Positions 1-64,000 of a DNA stretch of 64,000 nucleotides are shown here, in pieces. The stretch lies in NCBI GenBank assembly GCA_964234715.1, contig OZ174275.1. One strand, written 5' to 3'. The first letter of the stretch is position 1. Every line of letters begins with the position of its first letter. The notes beneath the pieces are model-generated. The model was given only the letters and a program-made list of their open reading frames with translations, had not been told where the DNA came from and ran no database searches. The position numbers were made by a program, and so were the translations under genes. Source of the DNA: Podarcis melisellensis. Its lineage: Eukaryota.

Positions 1-799
1 ACCTCACTGCAGAGGCAGAAAAGCAGCGGAGGCGACAACAATGTATTAATTGCTTCCCGTTTTGTTCTGCACTCCCTGCGGGTCTACCTCCAAGGCAGCA
101 CTTTTGTTGCACCGATACTGTAATTTCTGAGCAACCAAAGTGCAGTATTTTTCTACTTGGGGAAGCGCATTTATTTCTTGCTGTATAGAATGTCAGAAGC
201 ACCTCTTGCCTAATGTCTGTTGATCATGTTATTGAAGGCAACACACCCTCTGTGCCCTACCACTGCTCCCCTGAGGTTGCTGCTGCTTCTGAATGGGCAT
301 TCGTTTTCTGTTTTTCATTGTTGCCATCACAGCTGGCAATTTAGGCGAAAAAGAGGCTAGCCATCCTTCCACAGCAAAGTTTTCTCCTCTCCAGCAGGGC
401 TCTGCTTCCACATTCCCTAGACTGTTAAGTCCCTGCAAAATCATTTGCTGAGAATGGTGCAGTGGAAGGAGTAGGCCTATTAAAGCAACAGGGTTTCACT
501 TAATCAAGACTGTTTTAAGTCCCATTGATTTCTGTGGTTTAGCATCGTTATGTCTGGATCGAATCCCACATCGTGAGCATTTGAGCAGTTGTGCTGAAAA
601 GCTTGAAATGGGAAAGATGGTTCACGCTGTCTAATACCTCTGTATATGCATGTACGCAAAGGTGTGGGGCGGGGGGAAAGAGGCTACTATGAACTCCCCT
701 CTTCATGCAGAGAAGCAACAGCTATTTCTCAACAACAACAAAATGTGCTGTTTTCATCAGTCCTAATATAATAGCTACCTGTTCTATAGCATTTTTAAG

Positions 800-1164
800 G
801 GACGCAGGTGGCGCTGTGGGTTAAAGCCTCAGCGCCTAGGACTTGCTGATCGAAAGGTCGGCGGTTCGAATCCCTGTGGCGGGGTGCGCTCCCGCTGCTC
901 GGTCCCAGCGCCTGCCAACCTAGCAGTTCGAAAGCACCCCCGGGTGCAAGTAGATAAGTAGGGACCGCTTACCAGCGGGAAGGTAAACGGCGTTTCCGTG
1001 TGCGGCTCTGGCTCGCCAGAGCAGCGATGTCACGCTGGCCACGTGACCCGGAAGTGTCTTCGGACAGCGCTGGCCCCTGGCCTCTTAAGTGAGATGGGCG
1101 CACAACCCCAGAGTCTGTCAAGACTGGCCCGTACGGGCAGGGGTACCTTTACCTTTACCTTTAC
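800..1164 (+). mobile_element. Full-length Sauria SINE with 16-bp target-site duplication
   Basis: tRNA-like head (GGTGGCGCTGTGG A-box, GGTTCGAATCC B-box), (ACCTTT)n tail, TSD CTATAGCATTTTTAAG at 784-799 and 1165-1180. Confidence 0.92.
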
Positions 1165-2402
1165 CTATAGCATTTTTAAGACTTTTGAAAGTGCTTCATT
1201 GGCATTACCCATACAACAATATAAATTTTCGGGATCGCAGCACTGAGGCTGAAAGATAGTGGGATTGCCTAAAAATCTATGGCCCTGGTGAGCTTTGACC
1301 TGGGTGCTTTGCAGCTCATTCTCTGGAAGTAAGAAAACCTCTAAAGCTAGAGAAATATGGACAGGGTGGATTTCTTCCCACCCCAAGGCTTCTCTAGCTT
1401 TAGAATGTGCCTTTGAAGGAGAGAAAGAAAAAAGCACAACTGAAGGGCAAAAAGGGAAACATGTGATATTAATTACTAAAATAAATATATTATCAGAGGC
1501 ATCATCTCTGACTTGCAGCAGAAGAAAAATGAAAATCAGCAGCTCGTCTAAGAGCTTTTCTTTGCCCTAACATTTGGTAGCAAGAAATGAAAAGAAAGCA
1601 GTGAAAGACAAGGGGGCATAATCTCACCCACCCTAGATTCAGTTGGGGTGTGTGTCTGTGTGTGTGTGATGTCAAGACCTCCTTTAAGTGAAATGTCTCC
1701 ACTGGGTACCAGTGTTTTCTGCCACTATAAAGCAAACAAAACAGAGGGAATGCTGAAGATAGAGATACATACTAAAGCTCTGATATCTGCTGACAGTTGA
1801 AAAGCACCAAAAATATGCCCACATCTTACAGCCATTGTCAAAGCAATAAACTTGAGGCTAAGTCATGCCAAATAAGCAAAGATCAAGAGCAACGTTCTGT
1901 TTTCTATTCTCATATATATGGATCTTTATCCACAAAGTGTCAGAAACAATCCCCACTTGTTTCTCAACTGCTGAGATAGAGAAACCTAATGTGCTGATAT
2001 GGCTTGCAACCTAAGATACGGTGACATGTTAATGAAGTTCACAGAAGGAATGTGTCTTACCCCTTCTCTCTCTGCAGCCTCTTCTAAGAGTTGGGTGTGG
2101 GGTCCTGAACAATGTGGGATACTGCACAAGGGGTTGCTAGTGGAAGTTGGAGTGGGGAATTGTCCAAAATTGAATGGAGGCACACCCAAGCTTGGGCCCT
2201 TGTCGTCTTCTCCAACAGCTCCCTTCACCCCATCCCAGATTTGTTCAGGAGGGCCACTGATCCTCTGGAGAGACTTTCTGAGAATATGGGGATAGGGGCT
2301 GCAGTGGAGAGAATGGAAGTGAAAATTTCCTTTGATGACCTTACTTAAGTTTATCTTAATCTTAGCATCATCATCATCATCATCATCAACAACAACAACA
2401 AC

Positions 2403-2610
2403 TTATTATTTTTACCCCACCCATCTGGCTGGGTTTCCCCATCCACTCTGGGCAGCTTCCAACAAAGATTAAAAATACATTAAAATGTCACACATCAAAA
2501 ACTTCCCTAAACAGGGCTGCCTTCAGATGTCTTCTAAATGTCTCTTTGACAGCTGATGGGAGGGTGTTCCACAGGGCGGGCGCCATTACCAAGAAGGCCC
2601 TCTGCCAATT
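2403..2610 (-). mobile_element. L2-type LINE 3' fragment
   Basis: Minus frame reads RAFLVMAPALWNTLPS...FRRHLKAALF, typical of an L2 ORF2 C-terminus; microsatellite tail (CAT)n(AAC)n at about 2367-2402. Confidence 0.7.
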
Positions 2611-5600
2611 AATGTAATAATTGAAATGGATAACTTCAGGGAATATCCACACACATTCCACATTGCTCATAGCACTGAGAAATAAACATCCAGATTAGGA
2701 ATTTTCAGTCTCTTCCACTCCTGTAGCTGGTTAATGTAAAGTGTTTCCTTATTAACAGAGGCCATTAAATAAGTGTCCCTTCAGCTTGGCTGTAGATTTG
2801 CCAGCTGTAATGACTCTTGCCTGGTATTCAGCCCAGAATACTCATTTCACCAACATAAATTGGTGTTAATTTTCCATTCTGGAAACCTGGATTGCACACA
2901 GTGACTTTTTTCTTAATAGAAGTGTAGGGGGGTTAGGGGCAGAGTGCCCCAGATGATGAATGGGAAGAAGACAATAGCCTCCCTTCCTCAGCTGACCAGA
3001 CAGCTGTCTCTTTGTGTTCTATGCCTGGGCGTATGCAAGAGGGTGGTGTGGTTGCACCCACCACTGGTATCTGGCCTTGGAGGATTGGCCCAAGGGTGAA
3101 TGTTATCCTCAAGTCACCTCAGGACTAGAAGGGCCTTCCTTGGCAAGGAGATCCAGAGTTTGAGGGCAATCAATGAGAATACCACCTATCAAATTCCTAC
3201 CCAAACACTTCAGGTGTTGATGGAACAGAAAGAAGGGGCGCTCTCAGAGTTCTTACAACCCAGACAGGCTTGCATGGGAGAGCACAATCTTCTAGATAAC
3301 CTTATAAGTGGTGCACTTGAGTCCAGAAAGCAAAATGAGCTTTGCCCTGTATTTACATGCTCAGTCTGAGAGCTGGCCTGAAGGGAGTTATACTGCGGAG
3401 TCCCAACTCATATGTTCTTTAATAGCATTCCATTTTTTAAGTAGCTGTTCCTGGTTCCATTTATGATAATATTTTAGTAGAAGAGGGTGGCTAATAAAAA
3501 TGGGTAGTTATATGAACATTGGAAATTATGGCAGTAATGCACTTTTTAAAATAGCTTTTCCAAGCTGTAGCATAAACTAGCTTAGACAGTTGACATTAGA
3601 GCTGAAATAACATATATCATGTGCTACCACGATGAAGCATATATGAGCAGTGAGGAACAGATCTCTGCAAGGCCTGCTTCACAGCACAAGATAATATTTT
3701 ATTTCATCTTTCCACCTATCAGAAATATATATTTTTCATGAATGTACCCAAGTCTTTTTCACTCTGCTATTTATTCTCAGCAGAGAGTATACAGCTACAT
3801 TTATTTTGTGTCAGAGGGAGATATCAATTGTTTGTTATTTCTGTTCATTGCAAATTTAAGTAATATCTAATGTACAATGCCCTGATTTATCGACTGACAT
3901 TTGAGTCAGAGATACATGTTTAGAGAAAATTGTGAATCTCACCCTGTGAAAGCTCTCAGAACAGTGGTGTAGGTGTGGTCCTGAATTATCCCTCCCTCCA
4001 AAGTTTCAGATTCAGTGTTCAATAAATGGTATAGGATATGAATTTTCCCCAAAATATGTTGGTCTGAGGCACCAGCTGTCTTCGGTGGACTGGCATGCTT
4101 GCTTATGAGAATATCCAGTGAGAACAAAGGCTGTGATGTTCTCATATCGAATTTAATTATCACATGATGGTAACTGCCAATGAGACCTGGCAGAGAGTTG
4201 GTATAGAACAAATGGAAACATTTTCTCTATTAACATGAAGCTCGGGAATATTGAATGTCTGTTTCTTTCATACTGGTAAGTAAGGTTTTCAGTTTAAATG
4301 CAGACATCATGATAATTGCATCCAGACCTATATATTTTGGCTTCATATACTTCAACAAGACTTGCTCCTTGTGTAGTATTTCAGCCCCGGTTAAATTACG
4401 CTAGGATGATTTAGTAAGATGGCCATTAAAAGCAACAGCTAAAACAATTTTAGAATAATTAGCTTTTATTTGGCTAGGTTGAATAGTGCTAGGTTGTTTT
4501 ATTTGGCAATTAGAAAGAGCAGGTTATTAAAAAGCACCTAATCTATGAACATTTATATCCGCATGTTAAAATGATACTGTAGATAAAACATGTTAATAAA
4601 AGTATATTTTTCCTAACAATGATGGTTGTTGTTGTTTTTTAAATGCAGAGTGCTGTTGTAACTTGACTAATGAAAACAGTTTCCCATGAATATTAAATAA
4701 GTAAATGGAGGCCATGGAAGAACTGGGCCTGGGTCCAACGTGTGTGTGTGTGTGTTTCTGTAGAATCCAAGTATGTAATAGCACTTCTAAGCTTAACCAT
4801 CCAACCAACCATGGCAGCCGATATGTTCTGTGTAAACTTATTATTACAGGACCTTTAGAAGGAGGCTCTGCTTTAGCACAGAGCTTTATGAGGTGGGGGG
4901 ATGAATGGAGAGCTGATAGAATTTTACATGCAGGGCTGAGTGAGTGCAGGAAAGCCACAGTAAGCTAGTGGGCACCAAACCCAGGTTCTTGAGAATCTCA
5001 GCTTTTGTTTATCTTTCTCCATTTTAAAAAGAAAGTCTTTAGCCCTTATAGTCATGAATATACACTTGAAAGAGTGCAGTGCTAACTAGGGGTGGTGGTG
5101 GCAGGGGGTTTCTTGCCAACTCTACAGCCCCGCTGGCCAGGGTGGAATGTGGGTGGAGGTGGTGGTAGTTCTCCACTGTCTTGTGGTGCCAACTCCAGGC
5201 TAGTGAAGCAGAGGGGCCTGGATTAAACCCTTTACTAGGAAATGGGATGGCTCTTTATCCTACCCATGACTTATGACAACTTCTGTCAGCAGCAACACTG
5301 CTGGTGGGCAGGGTGTGCTCTTCTTTCCACCGTCACAGATCAGGGGTTAGCATTGCTTTGAAGATATGTGAGCAAAGTCTGCAGAAACACTGTAAAACTG
5401 AATCGGGTGCTGAATTTCTAGTGTGGTGGAGGTTGAAGCTACAGACTTGGGGAGAATCTGCTGTGGATTTTCAATGTACATGTAGGTTTGCTCTCTGTGC
5501 AGCTCGAGAAAATCCCCGTTAAAGTATTGAATAGGCTTGTATGGAACTCAGTTGTGTAGGCAGATACAAGATGAAGCCAAAGAACATTGGTGTTAACGTT

Positions 5601-6299
5601 TCCTGCCTTTCATGCAACATGTAGCTCTTTGGATGAGTGACACTTGGCAAGAAACTGACAGCTAGAGAGTTTATTCGGAAAGAATGTATGGCTTTGCTAG
5701 GACCTAAAGTACCACAGCAGTGATTAAGTGATTACTCCAGACATCATACATTGACGGAGTGCCAAGACCTGACAGGTGGCAGGTTGTAATCACAATGTAA
5801 ACAGCTGCTAAACTAGCACATCTTCGCTTGTTGTTGCAAAGATGTCGGCTTTCTTAGTGCATCTGTTAACCTCAGAAAAGGTAGAAGGACAGGTGCTTGA
5901 GAGAATGCAGAAATACTGGGAATTACTGTATTCCAATCCTTTTCTCATAGCATAAAGGCCTTTGAGTATGTCACACAACTGAATAAAAATAATCCAACTG
6001 AATCCAGATCTGTTGTATAAGGCACCAGTTAACAGTTCTACTGAAATGTCTTCTAACCGTTCCAACTATGATTCCATGGTATGATAAGAAGCTAACTTTG
6101 TTAATTTGTTCATGACACTAATACAAATATTTTGCAGCAACTGAAATGCTGATGCAAGACTGAAATGCTGCTGCTGTCACTATTTTGTTGTGTTGTTGTC
6201 ATTATTAATAATGAGACTGCTTGAGTATCTTCACAGGTGATGGCAGAGAACGGATGGAAAATCAGTTTTTGTTAATAGCCAAATATCTTCTCTTTGCAG

Positions 6300-6408
6300 G
6301 TATAACACCTTACCAAGCAGAAGAACACTTAAAAATTCAAGATTAGTGAGTAAAAAGGATGATGTCCATGTCTGCATCATGTGTTTACGTGCCATCATGA
6401 ATTACCAG
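6300..6408 (+). CDS. FMNL2: FMNL2 coding exon (GBD/FH3 region); first exon visible in window
   Basis: ttgcag|G...CAG|gtaacg; encodes (R)[36 protein letters not shown], recognisable FMNL2 sequence. Confidence 0.96.
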
Positions 6409-6987
6409 GTAACGAAACTTTAGTTCTTTTGGTAACTTATTTCAATGGGATGGATTGTGTTCCTTCTCTCAGTAAAGGAAGCAGGTGTCCATGCTTATAA
6501 AAATGTAGTAGGCTGAGTCATGTGGGCACAAAATATTATGTAAAGCACTATAACTGAAAGCTATGGAGAGAAAACAAAAATAGTGGTTATCCCTGTGACT
6601 CCCACTACTGATAATTATTAAAGGCTTGTCTCTACGTCATACTCATAGTAGACTGAAATAAATAGACGTAGGTTTTCCATATCCATTGATTTAATTGGGC
6701 CTACTAGGAGTATGACATAGTAATATAAAACATGGTACGTTTTTGGCAGATCAACCAAGCATTCTGCAACTGAAACTGGGTAAAAAAGTTGGCATTAATT
6801 CCTGACACAGTCAGGATGCATTCTTGGTGGTATTAATAGTCAATTGGTAGGGGGAAACAAAGCAGACTTGGATTGACCCTGAGCTGAATTGGACAACCTA
6901 CAAACTGCTTTGGATTAAGGTGCGTTGCTTTCTAAACACCAAATCAGAATTCAGACTGAATCTTGTGGTCAGTCGTATTTAGATGTA

Positions 6988-7255
6988 TAGGGTTGCCACG
7001 TGTCCTCTTTTTCCATGACAAGTCCTCTTTTTCAGGGTAAAATTTCTTTCCGGGTAGATTTTTTAAATTTGCCAAAATATATCTGGCTATACTTTCTGGA
7101 TGAGACAAAGACTTAACTGGAGGTTAAAGACTTGCTTTCCTCTTCTCTTCTTCTGCCCCCCTCAGCAATATATCACAGTCTCTATAGCCTACCTATAGTA
7201 GGGATATTTAAAATGAGAGTCGTCATTTTTTGCTCCTCAAAATATGGCAACCCTA
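6988..7255. mobile_element. Non-autonomous DNA transposon (hAT-like termini)
   Basis: Perfect 11-bp TIR TAGGGTTGCCA / TGGCAACCCTA; ATGTA on both flanks; no clean 8-bp TSD. Confidence 0.55.
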
Positions 7256-7450
7256 ATGTACAAACATCATATAGATACACTTGCCAAAAAGCCTGGATTG
7301 GCTCTAATTCCCAGTTTAATTAAGTTACATTCAGTAGCAAACTTGCACTCACTATCAAGAAATGTGTGAAATTGCCCAGGTTTGTGGATTTTTAATAAAG
7401 ATAATAATGCATTCCAAACACTGAACTCTTATTTCCAATTTCTGTTTTAG

Positions 7451-7527
7451 TACGGGTTCAATATGGTCATGTCGCACCCCCATGCTGTTAATGAAATTGC
7501 ACTAAGCCTGAACAACAAGAATCCCAG
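7451..7527 (+). CDS. FMNL2: FMNL2 coding exon
   Basis: ttttag|TAC...AG|gtaaaa; YGFNMVMSHPHAVNEIALSLNNKNP(R). Confidence 0.96.
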
Positions 7528-7889
7528 GTAAAAGGCTCCTCTTTTGTGTGGGAAATTTTGTGTGTGGTGATGATTAGTTTTTCCTGCTTGGAAGTTGCTC
7601 TGTGAGAAGCCCCTCATTTGCATATGCTATAGTCCCTGATTAATTCCTCCTTCAGCTGGTTTGCTTTAATCTAAAGTTGCCATCGCTTAACTTGACACAA
7701 ACAACTCTATGACCCGCCGAGGTACTGAGCATTTGCAACATCTTGCTTGAAGCTAATAGCAGGGTCATTCTTTTGAAGCAGCAGCTGAATATTAAAGAAA
7801 TATTATTCTCAGATGCCGTCACATCCATCTTGCGAAAGCTGAGTCATCACATTGCTCTCATTGATTTCTCTCTTCCTTCCTTTGCACAG

Positions 7890-7983
7890 AACAAAGGCGC
7901 TGGTCTTAGAACTGTTGGCAGCAGTTTGTCTTGTAAGAGGAGGGCACGAAATCATTTTGTCTGCCTTTGATAATTTTAAAGAG
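7890..7983 (+). CDS. FMNL2: FMNL2 coding exon
   Basis: gcacag|A...GAG|gtaggt; [31 protein letters not shown]. Confidence 0.96.
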
Positions 7984-9649
7984 GTAGGTTGCTCTTGTTT
8001 CATCAGAGATTGCCATGTGCCTTGTACAGCTGCTTTGGATAAGGTCTGCCGGAGCTCAGCGGCTCATCTTTATTTCATGAGGCCCAGCCTGAGACTAATG
8101 TAGCTGTTCATACATGTGCATCATGGGGACACATTTCAGCATGCTTATCTCATGCCGCTTCTGGTGTGGTGAACATTAGCCTCCATGTGCAAATTAGTTT
8201 GTGACACTAGTTCACACTGAATCTAGAAGCAGGATCTTAATTAATGTCACATCGCATGGTTCATAATGCATAGTATCAGCATCAAGCTTTTATTTCGGTC
8301 ACAGACCAGCATAAGATAAAACTTACGGATAAAGTGAACACTTAAGACTTAAAACAAGTAAGGGATAAAAACTGGTAGTTAGAAGGTGATTATATCATAC
8401 ATAACGTAAAAAGATAAAAACAAGGACAAATGGTTAAAAGCAACTATAAAGAAGGGAGTGTGAAGGAGCACAGGTCTTGCATTTTGGGTCTATAATACAT
8501 AACATTGGCTCACAACCCCCTGCAATGCAGGATTATGCAGCTGTCTAACTTGCAACCTTGGCCATTATCAGCACCATGCTGCAACTGAGCCAGATCCTAC
8601 AGTTCCATGACTCTAAGCAGTCTTATCTATTTCTCCAACCTTGCAAATAAAATCCTTGACCCATCTGACTGATCTTTCCTCTGCACTTCTCCCTCCCCCT
8701 CCTTTCTTTCCAGCACCCTCTCCCTTATTTTGCCTCACTTCCTTCACTGGTAGGGATTTTATTTTCAAAACAAGCCAACATGTTTTGCCCCACTGTTGTT
8801 CAAAAACCTTCAGAGGTCAAATTGACAAAAACAGCCCACAGAGTTCTCGGGTAAATATCTTTCTCATTCACATTAGCTGTCGCCAGTTAAATGATAATTG
8901 GCCAAAACACATTGGGCTGTTTTGTATATGAAACCCACATATTTTTAGCACATTGAGTTAGGTTTCTTTTAATTTGGGGGTCTGTAGTCCAGAAACATCT
9001 GGAGGGCCCCAGGTTCCCCATCCCAGGTCTAAATAGATCAACCTAATTAGCAGGTAACATTGCGAAACATATACTTTACCATTTTATTATTAAATTTCCG
9101 GTAGAATTGTGAACTTGGAAGCCCTCTATGGAGATAGTAGTAGGACATTGACTGGTCCATAGATGGCTGTGGAGTCACAGAGAAGCATGAGGGATGTAGT
9201 AGTGTGAGTAGAACCCCTCCCCCCGCCAACAGTGCTTTTGGAGTAAGAAATGGAAATACCTGGAAAATACACATGAAAACATTAAACAGCATGATGTCCA
9301 GTGGAACTGTGACTGAACTTGAGCAGCTGCTGACAGAGCAGGATGCTTCCCCAGCATCTCTTGCATCCATCCAAGAAATACACATTTAAAATTTATTTCC
9401 TCCATTTTTATCCCTCTCTTCGAACTCGAAGGGTTCCCAGAACTGCATGCAAATGAGAGGTTAAACCAAGAATAAATGCACTAAATAATTATAGTGTGTA
9501 GTTATTATAGGGTATAGTAATAGGCAATGATTTTGAATGGGCAGAACAGTAAAACCAACTATTAAAGCCAGAGCCAAGTTAAGTTTAAGACTGTTAAAAC
9601 AGCGGCTAAAAAAAGAAGAAGAAGTTAAAGTCATAAATGCAGGCCAAAC

Positions 9650-9651
<2 letters not shown>

Positions 9652-9684
<33 letters not shown>
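9652..9684. repeat. (CA)n microsatellite
   Basis: Direct inspection. Confidence 0.9.
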
Positions 9685-9686
<2 letters not shown>

Positions 9687-11557
9687 CACTCAATCCAGGA
9701 TCATTTCAAAATGGAGGGTAAGCTAGAGTCTTCAGTCTAAGGAGGGAGTACTCTGTGACAAGCTCCTGTCAAATTGCCTTTTAAGAATGAAGACAGAAGC
9801 TGCTCATTCCCTTTTGTGGGACAGAGAGGTCTGAGCTAGGTAGGGAATATATGAACTGGTGAGTGGAAAGGAGGTGTGTGTTTGAGGCTGTGCCTGAATG
9901 CTGTGGGGAGGAGGCATAAGAGGCGAATGTGCGAGAGAGATTAGAGTTCTTCTCTGCTGCCATTTGTTGTTTCCATTCGGGGCAGAAGGACCTCCTGTGA
10001 TCTCATTAGCGAATTGTGACAAAGGCTTGAATCTGCAGCATATTTCCATGTACCAGCTCATTTTTAAGACACACACACACACAGACACACACACTTGGTT
10101 TTTGCTAAGTTTAGGCAGCAGTGCATAATGAATACATTCCTTTTGGAATGCATCTGAGAACCGAGCTGTCGTGGTTCATATAAAAATAATGATTCACCTG
10201 TTTCAAAGGATATAGAAGAGCCTTTGGCACTAAAGGGATTTTTTGTGCTTTCTGTTTTGTCTGCTCTTGTTTCCTATACTGTTCTTTCATTTTAGTGCAA
10301 TCCTCACCATATCTACGCAGACATTATTCGCACTGTATTCAATGGGTCTTTCTCCCAGGGGAGTGGAATTAGGATTGTAGCCTTAGTTGTCCTTGAGAAG
10401 AGCTATGCTTCATCCAGTTTGAATACCAGCATGCTCTTTCCCCCAGTTCCAGGCTTAATAAATGACGTTCATTACAATCCCAGCACATTGTTTGGCCACT
10501 GTGTGTCAAAAGAAAGTTCCTCTGCACTACATTAAAATGATATATGAAGGTCTGTTATCTGATATTTACGAGCAGCTAAATGGGACAGGAAGTCAGGCAG
10601 ACATATTGAGCTGGTTCCAGTAGTTTAATCTAGTTTAATGCAGCCTCTAAAACATCCTGGGATACCAAGTTTATAGATATATTGCAGTTACATTAAAACT
10701 GGAGTATGGGTTGATCTTCATTTTTTAAATTTAATTTTTATCATTATTATTTTGTACAGAACAACTCTTCTGAAGAGCAGCTATACAATATAAATGGATG
10801 GATGAGTCAGGATTGTTAGCATTCTCTTCAGTTTAAGGGAGGCTGTATTTCTCTCTTTGTGTTATATGGCATCAAATTTGGTTTTATTTATAAGAAATGA
10901 ATTGTAGCTACCATCCGTCATGCAATAAATTGTCTGACAGTCATATTTCAGACTCAACTCTCTCTCTTCCCCCCCCTTCCAGGTTGGTTTGTTTGCTTAT
11001 CATGTTATACCTCAGCCTTCCTCCCGAAGGAGCCCAGGGTGGCAAACAACAAAAACGCAAAATAACACAATTAAATTTTAATTTTTTTAAAAAAATGTTT
11101 GAAAACATTTAAAAGCATCCAGATATCCTAAACAGCAAATGATTTCCAAATTCCCAGGAACAGTATCTTCCAGACATCAAATGCCTGGATAAGCAGGGAT
11201 GCTTTTAAATTCCTCCTGAATGTTAATACTAAAGGCAGACAGGCTCATCTCTCTAGGGGAGGGCTTTCTGTAAATGGGGAACTGCTACCGAGAAGGCCCT
11301 GTTGTGGACCAGCCTAATGCAGTCTCACAAATTGCCTTGAAAGCTTGAAGAGAGCTCTACTTGTAGAAGGAGCATGCTTAATTCTGCCACTTTTATTTGG
11401 GAGGAAAAGCAGCCATACAGAAATCAATGTCTGCGCTCTTATTTGCCCCCAAAGTACAGATGGAAGGGAGTATTTATGGTCAGGAAACCAGATCAATGCC
11501 AACACAAATCAAGAATGTGGCCCTGGATTGGGGCTTCATAGGGCTGGATTCTTTTCA

Positions 11558-11558
<1 letters not shown>

Positions 11559-11613
<55 letters not shown>
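11559..11613. repeat. (AAC)n microsatellite
   Basis: About 18 units by direct inspection. Confidence 0.95.
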
Positions 11614-13793
11614 GTGATGGTGCTAAACATGCCCCTCATCGTGTTCTTCGGTTAGTCTGGCCGAGGCTACAATTCTAAAATATGCTCACTTGGAGAAAAA
11701 AATCCATTGAAATCAATGGGGCTTACCAACAAGTAAATGCAGTGTTATGGCATCAGAATTTTGGGCCTGTGATAGAAAGCTGTGAAGGAGTTATTTTTAT
11801 TACTTTTTAGTGAGCTTGAGGATCAGTGCTTGGCAAGTGAACTGTGGCTGTTTATTTTTCATTACTTTCCCACCTGCAGGGTCCATTGTTGAACCCCAGA
11901 CTCTTACAGAGATTAATAGAGGTTCAAATTTATGTATCGTAACTCAGGAGGAGAATTTTATTGCAAATAAGAAGCCAGCTTCATTTTTACTGGTCAATTC
12001 AGCTATTTAATTTTATAAGTAACAGCAAGACGCGTTGGAAAACATGAGCCAATCGTCTTTGCCTGGAGATGTAATCTGCAAATGATGTTAGCCCTCTTGG
12101 TGTGTGTATTATTTTTATTCCAAAGTATTTTCAGCCTAGTAAACATTAAACAACCATTTACTTAAACAGAAACTTGCAAGAAAACTGGTCTTTTGTTCCC
12201 CCAACAAACTGTAAGCTCGCAATGCCAGTCTGGAAGAAACACCCTCCCAAAATAGTACTACCCTGGAGTGAAATGGGTTGATTACACTAGACCATTGTAC
12301 TAAGAAGAAAAAGAAGTCATTGTGACCTCTGGGTAGTGGGAGAAAAAGAAAGAAAGCAGAACAATTAAGAGAGTGTGACTTGAAGGTTTAAACGCGTAAG
12401 CATATTAAAAGTTAGATCATATTCATGGTTGCCTCCTGATTCCCCTGCCTTAAGGAGTTCATTTTGAATTGAATTCTGTGTCTTATTCTCGCATTTTCAC
12501 TTAACTCAAAAGTTCAGCAGAGTCCCAGGGTTTGATCTGCCTGTTCCAGTTGCCAATTGGCAAGTGTTCCGCAATTTTTAGAGCAGCTTGCCAGATGGAT
12601 TGCCCTGATTGTGTAGAGAATTTCTGTGCCACCATCAGAAATCCCTAGCAGTGACTGGGATGAGCCACAGTTGTCCACCTGATCGGAGCTCCTGTGAGCT
12701 CCAGCTGAAAAAAAGAAAACCCTGGTCTAACACAGAAGACCCCTCCTTCCTCAGTTCCATGATTGTGCTCTAAGCTCTGCTTCCTCTGTAGTGCAGGAAT
12801 GGGAAAAGTTTTGTCCTGTAGATGCTGGTCAACTCTAACGTCCAACACCGCTAGCAAGCCTGATCAATTGCCAGGGTTAATGGGAGCTGTAGTTCAGCAG
12901 TATTTGGAGGGTCCTATGGTCTCCACACCTGCTGTAGTATTAACAATATGATTGACTCTGACATCATCAGTTATTATTTTAATAGGACATGATTGAAGGA
13001 TCCTAAGTAAGTCTAGGCCTACATGCTGCTCGTTTTGTATCACACAAATCATACATGCTGTAGCAAGATCAATGGTCATAATGAGCTTATGCTAATGGCA
13101 AAGCTTTTCACTAGGTTTACCAACTTCTTTTTTTTACTGCTTCTATACCTTTCACAGCAACCTAACCTGTTATAATTATACTGGTGAACAGTTTCCCTGT
13201 CATAGTTTCAGTGGTTTAATTTCTCTGTGTTAAGGTGTTGTTAAAACCCAAAGGAGCAAAGCAATGAGAAAGTTGCTATTATGAGGATTAACTTGCCTTT
13301 GTAGATGCAAGAGCAAATAAAAGAGGCACCAAATTTGGTTACTAAACATGACCCCACCCCAGTTAAATTAAATAGTGATTTTCCATGTGCTTTTGTATTT
13401 TAGAAGCTTATAGTGGTTAAGGTTGCCATATTTCACAACAGTGAAAATCTGGACAGAAAAGTTGTTGAACATTTTTTGGGCAAAGTTGTTGAGCTGTTTT
13501 TGGCAACATCGCGCAAAAGAAAACAAATGTTTTTGAGTTATTTTAAAGGAAAATCGCCAAAGGCAACACCGGGTTGCCATATGTCTGGATTTTCACGGAC
13601 ATTTTAGCAATTTCTGCCCAGACACTACTTCTGACTGCAGTATTCTGGATATGTGGTATCAGAATATCTACTTGACTAGTTCACAACTCCCATTTATTTT
13701 GCACGTTACATGCCAAGAGGTATTCAGCGGTGTTTTTAGCACTCCCTCTAGTGTACAGATGTATAACGGAACCTCTCTGCAATTCCTTTCCAG

Positions 13794-13868
13794 GTTTGTG
13801 GGGAAAAGCAGAGGTTTGAGAAGCTGATGGAACATTTTCGAAATGAAGATAACAATATAGATTTCATG
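13794..13868 (+). CDS. FMNL2: FMNL2 coding exon (FH3)
   Basis: ttccag|GTT...ATG|gtgagt; [25 protein letters not shown]. Confidence 0.96.
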
Positions 13869-16800
13869 GTGAGTGTTGTATGTGTCACCGTGTGTCACTT
13901 TGGATCATTGTTATTGTTTACTTTTAAGTGTATATTTTGCATATAAATTGGGGGTTTCAAAACTTTCTGCAGTGGGCCTACCTAAAGAGAAAAAAGAGGT
14001 TTTCAGCTTCACCCAGATTAACAAAGACAAAACGAATATGGTTTGGATGCATAAGTATTCAGCATGAGCAGTCCTTTGCAGCAGCACATTCCACTCCATC
14101 CATGAGAGTCTCCTGCACCTCATGATCACTTTTTGGGAGGGCTGCAGTGGGGAGAACAGAAGGGAAAGCCTGTTCTGTAAGCACCATTCAGAGGACCTAA
14201 GCTTATGGGCCCACTTGGAATGCTAACCCTTGTTTCTAGGGCCATGAACAACAGGGCTGCAAGGCAAAGACCGTGTGGGAAATGCAATAGGCATGAGCAA
14301 TAGGAGTTGTTTCATTGCTCCCCAAGCAGTGCTGCATGCAAACGCTCCTTTCTACTTAATCATAGGATATACTTCCTTGGTGTTCTCTGTATTTCTTTGC
14401 TGTGTTTCCTAATGGGAAAGCTTGATTGGCTCCAGTTATCGGTCCTAGGTTGCAGTTTTGAAAAATTTATGATTCAGAAAAAGTGCGTAAGCCAGGGGTA
14501 GCCAATATGTTCATCCAGATGTTGATGAACCACAGTGCCTGTCATCTCTTCCCATTGGCTGTGCTTACTGTGACTGATGGGACTTGTAGTCCACAAGTTG
14601 TGGAAAGCACCATGTTGATTACCCCGACTTAAAAAGTCAAAGTGATACTTGCCATGGTCTGGGAAGGCTTATTTTAAAGTAAGGAACAGTGTTAACTGAG
14701 AGGGGAAATGAAGTAAATATTTGCAGTCTACAGCATGCTTATGCCTCATGAACCAAATCATAGATGGGGAAGTGGCATGCTATTCCTCTTCCTGTTCTAC
14801 AGACAAATGTTCCACTTCCATTTTACCAGTTTCCTTCTTCCTAGTTTAGTCACTGATCCCCACATCCCCTTTTACTGGGAGAGAAAATAGACACTGAGAA
14901 CAGACAACGCAAGTGAACTATATGTTCCAGTATGAAATTAAAAGGCCACAATTCTAGCTAACAAGTTAAGTTTGGCAACTGAACCCATCTGTGCCCTGTT
15001 ACCACTGCTGAAATTTCTATGAAGGCACCAAGGTTTAGCACTTTGAAAAGGTGTTCTCTGGTGTGAGAAGACCAACTTTGGATCATTTAGGCAATGCAAT
15101 ACTTTTAAAATTCTAGACGTTACTAATAAGGAAAGGCTGGTGTTTGGCAGCAAAAGCCACTCCTCTTTCTCACTGGGAAGGAGCATGTGTGTGCAAGGGA
15201 GCAAGGCACGTTTGTCCTAGGATTCTCTCTAATCTCCTGCGCTGACCATCAGTGAGCAAGGGTCCTTTCATCAGTCTTCCAAAGTAAGAAGAGAGACTCC
15301 CTCATTGGGACAGTAGTATGTGAACCAGCCCTCGTATAAATTAAGAATACAAGATTAGTTGCATCACCTAGTCCAGCATCCTACTTTCCACATTGGCCAC
15401 CCAGATGCTTCTGAAAAGTCCACTGACACAGAATACAAGCAGTCCTTCCTGACTTCATGTCCTCTTCCAGCTGGCATTCAGAGGTATATTGCCCCTGAAC
15501 CTGGAGATTCTATTCCCCTGTGAGCTATGTTTGACAGGTGGGCGGGGCTTTCCACCTGTCAATCACAATGGCATCAGGTGCCTGTGTGGATGGTCAGTTG
15601 ATTGTCACTTGCCAAGTGTTGTGTGTAGTGCACAGGCCCTGACCATCTGATTGTCGGGGCTTCCAAAGTGCTGTGCAAATCCCCTTTGGCTCAGCTTTGT
15701 CTTTTCCTCCCTGCATCATCAGTTGTAGGGGCAGGAGGGCATGGCTTGGTCAAACAAACTAGGGCCAAATGGGGAGACCTGGTGGTCCCAAATAGGTGGA
15801 GATGGCAGGGCTGGCTTGCTGTCAGATTTATCCCTAAGTGCTTCCCCCGAAAGAGGTGGCTTCTCACCGGCAGGGAAAAAACATCTGAGCCACCTCAGCT
15901 GGCAGTGACATTGAGCTTGGGATATCCCATGACACTTAGGTGTGCTATTCTCTTGACCACACACTCAGCCTTCCCCTGGATCTAAGACTCCTCTTGGGAT
16001 TCCTGATCACCACCCCCAACTCATTAGGACCTTTCCCCCGGGTTGAACTCCTCCAACACCCCCCTCTCCACAAGACTCATGATAGACTGTTGTCCTAACT
16101 CAAGTACCCTTTTCATGCATGGTCATATGATATAGCGTGCCTTTATAAACCATGACAGCTGCTTGCACAAGGGAAGTAAGAGATAAAAAAAAACCCCACT
16201 GTAGAATATTTTTAACTTTTTTGGGCAGCTAACAGACTGATCATCTGCAATGAGGAGAAAGTGGCGACGTCTAGTTGACTCACCAGCCACAGGGCTCTTT
16301 TTGTTATGAATAAAGCCCACAAGTTCAGACAGTGAGGACTAGTGGTTAGTTTCAGTGAAGAGGCTGGAGGGGAACGTCGGAAGTGGTCTTGCAGTAAGTC
16401 AGCTGATCCATCAGGCTCTGGTTTGACTGCACTGGCTGGCAGAAGCTCCCTGCAGAGATCTTGCAAGCTCAGCTTGTGGATGCCAGGGATTTTGAACGAT
16501 CGCATTTCCTCCAAGATTGGGCTTGAAAGGAAGGAGATAAGCAATGGTAGGGCCCAGGCACAGCACTGGAGGCTCATCCATTAGAGTGAATGGGACCCCT
16601 CCCCAACAGACTCAGATCACACTCTGCCAACCTCCTCCTGCCTCCTCTTACTTACAACCAGTCCAGGACACTGGCTGCCAGCTTTTTCCTCCTTTGTCTG
16701 AACTCCTTTATGAAACTCAGAGGAGGATGGAAACAAACATAGAGTTAGTTGGCTTCATCTGCCTTTGTCTCTGGCTCCACCTGGTGTTGGTCAGTCTGTC

Positions 16801-17009
16801 TCCCACCCTACCAATCCCAGCGGGCATCTGGTACCACTGTGTGGCAGAGACTCCAGAGAAACAAATCAAAGAACATCCCATTCTGATAGGCACTGATGGT
16901 AAAAGATTCAGCACAATAGAAAGCAATACATAGACAGGCAGGGATCATTGGTTTTGAGAGAGAGTGTTCACTATGAGATGCAGTGCAGTTGCTCTGGGAA
17001 GAAGCTCTT

Positions 17010-17139
17010 CAGGCTTCCTCAACCTCAGCCCTCCAGATGTTTTGAGACTACAATTCCCACCATCCCTGACTACTGGTGCTGCTAGCTAGGTATCATGGGA
17101 GTTGTAGGCCATCTGGAGGGCCGAGGTTGAGGAAGCTTG
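17010..17139. mobile_element. Palindromic hAT MITE
   Basis: caggcttcctcaacct...aggttgaggaagcttg; same family as the 24639 and 35378 copies. Confidence 0.8.
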
Positions 17140-18236
17140 CTCTTCACCATCCTCCCCTTTTCAGGAGTTGTTGAAAGGCTGGGGACAATGAGATCTGACC
17201 AGTTAAATTAGTCTCAGCTGAACCTCGACTGTAGGTGCTTCAAGCAGAACTGGTTACTAAACCTTTCTCTGTCTTAGGGCAGTATAAACCGTCTACCTTT
17301 TGCAAAATACCATGAATCATTTTAAGAAGCATTTCTCCTTAGAGTGCACTTTTGAGATCTGCTTTTGCGCTACATCTGGGAGTCAAGACTTTTGTTCATT
17401 GTGAATAAAGTTTTGGGTCATTTACATTAAGCCCCCACCTTCCCCCAATGACATAAAATGAAATAATTATGCAGAAGGAGCCACTTGAGAATTAATGGCA
17501 CATGGGCAAAAAGATCAGCTATGTCTGTTGCCATCTGGTGTTTAACAAGATCTGCATGTCGCTGGAAACCACCTGTGGGACATGTGTTTCAAGAGCTTTG
17601 GGAGAGGAACTAAGTTGAGGAAGAAAAGAACCAGTCTCTGGTGACCTTCCATGACTGGTTTCTGAGCCCGTCTGTACTGGGGGAACCATTTCTGTTCCTT
17701 GTATTTGCTGGTTGCTTATTAGCAGAACAGAAGCTGTATTTGTCGTAACAGTGTAAAAAAGAGTCAAACAAGGCTCCACAGCACTTCTTGAAACTTGAGC
17801 AACTGAGACCTGACGTAAACAGAATGATCACTCTAAGCTGCTGACCTTTAACTTGACATGACACCTGGGCAGAAGAATGCCCCCCCCCCAAAGTTTTCTG
17901 GAATAAAGAAAAATTGAAAAGGCATTCCTAGACACTGTTAGTGTGTGAAGTGCCATTTTAAAATGATACAGATAATTTGCTTCAGTAAACTATAGCTCAT
18001 GATCCTTAAATATGTGCCTCACTCATGTGGAAATGTGTGTCAGAACATCCATTTATTCAGTCCAAATAAATTGTTCTTGCAATGCTGGTTTGTATCAATC
18101 AGATTTTGGATTTGTAGCTGGAATGAAGGGAGAGAAGTAGAGATATTAATGATGGAAACTTTAAAACTTGGTCATACCTTTGTGAATTAGTGTCTGAAAC
18201 CATTCCACCACATTTGGATCAGATAGTGTTTATATT

Positions 18237-18648
18237 NNNNNNNNNNNNNNNNNNNNNNNNNNNNNNNNNNNNNNNNNNNNNNNNNNNNNNNNNNNNNNNN
18301 NNNNNNNNNNNNNNNNNNNNNNNNNNNNNNNNNNNNNNNNNNNNNNNNNNNNNNNNNNNNNNNNNNNNNNNNNNNNNNNNNNNNNNNNNNNNNNNNNNNN
18401 NNNNNNNNNNNNNNNNNNNNNNNNNNNNNNNNNNNNNNNNNNNNNNNNNNNNNNNNNNNNNNNNNNNNNNNNNNNNNNNNNNNNNNNNNNNNNNNNNNNN
18501 NNNNNNNNNNNNNNNNNNNNNNNNNNNNNNNNNNNNNNNNNNNNNNNNNNNNNNNNNNNNNNNNNNNNNNNNNNNNNNNNNNNNNNNNNNNNNNNNNNNN
18601 NNNNNNNNNNNNNNNNNNNNNNNNNNNNNNNNNNNNNNNNNNNNNNNN
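18237..18648. other. Assembly gap
   Basis: Run of N. Confidence 1.
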
Positions 18649-19221
18649 AAGCAGGGAAAATGACTTCTAATGGGTGACTTATTTTCAGTCTTCTGCTTTT
18701 TGCTTGTGTTAACGCTACTCTCACTATCCCTGTCCCAGTTCACTGAATGTGTTTAGGCCAGATCTCTTGAAGTGTTCAAAGTGCTGCGTTCTGCATACTG
18801 TACCATATTTGTCTGATTACAGTTCCCATTCTGAAATCCACACCATTCTAGGCACGACATACGCAATAATTGGTGAGAGGAATTGCCATTAAAGAAGAGC
18901 TTAAGTTTGCAGTATACTCTTTTTCCTGTTGGGAGTGAGCCCAATGCATTCAGTCAGCGGGATTTACTTCTGAGTAGACATGTTGTAGGACATCTCCCCT
19001 TCTTCAAGACACATGCTTCTTACTCAGAAAACTTTATTTCTATTTTGTCAAGTATAATTCGTTCCCCACCTCCCACAAATTGTCAGGCATAATCTTGAGG
19101 TGGTCTTAAAATATCCGGGTGGTATACAAGGCAGCAAACATTGCTGCACATGATTTGTCCCTGTGCAAAATGAAGGGTTAGCACTACCAGTTTCCATTTT
19201 TTGATGGTTCTTGTTTTACAG

Positions 19222-19332
19222 GTGGCGTGTATGCAGTTCATCAACATAGTGGTTCACTCAGTAGAGGACATGAATTTCAGAGTTCACCTCCAGTATGAAT
19301 TTACTAAGCTAGGCCTGGATGAATACCTAGAT
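19222..19332 (+). CDS. FMNL2: FMNL2 coding exon (FH3)
   Basis: ttacag|GTG...GAT|gtgagt; [37 protein letters not shown]. Confidence 0.96.
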
Positions 19333-19971
19333 GTGAGTACCGCCTGCTTTGGCTTGTTCTGTACTTGGATATGATTATGCTGAGAATTCATTGTTGCTTT
19401 CTGTGTTAAAAAGAGCCATAGGGAGTTCTTTGCTTTTACTTTACTTTTTTTAAAACAACAACAACAATTGCCAGACATTAGCTATACTAAAATAAAAAGC
19501 TTCTCACGAAGACAATCCAATGAATAATCAACCACCATCAATACACCCTGATCCACTGCTTGAGGTCTTTATGCAAGGGGAAAAATGAATGTTTCTCAGT
19601 TTTACCCACCTACCCTCCTCCCTTAGGGGTCACCCCTGCTTGTTCTGAGTTATATCTTATATTTTCCCATGTCTTATACTTTTCCAGTATCTTATACTTT
19701 CCCCACAAAGGGAGTGCAGCTCTCAGTCCCCAAAAGGTAGCCCACCCCATTTGACCAATGTTTCCCATGCCATTCTTTCCTTAGAAATGTCCATTCTGCG
19801 TTTAGTGCTCAATGAGCTAAATGCATGCTCCAGCTGCAAACGTCAGTGTCACAGGCTCCTTATATCAATTTGTTCCTTGATGAGCCGTGCCAAAGGACCA
19901 AATTCTCTCACAAGTTTCTGTCGACCAGTGCCTTGTGCTGCTGTTTTTTTTGCTTGTTGAACTTTTGAGGC

Positions 19972-20309
19972 TGCAACCGGCCCCAGGTAAAAGCCAGCCA
20001 CAAACCTGGAAGAAGTCAGAAGGGAGAATCACCTCTTAACGCTGCATTTTATGCACAGTGACCACCCGCTTCCAATGCCAAGAAAAGGTGAATGAAGCCA
20101 TATACTGTGCACACTTCTGGTGCAGTGACTTTTGCTCCAATGCAACCGGCCCCAGGTAAAAGCCAGCCACAAACCTGGAAGAAGTCAGAAGGGAGAATCA
20201 CCTCTTAACGCTGCATTTTATGCACAGTGACCACCCGCTTCCAATGCCAAGAAAAGGTGAATGAAGCCATATACTGTGCACACTTCTGGTGCAGTGACTT
20301 TTGCTCCAA
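19972..20309. repeat. Perfect tandem duplication, 2 x 169 bp
   Basis: 19972-20140 is identical to 20141-20309 by eye. Confidence 0.95.
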
Positions 20310-21148
20310 TGGAATGCTTCTGCTACAGTGTACCTCCACTGCGCTGACCTAAATGCTGAGACAACTGGATCCATTTCAGGAGTCCCAGCAGCTCAACGCT
20401 CTCTCTGTTCCCCTGACTCCTCCTGCTCCCCACTTTCTCCTGCTCATTCTTTTGAGAAGCAGAGCGACATACACCGCTCAGACCAAAACTGTGCTGACTT
20501 TTGAGGATTCTATTCCTTCTGCATCCCTGTGGTTCAGTTGCGGAAATCATACAGTGGTTGCCTTCTTGGCAGCCGTGAGTTAACCACAACTGTGGAGATA
20601 GAAGAAGCAAAGGATGACATGGGACTGTTGTCAAGAGGAAGAAGAAACTTCAGTTGCACACTTGAAATCCCCCACTACAGTATCACTATAATATTCCTAA
20701 TTTCTGCTTTGTTATGTCGTCGTTACCCATTCCTCTCTCTGCACCTGCATCGCTTGTCTTCCTTGAGTTTTGCACACATTTTTAGCGCTCAACATAGGAA
20801 GCTGTCTTATATGACCAAGTCAGTTATTTGGTCCATCTAGGTCTGTATTGTTTGCATTAACTGTCAATGACTCACCAGTCGCTCTGCTGGCCTGGAATTT
20901 CAGATGGAGGTGTGTGTGTCTTTCTCTGCCTTCCATTGAGAAGTGTATCAAGACCCAGTTTTTCATCTAGCTCAGTATTGTCTGCACAGATTAGCACTGG
21001 CACTTCGGGGTTTCAGACACCAGGGATTGAACCTGGGACCTTGTGCATACAAAGCATGCACTTCATTACAGAGTTAGGACCCACCCCCTAGAATCCATAG
21101 ACTTTATAATGGGACACCTGAATTGTTTAGAAGGACAATTGGTTTTCT

Positions 21149-21287
21149 CAGTGCTATTTTTCTAGAAAAAGAGGTAACGGAACTCTCCATGAACACCTCC
21201 CTTGTTCTCTCATAATGGCAATGGCACCCATCTGAGAGGCGTTGGAACTCAGTTCCAGTGAGTTCTGGCTGGGGAAAAAAAGCCCTG
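21149..21287. mobile_element. hAT MITE, different family
   Basis: TIR CAGTGCTATTTTTC / GAAAAAAAGCCCTG; 8-bp TSD GGTTTTCT/GGTTGTCT. Confidence 0.75.
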
Positions 21288-23072
21288 GGTTGTCTTAATC
21301 TACTCATTGCAGCCAATCTCCCTAAGGCAGGTTGAACTGTGATCTACAAAAACGTGGTTTGTTCTTCCAGTGATGTTCACCACGTGCAGCACGCAATTCT
21401 GACCCGGGGGTGAGGAGTGTTCAGTCATGTGGCTTAGAGCTGGAGCTTAGAGTCCCAAAATGACTAGCCAGTTCCTTTCCATCTCAGAAATGGGGATGTC
21501 CATAATTGGGTTTGAAAAGCCAATATGAGAGCGGCAGCTGATATGTAATGCTGTGTTGGTTAAATTGCTTCCTATAGAATGAATTCTAGGCTTGATGTAT
21601 TGTAGTCACATTGTCTGAACGTTTGCACCGATGCTGTGATATAAATTATAAAATAATACTGGCCTCTTAATATAAATCAATGGGCTTTGGTTAGGCTTAT
21701 ACAGCAAAATTAACATCTTTTTATTACTTTTTTTCCTCTCGTACCTGCTATGAATTTGTGGGTACCAATTACAGTTAAGTTCTTGTGTCCTATTTCTCCA
21801 TCTTGAAGTGTTTTTCATTCCTCTCTTCCCATGGTGCTCTATTATTAGGAACTTTTAACATGGAGACAGATTTTTTTGTTGTTGCTTAGAATTCAGCTGT
21901 TCTTGCTGCTTTTTGGCTTTGTTCCATCGTATAACATAGTCAAGAGCTTCTTTCATGTATTCTGACAACAATACTTTATGTTCCATATAATATGCTTCTC
22001 CTGGTGGTACAGTGCAGCATGGGGACTGTTTTTCGCATTTAAACACTCACTTACGCACCATCCCAAGCTAACCCTTTTGAGTTATTTTCATTCAACCTTA
22101 GGCTAACAACCCCTCCCCGCTGGTAAGTTCAGTTCAAGAAAAACACTTTTGCTGGTATGGAAATGCCATAACAGCAGTGCTCTTAAAATTCCTTACACAG
22201 AGCCCCCTTTTAAGTCAGGGTGAATAATGTGATGGGTATTTTTAAAAGTAACTCAAACAAATTGCTTTTTTGAGGGAGGGAGGAGGGTTGATGGTGATTT
22301 GGAATAGATCACATTGCCAATATTATGCATTTTAAGTCCACAACTGAGCAAGATGTGCATGATTAACCTTGTTATCCAGCAGAATCAATGGGAATTGGAG
22401 GAGGGAGAAGGAACACACCATGACAAGCTTCCATTCATGGTTTATAACTTACCCTGGCACGACAACAGCAGGAATGGTGGAGGTGTGAAGTAGGGACTTT
22501 GGAGCACTGTGCACCCATTTTTTATTAACTTATTATTATAAAATTTTATTTATACCCCGCCCTCCCCAGCCAAGACTGGGATCAGGGCTACTAACACGGG
22601 TATAGAAACAATTGATTGAAATACAACTTAAAAGCAAGATTAAAATATACATTAAAATGCAGCCTCATTTCAGTAGGAACTCAAATCAAAAACTTTTTTG
22701 GGGATGAAAACGTCAAGTCTTCACCAAGGCCAACTATCCAGACTGGTCCTACGTGGGCCAGAAAAAAGCCAGGGAAGTCCCCAAATAGGAGTTCCATCAC
22801 AGAAGGAGAAAAGAAAAAGGAAGAGGGGGAGGGGATCAATTTGATTCCAAGCCAAAGGCCAGGTGGAACAACTCTGTCTTACATTTGCTGCTCTTTCACG
22901 TTAAACCATTGTTTACTTTCAACTTACCTGAACCCAGAGGCCTGCATACATATTGCTTTTATTAGTAACAATGAAATCAACCATTTTAGCAACATGTGAC
23001 GGTGGTGGAAAACCTGACTTATTTAGCGGTGCTAAACAATGCTGTGCCCCCTGCCCTATTTTGATCTTCCAG

Positions 23073-23222
23073 AAACTGAAACACACAGAAAGCGATAAGC
23101 TGCAGGTGCAGATTCAAGCTTACCTGGACAACGTGTTTGATGTGGGAGCTTTACTTGAAGATGCGGAAACCAAGAACGCTGCCTTGGAAAGAGTAGAAGA
23201 ACTGGAAGAAAATATATCTCAT
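23073..23222 (+). CDS. FMNL2: FMNL2 coding exon (FH3/coiled coil)
   Basis: ttccag|AAA...CAT|gttagt; [50 protein letters not shown]. Confidence 0.96.
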
Positions 23223-23890
23223 GTTAGTATTGGCGCTTTAAAATGTAGACGTTGGGGGGTCTTTCTGGAGGCTTGTTTTTTATTTGGTCATTCGATTATT
23301 TATCTGGGCCTCAAAATGTGATTACAAACGCACTTTATTTCATTTATATCCATTACTACCAGTAAAGCTTTTGGTCTTCTATTATTTTTATTGCTACCTT
23401 GAGAAGAAAACGCACACACTCTTAAAATATAGAGGAAAGGCTAGTCTACCTGGATAATTGGTTTCCGTGTGATTTAATATTTTTAGTTCAGTCTGCAGTG
23501 CTATGCCTGCTTTTATCTTGGCAATGTCACGGACAGCAGGCCTGCAAGACTTCATTAAACAGACACTCTAATATTACTAGGAACTAAAGGAGGCAAATTC
23601 CTGTTAAAGCACAAGAGGTTTGAGCAATTTCTGTCTGGAAGTTCATTTAGAGCTGGACTGAAAAAATGTCCTTGCGATTTTAGTCTTGAACTTCATTTTT
23701 TGTCTCTGTTCCAAACTGACACAAATGTGGGAAAAAATATTTACCTGCTGTATAAATGATGTTCAGTTTGTGGATTTCCCAGAAGTGCCCGAGTGATTAC
23801 CGTTAGGGGCAGGATACAGAGATAATGGACCCTTTGCCTGATCTAGCAGGCCTGCTCTTTTTACTGCCTAGTAAATAGGCAGTAAACAGG

Positions 23891-24241
23891 GGACGCGGGT
23901 GGCACTGTGGGTTAAACCACAGAGCCTAGGACTTGTTGATCAGAAGGTTGGCAGTTCGAATCCCTGCGACGGGGTGAGCTCCCGTTGCTCGGTCCCTGCT
24001 CCTGCCCACCTAGAAGTTCGAAAGCACGTCAAAGTGCAAGTAGATAAATAGGTACCACTCTGGCGGGAAGGTAAACGGTGTTTCCGTGCGCTGCTCTGGT
24101 TCACCAGAAGCGGCTTAGTCATGCTGGCCACATGACCCGGAAGCTATACGCCGGCTCCCTCAGCCAATAAAGCGAGATGAGCGCCGCAACCCCAGAGTCG
24201 GTCACGACTGGACCTAATGGTCAGGGGTCCCTTTACCTTTT
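23891..24241 (+). mobile_element. Full-length Sauria SINE, second subfamily
   Basis: Same head and ACCTTT tail as the 800-1164 copy, different 3' third; TSD TAAACAGG at 23883-23890 and 24242-24249. Confidence 0.9.
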
Positions 24242-24638
24242 TAAACAGGTTTGCTGCAGAGGTTTACTAAGATTTTTTTGTGAACCAAACATTATCTGAT
24301 TACTCTCTTAAGTGTTTGTCATCTCCCTCTCTGGGTTAATAAATATTTATAATTAAAACAATTAGAAAACACTCATTTTAAAGAAAAACCAGGGGCTGCA
24401 CCCAGACATAGCCATCCACAATTGAAAGTGCTCCTTCCGTTTGTGAAAGACACTTGATCCCAATGGCAGAAGGGGAAAGGAAGCCATTTTGCACCAATCC
24501 TTCCTTGAAGCTTCTAAACCCCCCCCCCTCCCAGTCTGGAGGACACTTCAGCCTCCTAGAAGAGATTTTCAGAGGGTCTGGAGTCGGGGTCTGGAGCTGG
24601 TAGGAACAAATCTGGAACCAAATCTCATAGGGTTACAG

Positions 24639-24768
24639 CAGGCTTCCTCGGCCCTCCAGATGTTTTGAGACTACAATTCCCATCATCCCTGACCGCTGGT
24701 CCTGCTAGCTAGGGATCATGGGAGTTGTAGGCCAAAAACATCTGGAGGGCCAAGGTTGAGGAAGCCTG
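24639..24768. mobile_element. Palindromic hAT MITE
   Basis: CAGGCTTCCTC...GAGGAAGCCTG with 8-bp TSD GGTTACAG/GGTTATAG. Confidence 0.85.
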
Positions 24769-25532
24769 GGTTATAGCCTAAGTAGAAGTGGTTACATACT
24801 CCCAACTAGAGTTTTAAAACTTACACAAGCAATTTTGTTAAAAAATGTTTTTCCTATTAGGTCCAACTTCAATATTATTAAACTGCATTTGTGTCCATGT
24901 GTGTGTGATATAGAGCCAATGGTGTTATATCCATATGAATGAAAACTCCCTATATTAATATTGCATGCGTGTGGTCCTTGTTGTTCTCTGATCATGTTAT
25001 TGACTCAAAACAGCTCTGGAGTATTTAATTTCAGCTGAATTACAATTCCAGATGGAAGCACTTGGGAGAGCAGCTTGACCGAGAACTCTTGTTATAGGTT
25101 GGGGTGTGTGTGCTAATTTACATATAAATTGCAAATTCCATGGACACATAGGGGAAAAAACACACAAATAAGCATATCTGTGTTTCATACCATAAAAGTG
25201 CATGCATAAATCTCTGTAGCTTCCAAGATATACAGTACTGTAAGTGTTTGCAAAGCATAGCTTACAGATTTAAAAATGTATTAGCCGCAGGGATCATGCT
25301 GGAATGGGATGGTGGAGGAGATGTCCCTATTTAGAGTTACTAGTTATAAAGGCAAAAAAGGCTGTGTTATGGGTGATCAAATCTGAAGTACTTGAACATG
25401 GCATCACTTGTGCTTGTCCCGTGCCAAAAAAGTATGTCTCTGAACGGTTTCCTGCTTGTCCCATGCTTTTAGGCGTGGATCCAAGCAGTTTTGTCTTTGC
25501 CATGCTGCTTTCCCCTGGAAAACCTACTCTTT

Positions 25533-25872
25533 GCGTGCCCAGACAGAGACCCCCAAGACACCACCAGAAGAAATAATGACTCATGACAACGTGTTGTGGA
25601 ATTAAAATTGGCCACAACTTTATTAAACCTTTCAGATGCAGGAAGACCTTGGCTTAGGCATTGGACGTCTATCCCCCCCAGCCCCCCAGCTGGGGAACTG
25701 GCACTCCTCAGGGTTAAATGGATCTGGGGAGGGTGCACTGCAAGACGCTTGTGAACACAGGCAGCCCCCCTCTCCATTTCCACGCAATGCAGGGGAGTTC
25801 ACTGACAACCTTTTAGTGTATGGCCAGTGACTCAACTCAAAACCCCTTTAACGGGGAACCCTGGAATCGCTG

Positions 25873-25914
<42 letters not shown>

Positions 25915-26445
25915 TGTGACCACTTCATGCCCTCCCTCCCCCATTTAGGGAAGATAGACTAAAAGATTCTGCCTAAGGCCTAAAATCGCCACCTGAGACC
26001 ACAAACTTGCAGTCTCACCACCAAGACTATGTACACCTGAAAACACATTAGCAATCCGACAACCATTCTTTTAGGCCATGCCTAATGTCATCCAGCCAGT
26101 GTTCATTTCCCGAGGTGGTGAGGTGTACTCTGTCGGGTCTGAAAAGTTCCAATCTGTTGGTTTTAATGTCCAAATGCTTCACAACTCTGCCTCCGATATG
26201 CAAGATTGCCAAGCGGATGGCCCTGTTAATTTTTTCCACCGTGTAATACAACTCAAGCGAACCAGAGGGAAGCCTGTCCATACATGGTCCGCTCGGCTTG
26301 CCCCACCCCCACAAGCCACCGATTGGACAGTTTAAACCAGGGTTTGGCGGGAACTCCAACCAGCCCAACCAGCTGGTGAGTCCCACGTGGCCTGGGGGTG
26401 CTGCACGCCGCAAAGGGCGCCCACAGAAGGAGGTGTGAGCATTCA
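25533..26445 (-). mobile_element. Non-autonomous DIRS/Ngaro-like retroelement carrying an SGNH-hydrolase C-terminal remnant
   Basis: Minus ORF ends ...LFRPDRVHLTTSGNEHWLDDIRHGL (DxxH SGNH block V); the insertion splits a host repeat whose intact copy is at 33121-33180; AATAAA near the 3' end. Confidence 0.6.
25874..25912. repeat. (TG)n microsatellite inside the retroelement remnant
   Basis: Direct inspection. Confidence 0.9.
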
Positions 26446-26941
26446 TTAGTGCTAAATCAGAACAAACTGCCGTCAATTCTAGTGTTTGCATTTAGCCTCC
26501 CATCACTATATATCTCAAGATTTCATTAGTTTCATAAAATGTAACTATGATGTTCACAGCCTCAAGAAAAATAAATGGAAGCTGGTTCTTTGAATAAACC
26601 ATTACTACCCAAATGAAACTTTGACATCACTCACTCACTCACTCACTCACTCACTCACTCACATACACAGTTACGTGGGCAACTCCCACAGCTTTTGACC
26701 ATGTAAATTCAACACCAAACCTATTGATCCATCACAAATAGACCCTATGATTGTAAAGATTATGTATGGTTCCTATAGCCCTGGCAAGGGGTCTGTTCTT
26801 AGACATTTTACAGCATGAATAACTGAATGATACAATGTTTATTATATACATAAGGCATGGCTCTGGCATGCAGTCGCCACTGTGAATGAATAAGCCTTTT
26901 TGCCAATTAACACTCCCCTCCCCCACCCCTTTTGTGTCTAG

Positions 26942-27043
26942 TTATCAGAAAAACTGCAAGATACAGAAAATGAAGCTATGGCAAAGATTGTGGAACTGGA
27001 AAAACAACTCATGCAGAGGAACAAAGAACTGGATGTCGTTCGA
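26942..27043 (+). CDS. FMNL2: FMNL2 coding exon (coiled coil)
   Basis: gtctag|TTA...CGA|gtaagt; [34 protein letters not shown]. Confidence 0.96.
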
Positions 27044-27660
27044 GTAAGTGTACTGAGTGTGGATTGTGCTGCTCAGGGTGCTCAATGGATGGTCAGCCAA
27101 GTTCCTCACAAGTATGTTAGACTCTAAAAACATGGAAACTGCTAAATTCACTGTTGCCCCCACAATTGGCTACAGTTCAGTTTACTTGCAGTCTGCAGAA
27201 GTGATTTAATCCTGAAGTTGGATCGATGAAGGTTTATAACACTTGGTTCCTTTCTGTGAGTCTCTTAGCCATGGAATGGGAGAACAGGAAACAAGCCGAT
27301 ATTCTGTCACTAGTATCTTCCACCAGAAGTCAGGCAATCCCAGAACACAATAGGATCTTATTGGTTTAATGGATTGGGTGTGCCAATAGTACATATCATA
27401 GAGTCTTCATTACCCTAGGAAATAATTTAAACCTTTCTGATATTGCCAGTTTGTGGCCATGATTGAGGTTCCTTATCCAACTTATTAAAGGAAAATGCAG
27501 TTTGGATGAAGATAAAGTGAGAAGTGCATTTGCCGCCACCATCAAACATTGCCTGACAATGACTCAGCTGGGAATCCCATGTTATGTTGTTCGTTCAGTT
27601 TTGAGATGATTCTGCATATCAAACACATGTCGATTCTTTACCCGTGGGCTCTTTTTGCAG

Positions 27661-27976
27661 GAAATATACAAGGATGCGAACACACAGGTTCACACGCTGA
27701 GGAAAATGGTCAAAGAGAAAGAGGAAGCTATTCAACGACAGTCAACGCTGGAGAAGAAGATCCATGAACTGGAGAAGCAAGGGTCCATTAAAATTCAGAA
27801 GAAAGGAGATGGTGATATCAACATTCTTCCTGTTGGGGTGGCTTCTGGGACATTGTCCTCAGGGGCAGAAGCTGCCACCGGCACCTGTGGAGGATCAGCT
27901 TCCGGCTCTGCACCTTCGGTTCTCTTGCCCCCTCCACCACCACCCTTGCCGTTGTCAGAATCAGAATCTGAAGCAG
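27661..27976 (+). CDS. FMNL2: FMNL2 coding exon (coiled coil to start of FH1)
   Basis: ttgcag|GAA...GCAG|gtgaga; [41 protein letters not shown]...[16 protein letters not shown]; phase-1 end matches next exon. Confidence 0.93.
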
Positions 27977-28708
27977 GTGAGAAATGTTGCAGAAGAAATG
28001 AGATTTGCTCAACTTAAGGTAGTGGGGGTTAGCCTATCCCCCACAGTACATCAGGCCATACATGAAAGAGGCTGGGACCCAATCCAGAGAAAGCTGGATG
28101 CAGTGAATCAAGTCACACTTAAGTGTTCACTGGCTATCTAGGCATCTTACCTTAAAAATATTTAATTAGAAATTAATTCCCTCGAAATCAATATGGTCTA
28201 CTCCCAAACTTTATGATTAGACTGTTGTTGAAGTGTGCCAAACTGGCTCTGGATTACACCCTACGTCTTCATCATCATGACAAGTTAGTGAACTTAATAA
28301 TAATAATAAAAAGCAGTGGCAGTAATTGTTATTACTATAAGTAGTAATAGTAGTAATGCTAGTTGTAGTATTAGGTATATGACACAATGCAGAGTAACAT
28401 AAGCATGAAAACAGAGTGATTCCCCTACCCTGAGGAGTTTATCTAATCCTATTCTCAACTTCCATCCTCTTCACTTTTGCTAAACCTGCCATCTTGTGTT
28501 TGAGGTCCATTCTACACACTGCATGATTTGCAAGGGTCTGCAAAATAACATCTATTTGGCAGCTTCTCTATTCTGCAGGCACAATGTATAGCAAAGTTCA
28601 CCATGTGGATTGCCTGTAGTTGAGAGAACTCCCTTGGGGTGTGGGAGGGAGGTGGACATAGTTTGGTTGAATGCTTTAAAATGCTGTTTTGTCTTTTTCA
28701 TTTCTCAG

Positions 28709-28903
28709 TTCAAAATGGTCCTGTGACACCGCCAATGCCTCCTCCCCCTCCCCCGCCTCCTCCCCCTCCTCCCCCACCTCCTCTTCCTGGCCCAGCTGCA
28801 GAACCAGGACTGGCCCCTCCAGTCCCACCCCCACCCCCACCATCAGCGCCTCCTCTTCCAGGAACAGCCTCCCCTACAGTCGTTTTCAACTCAGGATTAG
28901 CAG
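28709..28903 (+). CDS. FMNL2: FMNL2 coding exon (FH1 poly-proline)
   Basis: tctcag|TT...GCAG|gtaaga; (V)[27 protein letters not shown]...[18 protein letters not shown]. Confidence 0.95.
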
Positions 28904-30633
28904 GTAAGAAGCAGACAGTGATGCTGGCATGCCATGGAAGTCCTATACACAATACAAAAAATGTCCTTGGTCAAAGAGGAATGAGTGAGAATGGATGTTA
29001 TGAAAAAGTGCTCCAAAGTCTCCATTGCTTAATGAATCAAGGTGTCCCAGTGCTGCATAACCTTAGCTGCAGCAGTGAATTAAAAGCAAAATAACTTTCT
29101 AAAGCAATGACAAGAGTGATGGCCTATTCTCAGTGAAGGTTTGGGGAGAGGCAATTTTTTTGAAACTAAATCTGTGTGTTGTTTCGCTGCATCTTCTCAA
29201 AGGAGAGATGGTGAGCACCTGATGGAGCCAATACAGAGGTTGAACACATAAGAGATTCCCAGCCCTCCCTCACCATTCTGCAGATTATGAGTAGCTAGCA
29301 TAAAAATGCTTCGATTTTATTAAACGGAGGCTTGATACAGTTGCTACAATCCCTTCATGTTATGTCACTGGTGGTGGAAAAGTGTTAGATGCCTCGTCTC
29401 AAACACTGAATCCAAATCTCCAAATTAGGGCTTCTGAAGATAGGAGGCAGGCATCTCTCAGAAAAGTGTGAGTGGGTTTGCTAAGGAACTGAGTAAGTGA
29501 TTGAATACTCGTTGGTATTTTACACTTTAGGTCATGGAACAATATGATAATTGCAGGCTTAGAAAGCCCAGGTACTCATGCCTAATATATATATATGTTT
29601 AAAAGCAGGTGGCTGGTTCTTTATTTTAAACCTTCTCTGATATCCCTTAAAACAGGCAGAATTTGGATGCCTCTGTGCCATTGAGACATTTATTTGGAAC
29701 AACAGTAGCTTGAAGTAGCCAGGGCTAAAGCACTCAAGTGAATGTGTGTTCCCCCCGCCCCACCTTCCTCTTCCTGCATTGAGTCCAACATCAACAGTTG
29801 CTCATCCTCTGATAGCAGAGGTGAACTTGGAAGATGAGAGATTCAGTTTCTGGTTCTTCAGTGGCATTGCACTGGCTGTGTAGCTCCAGCCTATTCCCCC
29901 TCCCCCTTCAATTTACAACCCTTGGCTTGGTTTTGTCATTAGTCACAACCCTCTATGCAAATCTGATGTTCATTCAGCCTGTTAATACTCTATCTATTGC
30001 CTCACTGCAATTAATACAGTTTCTGTTGACTTGAGCACAATTTGGAAGAATAAAAAAAATCGTGAATCAGGCCGGCCCATTAACATCCCTGGACAAAACT
30101 TCATTAATGAAGAAAGACCCTCAACATAGTTGGAAAACTTAACCCCACGGTTCTGGGTTTGGTCCTGAGGCGGAATCTAGAGTCATTTTTGATGTCTTAT
30201 TGAAAATGACAGCCACTGGGAACTGAAATTAATTCAGAATAGCTGGGTTTTGATCTCCTGCCTGTATATGAAGGGAATATGTTGCAGGGGGGAATCTAAC
30301 AAAATAAAATAAAAAACAGCCTGGCTGGATCATGCCAATGGCCCATGTAGTCCAGCATCCTGTTCTTACAGTGGCCAACCAGATGCCTGTTTGAAGCACA
30401 AAAAAAGAACCTGAATGCCACAGAACTCTCTCCTGTGGTTTCCAGCAACTGGTATTCAGAAGCATACTGCCTCCCACAGTGGAGATAGAACATAGTCCAT
30501 CAGATTAGTAGCCACTGACAGCCTTAGCCTCCCTGAATTTCTCTAGACTTATTTTAAAGGCATCCAAGTTGGTGGCCATCTCTGCTCCTTTTGGGAAACA
30601 TATTGGTGCTTCAGGAAACGAATGCTCCATATA

Positions 30634-30754
30634 CAGTGGTACCGCCGGAGCACCATTTCTGTTCTCATACTGAAGCAACGTTCTTAACCCAAGGTAATAT
30701 TTCTGGGTTAGCAGAGTCTGTAACCTGAATCGTATGTAACCCGAGGTACCACTG
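30634..30754. mobile_element. Tc1/mariner (pogo/Tigger-like) MITE, internally deleted
   Basis: TA|CAGTGGTACC...GGTACCACTG|TA; inverted relative to the 56348 copy. Confidence 0.8.
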
Positions 30755-31255
30755 TATTGGGCTTCAGTAGTTTATTTGTTGGTAAACTAATTCTAGGTTA
30801 TTGGTCTTTATGGCTTTGTTTGCAATCTTCCCATATAAATAAGTTGGGTAAAGTGTAGCTTCCAAATAATACTGTTTATTGCAGAATTAATATGGTACTG
30901 GACCATCCATTAATGGATGCTACCTTTTGTTTGATACTTAAATGAAATCCGTAGAAGGCTTTTGGTGGGCACATGCCTCATCCATTGCTGTTCTGCTACA
31001 CTAAGATAACCTCAAGTAGGAAAATGCAATTTACCTTAATGGGTGATGTTAGGTAAATACCTATTACCATGGGTAGGCTGCCCGGTCCATAAACTCTATA
31101 CGCCTAAGTGCAATTGATTATTTCTATGTAGAAAAATGATAATGTGTGAAGTGGTATTCAGGAGCCCTGATTTGTGATAATAGATTGTTCTATTAAATGA
31201 CCTACATAACCATAGCTAACCTTTTTCTTATTTATTCCCTCTGCTTCCTTGTAAG

Positions 31256-31276
31256 ATGGGCCAATCAAGCTTTTCT
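31256..31276 (+). CDS. FMNL2: Candidate 21-nt alternative microexon of FMNL2 between FH1 and FH2
   Basis: Branch-like GCTAAC 31215-31220, long pyrimidine tract with TGC at 31242, gtaag|ATGGGCCAATCAAGCTTTTCT|gtaggt; phase 1-1 and in frame: GLA-DGPIKLFS-VKIKK. Confidence 0.75.
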
Positions 31277-33239
31277 GTAGGTTCCTTTTTGCTGAGTATT
31301 TTAAGTACATTTTAATCCCATTTTCTGCTGTCTTCTTTTCCTGTCTTGTTAACCAAATCCATTTGTGTATCACTTTAAAAACTAGCTCGCTGTGTTGTTG
31401 CATTCTCCGAAAGCATGGGATGTTTGTTTGACTTGTTGTGGTGCAAAAGCTCTTTTTAGGAGAAAAGGGGTTTCCTAACAACTCTCCGCACCCTTAACAA
31501 GCTATACTTCTTAAGATTGATTGGGGGAAGCCATGACTGTTTAAAGTTGTATCATTGCTGTTTTCTATGTGTGGTGTGTATGTGGCCTTGGTTTTTCCAT
31601 AAAATAGAAACTCTAGGGTATTCTAAGGCACATCATTGCATGCAGCATTGCATCTTATGTTAGAGACTCATCAAGATCAATCACTTGGCTACCTTCAAAC
31701 AGAAATATTCTTAATATACCTTCCCTTCGTGATGTCACCGCACATCCAAACAAGTGCATCTTTTAAGCAAATGAGAAGTAGCTTCAGACCTTTGAGTGGA
31801 TAGTGACATCATCACATAATATCGGGCTCACTGCCTATCAAATTGTAATTTGCAGCTCCAGTTTTGACAGCTGACAAAAGATGTGTGGAAATTTGCTTAA
31901 AATTAGTGGATGAATTTGTGGAATCTATTACAAATGTATCCCCAGTCTGAAACTTTGCACAAGGGTTTTGGTGCATTATAGGGGAAAGAGGGGGGGGGGG
32001 AAAGGATAGATAACAAGATATTTGGGGTGTACACATTCCCAGTCATCATACGTGAACAATAGTGTCCTTTGGGAATGTGAGTTTGCCTGTGGTAAAATTC
32101 ACTAGGTATGCTTTGCTTGACGGTGGACATAACAACTGCATGTTTCCAACTTCACTTTCCTGGCTAAGTAGCTTCTTCAAAACTGGAGGAGTAAGAAGCA
32201 GGGGTTTCTTGACTGTGTGAAGCTTGCAGAAATGTTAACAATTCACTAATTTAGTTTTAAATTCATGCTGTCAAATTGATAAACTGCTTGTCCCACTAAA
32301 TAATAATACACATTGTGGCAAAATAAGCTAGGATTTTCTCTGGCAATACTTGATACTACCATTGTAGCACAGGATTTTATCTACTGTTGCAAAGCACTGT
32401 GCATTGGAATCTGCACTGTGTGTGTGTCCAGTTTCAAACTGGACTTGGTCCTTAATGACATGAAGGTGAGGAAGGAGCTGGTTGAGTTGATTAATTAACC
32501 AAATTGCTTAAAGCTTCAGAACCAATTTAAAACTTCTGCCGCAATTGATGTTTTCAGTGGCAAATGTTCTCTAGAATGTCATTTCCTGAATTTTATGTGC
32601 ATGTCCTCTGAACTTCATGAAGATTAATGCTTACAGTGAATGAGTTACTAATTGCTGGATATTTCCAGCGATGGACATTTAATCAGTCCCCTTGGCTCTT
32701 AGGGTTAGGAAGTTTCTCCACCCCTTAGTAATTAACCTAAATTTTCCTGCTTCAGCTTATTATTCTTTGTCCACCGGTTAATGGGGAAGGCATGTCTTCA
32801 GAGCTGCTTTGGAAAATGTAGTAGACAATCACAATGAGAGATGGTCCAAGAAACAAATAATCCAAGAAATGATTGTGCCGAGACTGAAGAGTGTTCTTTT
32901 ACTGTTTAAAGCAAGCACAGACTCTGGATTCTTTAAATTGCAGCGTAATTTCCCTGGTGGCTGCTGTCAATTCCAATTGCTTATATTCAGCTTAGAGCTT
33001 CTCTTCTTGCATTTCCAAAACACCACTTGCTTGTTTAGGATTGAGGGCTCATCTACCCTTGCCTTTTGCCCTGCACTTTCTAGGCATTTTCCTGGTCTGT
33101 GACTGAGTGCTTCCCCCCACCCTTGCCGCTTTCCTCAGGAAAACCCAATCTTTACTGCTGAATTGGAGCAAGCGGCTATTAGGGTTTTCCATGAAATTGT
33201 TTTCAGTGGTAAAGAATGGGAGTTTGTGGAGGAAGGACC

Positions 33240-33298
33240 AGGAAGGAAGGAAGGAAGGAAGGAAGGAAGGAAGGAAGGAAGGAAGGAAGGAAGGAAGG
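33240..33298. repeat. (GGAA)n microsatellite
   Basis: About 14 units by direct inspection. Confidence 0.95.
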
Positions 33299-35052
33299 GG
33301 GGGAAAACACTCAGACACAGACCTGGAAAGATTGGACCTGTTGCTAGAAATGTGGAGTGCAGCAAAGTGTGGATGAGCCCTGAGTGAGGTTTTCAGCATG
33401 GTTATGGACTTTAAACTGGTCGTCCCAGTGAATCAGTGACACATGATGCAAATGTAACATGCAACAACTTGGACACGTGATTGATTGATTTTCCAAACAG
33501 CCCCAGGGTGTGTTACAAAAAAATAGTATAATTAAAAGCAAATGCAAAACCCAAAACAACCAATGGCAAAACAGCAATCCACGGCAATACTGATCCACTC
33601 AGAAAAAAGGCCTTTGTGAAGAGGTGCATCTTGACCAATCACTGAAAGGCTTGCAGTAATGACACAAGACGTGCCTCAGAGTGGAGTTAATTCCACAACC
33701 TGGGGGCCAACACAGAGAAGGCCCTTTCATGCGCCACTGCCACAAAGAATCATATAATCGTACAGTTGGAAGGGACCCTGTGGATCATCCAGTTCAACCC
33801 CCTGCAATGCAGAAATTTCAACATGTGCCACCCCTCCACCCCCTCCCGGGCCCTGCTTAGCTTTGCAAATGTGCTAGCAGTTTTATTGCTGCATGAACCA
33901 CAGAAGGAGGCAGCACTGCCAACAAGGCCTCCCCTGCTTAACACCTGGGCAAGTTGATGTGGGAGGAGAAGCTCCTTTAGCTGTCGTGACACTGATCATG
34001 CTAAATAAAGGTACAGATCACACATTTGCAATCCTAATCAACAGATGCATGTTTGTGTGTACTCACTTGCTTTTAAAATCCGGAAGGTGTTGTAGGTGCA
34101 ACATATCACAATATTTTCCTGCTGGGAATTGGCAGTCTCCCGGCTCATGTCCATCACTCCATAAATGTGGCTGACACCTGACTTTCACACCTTCTAGATG
34201 CTTTGCAATAAACCTCATCCCTATCTGTTAATTCTCGTGTGGGCATTTGGGCACCACCTTTCATGAGAGAAAAATACCATATACTCACACTTAGTTTCTT
34301 TAATGGAAATGCTGAACCAGAGAAGCCATTGAGCAATCGCTCCAACTTCAAATAAGACAGAAAATGAGCTGCTCACTACAGGAAGGGGAGGAGCTCACAT
34401 CTGGAAAATGATGAGGTTTTCTGCCTCTTAAATGGAGTGAGGCTAGACAGCACTCACCGGGTGGTACCTTAGTGCCCCCTCAGAAACAGCCTTCGGTTGA
34501 GTACCACTGGTGCCTTTTACACATTTAATGGAGACTGGAAACTTGAGTCATGTTTCTATGATTTTTAGGTAAATGTATGGTTATTCTTCCTTAAATAGGC
34601 AACTCCACATGATTTCATCCAATAACCAGGCAATGTTCGTGTGTTGGGTTAATTTTAGTGCGGTCAGAAGAATAATAGTAGACCATCACAGGACGTAGCT
34701 AAAATCACATGGGTAAATAGAGTACAATTTTATAGACTTCCTGTAGTGATTGAATCGTGTGTTCTCATCAAATATAGGGAAAATAGGCACAATTGTACCA
34801 AAACATGCTTGTTCTTGCCAAACTTTTGCATGAATGATAGGCAAACTTCCTGAATTAGAGAGAGAAATTGTCTCTTCTCTTCAAGCTTTCCAGCCAGCCC
34901 AAATTTCCCCCAACACTTTACAGTATTTGTTTAGTTCTTGTCAGGCCTCCTCCAGTGTTGAAGTGCCATCCCCCATAAGTACTTCTGGATTGCTCAAGAG
35001 GTTTGTTGCCTTTTTCTGAAATGTGTAATTGTACTCTCTGCTTTGTTTAAAG

Positions 35053-35177
35053 CTGTGAAAATCAAGAAGCCAATTAAGACAAAGTTCCGCATGCCAGTTT
35101 TTAACTGGGTGGCTCTGAAACCCAATCAGATTAACGGGACAGTCTTCAATGAAATTGATGACGAAAGGATATTGGAG
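35053..35177 (+). CDS. FMNL2: FMNL2 coding exon (start of FH2)
   Basis: ttaaag|CT...GAG|gtatga; (A)[41 protein letters not shown]. Confidence 0.96.
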
Positions 35178-35207
35178 GTATGAGACCTGCAGATTGTGAT
35201 TTGGTGT

Positions 35208-35209
<2 letters not shown>

Positions 35210-35274
<65 letters not shown>

Positions 35275-35291
35275 CTGTCTGTCTGTCTGTG
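35210..35291. repeat. Compound (CT)n(GT)n(CTGT)n microsatellite
   Basis: Direct inspection; starts about 33 nt after an FH2 exon donor. Confidence 0.95.
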
Positions 35292-35377
35292 TTTTGGAAG
35301 TTACTGTATCCTGTTAAAAAGCAGTCATTTTGACCTTGCATCATATGTACTTAAAGAGTTTTAAACACTCCATAGAC

Positions 35378-35513
35378 CAGTGTTTCCCAACCTTGTGCCT
35401 CCAGCTGTTTTTGAACTACAATTCCCATCATCCCTGACCACTGGTCTTGCTAGCTAGGGATGATGGGAGTTGTAGGCCAAAAACATCTGGAGGCACAAGG
35501 TTGGGAAACACTG
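35378..35513. mobile_element. Young palindromic hAT MITE
   Basis: Perfect 27-bp TIR CAGTGTTTCCCAACCTTGTGCCTCCAG; perfect 8-bp TSD CCATAGAC (35370-35377, 35514-35521). Confidence 0.92.
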
Positions 35514-35782
35514 CCATAGACCTCAGTAATCACTCTGTTTGATGGTCTTGTTGACATTAAGGTAACTAGAGTCCTATTCTGCTGTGCTACGTGCAGTATT
35601 TTTGCTATCTTGCGATGGACCAAGAAACTTTGCAGAGCATCAAAGCCTTCTCCTCGTCACACAGTCACCTATCCCTTTCCCAATGCCCCACAGCTTCTAC
35701 ACTTTTCATTAATTGTATTTCCCCTCCCCCCTATTAGACATAGATTTCTAGACTCCTTGTTTCTGTTTGGTTTCTGTCCTAG

Positions 35783-35982
35783 GATTTAAATGTGGATGAA
35801 TTTGAAGAAATATTTAAGACAAAAGCCCAAGGCCCGGCCATTGATCTTTCTTCAAGCAAGCAAATAACTCAAAAGGGATCGAACAAAGTCACGCTATTGG
35901 AAGCAAACAGGGCTAAAAATCTTGCAATCACCTTAAGGAAAGCTGGAAAGACTGCAGATGAGATATGCAAAGCTATTCAGGC
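35783..35982 (+). CDS. FMNL2: FMNL2 coding exon (FH2)
   Basis: tcctag|GAT...GC|gtaagt; [17 protein letters not shown]...[29 protein letters not shown]. Confidence 0.96.
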
Positions 35983-37649
35983 GTAAGTGTAAAGGCCGTT
36001 TTACAAAGGTGGTTTGAGGCACGTTGTATTAATTGGTCAGCAGTATTTCTGCAAGTTGCTTAGATCCAAGGAAGATCCTCTTAATGCTCATATATACAGT
36101 TGATCACCATAAAGCTGTTAAGCTGTGCACCCTTTTCTGGAGTAAGCCTGTTGGATTTTGCTTACTCTGCATATATCACAGCAACACGGGGCAGGATTCA
36201 CCTAATGAATCCAGTCAGTGGAAGCCCTGAACAAAGACTTCTACTTGTGCAATGGGACTCTCCCCCCCCCCATTACACCTCCCCTCCCAAACTGGTCTTG
36301 GGGGTTTGGGAGAACCCCCAGAACAATGTGCATTGTTCATCTGGCAAGCTGAAACGCTTGCTGTGATGGAAGGACTGCCTTTACACAATGTTGAATTCCT
36401 TCCATTATGAGAACTGTAAAAAGCAACTGGTGGTTTTCTGAAAAATGTTGTTCGTATTTTTCATCTATAATTCTTGTCATGCAAGGCTTTCATTTCTAGC
36501 AGCAATTTAAACACTATTGTGAGATAAATATGGTAGCTATTAAAGGAATGGGAAAGGGCTAGGTTACCCTCCCCTCTCCCCTTCACAGTGTTTGAATTGA
36601 GTCCAAGTGTCTTGAATGAAATGCAGACTGGTGTTGTGGTGTTTAGGCTGCGTCTGCAAATACTCAACTGGCAATAATAAAATGATCCAGTAAAACACTT
36701 TTAAAGTACCTGAAAGTCATAATGCTAAAAACACTTCAGTGCAATGGTCATGCTGACAGCCATTCGTTTTTAAAGTCTTGCAGAAGCTGTCTTGCAGGAA
36801 TGTGCTTTGCGTTTCTTTCAGAAGAGTGGAGTGCAGACTGATTTCCTGCAGTAAACCATTCTCTGTGTTTGAGGTTACCACAGTGAAGGCGCTCCTTTCC
36901 CCTGTATCCTCCCACTTCCATTAATGTACAAATTCTCAGCTGAGCTTGCTGGGAGATACTACTGGGCCGTGGGAGTGCTTCCTACAGGAGGAAGCACACA
37001 CCCAAATTAAGGAGCATGAAAGGTCAAAACCAGCATTTTGAAATTCAGTGCAAATGGCACCCGTGTGTAGGCTACAAATCTCAATTAAAGGGCTATGCCT
37101 TTTTTCTGCTCCTATTTACATAAAGTTCATTATGCTTGTTGCAATCGTGTTCTTTTAGCAGCTTTAAAAATACGGTTACTTGGTTTTCAGGGTACTTCCC
37201 AGAGCAATATATAAAAAGCAACCAAGAGAGTTCTCAGTGCAGTCCTAACCATCTATATTCAGAATTTAAAAATCCCAAGTGCCGCTTCACACTTAATATG
37301 GTAATTGCTTGCTGCGATTGTACCTGGCTTACAGTGGTGTTTCCTACAGCAAATACGTAAAATGTCAGTAACTTGTGCATGTCTTTCACTTACCCATATT
37401 CAAGTACTTAGGGACACACATCTATTCACACTTCGCATATTGACTGCCAAAATTGCCAGTGTGAAATAAGTGCGCCCACAGTTAACATGATTATTGCATT
37501 AAGTATGCCTTGTCTGTAGAATTGATTAGTAGCTTTAATAAGATGCATTGATAGAGGAACTCAGTGAAAACAGAGCTCTCTGCCTCTTCCTTCCCTGTAA
37601 ACATCTCTTCTTTTAGATATATATAAATATATATTTTTGCATCGGCCAG

Positions 37650-37884
37650 GTTTGATTTGAAGACTCTACCAGTGGATTTTGTCGAATGCCTGATGAGATT
37701 TTTGCCCACGGAAAACGAAGTGAAAATGTTGCGGCTTTACGAGCGGGAGAGGAAGCCCCTTGAGAACCTCTCAGATGAGGATCGTTTCATGATGCAATTC
37801 AGCAAGATTGAGAGGCTGATGCAAAAGATGACCATCATGGCATTCGTTGGCAATTTTGCAGAAAGCATCCAGATGCTGACTCCA
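37650..37884 (+). CDS. FMNL2: FMNL2 coding exon (FH2)
   Basis: ggccag|G...CCA|gtgagt; [33 protein letters not shown]...[15 protein letters not shown]. Confidence 0.95.
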
Positions 37885-38186
37885 GTGAGTGAGATGGGGA
37901 GATGGTATTCCATGCTGTGGCTTATGCATGTGCTACGTTCCTTTTGGAGCAGTTACTTTAGTCTAGTTGTTTAATGGGCTGAAGTTATCCCCTGCTTGAT
38001 CATAGAATTGTAGAGTTGGAAGGGAACTGTGACTTGGCTCATCCAGTTAGTATTCTGTGAACCTTAATGTCTGACTAAGGCTACACATACACAACCTGTC
38101 CCTCTTGTAGAAGCCAGTGGGTGTCCGTTTTTAGTTCATACTTGGCTTTTACAGATGTTCACATGATTTCTTGTTTTTGCCACTAG

Positions 38187-38255
38187 CAACTTCATGCAAT
38201 AATTGCAGCATCTGTCTCAATAAAGTCATCTCAGAAACTCAAGAAAATCCTAGAG
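38187..38255 (+). CDS. FMNL2: FMNL2 coding exon (FH2), followed by a GC-AG intron
   Basis: cactag|CAA...GAG|gcaagt; QLHAIIAASVSIKSSQKLKKILE. Confidence 0.93.
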
Positions 38256-38449
38256 GCAAGTGTTTATTTTGTTTATTCAATGTTGTTGTTGTTTTAAAAA
38301 AATATTGGTGGTAAGAACACCCCCCCTTAAACAGTGGTCTTTAGGGGGCTATATATTTAAGTTAAAACGACCCCTTTCCTTTTTATTACAGAATTTTATG
38401 TGTTATTAGTTGATGCTTACAATTTTTCCCACCCCTATGATTTCCATAG

Positions 38450-38530
38450 ATAATCTTGGCTCTGGGTAACTATATGAACAGCAGTAAACGAGGAGCTGTT
38501 TATGGATTTAAACTGCAGAGCTTAGATCTG
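38450..38530 (+). CDS. FMNL2: FMNL2 coding exon (FH2 GNYMN motif)
   Basis: ccatag|ATA...CTG|gtaagt; [27 protein letters not shown]. Confidence 0.97.
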
Positions 38531-39600
38531 GTAAGTAAGGGGAAAGCTACCCCTAGTGAACTTGAAAGTAGCTTTGCTTGGAAGATTGTTTGCACATCCC
38601 CATTTATTTGCACAGCCTGTATGAACAACAGTGGTCTAAGCATCCTTTTAGTGTTGTCAATGAGCTAGGGAAGGAATGGAGCCATTGACTTAGATTTCTA
38701 ATGTCATATTGTCAAGACAAAGGTCAATTCCAGTTCCCCATAACTTCATTACTCTCCCCTGGTTTGTTTTCTCACTGTGATTAAACTCTTCCTTACCACT
38801 AGCTGCATTAGGTAGACCCCCTGTACAGATTTGCAATGGCAGAGAAGTCTGTTTAGCACTGCCCTGTCTTTTCTGCCAGTTCTTGTTATGAATCTCTCCA
38901 CTTTCTGGATAATAGCATTGGGCCATTCATAAAAGCAATATGCGATGGACCCTGTTGCTAGGGGTGGCGAATGAATGCCTCTAATGACCTGTAATAAACA
39001 ATAATTACCAGCACTAGGAAAATTCACCAGACAGATTTAATAAGATGACAACCTTAATTGCTTTAATGGCCTATAGTTTACCTGATTCAGATTATTCTTT
39101 TACTTGTGGTCGTCTTCTGACAATATGATGAATTATCATGTTTAAGTAACATAAATAAATTCAAAACTATGGGCAACAATTGCAGGGGTCCTAAAATTCT
39201 TTACCTGTGGTCCTCCAGGTGCTATTGGACCTCAGTTCCCATCAACATGGCGAATGATCAGGGATGATGAGAGTTCTGGTCCAACATCATCTTAAGAGTC
39301 ACATGTTCCCCTCCCCTGACCTGTAACATTCATACAGGGCTATTATATTTTCATTGCATTGCACTTATTTCATTGTATCGTGTGTCTATTTCAGGGTGGC
39401 TAACCAGTGACCCTCCAGATGTTGTGGACTCCAACTCCCATTAGCCCCAGGGGTGGTGGGATTGTAGCTCAGCCACATCTGGAGAGTTATAGCTTTTCCA
39501 CCCTTGGTATATAGGCAGATCATGGGTTGGCTGCTAAGGAAAGTTAACTCAAGGATGTTGAAGCTGAATCTAACATACTTCTTTTGCCTCTTGTTTGCAG

Positions 39601-39730
39601 TTACTAGACACAAAATCGACAGACAGGAAACAAACTCTATTGCACTATATATCAAATGTTGTGAGAGAGAAATATCAGCAAGTATCACTTTTTTACAATG
39701 AGCTTCACTATGTGGAGAAAGCTGCTGCAG
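39601..39730 (+). CDS. FMNL2: FMNL2 coding exon (FH2)
   Basis: ttgcag|TTA...G|gtaaca; [43 protein letters not shown]. Confidence 0.96.
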
Positions 39731-40663
39731 GTAACATAGCCACACATTCATTTCCCAAGTACTTAAAAGCAGGTTCAGATATGTTCTGTGGATACTGTAA
39801 TACAGTAATGCACCCATGTCCTAGGGAAAGCTACCTGTTTGGAAAAGATACCACCTTGCAGAAGACAGATGGGCATCTTAAATGTTGTGAGCACAATAGG
39901 ATACAGAAGCATCATAATTTTTAAATGCCTTCTTGGTTCTTCAAGCATACTGTTCCCTAAAGCTGACAGGAGCCTTTCCTCTTTTCAGTAATTGGGCTCC
40001 CACACAGTTTGTGTAAAGTCCTTAACTTCAGGTGCAAGAGATGCACATCCTGTTGGAAGGCACATCTTGTAAATGTTGTGTGAACATACTGAACAGAAAG
40101 GATCCTTCCGACATAAAACTTTACACATAGAGAAATCTTTACTTGGAAGGGGCATGGTGCCCACCTGCCAAAATGGCCCACGAGAGGTGGGGGAGATCAG
40201 ATCCTATTCTCCTCCTCCGTTCTGCATGGTCAGGGTAGAAACTGTATAGGAGGCATCAGCCCTACTGGAGCATGTGCATCTATATTGTAAAGGTGGTTTA
40301 AAACAATACCTTCCCTGAACTACTCACCTTCCTTTTGTTTGATGCATCTCCCCCCATCCCATCTCATTCCTAGCCTTTCTGTTCCATTCCAGTTTTGTCT
40401 CTTGGATGCAAAATATAAGCTCACTGGTCTGCAATTCTGGCTTGTGTGTGTGAGACCCTCCATTGTTGGCTTCTCAATTTTAATAGTAGTAGCAGGAACA
40501 ACAACCACACTTTAACAGAGATTCCCCAATTAAAACTATCCAGGGTCTCAGGCAGCTATATCTCCAGGCTTTGCTACATGAGATCTGTCTAACTGGAGAT
40601 GTTAGGGCTCAATTAGGCAATGCGTAGTAACATTTTGACTGTCTTTCCCCTTCCACCCTTTAG

Positions 40664-40827
40664 TATCCCTTGAAAATGTTCTGTTGGATGTAAAGGAACT
40701 CCAAAGAGGTCTCGACCTAACGAAGCGCGAGTACACCATGCACGATCACAACACCATGCTGAAGGAGTTTATTCAGAACAATGAAGGGAAACTGAAGAAG
40801 CTGCAGGATGATGCAAAAATAGCTCAG
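40664..40827 (+). CDS. FMNL2: FMNL2 coding exon (FH2)
   Basis: ctttag|TA...CAG|gtattc; (V)[54 protein letters not shown]. Confidence 0.96.
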
Positions 40828-41194
40828 GTATTCTGTGTATCCCAGCAGTTGTTCAGTGGTCTAGCTTTCAGGAACGGAGAACTTTTGTTACCTTTTTCAA
40901 GCTCAAAGATGTTCCTTTTGGAGTAGGCAGGACAAGTATTCACTGATTCCTCTGTTCTAGTGTAGTGTTGTGTTGTATAGTTAAGAGTGTCTGAATGAGA
41001 GAGCTTAGGCCAGTCATTCCCCCTCAGGGGGAATAGAAGGGGAACAATGAATGCTTCTCTGTGCTGCTTGCAGAAGGAAGGGTGGTTTTAAAAAACAATA
41101 GAATGTGTTTATTCTTTTGCAGTATTGATGTGACATCTGTCACTGAGAGTGACTTCACACCTTATGCAATAGCATTTCATTTAGTGGCATGTGC

Positions 41195-41323
41195 NNNNNN
41201 NNNNNNNNNNNNNNNNNNNNNNNNNNNNNNNNNNNNNNNNNNNNNNNNNNNNNNNNNNNNNNNNNNNNNNNNNNNNNNNNNNNNNNNNNNNNNNNNNNNN
41301 NNNNNNNNNNNNNNNNNNNNNNN
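41195..41323. other. Assembly gap
   Basis: Run of N. Confidence 1.
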
Positions 41324-41782
41324 TAATGTTTAGTAGCTCCACTCAAGTTTCATTATTTATTTATTTTGGTTAAAATAAGAATGGTAGACACAAGTTTCTT
41401 TTATCTGTTCTGAACCTGCAAAAGGCAAAAACGGCTGAGTAATCCCAGCACAAGAGGGCAATTAACAAATGGCAGAACTTCAAAATGCATATTTTCAAAC
41501 TGCAAGTTTATACTTGGAACTGGGATTTTTCTTCCTTCCTGAAATTGCGCACTTTGCAAAACAGGTTGCAGAGCAGGCCTCCCTTCTGTTGCACTGGTAA
41601 TAAAGGCTCCAATGCACCTACACTCACGTCTGTGCTGCTTCCTTCCTGATTGCTTGCCACCTGATCAGCCTTCAGCTTGTGGGGGGTGGTTCCCTTTTCG
41701 TGGGTTAAACACCATCTTGCATAGTTTGGGATTTGTTGAATATATATATATATATATATGTTAAAAAGTCTCTCTTTTACAG

Positions 41783-41884
41783 GATGCCTTTGATGATGCT
41801 GTGAAGTATTTTGGAGAGAATCCCAAGACGACACCTCCATCAGTCTTCTTCCCAGTCTTTGTTCGATTTGTGAAAGCTTACAAG
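41783..41884 (+). CDS. FMNL2: FMNL2 coding exon (end of FH2)
   Basis: ttacag|GAT...AAG|gtaaac; [34 protein letters not shown]. Confidence 0.96.
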
Positions 41885-41983
41885 GTAAACAGAAGTTCCA
41901 ATTCACTTCTGTTATTCTTACAAATGTGGCCACACTTTCTAACCAAAGGCTCCCTCTGTGGTTGTGTAGCTTCCTTAGCAAAT

Positions 41984-42112
41984 ACACAGATAGCTCAGTC
42001 GGTAGAGCATGGGACAGTTAATCTCAGGGTTGTGGGTTTGAGCCCCATGTTGGGTGAAAGATTCCTGCATCGCAAGGGGTTTATGATCCTCGTGGTCCCT
42101 TCCATATGATTT
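41984..42112 (+). mobile_element. tRNA-Lys-derived SINE with CR1-like tail
   Basis: TAGCTCAGTCGGTAGAGCATG...TAATCTCAGGGTTGTGGGTTTGAGCCCCATGTTGGGTG resembles decayed tRNA-Lys(CTT), followed by a ...GGTCCCTTCCA CR1-type 3' end; the related tail occurs reversed at about 33748-33815. Confidence 0.75.
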
Positions 42113-42657
42113 ATAGGAAAGAGCCTTAAGGTCCCATCTTTGGAACAAAGGCCAGATTGAAACTTGCCCAGCCTCTTGGAGGCTGCATTCCAATGATGGC
42201 TGGGGCAAAATGAAACAAAATCCAACAGAGGAACAAAGAAGACAAATACACACCAGACATCAAGAACACACAGCACTCCTGCTGTGTTACACACATTCAG
42301 ACATGCAGAGGACATGCAGGCAGGTACACATGTGGCTGGAAAAATCCGCCACTAGGTGACTTCAAAAGAGAGTGGGAATAAGGCCGTCAGTGGCTCCTAG
42401 TCCTGATGGCTATGCTCTCCACTGTCGGAGGCAGTATGCCTCTGAATGACAGCTGTTGGGAATCACAAGAGGACAAATTCTTGAAGAAATTCTTGGGAGA
42501 ATTTGCCGTATCACGCCACAACAGGAAGCGGCACATCCAAGTTAAACTGGCTTTAATGAATTTGTATTTTGCTGAGTGAGCTAAAAACGAACCCCACTTT
42601 TTTGAAGTCGTTGCGAGCTCTAACCGGTGTGTGTATTTCGTTTAAAATTGTTGATAG

Positions 42658-42756
42658 CAAGCGGAAGAGGAGAACGAGTTGAGGAAAAAGCAACAACAGG
42701 CATTGATGGAAAAACTTCTGGAGCAGGAGGCACTGATGGAGCAGCAAGACCAAAAG
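42658..42756 (+). CDS. FMNL2: FMNL2 coding exon
   Basis: tgatag|CAA...AAG|gtagca; [33 protein letters not shown]; branch point CTCTAAC at 42618-42624. Confidence 0.93.
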
Positions 42757-44169
42757 GTAGCAAACAAACAAGCCATTAATCGATTTTGGTTACGTGCATT
42801 GATAAAGTGGCACGTGTTGGTCCAGTGAAAGAGATCATCTTATTGCAGAGCAGCCGATGTGGTGCAGTCCAGATATTATTGAACTCCAGTTGTTAGGGAT
42901 GATGGGAGTTGTGGAATACACATCTGGAAAGCACCACCTTGGCTACTGCTGCCTTATTGGCTGAGACTGCTTCTCTCAAGTCTTTGGGATTGGCAAGGAA
43001 CCAACATTCCAAACACCTTTCTGTCAGGTGTTTTCTCTCAGAGATAACTATTGAAGCTCTCTTTCTCCCAGAGACATTTTAACAAGGCAGTCATACAAGA
43101 AACGTAAAAGGAAACTAGAGCAGTTTCATGTGTATGCCCTTTCTTGTTATTCCTAAATCTCCAAAAGGTGTTTATTCTCCTAAAGCCATTGATACAATGC
43201 TTGGAATTTGCCCTGTTTGAAAGATGCTTACCGAGAAGTAATGAGCATTTATCTTGGCCAAGCAATTCGATAACAGGAAGACATTCAGCGCATAGTCACC
43301 CATAAGTATGCAGTTACCAAATGTGAAGGAAGGCTAGTCAGAAGAGGCTCAAAGAAAATGCAGTGGCAGAAACTGCCGTTTTGGGTTGCATCTAGCATTT
43401 TCCAGAGTTCTGCTTGGTGTATGAGACCCTCTCTTCCATGATAATATATTTTAACAATACAATTAAGAATTCTCACTATGCAAGGTGACTTCTACAGATA
43501 TTTGCACAAAGCACCCCCACCTCCTGTAATGTCAGGATTGTGTTCCCCACTTTTCCAGTGTCTTGGCCCTCATGGCAGCTTTACAATTGCTATTGATATT
43601 GTGTAGAACAATAAAAAAGAAACAACAAAAACAAAAACCATCAGCACTACAGTGTATAAATCACAAAAAGCAGCTAAAAGCAGATTAAGTGTTAGTATGT
43701 GACAAACAAGACAGACCGCACTTGACATCTAAACAGTAATAATCATGGTGCCAGATGGGTATGCCTGGGGAGGGCAATCCATAATCAGGGAGGCACCACA
43801 GGAAAGGCCCTTATTTTGATTAGCCTCAGAAGGCCAGGACCCCCTCAGACAGGCCTCAAACGTTGTTCTCTCAGCCGAGAGGTTGGTGTGGGAAAAGGTG
43901 GTCTTGTAGATACTTTGATCCCAAACTTTTCAAAGTTTCATAGGTTAGAAACCATAACTTCCCCTTTTTTCTAGAAGTGAACTGGGAGTTAGTGAAAGTG
44001 AGTGCAGGTGAAATATGTGTAGGGCTGGGGAAAGACAGGGTTGACCTAGTGGTTCTAACTCTCTACGGGGCAGGTACCTAAGTTCCTTACCTTATACCTC
44101 AAAGAGAAGAGATGGTGTTTTCAGCATCTTGTTGGCCACTGCTCTTTACCGACCTTTGCTCCCTTTCAG

Positions 44170-44293
44170 TCTCCGTCTCATAAAACGAAGAGGCAGCAGC
44201 AAGAGCTTATTGCAGAGCTAAGACGGCGACAAGTCAAGGACAATAGACATGTGTACGAGGGGAAGGATGGAGCTATCGAAGATATCATCACAG
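44170..44293 (+). CDS. FMNL2: FMNL2 coding exon (WH2-like motif and first half of DAD)
   Basis: tttcag|TCT...ACAG|gtaaaa; [41 protein letters not shown]; ends in phase 1. Confidence 0.96.
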
Positions 44294-45071
44294 GTAAAAT
44301 AATAATGAGGAGGAGGAGGAAGAAGATGTTCCAAAGTGCCCCTTCATAACTTTCACTTTGCAAAGCTCTAACATAGCTCTTTAAAGGGTTATAAATTGAT
44401 TTCAGTGACAATAATCACATGTATCAGTCATTTAACAAATGGTGCACATTATATAGCGCTCAGGGTTTCAGTCCACTTCTTTGGCAAGGCCTCATTGACA
44501 TAACATTTGTGTATTATTTAATTTCTCCTTCACTTCAGCATGCTCTCATAACTCAAGCTGTAGACCCCGTAGAGCCTTATTAGACGTATTTTTGCAACAG
44601 GTGCATGCCTTGCAATTCTTTGAGTATTTTTGATCCATGTGCAAAGCCACTGGTGTTGAGCCTTGCTTTTAAAAGCTTTTGTTTTGTCCTTCAAGTCCTA
44701 CTAATGGTAATTGCTCCAGCATTAAATATGTGACGGAGGACAAAATTGTGTGATTTGGATTTGTTGAACGATTTTGAACTTCAGAGCTGCATATTCCTCT
44801 TGCAACAGACTAATACTAGTCCCTTTCTGCAATCCATAATTGAACGCAATAGGCTGACAATGGCTGGGTCTAATTTATAGCAGCCGTGACAAGTACAGTG
44901 TGGGCAAACTACTCCTGCAACAGACAGGTGATTTGCTGAAATCTGATTTAGTGGGTTCTGTGACAATCACAGAGTGGATGAAAACAGCAGCAGCTAATTG
45001 TTAATAATTTCTCCATAATCAGCAGTAATAGGTCCCTGAGAATGAGTAATACCAAATGCAAGCAACAAATA

Positions 45072-45113
45072 TGTTGTTGTTTAGTCGTGTCCGACTCTTT
45101 GTGACCCCATGGA
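45072..45113 (-). mobile_element. 42-bp 5'-truncated BovB/RTE-type 3' end with TSD
   Basis: Minus strand TCCATGGGGTCACAAAGAGTCGGACACGACTAAACAACAACA; 14-bp TSD GCA(A/G)GCAACAAATA at 45058-45071 and 45114-45127. Confidence 0.75.
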
Positions 45114-45611
45114 GCAGGCAACAAATACGGTGGGTTTTAAAAACATCCACGCACAGATGCATGGATCCTATCCAGCCAGGACTTCACTAGCATCGCATGT
45201 CTCATTTTCAGTGGTAAATTTATGGCTGATCCCTGGCTGAGACTTCGCCTAGGGTTTACTTTGCCCACTCTGTTGTTGTGTGATTTCATTTCACTAAGTT
45301 CCAAGAGCAGTCCATCAGAGTGCGAGAACAGCCATGCAAATAAATGTTGTGCTGAGATAAAAGTGTGCACTTCATCACGCCCTTGTTCATACACCAATTT
45401 TACCTTTAAAAAAAACAACACCCCAGTAACTCTTGTGATTTGCAGAAAGATAATACTACTGGTAACCCAGCCAAACAAATCCTATTGTGGTTAAATGACT
45501 GAATAAGCCACCTCAGGGTGTCTTTAACAAAGCACTAACAATGTACTAATACAATAGATCTTTGCTTCTTACTGTATATTCTGTCTTGTCTGGCTGTTAT
45601 TTCCCATGCAG

Positions 45612-45703
45612 TGCTGAAGACTGTGCCCTTCACAGCTCGAACGGCCAAGCGTGGCTCTCGTTTTTTCTGCGAACCTGTTCTCACAGAGGAATTCCATTAC
45701 TAA
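45612..45703 (+). CDS. FMNL2: FMNL2 alternative C-terminal exon A (ends EEFHY*)
   Basis: atgcag|TG; (V)[32 protein letters not shown]; matches the human ...EEYHY isoform as I recall it. Confidence 0.92.
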
Positions 45704-45933
45704 ACTTTTCCTCTTTCACACCCGACGCTCTTTAAAAAAAAACAAAAAGGTTGCTGTAGGTTTTTGACGTTTCTCCGCATTATAGCTGTTTGAATGGATT
45801 AGTGATGTTTGGCATCTCGTTGGAGTCATATTTGACATCGCTCATCTCATTGCATGTTTTTGCCTGCCAGGAACCTTTTTTTGGTTCCCTTCCATCCTCC
45901 CAGTGACCGTTTGTTCTACCTTCCGCATTTCAG

Positions 45934-46145
45934 AGTCACCCTGTGGGCTCAGCCCCATAGAGCAGCAAGTGATGGAAGTCACAGAAATGTCCTCAAGGCC
46001 CATGGCGGCTGCGCTTCAAGCCAGCCACCACAATTTGCAAGGGATGGTTGTGGGTTGTAATGGCAAATGTGATGGACAGTTCACTTGGCTTTTCTGTGTC
46101 TTCTCCTCTGGGCTCTCGCACCTCCTTTACTTCTTTGTGACTTGA
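45934..46145 (+). CDS. FMNL2: Candidate third FMNL2 C-terminal exon (70 aa, ESPC...YFFVT*)
   Basis: Acceptor ttctaccttccgcatttcag|AG with upstream GTGAC; the phase-1 frame is the open frame of ORF 45903..46145. Confidence 0.4.
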
Positions 46146-47227
46146 TCTATGTTGCATGAGTCCTGTTAAGCCAAGCCTATCTCCGGAAGCAAACCTAGTA
46201 TACATCAGTGAGCCAGGCTGAATGTTTATGGGCTTTGTTTTATGGCATGTAAAATGAAGTCACTGTTTTGTGATCTGTGAGCACCTATTTCCACATGGGT
46301 CCTTCTAACCATCGCTTGCATGTTTGTGTTTGCATGTGTGAACAGGAATAAAATAAATGTGGTCGTGGTCCCCGCACCCACTCCCTTTGTTTTTCACACC
46401 CACAGTCGTTCGCTTCAGTTCCATGGCAACTTAATGGGAAATCTCCTTTGAGCCAAGTGGTAGCCTCACTTAAGATAGCATTCTGCCTTTCATCAGTTCA
46501 GTCCTTCGTAATAGTGGCGGCTGGGCAAAACCCAGGCAGACCATGGTTCTGAAAGCAGGTCTTGACTTCTGAGCCCAAGCCATAAGAAATAAATTTTAAA
46601 TAATTCTCATGCTACGCTCATCTAGAGCCAAGAAACAAAGATTGAGGGGCTGGATGAAGAAACTACTCAGGTGGCAGCAGATAAGGCCTAGTGAAGCAAT
46701 ATGATCAAAATTGCCTTGCCATAGAAGATACCCTGCGTTATTGTCATGGAACTGGATCCATTAACATCTTGCACTGTAGAATGTTTTTTAAAAAGGAGTG
46801 CTGTTTACACTGCATGTGTCTGTCAATGCTGTTGTCTTTGATACAAGAACCAATCATCTTAAAGCAGCATTTCATTTCCTACTGGTGTAATATGTTTTAA
46901 TGGGGAGCTTTAAAATAAGAATGCTGCCTGTTAACTCCTCTTTTGCTCTTTCAAGTTAATTGCTGGACAGTCATCCTGGAGCCAATGTTCAAAGCAGCTT
47001 GGAATTTTATTAGTAAGAGGCTTACGATGGCCACCTCTTCCCTTCCCGCTCTCTTTTTTAACCTTCTTTAAGCCTCCACCTCACCCACTTTTGCTTTACT
47101 TGCTAACATGTGTGGCTTTTTACATTTATTTTTTAAAAAATAAATATATTATTATTTTGCTTTTTGGGCACAGAATTGAGTTGCTCTTCATGTTCCATCC
47201 CATTTTTAACTTAACCATCATTCTGTG

Positions 47228-47399
47228 NNNNNNNNNNNNNNNNNNNNNNNNNNNNNNNNNNNNNNNNNNNNNNNNNNNNNNNNNNNNNNNNNNNNNNNNN
47301 NNNNNNNNNNNNNNNNNNNNNNNNNNNNNNNNNNNNNNNNNNNNNNNNNNNNNNNNNNNNNNNNNNNNNNNNNNNNNNNNNNNNNNNNNNNNNNNNNNN
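47228..47399. other. Assembly gap
   Basis: Run of N. Confidence 1.
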
Positions 47400-48615
47400 C
47401 TGCAAATCACAGCCAAGTTTAAGATAAAGGAGGGATGGCGCTGCAAGCGTTTAGCAGCGTTTCTGGTGCTTTTCGGTCTTTCTTCTGTTGTGTGTTTTTA
47501 TCTGTAGCGTGTGGGATGGATTAATCTGCAGCTCTTGCCTGTGCTGGATGACGTCACAGCACTTAGTGGCTCCTCCCTCTCCAGACTCTTCCACAAGATA
47601 GATGTTGTTGCCTCTGTGTTGTACTGATGAGTCTGTGTTCTGCAGAGAGGGAAGGGGCACAAAGTAGGGTTGCCAACTATTTTACAGGCTCTGTGCTCCT
47701 TTTCTTTTTTTAACAGCAGCCCATCAAACAGCAATATAGCATTTCCTGGCATAAGCATGCAGCGTATAAAGCTTTGCCCGTTTCTTTTCCATATGCCAGG
47801 TGGTTCCAAAAGGCATTTTGCCATACTAAAGAAATGTGGGAACCTCTCAGAAATGGGAGCTTACGTGCAAAGATTTATTTGTGTGCTCTGTCTACCCTGC
47901 AAGGACAGTGGATTCAGGCACTATTAGTGAAGCAAACCCTAGGAAAAGAGAAAAGGCTGTGTGTGGATCTTATGGCTGTTAGTTGCATCTTAGCAATTAA
48001 CTATTATTCCCACATCTACTAGCCGCCCCTGCCTCCCCAATTGGGTCTTTGGGAGCCTCCTGTGATTTACAGCCAGTTGCTTTATCCAAAAGACCTCGGG
48101 GGGCTGCTAGTGAATCCTGAGGGTAGGCTGAGTAAGCGCTACAACTAAATCTTCCCTGCGAGGGGGGACTGTCATTCTCTTTGCTCCTCTTTTCACAACG
48201 GCACCTTTGTTTGCCTTTCTGCTTCAGTAGCAGCGCTTCCCATAGCAATGGCAGCCATCCTTATACTGTACGCTGCCACTGAGAGCATTTGGCTGGCTTC
48301 TTCGAATTATCAGTGCGGGCTCTGGGAGCATCAGCTATGTTGAAGGGCAATTCCTCTGAAAGTGCCCGTTTCCTGTATCCATCTCATTCTCCTGGAGCAG
48401 GAGTGTGCATGGACCTTAGAATAAAATCTAAGAAAAAACAATGGAGAATAGTTTGTGTGTGTGTGTGTGTGTGTGTATGGATAGCACCTCCGTGCTGCTA
48501 TGTATGGGAGTGTGTGTGAGTAGGGAGTTTATAGGGAACCCTGTTGGTGGAAAGGGAAACAAATTCAGGATAGGTGTGTGCTTTTTGCTCCTGATGCAGC
48601 AGTCCCGTTTCAGCA

Positions 48616-48669
<54 letters not shown>
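48616..48669. repeat. (AAT)n microsatellite seeded by a LINE tail
   Basis: About 18 units abutting the L2-type 3' end. Confidence 0.95.
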
Positions 48670-48755
48670 TTATTATTAATACCCCGCCCATCTGGCTGGG
48701 TTTCCCGAGCCACTCTGGGTGGCTTCCAACAGAATATTAAAATACAATAGTCTAT
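48670..48755 (-). mobile_element. L2-type LINE extreme 3' end (same family as 2403-2610)
   Basis: Near-identical accccgcccatctggctgggtttccc...ccactctggg..gcttccaaca, adjacent to an (AAT)n tail. Confidence 0.7.
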
Positions 48756-49966
48756 TGAAGCAAATGGGACTGGCCATGGGGCTGCTGCTCACAGCGGCAT
48801 TGTAGGGTAGGGTAATGTTGTTGGGGCAGCAGCCACAAGCAGTGCTACCCATGTCATTCCCTTCTTTTAAGCATAATCAGGACCGCGCCACTGCTAGCAG
48901 TGTAGGCCAACTGGCTTTTAAAAGTGCCAATGTAATACAGTAGTCAAAACTGCTGGCATTAAGCAAGTACAGATTGTGCAAATTGTGAATGGTTTGGTAG
49001 GTTGCTGTAGTCTGGAAATCTAGCACAGCTGGGAAGGTGTGATTTTAAAGAGCTAAGGGAACTCCAGGGTAGAAGGGGGGGTTGGGGGTTGGGAAAGAGG
49101 AGCAGTGCCTGCTTATTGTTTTTGCTGCTGCTGTTTTATTTAAAAAACCTGGAAGGCTTCAGATTGGCTTGCTGGTCATACCACTAGCAAACACAATAGA
49201 TTTGCCTCCTGTGGACAGCAGAAATTGGTAGCATGTGGGGCAAAGGAGTCGCCAGCTGGATCTACACTGATCTGGAAAACACTATAAAAACATAGCTCTC
49301 AATGCAATTTCACATGGGCAACACTACAGCGCCCTGTTGTCCCATTTTTATAACATATTTTTCATATTATAACTCACCAGTATAGAAGAGTCTGAGGTCA
49401 CAGTTTGAAGAGGTTGAGAGAATGAATGAAGCCTGGGTCTCAGGGAAAATTAGTGGCAAGTGACAGCCAACCAGCATTAGCATCTAACCCTGCTGCCATC
49501 CTGTCTCTGTGTGTTTTTTAAAAAATAATAATCCATACCCTCATTTTCATCCTCCTAAGAAAAAGCAGCTGATGCAGATTCATGGTGGCCCCAAAGTTTG
49601 GTCCTTCAGTAGTAGAACCCTGGTGTGGAAGCAGCTCCCCACCTGATTCTCTCTATACAGGAGAAATCTGGTGGAAACTTTTGCTGTGCAAGGAAATTGC
49701 GAGATTACTTTCGCAGCAGAACCCTTTTCATACCTAGATGTGTAACCCTGAATAATGCAGTAGGCAGAAGTTCCATATTAGTAATAGTCAGTGAAGAGAG
49801 AGGCCTATCAGTGCTGTTCTGCTCGGCTCTCTTGGGAGCTTAAACAGTCCCTTTTTCTCTTTTGCTTCAAGCTGCTTTGATTGGCTACCAGCAGGACTCT
49901 TTCCTTGTCTAGATCCAGAGGCATAGGCTAGCCCACTTCTGACACCTTCCTGCTTCTTCCCCGCAG

Positions 49967-50076
49967 ATCTTAGAAACCAGCCCTACAGACGAGCCGATGC
50001 GGTGAGGAGGAGCGTGAGGCGGCGTTTTGATGATCAGAATTTACGCACTCTCAACGGTGCTGAAATAGCCATGTGA
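49967..50076 (+). CDS. FMNL2: FMNL2 alternative/last coding exon B (ends AEIAM*)
   Basis: ccgcag|AT; (D)LRNQPYRRADAVRRSVRRRFDDQNLRTLNGAEIAM-TGA; matches the human ...EITM isoform as I recall it. Confidence 0.94.
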
Positions 50077-52415
50077 GCCGGATTGGGAGAACGTGCATGT
50101 GTAAAGTAGAACGTGTGCTTGACTGATTCCTTGCCATGTGAACTATATTTGCGCTACCATTCTAATTGTGGACTTTATTGCAGTACATTAACTTATCTTC
50201 TGAAGGGCTCAATAACAACAGCAAACACATAGGAACACAGAGGGGAAAAATATGGGGGGGAGGAGAGATGAGCTCTCCACTCAACTGTAACTACCAAGTG
50301 CCTAAAATTCAATTACCTGCTCAAATTAATCAAAGCAATAGGACTTTATTTGATTGGGTATTGTTTTACACCAATAAATTTGTTCAGTGTTTTTAACCAA
50401 AATGTAAAATACATATTGTATTTTTGTTTTGTTTTGTTACATACCATTTAGTGAATAGCCTTCAGTGGGCTTTCTTGATCTCATGACTTGTAAATAGGTA
50501 ATACTTGGAAGTGATCCGCTGTGGATTTTTTTTAATGATTTCAATACATTCCTTCTGGACAGTTTGACTTAGTTTTGAGATTCTGTTGCACTTATTATTA
50601 TGATGATGTATGCATACACCTTCATATGCATATGTAAGGACTTACCATATACGAAGGGGAGAAACTCATTAAATTGTACCCTTTTAAGAAAAATGCACTC
50701 CTCTTAAGGGTGGGGAAAACATCCAGAAGTTGGTGTAGATGTGATTACATTTTACAAAGGGTTAAACTTAATTGGGATAAGAAAGGCTTGGATAGTGGGG
50801 TTTCGGCTGTAAATAGGATGTGATAACATATGGCTTATTTTAAATACACAGCTACCTGCTTTCAGATTCTACCTGCTATATACCAGTTGGTAGTGAAGCT
50901 GAAGTGAGGAGGTATAGCTCATAGAACACAATACAAACACAGAGGAATCATGGATGAAATTCCACTACTGTTTTCTACAGGTAGAGGCAGCTTTTGGGTA
51001 ACAATGTTATTTATTAATTAGCACTAAGATATTAACTTCTCAGTAATCAGTATTATAATTCCTGAGGACCACAACTGTTCAGTTGTCAGAATAATAAAAA
51101 TCTGGTGCCCTGCCGTAAAATTAGGATACACTCCCTAAATAAGCTTGTACTTCCATTCCACAAGAGATTCTGCCATGCGACAATCCAGGTTGGCTCATAA
51201 AGTAAGAGCTGTCTCTCAGCTGAAATGTAGCTAGTTAACGAAACAGTTTATCACTGCATACATTCTCAAACCTGAAATAGATTTTTTTATCCCAGTTCAG
51301 ATCTGCTGATGGATGCAGCATCTTACAAGAAGTGTAAGTCAGATGTGCAGTTGGAAATTGTAAATGTAGTTGCACTTCATTTCTTCCAAACATGTGGGTT
51401 TAATAGGGAACGCACAATCTGTTGAACGCTACAGTGCACAGATGACTTTCTCACTTTAGAAATGCATCTGCCTTGGGCTTGTGGCTATCCTTTCCAGATT
51501 AGAGTGCTTGTATTTCATATTTTTAACCAGTTGAAACATTTAAAGCAAAGTTTTAATTACCAAGAGCGGCCATTGCCAACCCCACCTATCGCTTACAAGG
51601 CAGGGCACTTGATTTTCTCTCCCAAGACAAAAATCAGACTAAAGTTAAGGGACATCTTGCTTTCCTTTCCTGGTAGCACTGCATCACTGTTAATTGTAAA
51701 ATTTATTGTATAGTATTTAACCACTGAATTATTTTCTTTTTTGTTGTGCTTATGTGAACCACTGGTAAAGGTCCCATATTCCTTTAATAATGTGTAGTTA
51801 TATGATAATGTTTCTAAATGTACAGATATTTTGCTACAAATTTGGTGCTTTTTATGGTTTTTACACTTCTCTTTAATTCCCACTCTAGCCTCGGGGTAAT
51901 ATTGTAAATATTGTTTAAAAATGCATCAGCCTGTTCTATACAATCTGAATGTTATTTTAACTTATAGTTTTGTTTTTTTTATATTTAACTAAATGGACAG
52001 TTTGGGGCTCAAAAGTTATTACATTGACATTTGCTTAACTATTTACAGAGAAGTTTATTTTAAACAAACTGCCAATTGTTCTCTCAATTTACAGCAATGT
52101 GTACTTGACATGTTAAAGAGAACATGCCACGATTGTGCCATTTTCCTTCGCAGAAAGATGAATGTTTAGGTTTGGGGGAAACAACATTTGGTAATATAAT
52201 TCAAAAATTTAAGGAGTTATGAGAAATCACAGTATGCTAAAAATATTTAGAAAGGAACAATGGGCTGTAATATTGGCATGTTCTCTTCAATATTTTATCT
52301 AGTAACAGACCTGCTTCTTAGCAATATTATAGGTGTTTTATAAAAGCAGTTCATGTTACTTTTCTGATCTGTTCATGGCATATGATTGAATAAACTATTT
52401 ACACTACTACAAATG
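50077..52415 (+). other. FMNL2: FMNL2 3'UTR (approximate end)
   Basis: AT-rich, apparently TE-free region after the stop codon; AATAAA at 52389-52394; three TGTAAATA motifs. Confidence 0.65.
52389..52394 (+). promoter_or_regulatory. Putative FMNL2 polyadenylation signal
   Basis: AATAAA at the end of the AT-rich UTR-like block. Confidence 0.6.
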
Positions 52416-52924
52416 ATCCACAGCTTTTCCTTGTTACTCAGACTGATCTATATGGGGCCATAGAATTATGCAGAGTAGCAGGGCTGTGCTAAAACAAGGA
52501 CCAGAGAGAGCTGCATGTAAGCGGGAGTTCCTTTTGGCACTGGACTTTTTCCACAATGTAGTAGTAATGAGCTATAAACAGGTAACTTCATTACCATGCA
52601 CTTTCTCTTATAAGGTTAAAAGCAAACAACCCTTTTTAAATTAAACGCTGGAAAAATGAAACCTAGTGATGGGATGAGCAGACTACATAGACTCAGAATT
52701 GTAGAATTGGAAAGATCTCCATGTAATCATTTGCATTGCTTTACGTTTGCATTAGGCAAAACCTATTTGAAGAAGTTTCAAATGATGCAGTATATATGTA
52801 TGTTGTTTCTCTTTGAGATGCAGTAGGGAAAGTTCAAATGTACAAGATATGCAAACTAGAGAAGAAATCAGATTGTAGCAAATAAGATATGGGGCATGAC
52901 AGTTTGCAGAAATATGAAGAAACT

Positions 52925-55269
52925 AACTTTATACTTAAAGCTTTTTATTTTTAATGGAAAAATAAAGACAACGCTTTAAAAAGTAATGTTTACTTAAAAA
53001 CATGTTTCTTCATGTAAATTATGCAAGGCGGCAATAAGAAAATATTTTACATAAATATCACTTGCATCGGAGCGGGGAAACTGCTATTCCTTCATAGCTG
53101 TTTTAAGTACTGTGACACTTTCCCACTTCTATACCAGTATGTAGCTGAGTGTGAAACATGATGCGCTACCAATCCATGTACGGCAAACTATGCAATTGGT
53201 ATGAACAAGTTAACCGTACTTGCAGTTTCTCAAACAGGAAGCCAAATATGCAATTTTTTTTTCTTTTCCTCCTCAACATTAACAAAATACATATTTAAAT
53301 TCTCTTGTATAAGCAGAGTCCCAAACACTATGACAGCAGGAAGTCATAGCATTTTACATTCTCATTCCCCAACACTTACTGCTCTGGAATTTCCTGGACG
53401 TTTCATTGCACTCTACCTTAAGCTATATAACTAGACAAAATTAGTATGAATAATTTTTCATTAAGAAGTGATCACCATAAAGGAGGGATGATTCATTTTG
53501 TTGCGCCTGAGAGTATTCAGAATGCATCGTGTACAACCCTGTACTGTTTGATGTCTCCCCCCATACTCTATCAATTGGGGGAGGGGGGGAGAGAAGGAAA
53601 AATCAGTGAAAATGGCTTCTCTCCAATCAGCAGAGTTCCCTTATAGGAGTGGCAGTTCCAAGCCACTGTACTGTGAAGCCAACCTTTTACTTGCAAGTAG
53701 AGCAAACTGTTACACAAGCGCCATAGAAATCTGTAAAACCTAAGGATAACAACATGCCTGCTATATTTGTCCTTATTTCTTAATTTGCATAGTAGAGGCT
53801 AAATTCACAAATAAAAAGGCCAATCTTGAATTACCACCACTATATATTGTTAAGTATTCCACTTCTGTGCTGTTACAGATCTTTGACAGCTCCTTTCTTT
53901 TGTTGCTGTGATTATACATATATTAAAAAGGAAGCACCACACTAGAGTACTTAACTTAACCAGTAACACTGTGTGAGATCAGTAATGTGTTGGCTGTACA
54001 GAGCATTTTTAAAAAACAGAAAAAATACTAGTGCACGCTAGAAGACAAGGTTTAATAAGTGATAAAAATGTACAAAAATATTCAAATCAGAAAGATTTTA
54101 GAGTCTGTACCACAGTAGTCAATACTCCTCAATGTATAGGGCTGATAGTTTTAATCAAAGGCTGGTCAGAATCTATTCAGTACAAAGGAAAAAAGAACAG
54201 AATAAAAGGAGACCAGGTTTTCAACATTAGGTCAACATATTTCAAAAGAAAAGTATTACGTTAACATTGATTTTTCTAGACAAGAGTATTGCAACTGCTT
54301 TCCAAAACTTGGTGGTACATTCTTCGGAAGTCCTTAAGGCAACATATTGCATCAATTTAGTCTGATTTTGCTATTTTCTGTAACATTAAGATTAATGCTG
54401 AAATAATACCCTTTGCCAATTTGGTTTTTTTCTTTGTACATATACCAGGTTCTTCTCTAATAAAAAAATGGCAGCTATGTTATTACATCAGCATACCTTA
54501 CAGCCTTGAAAATTAAGGGCCTATTAGGATTTCCATTAATTAATCTATTTTTCACAGTTTTAAAACTTGACACTAAAAATTCACTTCAGGGTGAAACTCG
54601 ATATACATTTCAACCTAAAGTCAAAATTCAATAGAAACCACCTAAAACATCATTTTGGCCAGCAAGGTAATACACAAAAACCCAATAATGGATTCTGGAC
54701 TACCATAAATGAAGAAAAAATATTTCCCCCTCTCGTCTTCCTTTCCCTCCACTTGCAAAATAAAAAAAGTAATTAAAAAAAACCAACAGAAGTGGAGCCC
54801 AAGAAAATTATAGGAGCATCTTTCTGAACAGAACATGTGCACCCCTTACCCACCCCCAGACCTTATTTGACAAGAAAAACAAGTTTAGGCTTTCATAGCA
54901 AGAGCTGTTTTATAGACACAAGAGGCCCGAAAGGCTCAAGTACTTTTCCAAGCCGCTATTGAAAGGGCTCAAAAATAAAAAGATTTTCTGTTCATCCTAA
55001 TGTGCTCTTTGAAGAATGCCAAGGTGCATGGGGTATATATACAGGCTGCCTAGCTTATTAGAAGCAGAACTTCAGCTTGAATTCTGAATGTTCACCGTCT
55101 TTGACAATTTGCTGCCAGGCACACAATGATATTATTTGAAATATTTAGTTATGCAGTAGAACTGAAAAGCCATTGCTATGCCAATGGAACATTGGAATCC
55201 ATTTCCTGAAATGAATCATCTATATTTCTTATTAAATCACATTGTAAACATATTTGGTATAAATACTTT
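52925..55269 (-). other. PRPF40A: PRPF40A 3'UTR (approximate end)
   Basis: Follows the stop codon at 55270-55272; U-rich on the - strand, no obvious TEs, contains poly(A) signal candidates. Confidence 0.55.
52944..52949 (-). promoter_or_regulatory. Putative distal PRPF40A polyadenylation signal
   Basis: TTTATT on + (AATAAA on -); a proximal ATTAAA alternative lies at 54051-54056. Confidence 0.5.
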
Positions 55270-55386
<117 letters not shown>

Positions 55387-56347
55387 TCAATATACCCTTC
55401 CCACAGTTTAGAATTCAGTCATTGTAGTTATTTCGAACATTTCAGTATTTGTTAAGAACTGCAGTTTGGCCATCACTAGACAGCCTAAGATTTCATACTA
55501 AAAATCACTTGAAACTCTCAAACTATACGATTTTAGCACCACTGGTAAATTACAGGCCTCAGGCCTATTTAATGACCAAATTCAAATAACTACTTTTAAG
55601 TGCACCCAATATATTTTTTTAATTACTTTTTCATTTGACTGGCTGGCACTGCTCCCTCAAGAAAAGTCAAAATTGATCAAGGACATTGTGTAGTCACACT
55701 TCCAGGCAGACAGTAACTTTAGTGGTGAACAACATACTGAGAACAAAGGAGAAGGATGCACTCTTCCAGGTTACGATGCTACAGCAATTTTATCTAAAGT
55801 TATATGCTGCCCTTTTAATCCACATTCAGTAAGTCAAATGTAAAGAGAGAATAAATGACATGTTCCACCACTATGAACAGAAATCCCATACAAAATGTTG
55901 ATATAACTAGTGTCTGAACAAAAGATGCTTGAGGAATCTGATCTTTCTGAAGTTGAAAGTAACTTAATCTGAACTCCGAATAAACATGGGAGTCTCTTAG
56001 TGCCTTCTTCACAGAAAAGCTATGCCCAAAGTGATTTAGGTCTAGGGGGCTAAATCCTAGTGTTAAATCTTCAAAAAGGAGTTGGATGTACTCATCAGAT
56101 GCCTCAGTAATCGCAGGGAGGAAGGGGAATTGCTCATACTGTATTCTAAACCCTAACTGGACTTCCAGAACAGAGTTCAGGTTAGTGCAAAGCCAAGCCA
56201 CTGAAGTGGCTTGATCGTTTTGCTGTTCTCAGTGGATTTTCAATAGTACTGTTAACTTGAAGGTACTGAGTTAACTACACATCACCACCTTGAGTAAATA
56301 CATATAGTATCAGTGGCTGGTGGTCACTGTAAATTCTAAGGCTTATA

Positions 56348-56589
56348 CAGTGGTACCTCGGGTTACATACGCTTCAGGGTACATACACTTCTGGTTACAG
56401 ACTTTGCTAACCCAGAAATATTACCTCGGGTTAAGAACTTTGCTTCAGGATAAGAACAGAAATTGTGTGGTAGTGGTGCGGCTGCAGCGGGAGGCCCCAT
56501 TAGCTAAAGTGGTGCTTCAGGTTTAGAACAGTTTCAGGTTAAGAACAGACCTCCGGAACGAATTAAATTCTTAACCCGAGGTACCACTG
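56348..56589. mobile_element. Tc1/mariner (pogo/Tigger-like) MITE
   Basis: TIR CAGTGGTACCTCGGGTTA / TAACCCGAGGTACCACTG flanked by TA duplication. Confidence 0.9.
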
Positions 56590-57292
56590 TACAAGAGATG
56601 TGTATTAGCTAGAAACAGTTCTGGAGACCAAACAATAGTTTGTTATGCTTGAACCACAATAACTTAGTCCCATTAAGCCATTATGATCCATAGTTGCCAC
56701 TCTATTGAGAATTAGCAGAGCCAATCTATATTGTAATTGGGCCAGGCAGAAGCCAGCAAAACTTAAATGCGGATCATTAAATTCTAGCATTTAGGTCCTC
56801 AGCTACAGCTAATAAGCTCTCAGGAAATTTTGTGGATGAAGAGAAGATACAATGTTACACTTTAGTCCATGCTTCCTTATACAAGCTTGGTGTTTAAAGG
56901 AAGGATATAAACTCGAAAGGCCAAAACAAAACTACAGCTATACAAAATGACCTCTTGGGCCAATGTGTGTATCAGTTATCCACCAATTTGTTCTTTTCCA
57001 AATGTTGTGATAGCTTTGGCAGCTTATATGTATCAAAATACATCTGTGGCTGTCCAGATAATGGAATATAGCTCCCATCACTGCAGATGACTGGCCATGC
57101 TGGCTGGGCTGATTGGCATCCAACATCATCTGGAGGGCCCCAGGTTTTTTAAAAAATTGCAGCATAACTATTATGGGTAAAAAACAAGCAACAGTGACAC
57201 TGATCAGAAATAGCAGATCCTTCCACCTTTAGACGACACAACCACTAATCTACTGGTAAGACAGTTAACACAATAAAGCCAAGGAAACTCAC

Positions 57293-57421
57293 AGAATCTT
57301 TGCCAGGTCGCTTTTTAGGAGGTGATTTATGCTTAGATTCAGATCTTTGCCTACTTCTTTCCTTTTCATTTTCTCTCTCCTTTTTGTCTTTTTCTCGATC
57401 CACATCCGATTCTGGAGAATC
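57293..57421 (-). CDS. PRPF40A: PRPF40A coding exon
   Basis: gtacag|GAT...TCT|gtgagt; [43 protein letters not shown]. Confidence 0.95.
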
Positions 57422-58073
57422 CTGTACAGAGTAAGATAAACAGTATAAATCAAGGATGCACAGAGAATACACTGTAGAAGGGTGGGGCCAATGGGAATCT
57501 ACCTCTAGTTCCACAAGAGTCTTTCTATATCCCAAGCCTGTGTTTCAATCAATTCTCATTACCACACAACAGTCTGGTGTCAAAATATTAACTTTCAAAA
57601 TCATGACTGAACATTTAAAGAGACTTAACCTAGCTCTTACTCATGCCAACTGGCTGCAAGTCTTAACTGGTATGGGGGGGACTCGTCTACCTGCAAGGCT
57701 TCTAACTGTACATCATATTCATAGCACAGAAATTATGTGCAAGTGAAGCACAACAAACTGGATTCAGACTTTCTGGCTCAGGAGAAGTATCTGGCAGCTT
57801 GTGAGCTTTTAAACAGGAAACTTCAGTGATACAGAATGCTTTAACTTTCAAGAATTTGGTTAGGAAGGAAGACTACTACTACTTTTTAGGGATTTTTTAA
57901 AACAAAAAAAAATGGCTGTACCAAATGTACTGTCACACAATTCACATACAAATAATAAAATAGCACACTGTTGTTCAATTTTATTAAGTGCGCCTTAATT
58001 CTTCGTTTCACAGATAGATACAAGAAATTGAGTGGGGTGGGAGGAGAACAGTGCCAAACTGAGGTATACTCAC

Positions 58074-58135
58074 AGACTTGTGTCTCCTCTTTTTGTTCTT
58101 CTTTTTGTGTTTCTTTGATTTCTTGTAGCTTCTCT
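58074..58135 (-). CDS. PRPF40A: PRPF40A coding exon (K-rich)
   Basis: taatag|AG...TCT|gtgagt; (E)RSYKKSKKHKKKNKKRRHKS. Confidence 0.93.
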
Positions 58136-58230
58136 CTATTAATGCATTAGAATTAAATAGGTATCAGGGTTATTTAAGTTGATAACTGCTAAATCTCTAT
58201 TTTGTTAGGTAAGATTTTTTTTTTAAGTAC

Positions 58231-58327
58231 CAGATTCCGCGCTGGAGGAGCGTTCGGAGACTGATCGAGAGTCTGAGCGTTGCCTCTTTTTCTTTGAATG
58301 ACTGTCATCATCCTCAGATTCTGAACC
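58231..58327 (-). CDS. PRPF40A: PRPF40A coding exon
   Basis: ttaaag|GGT...G|gtactt; [32 protein letters not shown]. Confidence 0.93.
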
Positions 58328-58411
58328 CTTTAAAGCAAGAGTATTTGACATGTAACATTAGTTTTTAAAGGCTGGGTGGTAAAAAGAACCAACTGAATAC
58401 TGCATACTTAC

Positions 58412-58498
58412 CGAACGAGAGCGAGACCTTTTTCTGTGATGCTTTTTTGATTTTTTAGAATGCTTCTTGTTCTTTGAATGATGGTGTTGACACTCGTG
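58412..58498 (-). CDS. PRPF40A: PRPF40A coding exon (H/K/RS-rich)
   Basis: ctgcag|CAC...TCG|gtaagt; [29 protein letters not shown]. Confidence 0.95.
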
Positions 58499-59631
58499 CT
58501 GCAGCATTGAAAGAATAAAAATTACTCATTTGAAAGAGTAAGCATGCGTTTTGTTAATTTTTTTGCTACACAAATACAGTATGTATAGTGTATCTCTTTA
58601 AGTCTCTATTCTGAAATACTTCCTCTATATACTTTTATTTTGAAACTGCACTGCATGCCTTTTTGGACACTGGCTTTTACTTGCTTTGCAAAGCCACACT
58701 TGTTCATACTCTTCCATCTTCTTAACAGCAAATGAGATTTTGGAAACACAGGATACTTCTTGCAAAGAAAGATGTTTGGGAGGTATGAATTACAACATTT
58801 AAAGAGCAGTTCCAACAGTGGGAGGGCTGACATCTTCATGTAATCCTTCCTGATGATGAATACACTACCAGTGTTCAGGTTATTAAAAATAGAATCTAAT
58901 GAAAAAGATGCCAACCGTTAAAATTAATTACACATCACTCTCAGACAGGAAGCTAATGTCCCCATAAATATATTCTACAAAGCTATGCTTTCAATAGTAT
59001 TTTGTGTCCAGGCAAATGCTGACACCTACTGCCAGCATTTTAGGCAGTAGATATTTTAGGGCAGTAGATATTTTAGGGACAGCATCCTTCTGTTATTTGG
59101 ACCCCAGATGAAGCCATAATGAAATTGATCCAAGCTGGGCTGCCATACCCTTTCAAGCACCTTGCCACAGTATTCCCCAATCAGTGATAGTTGTTAAATA
59201 AATAACTTGGTCCAGTGATGCCCCCTTAAGGATGGCTGGAACTTGCTCCTGCCCCAGTGAGACGTTATTCTCTTTGGTCCCAACCCAGCTAATCCCCTTC
59301 GGCTCACTCTAATAAGCAAGCTGAGCAAGGCCTTTTGTACTCCAAAACCTTTGGAGAGCACCAGCTTGGAGAAAGGCGGCTTTAGTTCATGAGTTGTCCA
59401 AGGAAAAAATTGGGAAAGGGTGTCCACATGAGAGAGAAAAGGGAATACCTCACCAACTTTTGGCTCTGGCTCCCACCCACCACTTGCATTGCAGGCGCCA
59501 ACAGATTTTCACTAAGAGATACAGGAAGAAAAGGTTCTCCAATTCTATTGTAGGGGATCAGTTCAATAAGTTAAGTTTTTAAAAATCTGTTTCAAATCTA
59601 TCAGACAATGCTCATATCATAGTATCATTAC

Positions 59632-59727
59632 CTCTAGTAAATAAATGAAATCTTTAAATATTCTTTTTCTTTCTGATTCTAGAGTGATGTCTTCAAATGC
59701 TGGTTCTTTCACAAACCTTTCCCGAAT
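59632..59727 (-). CDS. PRPF40A: PRPF40A coding exon (last FF domain)
   Basis: atatag|ATT...GAG|gtaatg; [32 protein letters not shown]. Confidence 0.95.
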
Positions 59728-60461
59728 CTATATATAAGAGAAGAATTATGTATATGGTTTAGCCAGCAACTTCAATTTATAAAATAAAAATGTTCTGTTT
59801 ATAAATTACTTTGTTTTTCCAAAAAAAATCAGACTACGGCTCAATACAATCTACTAGGTAAAAGTATTGTGTTCATAAAAACCAGATCAAATAATGATGA
59901 AACACACTCCTGCTGATATTCTTAGCATAGCTGAATCTTAGCCAAGATCCCATGGTAAAGACAGAAACGTGAGGTGCTTTATGTATGATGCTTATAAAGG
60001 TTAAGAATTTAGACCCCACATCAATTTTCTTCAGAAATGCATTCCAGTATTCTCACTGAACATAATCCAAAGCTTTTCCAATCATCAAATATTCATATTG
60101 TGCCAAGTGGGATTAATTCTTCCTTGACTTCTAGAAGAGTACCCTGTATAAAAACCTATCTGATCCATGTTTGGAATATCTGATGCCACAATTTTAAATG
60201 TGAGAAAACATTCAAAAGTGCATTTCATTCCAAAATGTATCTATTATCTCTGCTCTTAAACGGGACCTTTTTGCATCCTCCTGGGAAGACACCCCACTGC
60301 CCCACCCCATGACCACTTGAGTTAAAATCCTTCAATTTATCTCCCTGCAAGCACTTCACCTATTTTGTTATTCCATTTACAGGCTTTCTAATTTCATTTA
60401 AAAGAAATTGTACTTAGATCGATACATTTAACTATTATAGGTCTATTGCTGCTGTTCATTA

Positions 60462-60719
<258 letters not shown>

Positions 60720-61358
60720 CTACATCAAAACAAAACCAAGTGACCATTCAATGTAAGGGCAATGGAAAAAAGGGAAAACAACCAAATCCCATTTTGCAAG
60801 GGAGTACTTTTCTCATTATTTGCTGTGCATGTGTCACATATAATGGTGGTTCAGACGCACTACCAAATCATGTGATTGAACCTAATGTGATCCATTCATG
60901 AGTAGAACAGACTTCCCACTCACTATGTAGGACTTTGCCTTCGTCTCTTTTCACTTGAGCACCTCCAGAATCCCCTCTGGGGAGTCCCTCAATCATCTGG
61001 AGCTTATTTGGGGGGGGGGGGTGTAGGAAGGAGAAGAGGAAGTCATGTTGCATGAGTGGAGGTCTTTTCATGCAACATTTGGCACCACCCATGATTTGGT
61101 TCTATAAATGACTAACAGGGCAAATTCTGATACATCATAGTTTGCCACTAAACTTTGATTGAAACTTATCTGAGTGGAGGAGGTAGGATGCAAGCCTGAG
61201 GCTCCTCAACTGTGATTTGCTTTTAGGTCTAAACAGCCCCATCAATTCCACACTTTCCCACCTATCATCATTAAGTTTATATTCTAGCATTTGACTATAC
61301 AGATACTACATACTTATTTGCAGACTTGTAAACATTTTATCAAGTCTTCTTAACATTA

Positions 61359-61553
<195 letters not shown>

Positions 61554-61593
61554 TTACAACATGACAGTGTGGATTCCCAGCTCAAGGTATCTA

Positions 61594-61764
<171 letters not shown>

Positions 61765-61875
61765 CTACATTGGTCAAAACCTCCCGCTTACCCAAGAGTT
61801 GCATTTCTTATTACATTAGTAACCCTGCTTCTATCTACCCAAAATGCGCAAGCATTACCTCCATCTTATTTTCTA

Positions 61876-62145
<270 letters not shown>

Positions 62146-62498
62146 CTAACATACCTCTAGGACTGCAATACTAATAATGTCTACTCAGAAATTAAGTCTC
62201 ACTGAATTCAGTGGCACTTACTACCAGCTAAGTGGAGTTAGGACTGCAGTCTTGAGTAGGGGTGGCTAACCTGTGCTCCCTGATGACGCTGGACTACAAC
62301 TCCCATCATCCCTGACCATGGGCCATACTGTGACAGACATGCCAGGAGATGATGAATCGAAAATAAACTTTCTTCAGGTAAAACAGACTATGGTGAAGCC
62401 ATAAAATGTTGACCTGCAAGATCTTTTAGTATTTATCTACACTCATTATTTGCACTTTACAGAATACCAAGATTGATGGTAACCTATCCCAACACCTA

Positions 62499-62903
<405 letters not shown>

Positions 62904-63713
62904 TTAAAAAATCTGGCTCGTGCTTTTGGCAAAGCTTTTGCTTTGTTTCTCATGTAAGATTTATAAAGTCTCAGAAGAAACCATAGCCCTTTCTTTAGAT
63001 GTTACATTATCAGGGGAAAAAAAGAAGGGACAGGCATGGGGCAAATGTGCTAACCCCCCCGCATCATTCTCATCAGCATCCAAGTTCTGGAGGGCAACTG
63101 CCTGAAGATTGGAGCCACTTGTGCACAGGAGCCTCCAGGAGTACAGCAGGCTTCTGACACCAGACAAGTCTCCTTCAACATCCCTGCCTGCCCCAACATT
63201 TTTAATGGCAATTTCTCACTACAAGAGCAATCTGTAGCAAGCCTCAGAAACATGCACTCCCTTCCTTCATTTCTGCTATACCAATGACAAGCTTTTGATT
63301 TTAAAGTAACAGGAGCTTTCAATGATTTCCAAACCCAAGATACCCAGGTGCTTTGCTTACATTCATGTTATCTATCTATCTAATATATAAATACATATAT
63401 ACATATGTGCACGCACACACACCCCACCCAAACAAAATATTAACAAAAAATACTGCTAAACCATATAAAGGAAAATAAACTGATTAGGTCTGAATTGGAT
63501 CAAAGTCTGTGCAGTGCTGGCTCCTGCATTCTCCACTAAGAGCAATGTGAGTTTGCAAGGGAGTAACAATGCTGTTTTATCAGGCACACCACCTCTAAAC
63601 TGGAGCAAGCTAGATTGAAGGTTAAAGATCCGAGTTGCTGTTGCCATCAGATCATCATTAAGATCATATTCCGACAATAAAGGAACCAGGATATTTTGAG
63701 TTGTATTTAACTA

Positions 63714-64000
<287 letters not shown>

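What the first reader, a model, noticed from the sequence alone, without database searches (positions are those of the whole stretch)
31210..31285. Hidden 21-nt microexon at the FH1-FH2 junction of FMNL2 with an SRRM4-type signature
Seen: deep in a 6.1-kb intron there is a branch-like GCTAAC (31215-31220), a ~30-nt pyrimidine tract containing TGC 12-14 nt before the exon, then AG|ATGGGCCAATCAAGCTTTTCT|GTAGGT. It is phase 1-1, a multiple of 3 and stop-free, changing GLA-A-VKIKK to GLA-DGPIKLFS-VKIKK. RBFOX TGCATG sites lie downstream (31637, 32137). Established: UGC near the 3' splice site is the SRRM3/SRRM4 motif of neural microexons, and FH1-FH2 spacing affects profilin-actin delivery in formins. 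Inference: a tissue-specific (probably neural) switch that tunes actin elongation. It is too short for the ORF track and is easily missed by annotation pipelines.
Basis: partly seen in the sequence, partly recalled or inferred. Interest (0 to 1): 0.75.

Follow-up and report, generated by a model that had tools for sequence, protein, structure and literature searches.

The report
Conserved FMNL2 microexon, already known
The 21-base stretch is a genuine, very old alternative mini-exon of the actin regulator FMNL2, kept almost letter for letter from sharks to mammals. It is already annotated in many other vertebrates and is probably the neural FMNL2 microexon listed in the literature, so it is a correct catch but not a new one.

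Summary
Motifs alone prove nothing: under a crude splice-site score, 44% of shuffled introns contain an equally good candidate.

Comparison with other species settles it. The same 21 bases with the same AG/GT borders lie in the orthologous FMNL2 intron of a gecko and a rodent (21/21 identical), a seabird (19/21, both changes synonymous) and a bony-tongue fish (only D>E). The surrounding intron is otherwise unalignable. The insertion GLA-(D/E)GP(I/L)KLFS-VKIKK appears in annotated FMNL2 isoforms of sea turtles, birds, frogs, many teleosts and a shark, and GPIKLFS-VKIKK in a Mus caroli model. Sea turtles carry isoforms both with and without it.

The UGC at -14..-12, the weak AAG acceptor and the GTAGGTT donor are conserved. 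The RBFOX sites are not.

Polinski et al. 2025 list a neural-specific, frame-preserving FMNL2 microexon "right next to the FH2 domain". Here Pfam FH2 starts 4 residues after the insert, so it is very probably the same exon.

The window is from a lacertid lizard close to Podarcis muralis, and none of the five Ensembl Podarcis models seen here includes the exon. RNA evidence for this species could not be obtained. Neural use, SRRM3/4 dependence and any effect on actin elongation are inferred, not shown.

Verdict: real, correctly interpreted, already known, low novelty.

The parts
28709..28903 (+). FH1 (polyproline) exon of FMNL2, 195 nt, phase 1-1. It ends ...VVFNSGLA + G, with donor GCAG|GTAAGA.
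   Evidence: The protein matches Podarcis muralis FMNL2. The same exon end is found in four other species.
31215..31220 (+). Branch-point-like GCTAAC, with CTAAC 40 nt upstream of the exon.
   Evidence: CTAAC lies at -40 in the gecko and -38 in the bird. No CTAAC at that offset in the rodent (only CTAAT at -55) or the fish.
31221..31250 (+). Polypyrimidine tract (90% C/T) containing the conserved block TCTGCTTCC.
31242..31244 (+). UGC motif at -14..-12 from the exon, the SRRM3/4-type intronic enhancer position.
   Evidence: T of TGC at -14 in lizard, gecko, bird and rodent, and at -11 in the fish.
31254..31255 (+). 3' splice-site AG in a weak AAG context.
   Evidence: AAG| is invariant in all five species.
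31256..31276 (+). 21-nt microexon ATGGGCCAATCAAGCTTTTCT, phase 1-1. It encodes (G)AT-GGG-CCA-ATC-AAG-CTT-TTC-T(CT), i.e. DGPIKLFS in place of A.
   Evidence: It is 21/21 identical in Gekko kuhli and Neotoma lepida, 19/21 (synonymous changes) in Oceanites, and gives EGPIKLFS in Scleropages. It is annotated in 34 FMNL2 protein clusters.
31277..31283 (+). 5' splice site GTAGGTT, following TCT.
   Evidence: invariant in all five species.
35053..35177 (+). First FH2 exon, 125 nt, encoding (A/S)[41 protein letters not shown].
   Evidence: Pfam FH2 starts 4 residues after the insert in the turtle isoform P0298.

Best explanation
This is the lizard ortholog of an ancient alternative coding microexon of FMNL2. 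The exon is 21 nt and phase 1-1. It lies between the last FH1 exon and the first FH2 exon.

Inclusion replaces one alanine with eight residues (DGPIKLFS), a net gain of 7 residues. The insert ends 4 residues before the Pfam FH2 domain begins.

Shown here:
- The exon, its AG/GT borders, the upstream UGC-containing pyrimidine block and the GTAGGTT donor are under strong purifying selection across bony vertebrates, and the peptide is kept in a shark.
- The exon is used in annotated mRNA and protein isoforms of other species, alongside skipping isoforms.

Inferred:
- In this lizard it is likewise alternatively included, mainly in neurons (about 0.7).
- Inclusion works through SRRM3/SRRM4 recognising the UGC element next to a weak AAG acceptor.
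- The insert lengthens or alters the tether between the last profilin-binding polyproline track and the FH2 lasso, so it modulates FMNL2-driven filament elongation or partner binding.
For: - Sequence and frame are as described.
- The 21-mer with identical borders lies in the orthologous intron of four other species. It is 21/21 in gecko and rodent and 19/21 (synonymous) in a bird. In a fish all changes are at third codon positions: four are synonymous and one gives D>E.
- It is the only conserved island in the intron. The longest exact word shared with the gecko is 47 nt, against 16 for the next longest. With the rodent it is 31 nt against 15.
- 34 FMNL2 protein clusters from Mus caroli, birds, turtles, frogs, teleosts (fmnl2a and fmnl2b) and a shark carry a (D/E)GP(I/L)KLFS-type insert (one cluster EGALKLFS; Y in place of D in Mus caroli) directly before VKIKKPI(K/Q)T.
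- RefSeq sea-turtle isoform sets contain both forms, differing by exactly these residues.
- The UGC is at -14..-12 in all four amniotes, and AAG| and |GTAGGTT are invariant.
- Pfam FH2 starts at residue 652 of P0298 and the insert occupies 641-648.
- PMC12056172 lists a neural-specific, frame-preserving FMNL2 microexon 'right next to' the FH2 domain, taken from Irimia et al. 2014 and VastDB.
- No other frame-preserving microexon adjoins FH2 among the turtle isoforms.
Against: - There is no transcript evidence from this species. The four candidate RNA runs were Logan contigs with zero depth on the flanking exons, and only unspliced contigs crossed the site.
- The paper gives no coordinates or sequence for 'FMNL2-A' in its held text, so identity with this exon rests on position and type only.
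- The same paper says the DAAM1 microexon has higher neural specificity and conservation than the other formin alternative exons. That comparison would allow the FMNL2 exon to be less strictly neural.
- None of the five Ensembl Podarcis muralis FMNL2 models includes the exon.
- By my crude matrix the splice sites are weak.
Confidence: 0.85

Rival explanations
1. Chance match. An AG...GT pair enclosing an in-frame, stop-free 21-mer arose at random in a long intron and is never spliced in.
For:: the intron holds 216 in-frame stop-free candidates, and 44% of shuffled introns hold one at least as good under a crude matrix. The donor (TCT|GTAGGT) and acceptor (AAG|) are weak.
Against: The 21-mer and both splice sites are conserved from fish to rodent in otherwise unalignable introns. 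The changes follow a coding pattern. The insertion is annotated in many vertebrates.
Confidence: 0.01
2. It is a conserved intronic regulatory element, such as a decoy or recursive splice site or a splicing silencer/enhancer. It is kept for RNA-level reasons and does not contribute protein in lizards.
For: Nucleotide identity among amniotes (21/21) is higher than protein coding alone requires. There is no lizard transcript evidence and the exon is absent from the Podarcis Ensembl models.
Against: In the bird and the fish, changes fall on third codon positions and the peptide is kept. Isoforms of sauropsids (turtles, birds) and other vertebrates include it in frame. Extra nucleotide constraint is usual for microexons, which carry splicing signals inside the exon.
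Confidence: 0.03
3. It is a real alternative exon, but in sauropsids it is not neuron-restricted or not SRRM3/4-driven. It might be broadly included at low level, or used in muscle or endocrine cells and controlled by other factors such as RBFOX or PTBP.
For: PMC12056172 speaks of 'different degrees' of neural specificity among the formin exons, and says the DAAM1 exon has higher neural specificity than the other formin alternative exons. All six TGCATG sites of the intron lie downstream of the exon. No tissue data were obtained here.
Against: The UGC is conserved at the canonical distance in front of a weak acceptor. The literature lists the exon as neural-regulated. TGCATG is not enriched in the intron (6 observed against 3.2 expected, P=0.12) and is not conserved in position in gecko, bird, rodent or fish.
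Confidence: 0.15

Closest known systems
FMNL2-A, the neural-regulated frame-preserving FMNL2 microexon of Polinski et al. 2025 (PMC12056172; source list Irimia et al. 2014, VastDB)
   Same: Same gene. It is a microexon and frame-preserving. It lies directly next to the FH2 domain: the insert ends 4 residues before the Pfam FH2 start. It is conserved across vertebrates.
   Different: The paper's held text gives no sequence, length or coordinates, so identity is inferred. Its data are mammalian and VastDB species, not lizards.
RefSeq/Gnomon FMNL2 isoforms carrying GLA-DGPIKLFS-VKIKK, e.g. Chelonia mydas X5 (XP_043381575.1), Caretta caretta X1 and X2, Lepidochelys kempii X1, Engystomops pustulosus X4; Chiloscyllium plagiosum X3 carries GLA-EGPIKLFS-VKIKK
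   Same: The inserted peptide in the turtle and frog isoforms is identical to the translation of window 31256-31276; the shark has E in place of D. The flanking exons are the same. Skipping isoforms exist alongside.
   Different: These are other species. The five lacertid Ensembl models seen here lack it.
Daam1-MIC, the SRRM3/4-dependent neuronal microexon in the FH2 linker of DAAM1 (PMC12056172)
   Same: Both are short, frame-preserving, deeply conserved microexons in a Diaphanous-related formin that change the length of a flexible segment tied to FH2 function.
   Different: It is a different gene and position: inside the FH2 linker rather than just before FH2. Its function has been shown experimentally, whereas the FMNL2 exon has not been studied functionally as far as the searched papers show.

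Membership tests
Vertebrate FMNL2 FH1-FH2 junction microexon (ortholog group) | Lies in the intron between the exon ending ...FNSGLA(G) and the exon starting (CT)GTG AAA ATC AAG = VKIKKPIK | tested here: met
   the same flanking exon ends are found in gecko, bird, rodent and fish loci.
Vertebrate FMNL2 FH1-FH2 junction microexon (ortholog group) | 21 nt, phase 1-1, encoding (D/E)GP(I/L)KLFS | tested here: met
   One search gives DGPIKLFS. One search shows the same type of peptide in 34 annotated FMNL2 clusters.
Vertebrate FMNL2 FH1-FH2 junction microexon (ortholog group) | Orthologous splice-site flanks (TCTGCTTCC...AAG| and |GTAGGTT) | tested here: met
Vertebrate FMNL2 FH1-FH2 junction microexon (ortholog group) | Actually spliced into mRNA in this species | tested here: inconclusive
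   the flanking exons had zero depth in all four contig sets, because a filter hides conserved exons. Only unspliced contigs crossed the site.
FMNL2-A of Polinski et al. 2025 | Frame-preserving microexon right next to the FH2 domain of FMNL2 | tested here: met
   FH2 starts at residue 652 and the insert occupies 641-648 of P0298; no other frame-preserving microexon adjoins FH2 in the turtle isoform sets.
SRRM3/SRRM4-dependent neural microexons | Length 3-27 nt and a multiple of 3 | tested here: met
   21 nt.
SRRM3/SRRM4-dependent neural microexons | UGC-containing element between the polypyrimidine tract and the 3' splice site, close to the exon | tested here: met
   TGC at -14..-12 in four amniotes and at -11..-9 in the fish.
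SRRM3/SRRM4-dependent neural microexons | High conservation of the exon and its immediate intronic flanks | tested here: met
SRRM3/SRRM4-dependent neural microexons | Neural-restricted inclusion | not testable with these tools
   No usable RNA reads for this species. Neural regulation is stated for the FMNL2 microexon from mouse and/or human lists in PMC12056172.
SRRM3/SRRM4-dependent neural microexons | Inclusion depends on SRRM3/4 | not testable with these tools
   Needs perturbation data. The paper shows it for DAAM1 but the held text does not state it for FMNL2-A.
RBFOX-activated exons | Conserved (U)GCAUG within about 300 nt downstream of the exon | tested here: not met
   The nearest TGCATG is at +361 and is lizard-only. 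GCATG lies at +137 (lizard) and +128 (gecko) only. Rodent and bird have none within 500 nt. The intron count is 6 against 3.2 expected (P=0.12).

The most novel reading that the evidence does not exclude
The insert is more than a 7-residue spacer. The peptide (D/E)GP(I/L)KLFS is essentially invariant from shark to mammal. It may therefore act as a sequence-specific short linear motif placed just before the FH2 lasso. It could change the hand-off of profilin-actin from the last polyproline track, or recruit a partner in neurons. No functional study of this FMNL2 exon turned up in the searched literature.
Probability: 0.35. Interest if true: 0.45.

Novelty: already known. Interest (0 to 1): 0.2.

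Why it matters
For this genome it is an annotation fix: the lacertid FMNL2 models seen here omit a deeply conserved coding exon. More broadly, the exon belongs to the conserved vertebrate microexon programme in cytoskeletal genes. A comparable microexon in the formin DAAM1 affects actin dynamics and memory in mice. The FMNL2 exon sits at the FH1-FH2 hinge and remains functionally untested, so it is a reasonable target for follow-up. Its existence and conservation are not news.

Tried and rejected
- **Motif-only significance.** I kept this as a caveat, not as evidence.
- **RNA evidence.** Only Logan contigs of guessed-RNA runs from related organisms were offered. Laid on 27600-33200, they gave zero depth on both known exons. 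The tool itself warns that a filter removes conserved, human-like records. Only unspliced low-depth contigs crossed the microexon, so there are no joints at 31256 or 31276 and no conclusion either way.
- **Papers.** Irimia 2014 (PMC4390143) is not held. The supplements of PMC12056172 are not held. A full-text search for the peptide found nothing. Searches combining FMNL2 with SRRM4 or splicing terms gave no functional study of this exon.
- **First protein search.** It used a 605-aa query, so only proteins up to 1059 aa were seen, and it found no insertion. That was a length artefact. Longer queries found the insertion.
- **RBFOX hypothesis.** Rejected as unsupported.
- **Rfam scan of 30100-31600.** Nothing found.
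- **Joined spliced model.** Searches used one exon by reference (window:35055-35177) or database protein ids. The three-exon junction was joined only as a 48-nt local translation in a script.
- **Human material.** No contig taken for human was fetched or compared. The loci used are Neotoma lepida, Oceanites oceanicus, Scleropages formosus and Gekko kuhli.

Full report
**1. Observation**

- GCTAAC lies at 31215-31220.
- A 30-nt tract at 31221-31250 is 90% pyrimidine and contains TGC at 31242-31244, which is -14..-12 from the exon.
- The exon reads AG|ATGGGCCAATCAAGCTTTTCT|GTAGGT, at 31256-31276.
- The upstream FH1 exon runs 28709-28903 and ends GCAG|GTAAGA. The downstream exon runs 35053-35177. 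The intron between them is 6,149 nt.
- The candidate is phase 1-1 and stop-free. Skipping reads GLA-A-VKIKK and inclusion reads GLA-DGPIKLFS-VKIKK.
- TGCATG occurs at 31637 and 32137.

**2. Is it more than chance on motifs alone? No.**

Under that score, 44% of Markov-shuffled introns contained a candidate at least as good on both sites. The acceptor (AAG|) and the donor (TCT|GTAGGT) are weak. The sequence signals by themselves therefore prove nothing.

**3. What organism and gene**

The exons in the window translate to FMNL2. Over the 52-residue variable stretch before FH1 shown, the protein differs by one residue from Podarcis muralis FMNL2 (P0230). The window is therefore from a lacertid lizard.

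**4. Conservation at the DNA level**

I fetched the orthologous intron from four other species through partial gene models:
- Neotoma lepida (rodent, L001)
- Oceanites oceanicus (bird, L002)
- Scleropages formosus (teleost, L003)
- Gekko kuhli (L004)

In each locus, one 21-mer with the same AG/GT borders lies between the exon ending ...FNSGLA and the exon starting VKIKKPIK.
- Gecko and rodent are 21/21 identical to the lizard.
- The bird is 19/21, and both changes are synonymous (GAT>GAC, CTT>CTC).
- The fish differs only at third codon positions: four changes are synonymous and one turns D into E.

The five-way alignment shows three features invariant in all five species: AAG before the exon, TTCT|GTAGGTT at the donor, and most of the exon. 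The block TCTGCTTCC is conserved in all four amniotes.

The rest of the intron is essentially unalignable. The longest exact word shared by the lizard and gecko introns is 47 nt across the microexon, against 16 nt for the next longest. For lizard and rodent the figures are 31 nt against 15 nt, and that 15-mer is a TA repeat (pairwise alignment). This is the signature of a coding exon with constrained splice signals, not of a chance match.

**5. Use in annotated transcripts elsewhere**

The first protein search used a 605-aa query. It could therefore see only proteins up to 1059 aa, and it showed no insertion. Longer queries did show it. In total, 34 FMNL2 protein clusters carry a (D/E)GP(I/L)KLFS-type insert directly before VKIKKPI(K/Q)T; one cluster reads EGALKLFS.
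- Mus caroli (here Y replaces D, because a different upstream exon ending in T is spliced on)
- Corvus and Cyanistes
- sea turtles
- the frogs Engystomops and Pelodytes
- many teleosts, in both the KIKKPIK and KIKKPIQ forms, some of which sources name fmnl2a or fmnl2b
- the shark Chiloscyllium plagiosum

A Columba guinea model contains DGPIKLF followed by read-through into the intron.

Within one 90% cluster of RefSeq sea-turtle isoforms, both forms exist and differ by exactly A versus DGPIKLFS. This is what an alternative cassette exon looks like in annotation. The five Ensembl models of Podarcis muralis all lack the exon, and several also skip or mis-join the FH1 exon. "Hidden" is therefore fair for the lacertid models seen here, but not for vertebrates in general.

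**6. Relation to the literature**

Polinski et al. 2025 (PMC12056172) surveyed neural-regulated exons in the 15 mammalian formins, using Irimia et al. 2014 Table S2 and VastDB. They list three frame-preserving microexons: DAAM1, FMNL1-A and FMNL2-A. They place FMNL2-A "right next to" the FH2 domain and report its conservation across vertebrates in a figure.

In the turtle isoform P0298 the insert occupies residues 641-648, and Pfam FH2 starts at 652. Among the turtle isoforms, the other alternative events are a 40-aa insertion near the GBD/FH3 region, one intron-retention-like insert before FH1, and alternative C-termini. None of these is a frame-preserving microexon adjoining FH2. FMNL2-A is therefore very probably this exon.

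The held text gives no coordinates. The supplements and Irimia 2014 are not held. The identification is therefore strong but indirect. I found no functional study of this exon.

**7. Mechanism**

Shown:
- The exon has a weak AAG acceptor.
- A UGC lies at -14..-12 in all four amniotes and at -11..-9 in the fish.
- CTAAC lies at about -40 in squamates and -38 in the bird.
- The donor is invariant.

From established knowledge: SRRM4/nSR100 and SRRM3 promote inclusion of very short exons through UGC-containing elements placed between the polypyrimidine tract and the 3' splice site (Raj et al. 2014 and Irimia et al. 2014, cited from my own knowledge and in PMC12056172).

Inferred: the lizard exon is included mainly in neurons through this route. 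I put that at about 0.7, because the paper says the DAAM1 exon has higher neural specificity than the other formin alternative exons, which would allow the FMNL2 exon to be less strictly neural.

The RBFOX part of the finding is not supported.
- The intron has 6 TGCATG against 3.2 expected (P=0.12).
- The sites are not conserved in position in gecko, bird, rodent or fish.
- Rodent and bird have none within 500 nt downstream of the exon.
- All six lizard sites do lie downstream of the exon, which is suggestive, but I noticed that only after the fact.

At the protein level, the insert adds 7 residues between the last polyproline track ([11 protein letters not shown]...) and the FH2 lasso. That this tunes profilin-actin transfer is inference from general FH1 models. 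The invariance of the peptide from shark to mammal suggests a sequence-specific role rather than a pure spacer, and this is untested.

**8. RNA evidence in this species was not obtainable**

The run search offered only Logan contigs of guessed-RNA runs from related organisms. I laid them on 27600-33200. All four runs had zero depth on the two known exons. The tool warns that conserved, human-like records are filtered out and that a hole proves nothing. Low-depth unspliced contigs crossed the microexon, for example 31177-31638 and 31093-31569, with about 2-3% differences from the window. No joint appeared at 31256 or 31276. This neither supports nor refutes splicing.

**9. Procedure notes**

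Searches used the single exon window:35055-35177 by reference or database protein ids. The three-exon junction was only translated locally, as 48 nt, in a script. No contig taken for human was fetched. N runs were left untouched.

**10. Verdict**

This is a genuine alternative coding microexon of FMNL2 at the FH1-FH2 junction, conserved across jawed vertebrates and carrying an SRRM3/4-type signature. It is already annotated in many vertebrates and is very probably the neural microexon listed in the literature. Novelty is low: the finding is an annotation gap for lacertids. Tissue specificity in lizards and the effect on actin assembly remain to be tested.

Noticed in passing
window 30220-30760: A stretch of the intron is covered at enormous summed depth (up to about 1e5) by hundreds of short contigs, with many rearranged joints, in all four runs. 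It behaves like a highly repeated, expressed interspersed element (SINE or other transposon). Rfam found no family over 30100-31600.
   Followed up: partly
window 35210-35290 and 33230-33298: A (TC)27 / (TCTG)n microsatellite starts 33 nt after the donor of the first FH2 exon. An (AGGA)17 repeat lies in the intron downstream of the microexon.
   Followed up: no
Podarcis muralis Ensembl FMNL2 models P0230, P0377-P0380: All five models lack the microexon. Three skip the whole FH1 exon (SESESEA-A-VKIKK). P0230 has an odd junction (ASPTV-KPIKTKF) that drops VFNSGLA and VKIK. P0377 shows no VKIKKPIK-type motif at all. These look like annotation errors around the GC-rich FH1 exon.
   Followed up: partly
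Mus caroli FMNL2 model P0288 (XP_029340711.1); primers in PMC12881438: The mouse model splices an extra upstream exon ending ...ELLDSE+T onto the microexon, giving Y-GPIKLFS. A mouse RT-qPCR primer in a sarcopenia paper (GAGTCTGAAT|CTGTGAAAAT) appears, by inference from this model, to join that extra exon directly to the first FH2 exon. Rodents therefore seem to have a further alternative exon in this intron.
   Followed up: no
sea-turtle FMNL2 isoforms P0370, P0376 and others: Other alternative events in sauropsid FMNL2 are a 40-aa insert near the GBD/FH3 region, a 22-aa intron-retention-like insert before FH1, and at least four alternative C-termini. The C-termini may bear on the separate note about 45901-46145 in this window (s1-501950).
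   Followed up: no
Neotoma lepida model P0032 (L001): The model skips the FH1 exon and reads 12 nt into the preceding intron, giving ...PEAGKMAS-VKIKK. This is a spurious mini-extension, not the microexon. The real microexon lies unannotated at L001 13296-13316.
   Followed up: yes
window 18237-18648, 41195-41323, 47228-47399: Three runs of N (713 bases in all).
   Followed up: no
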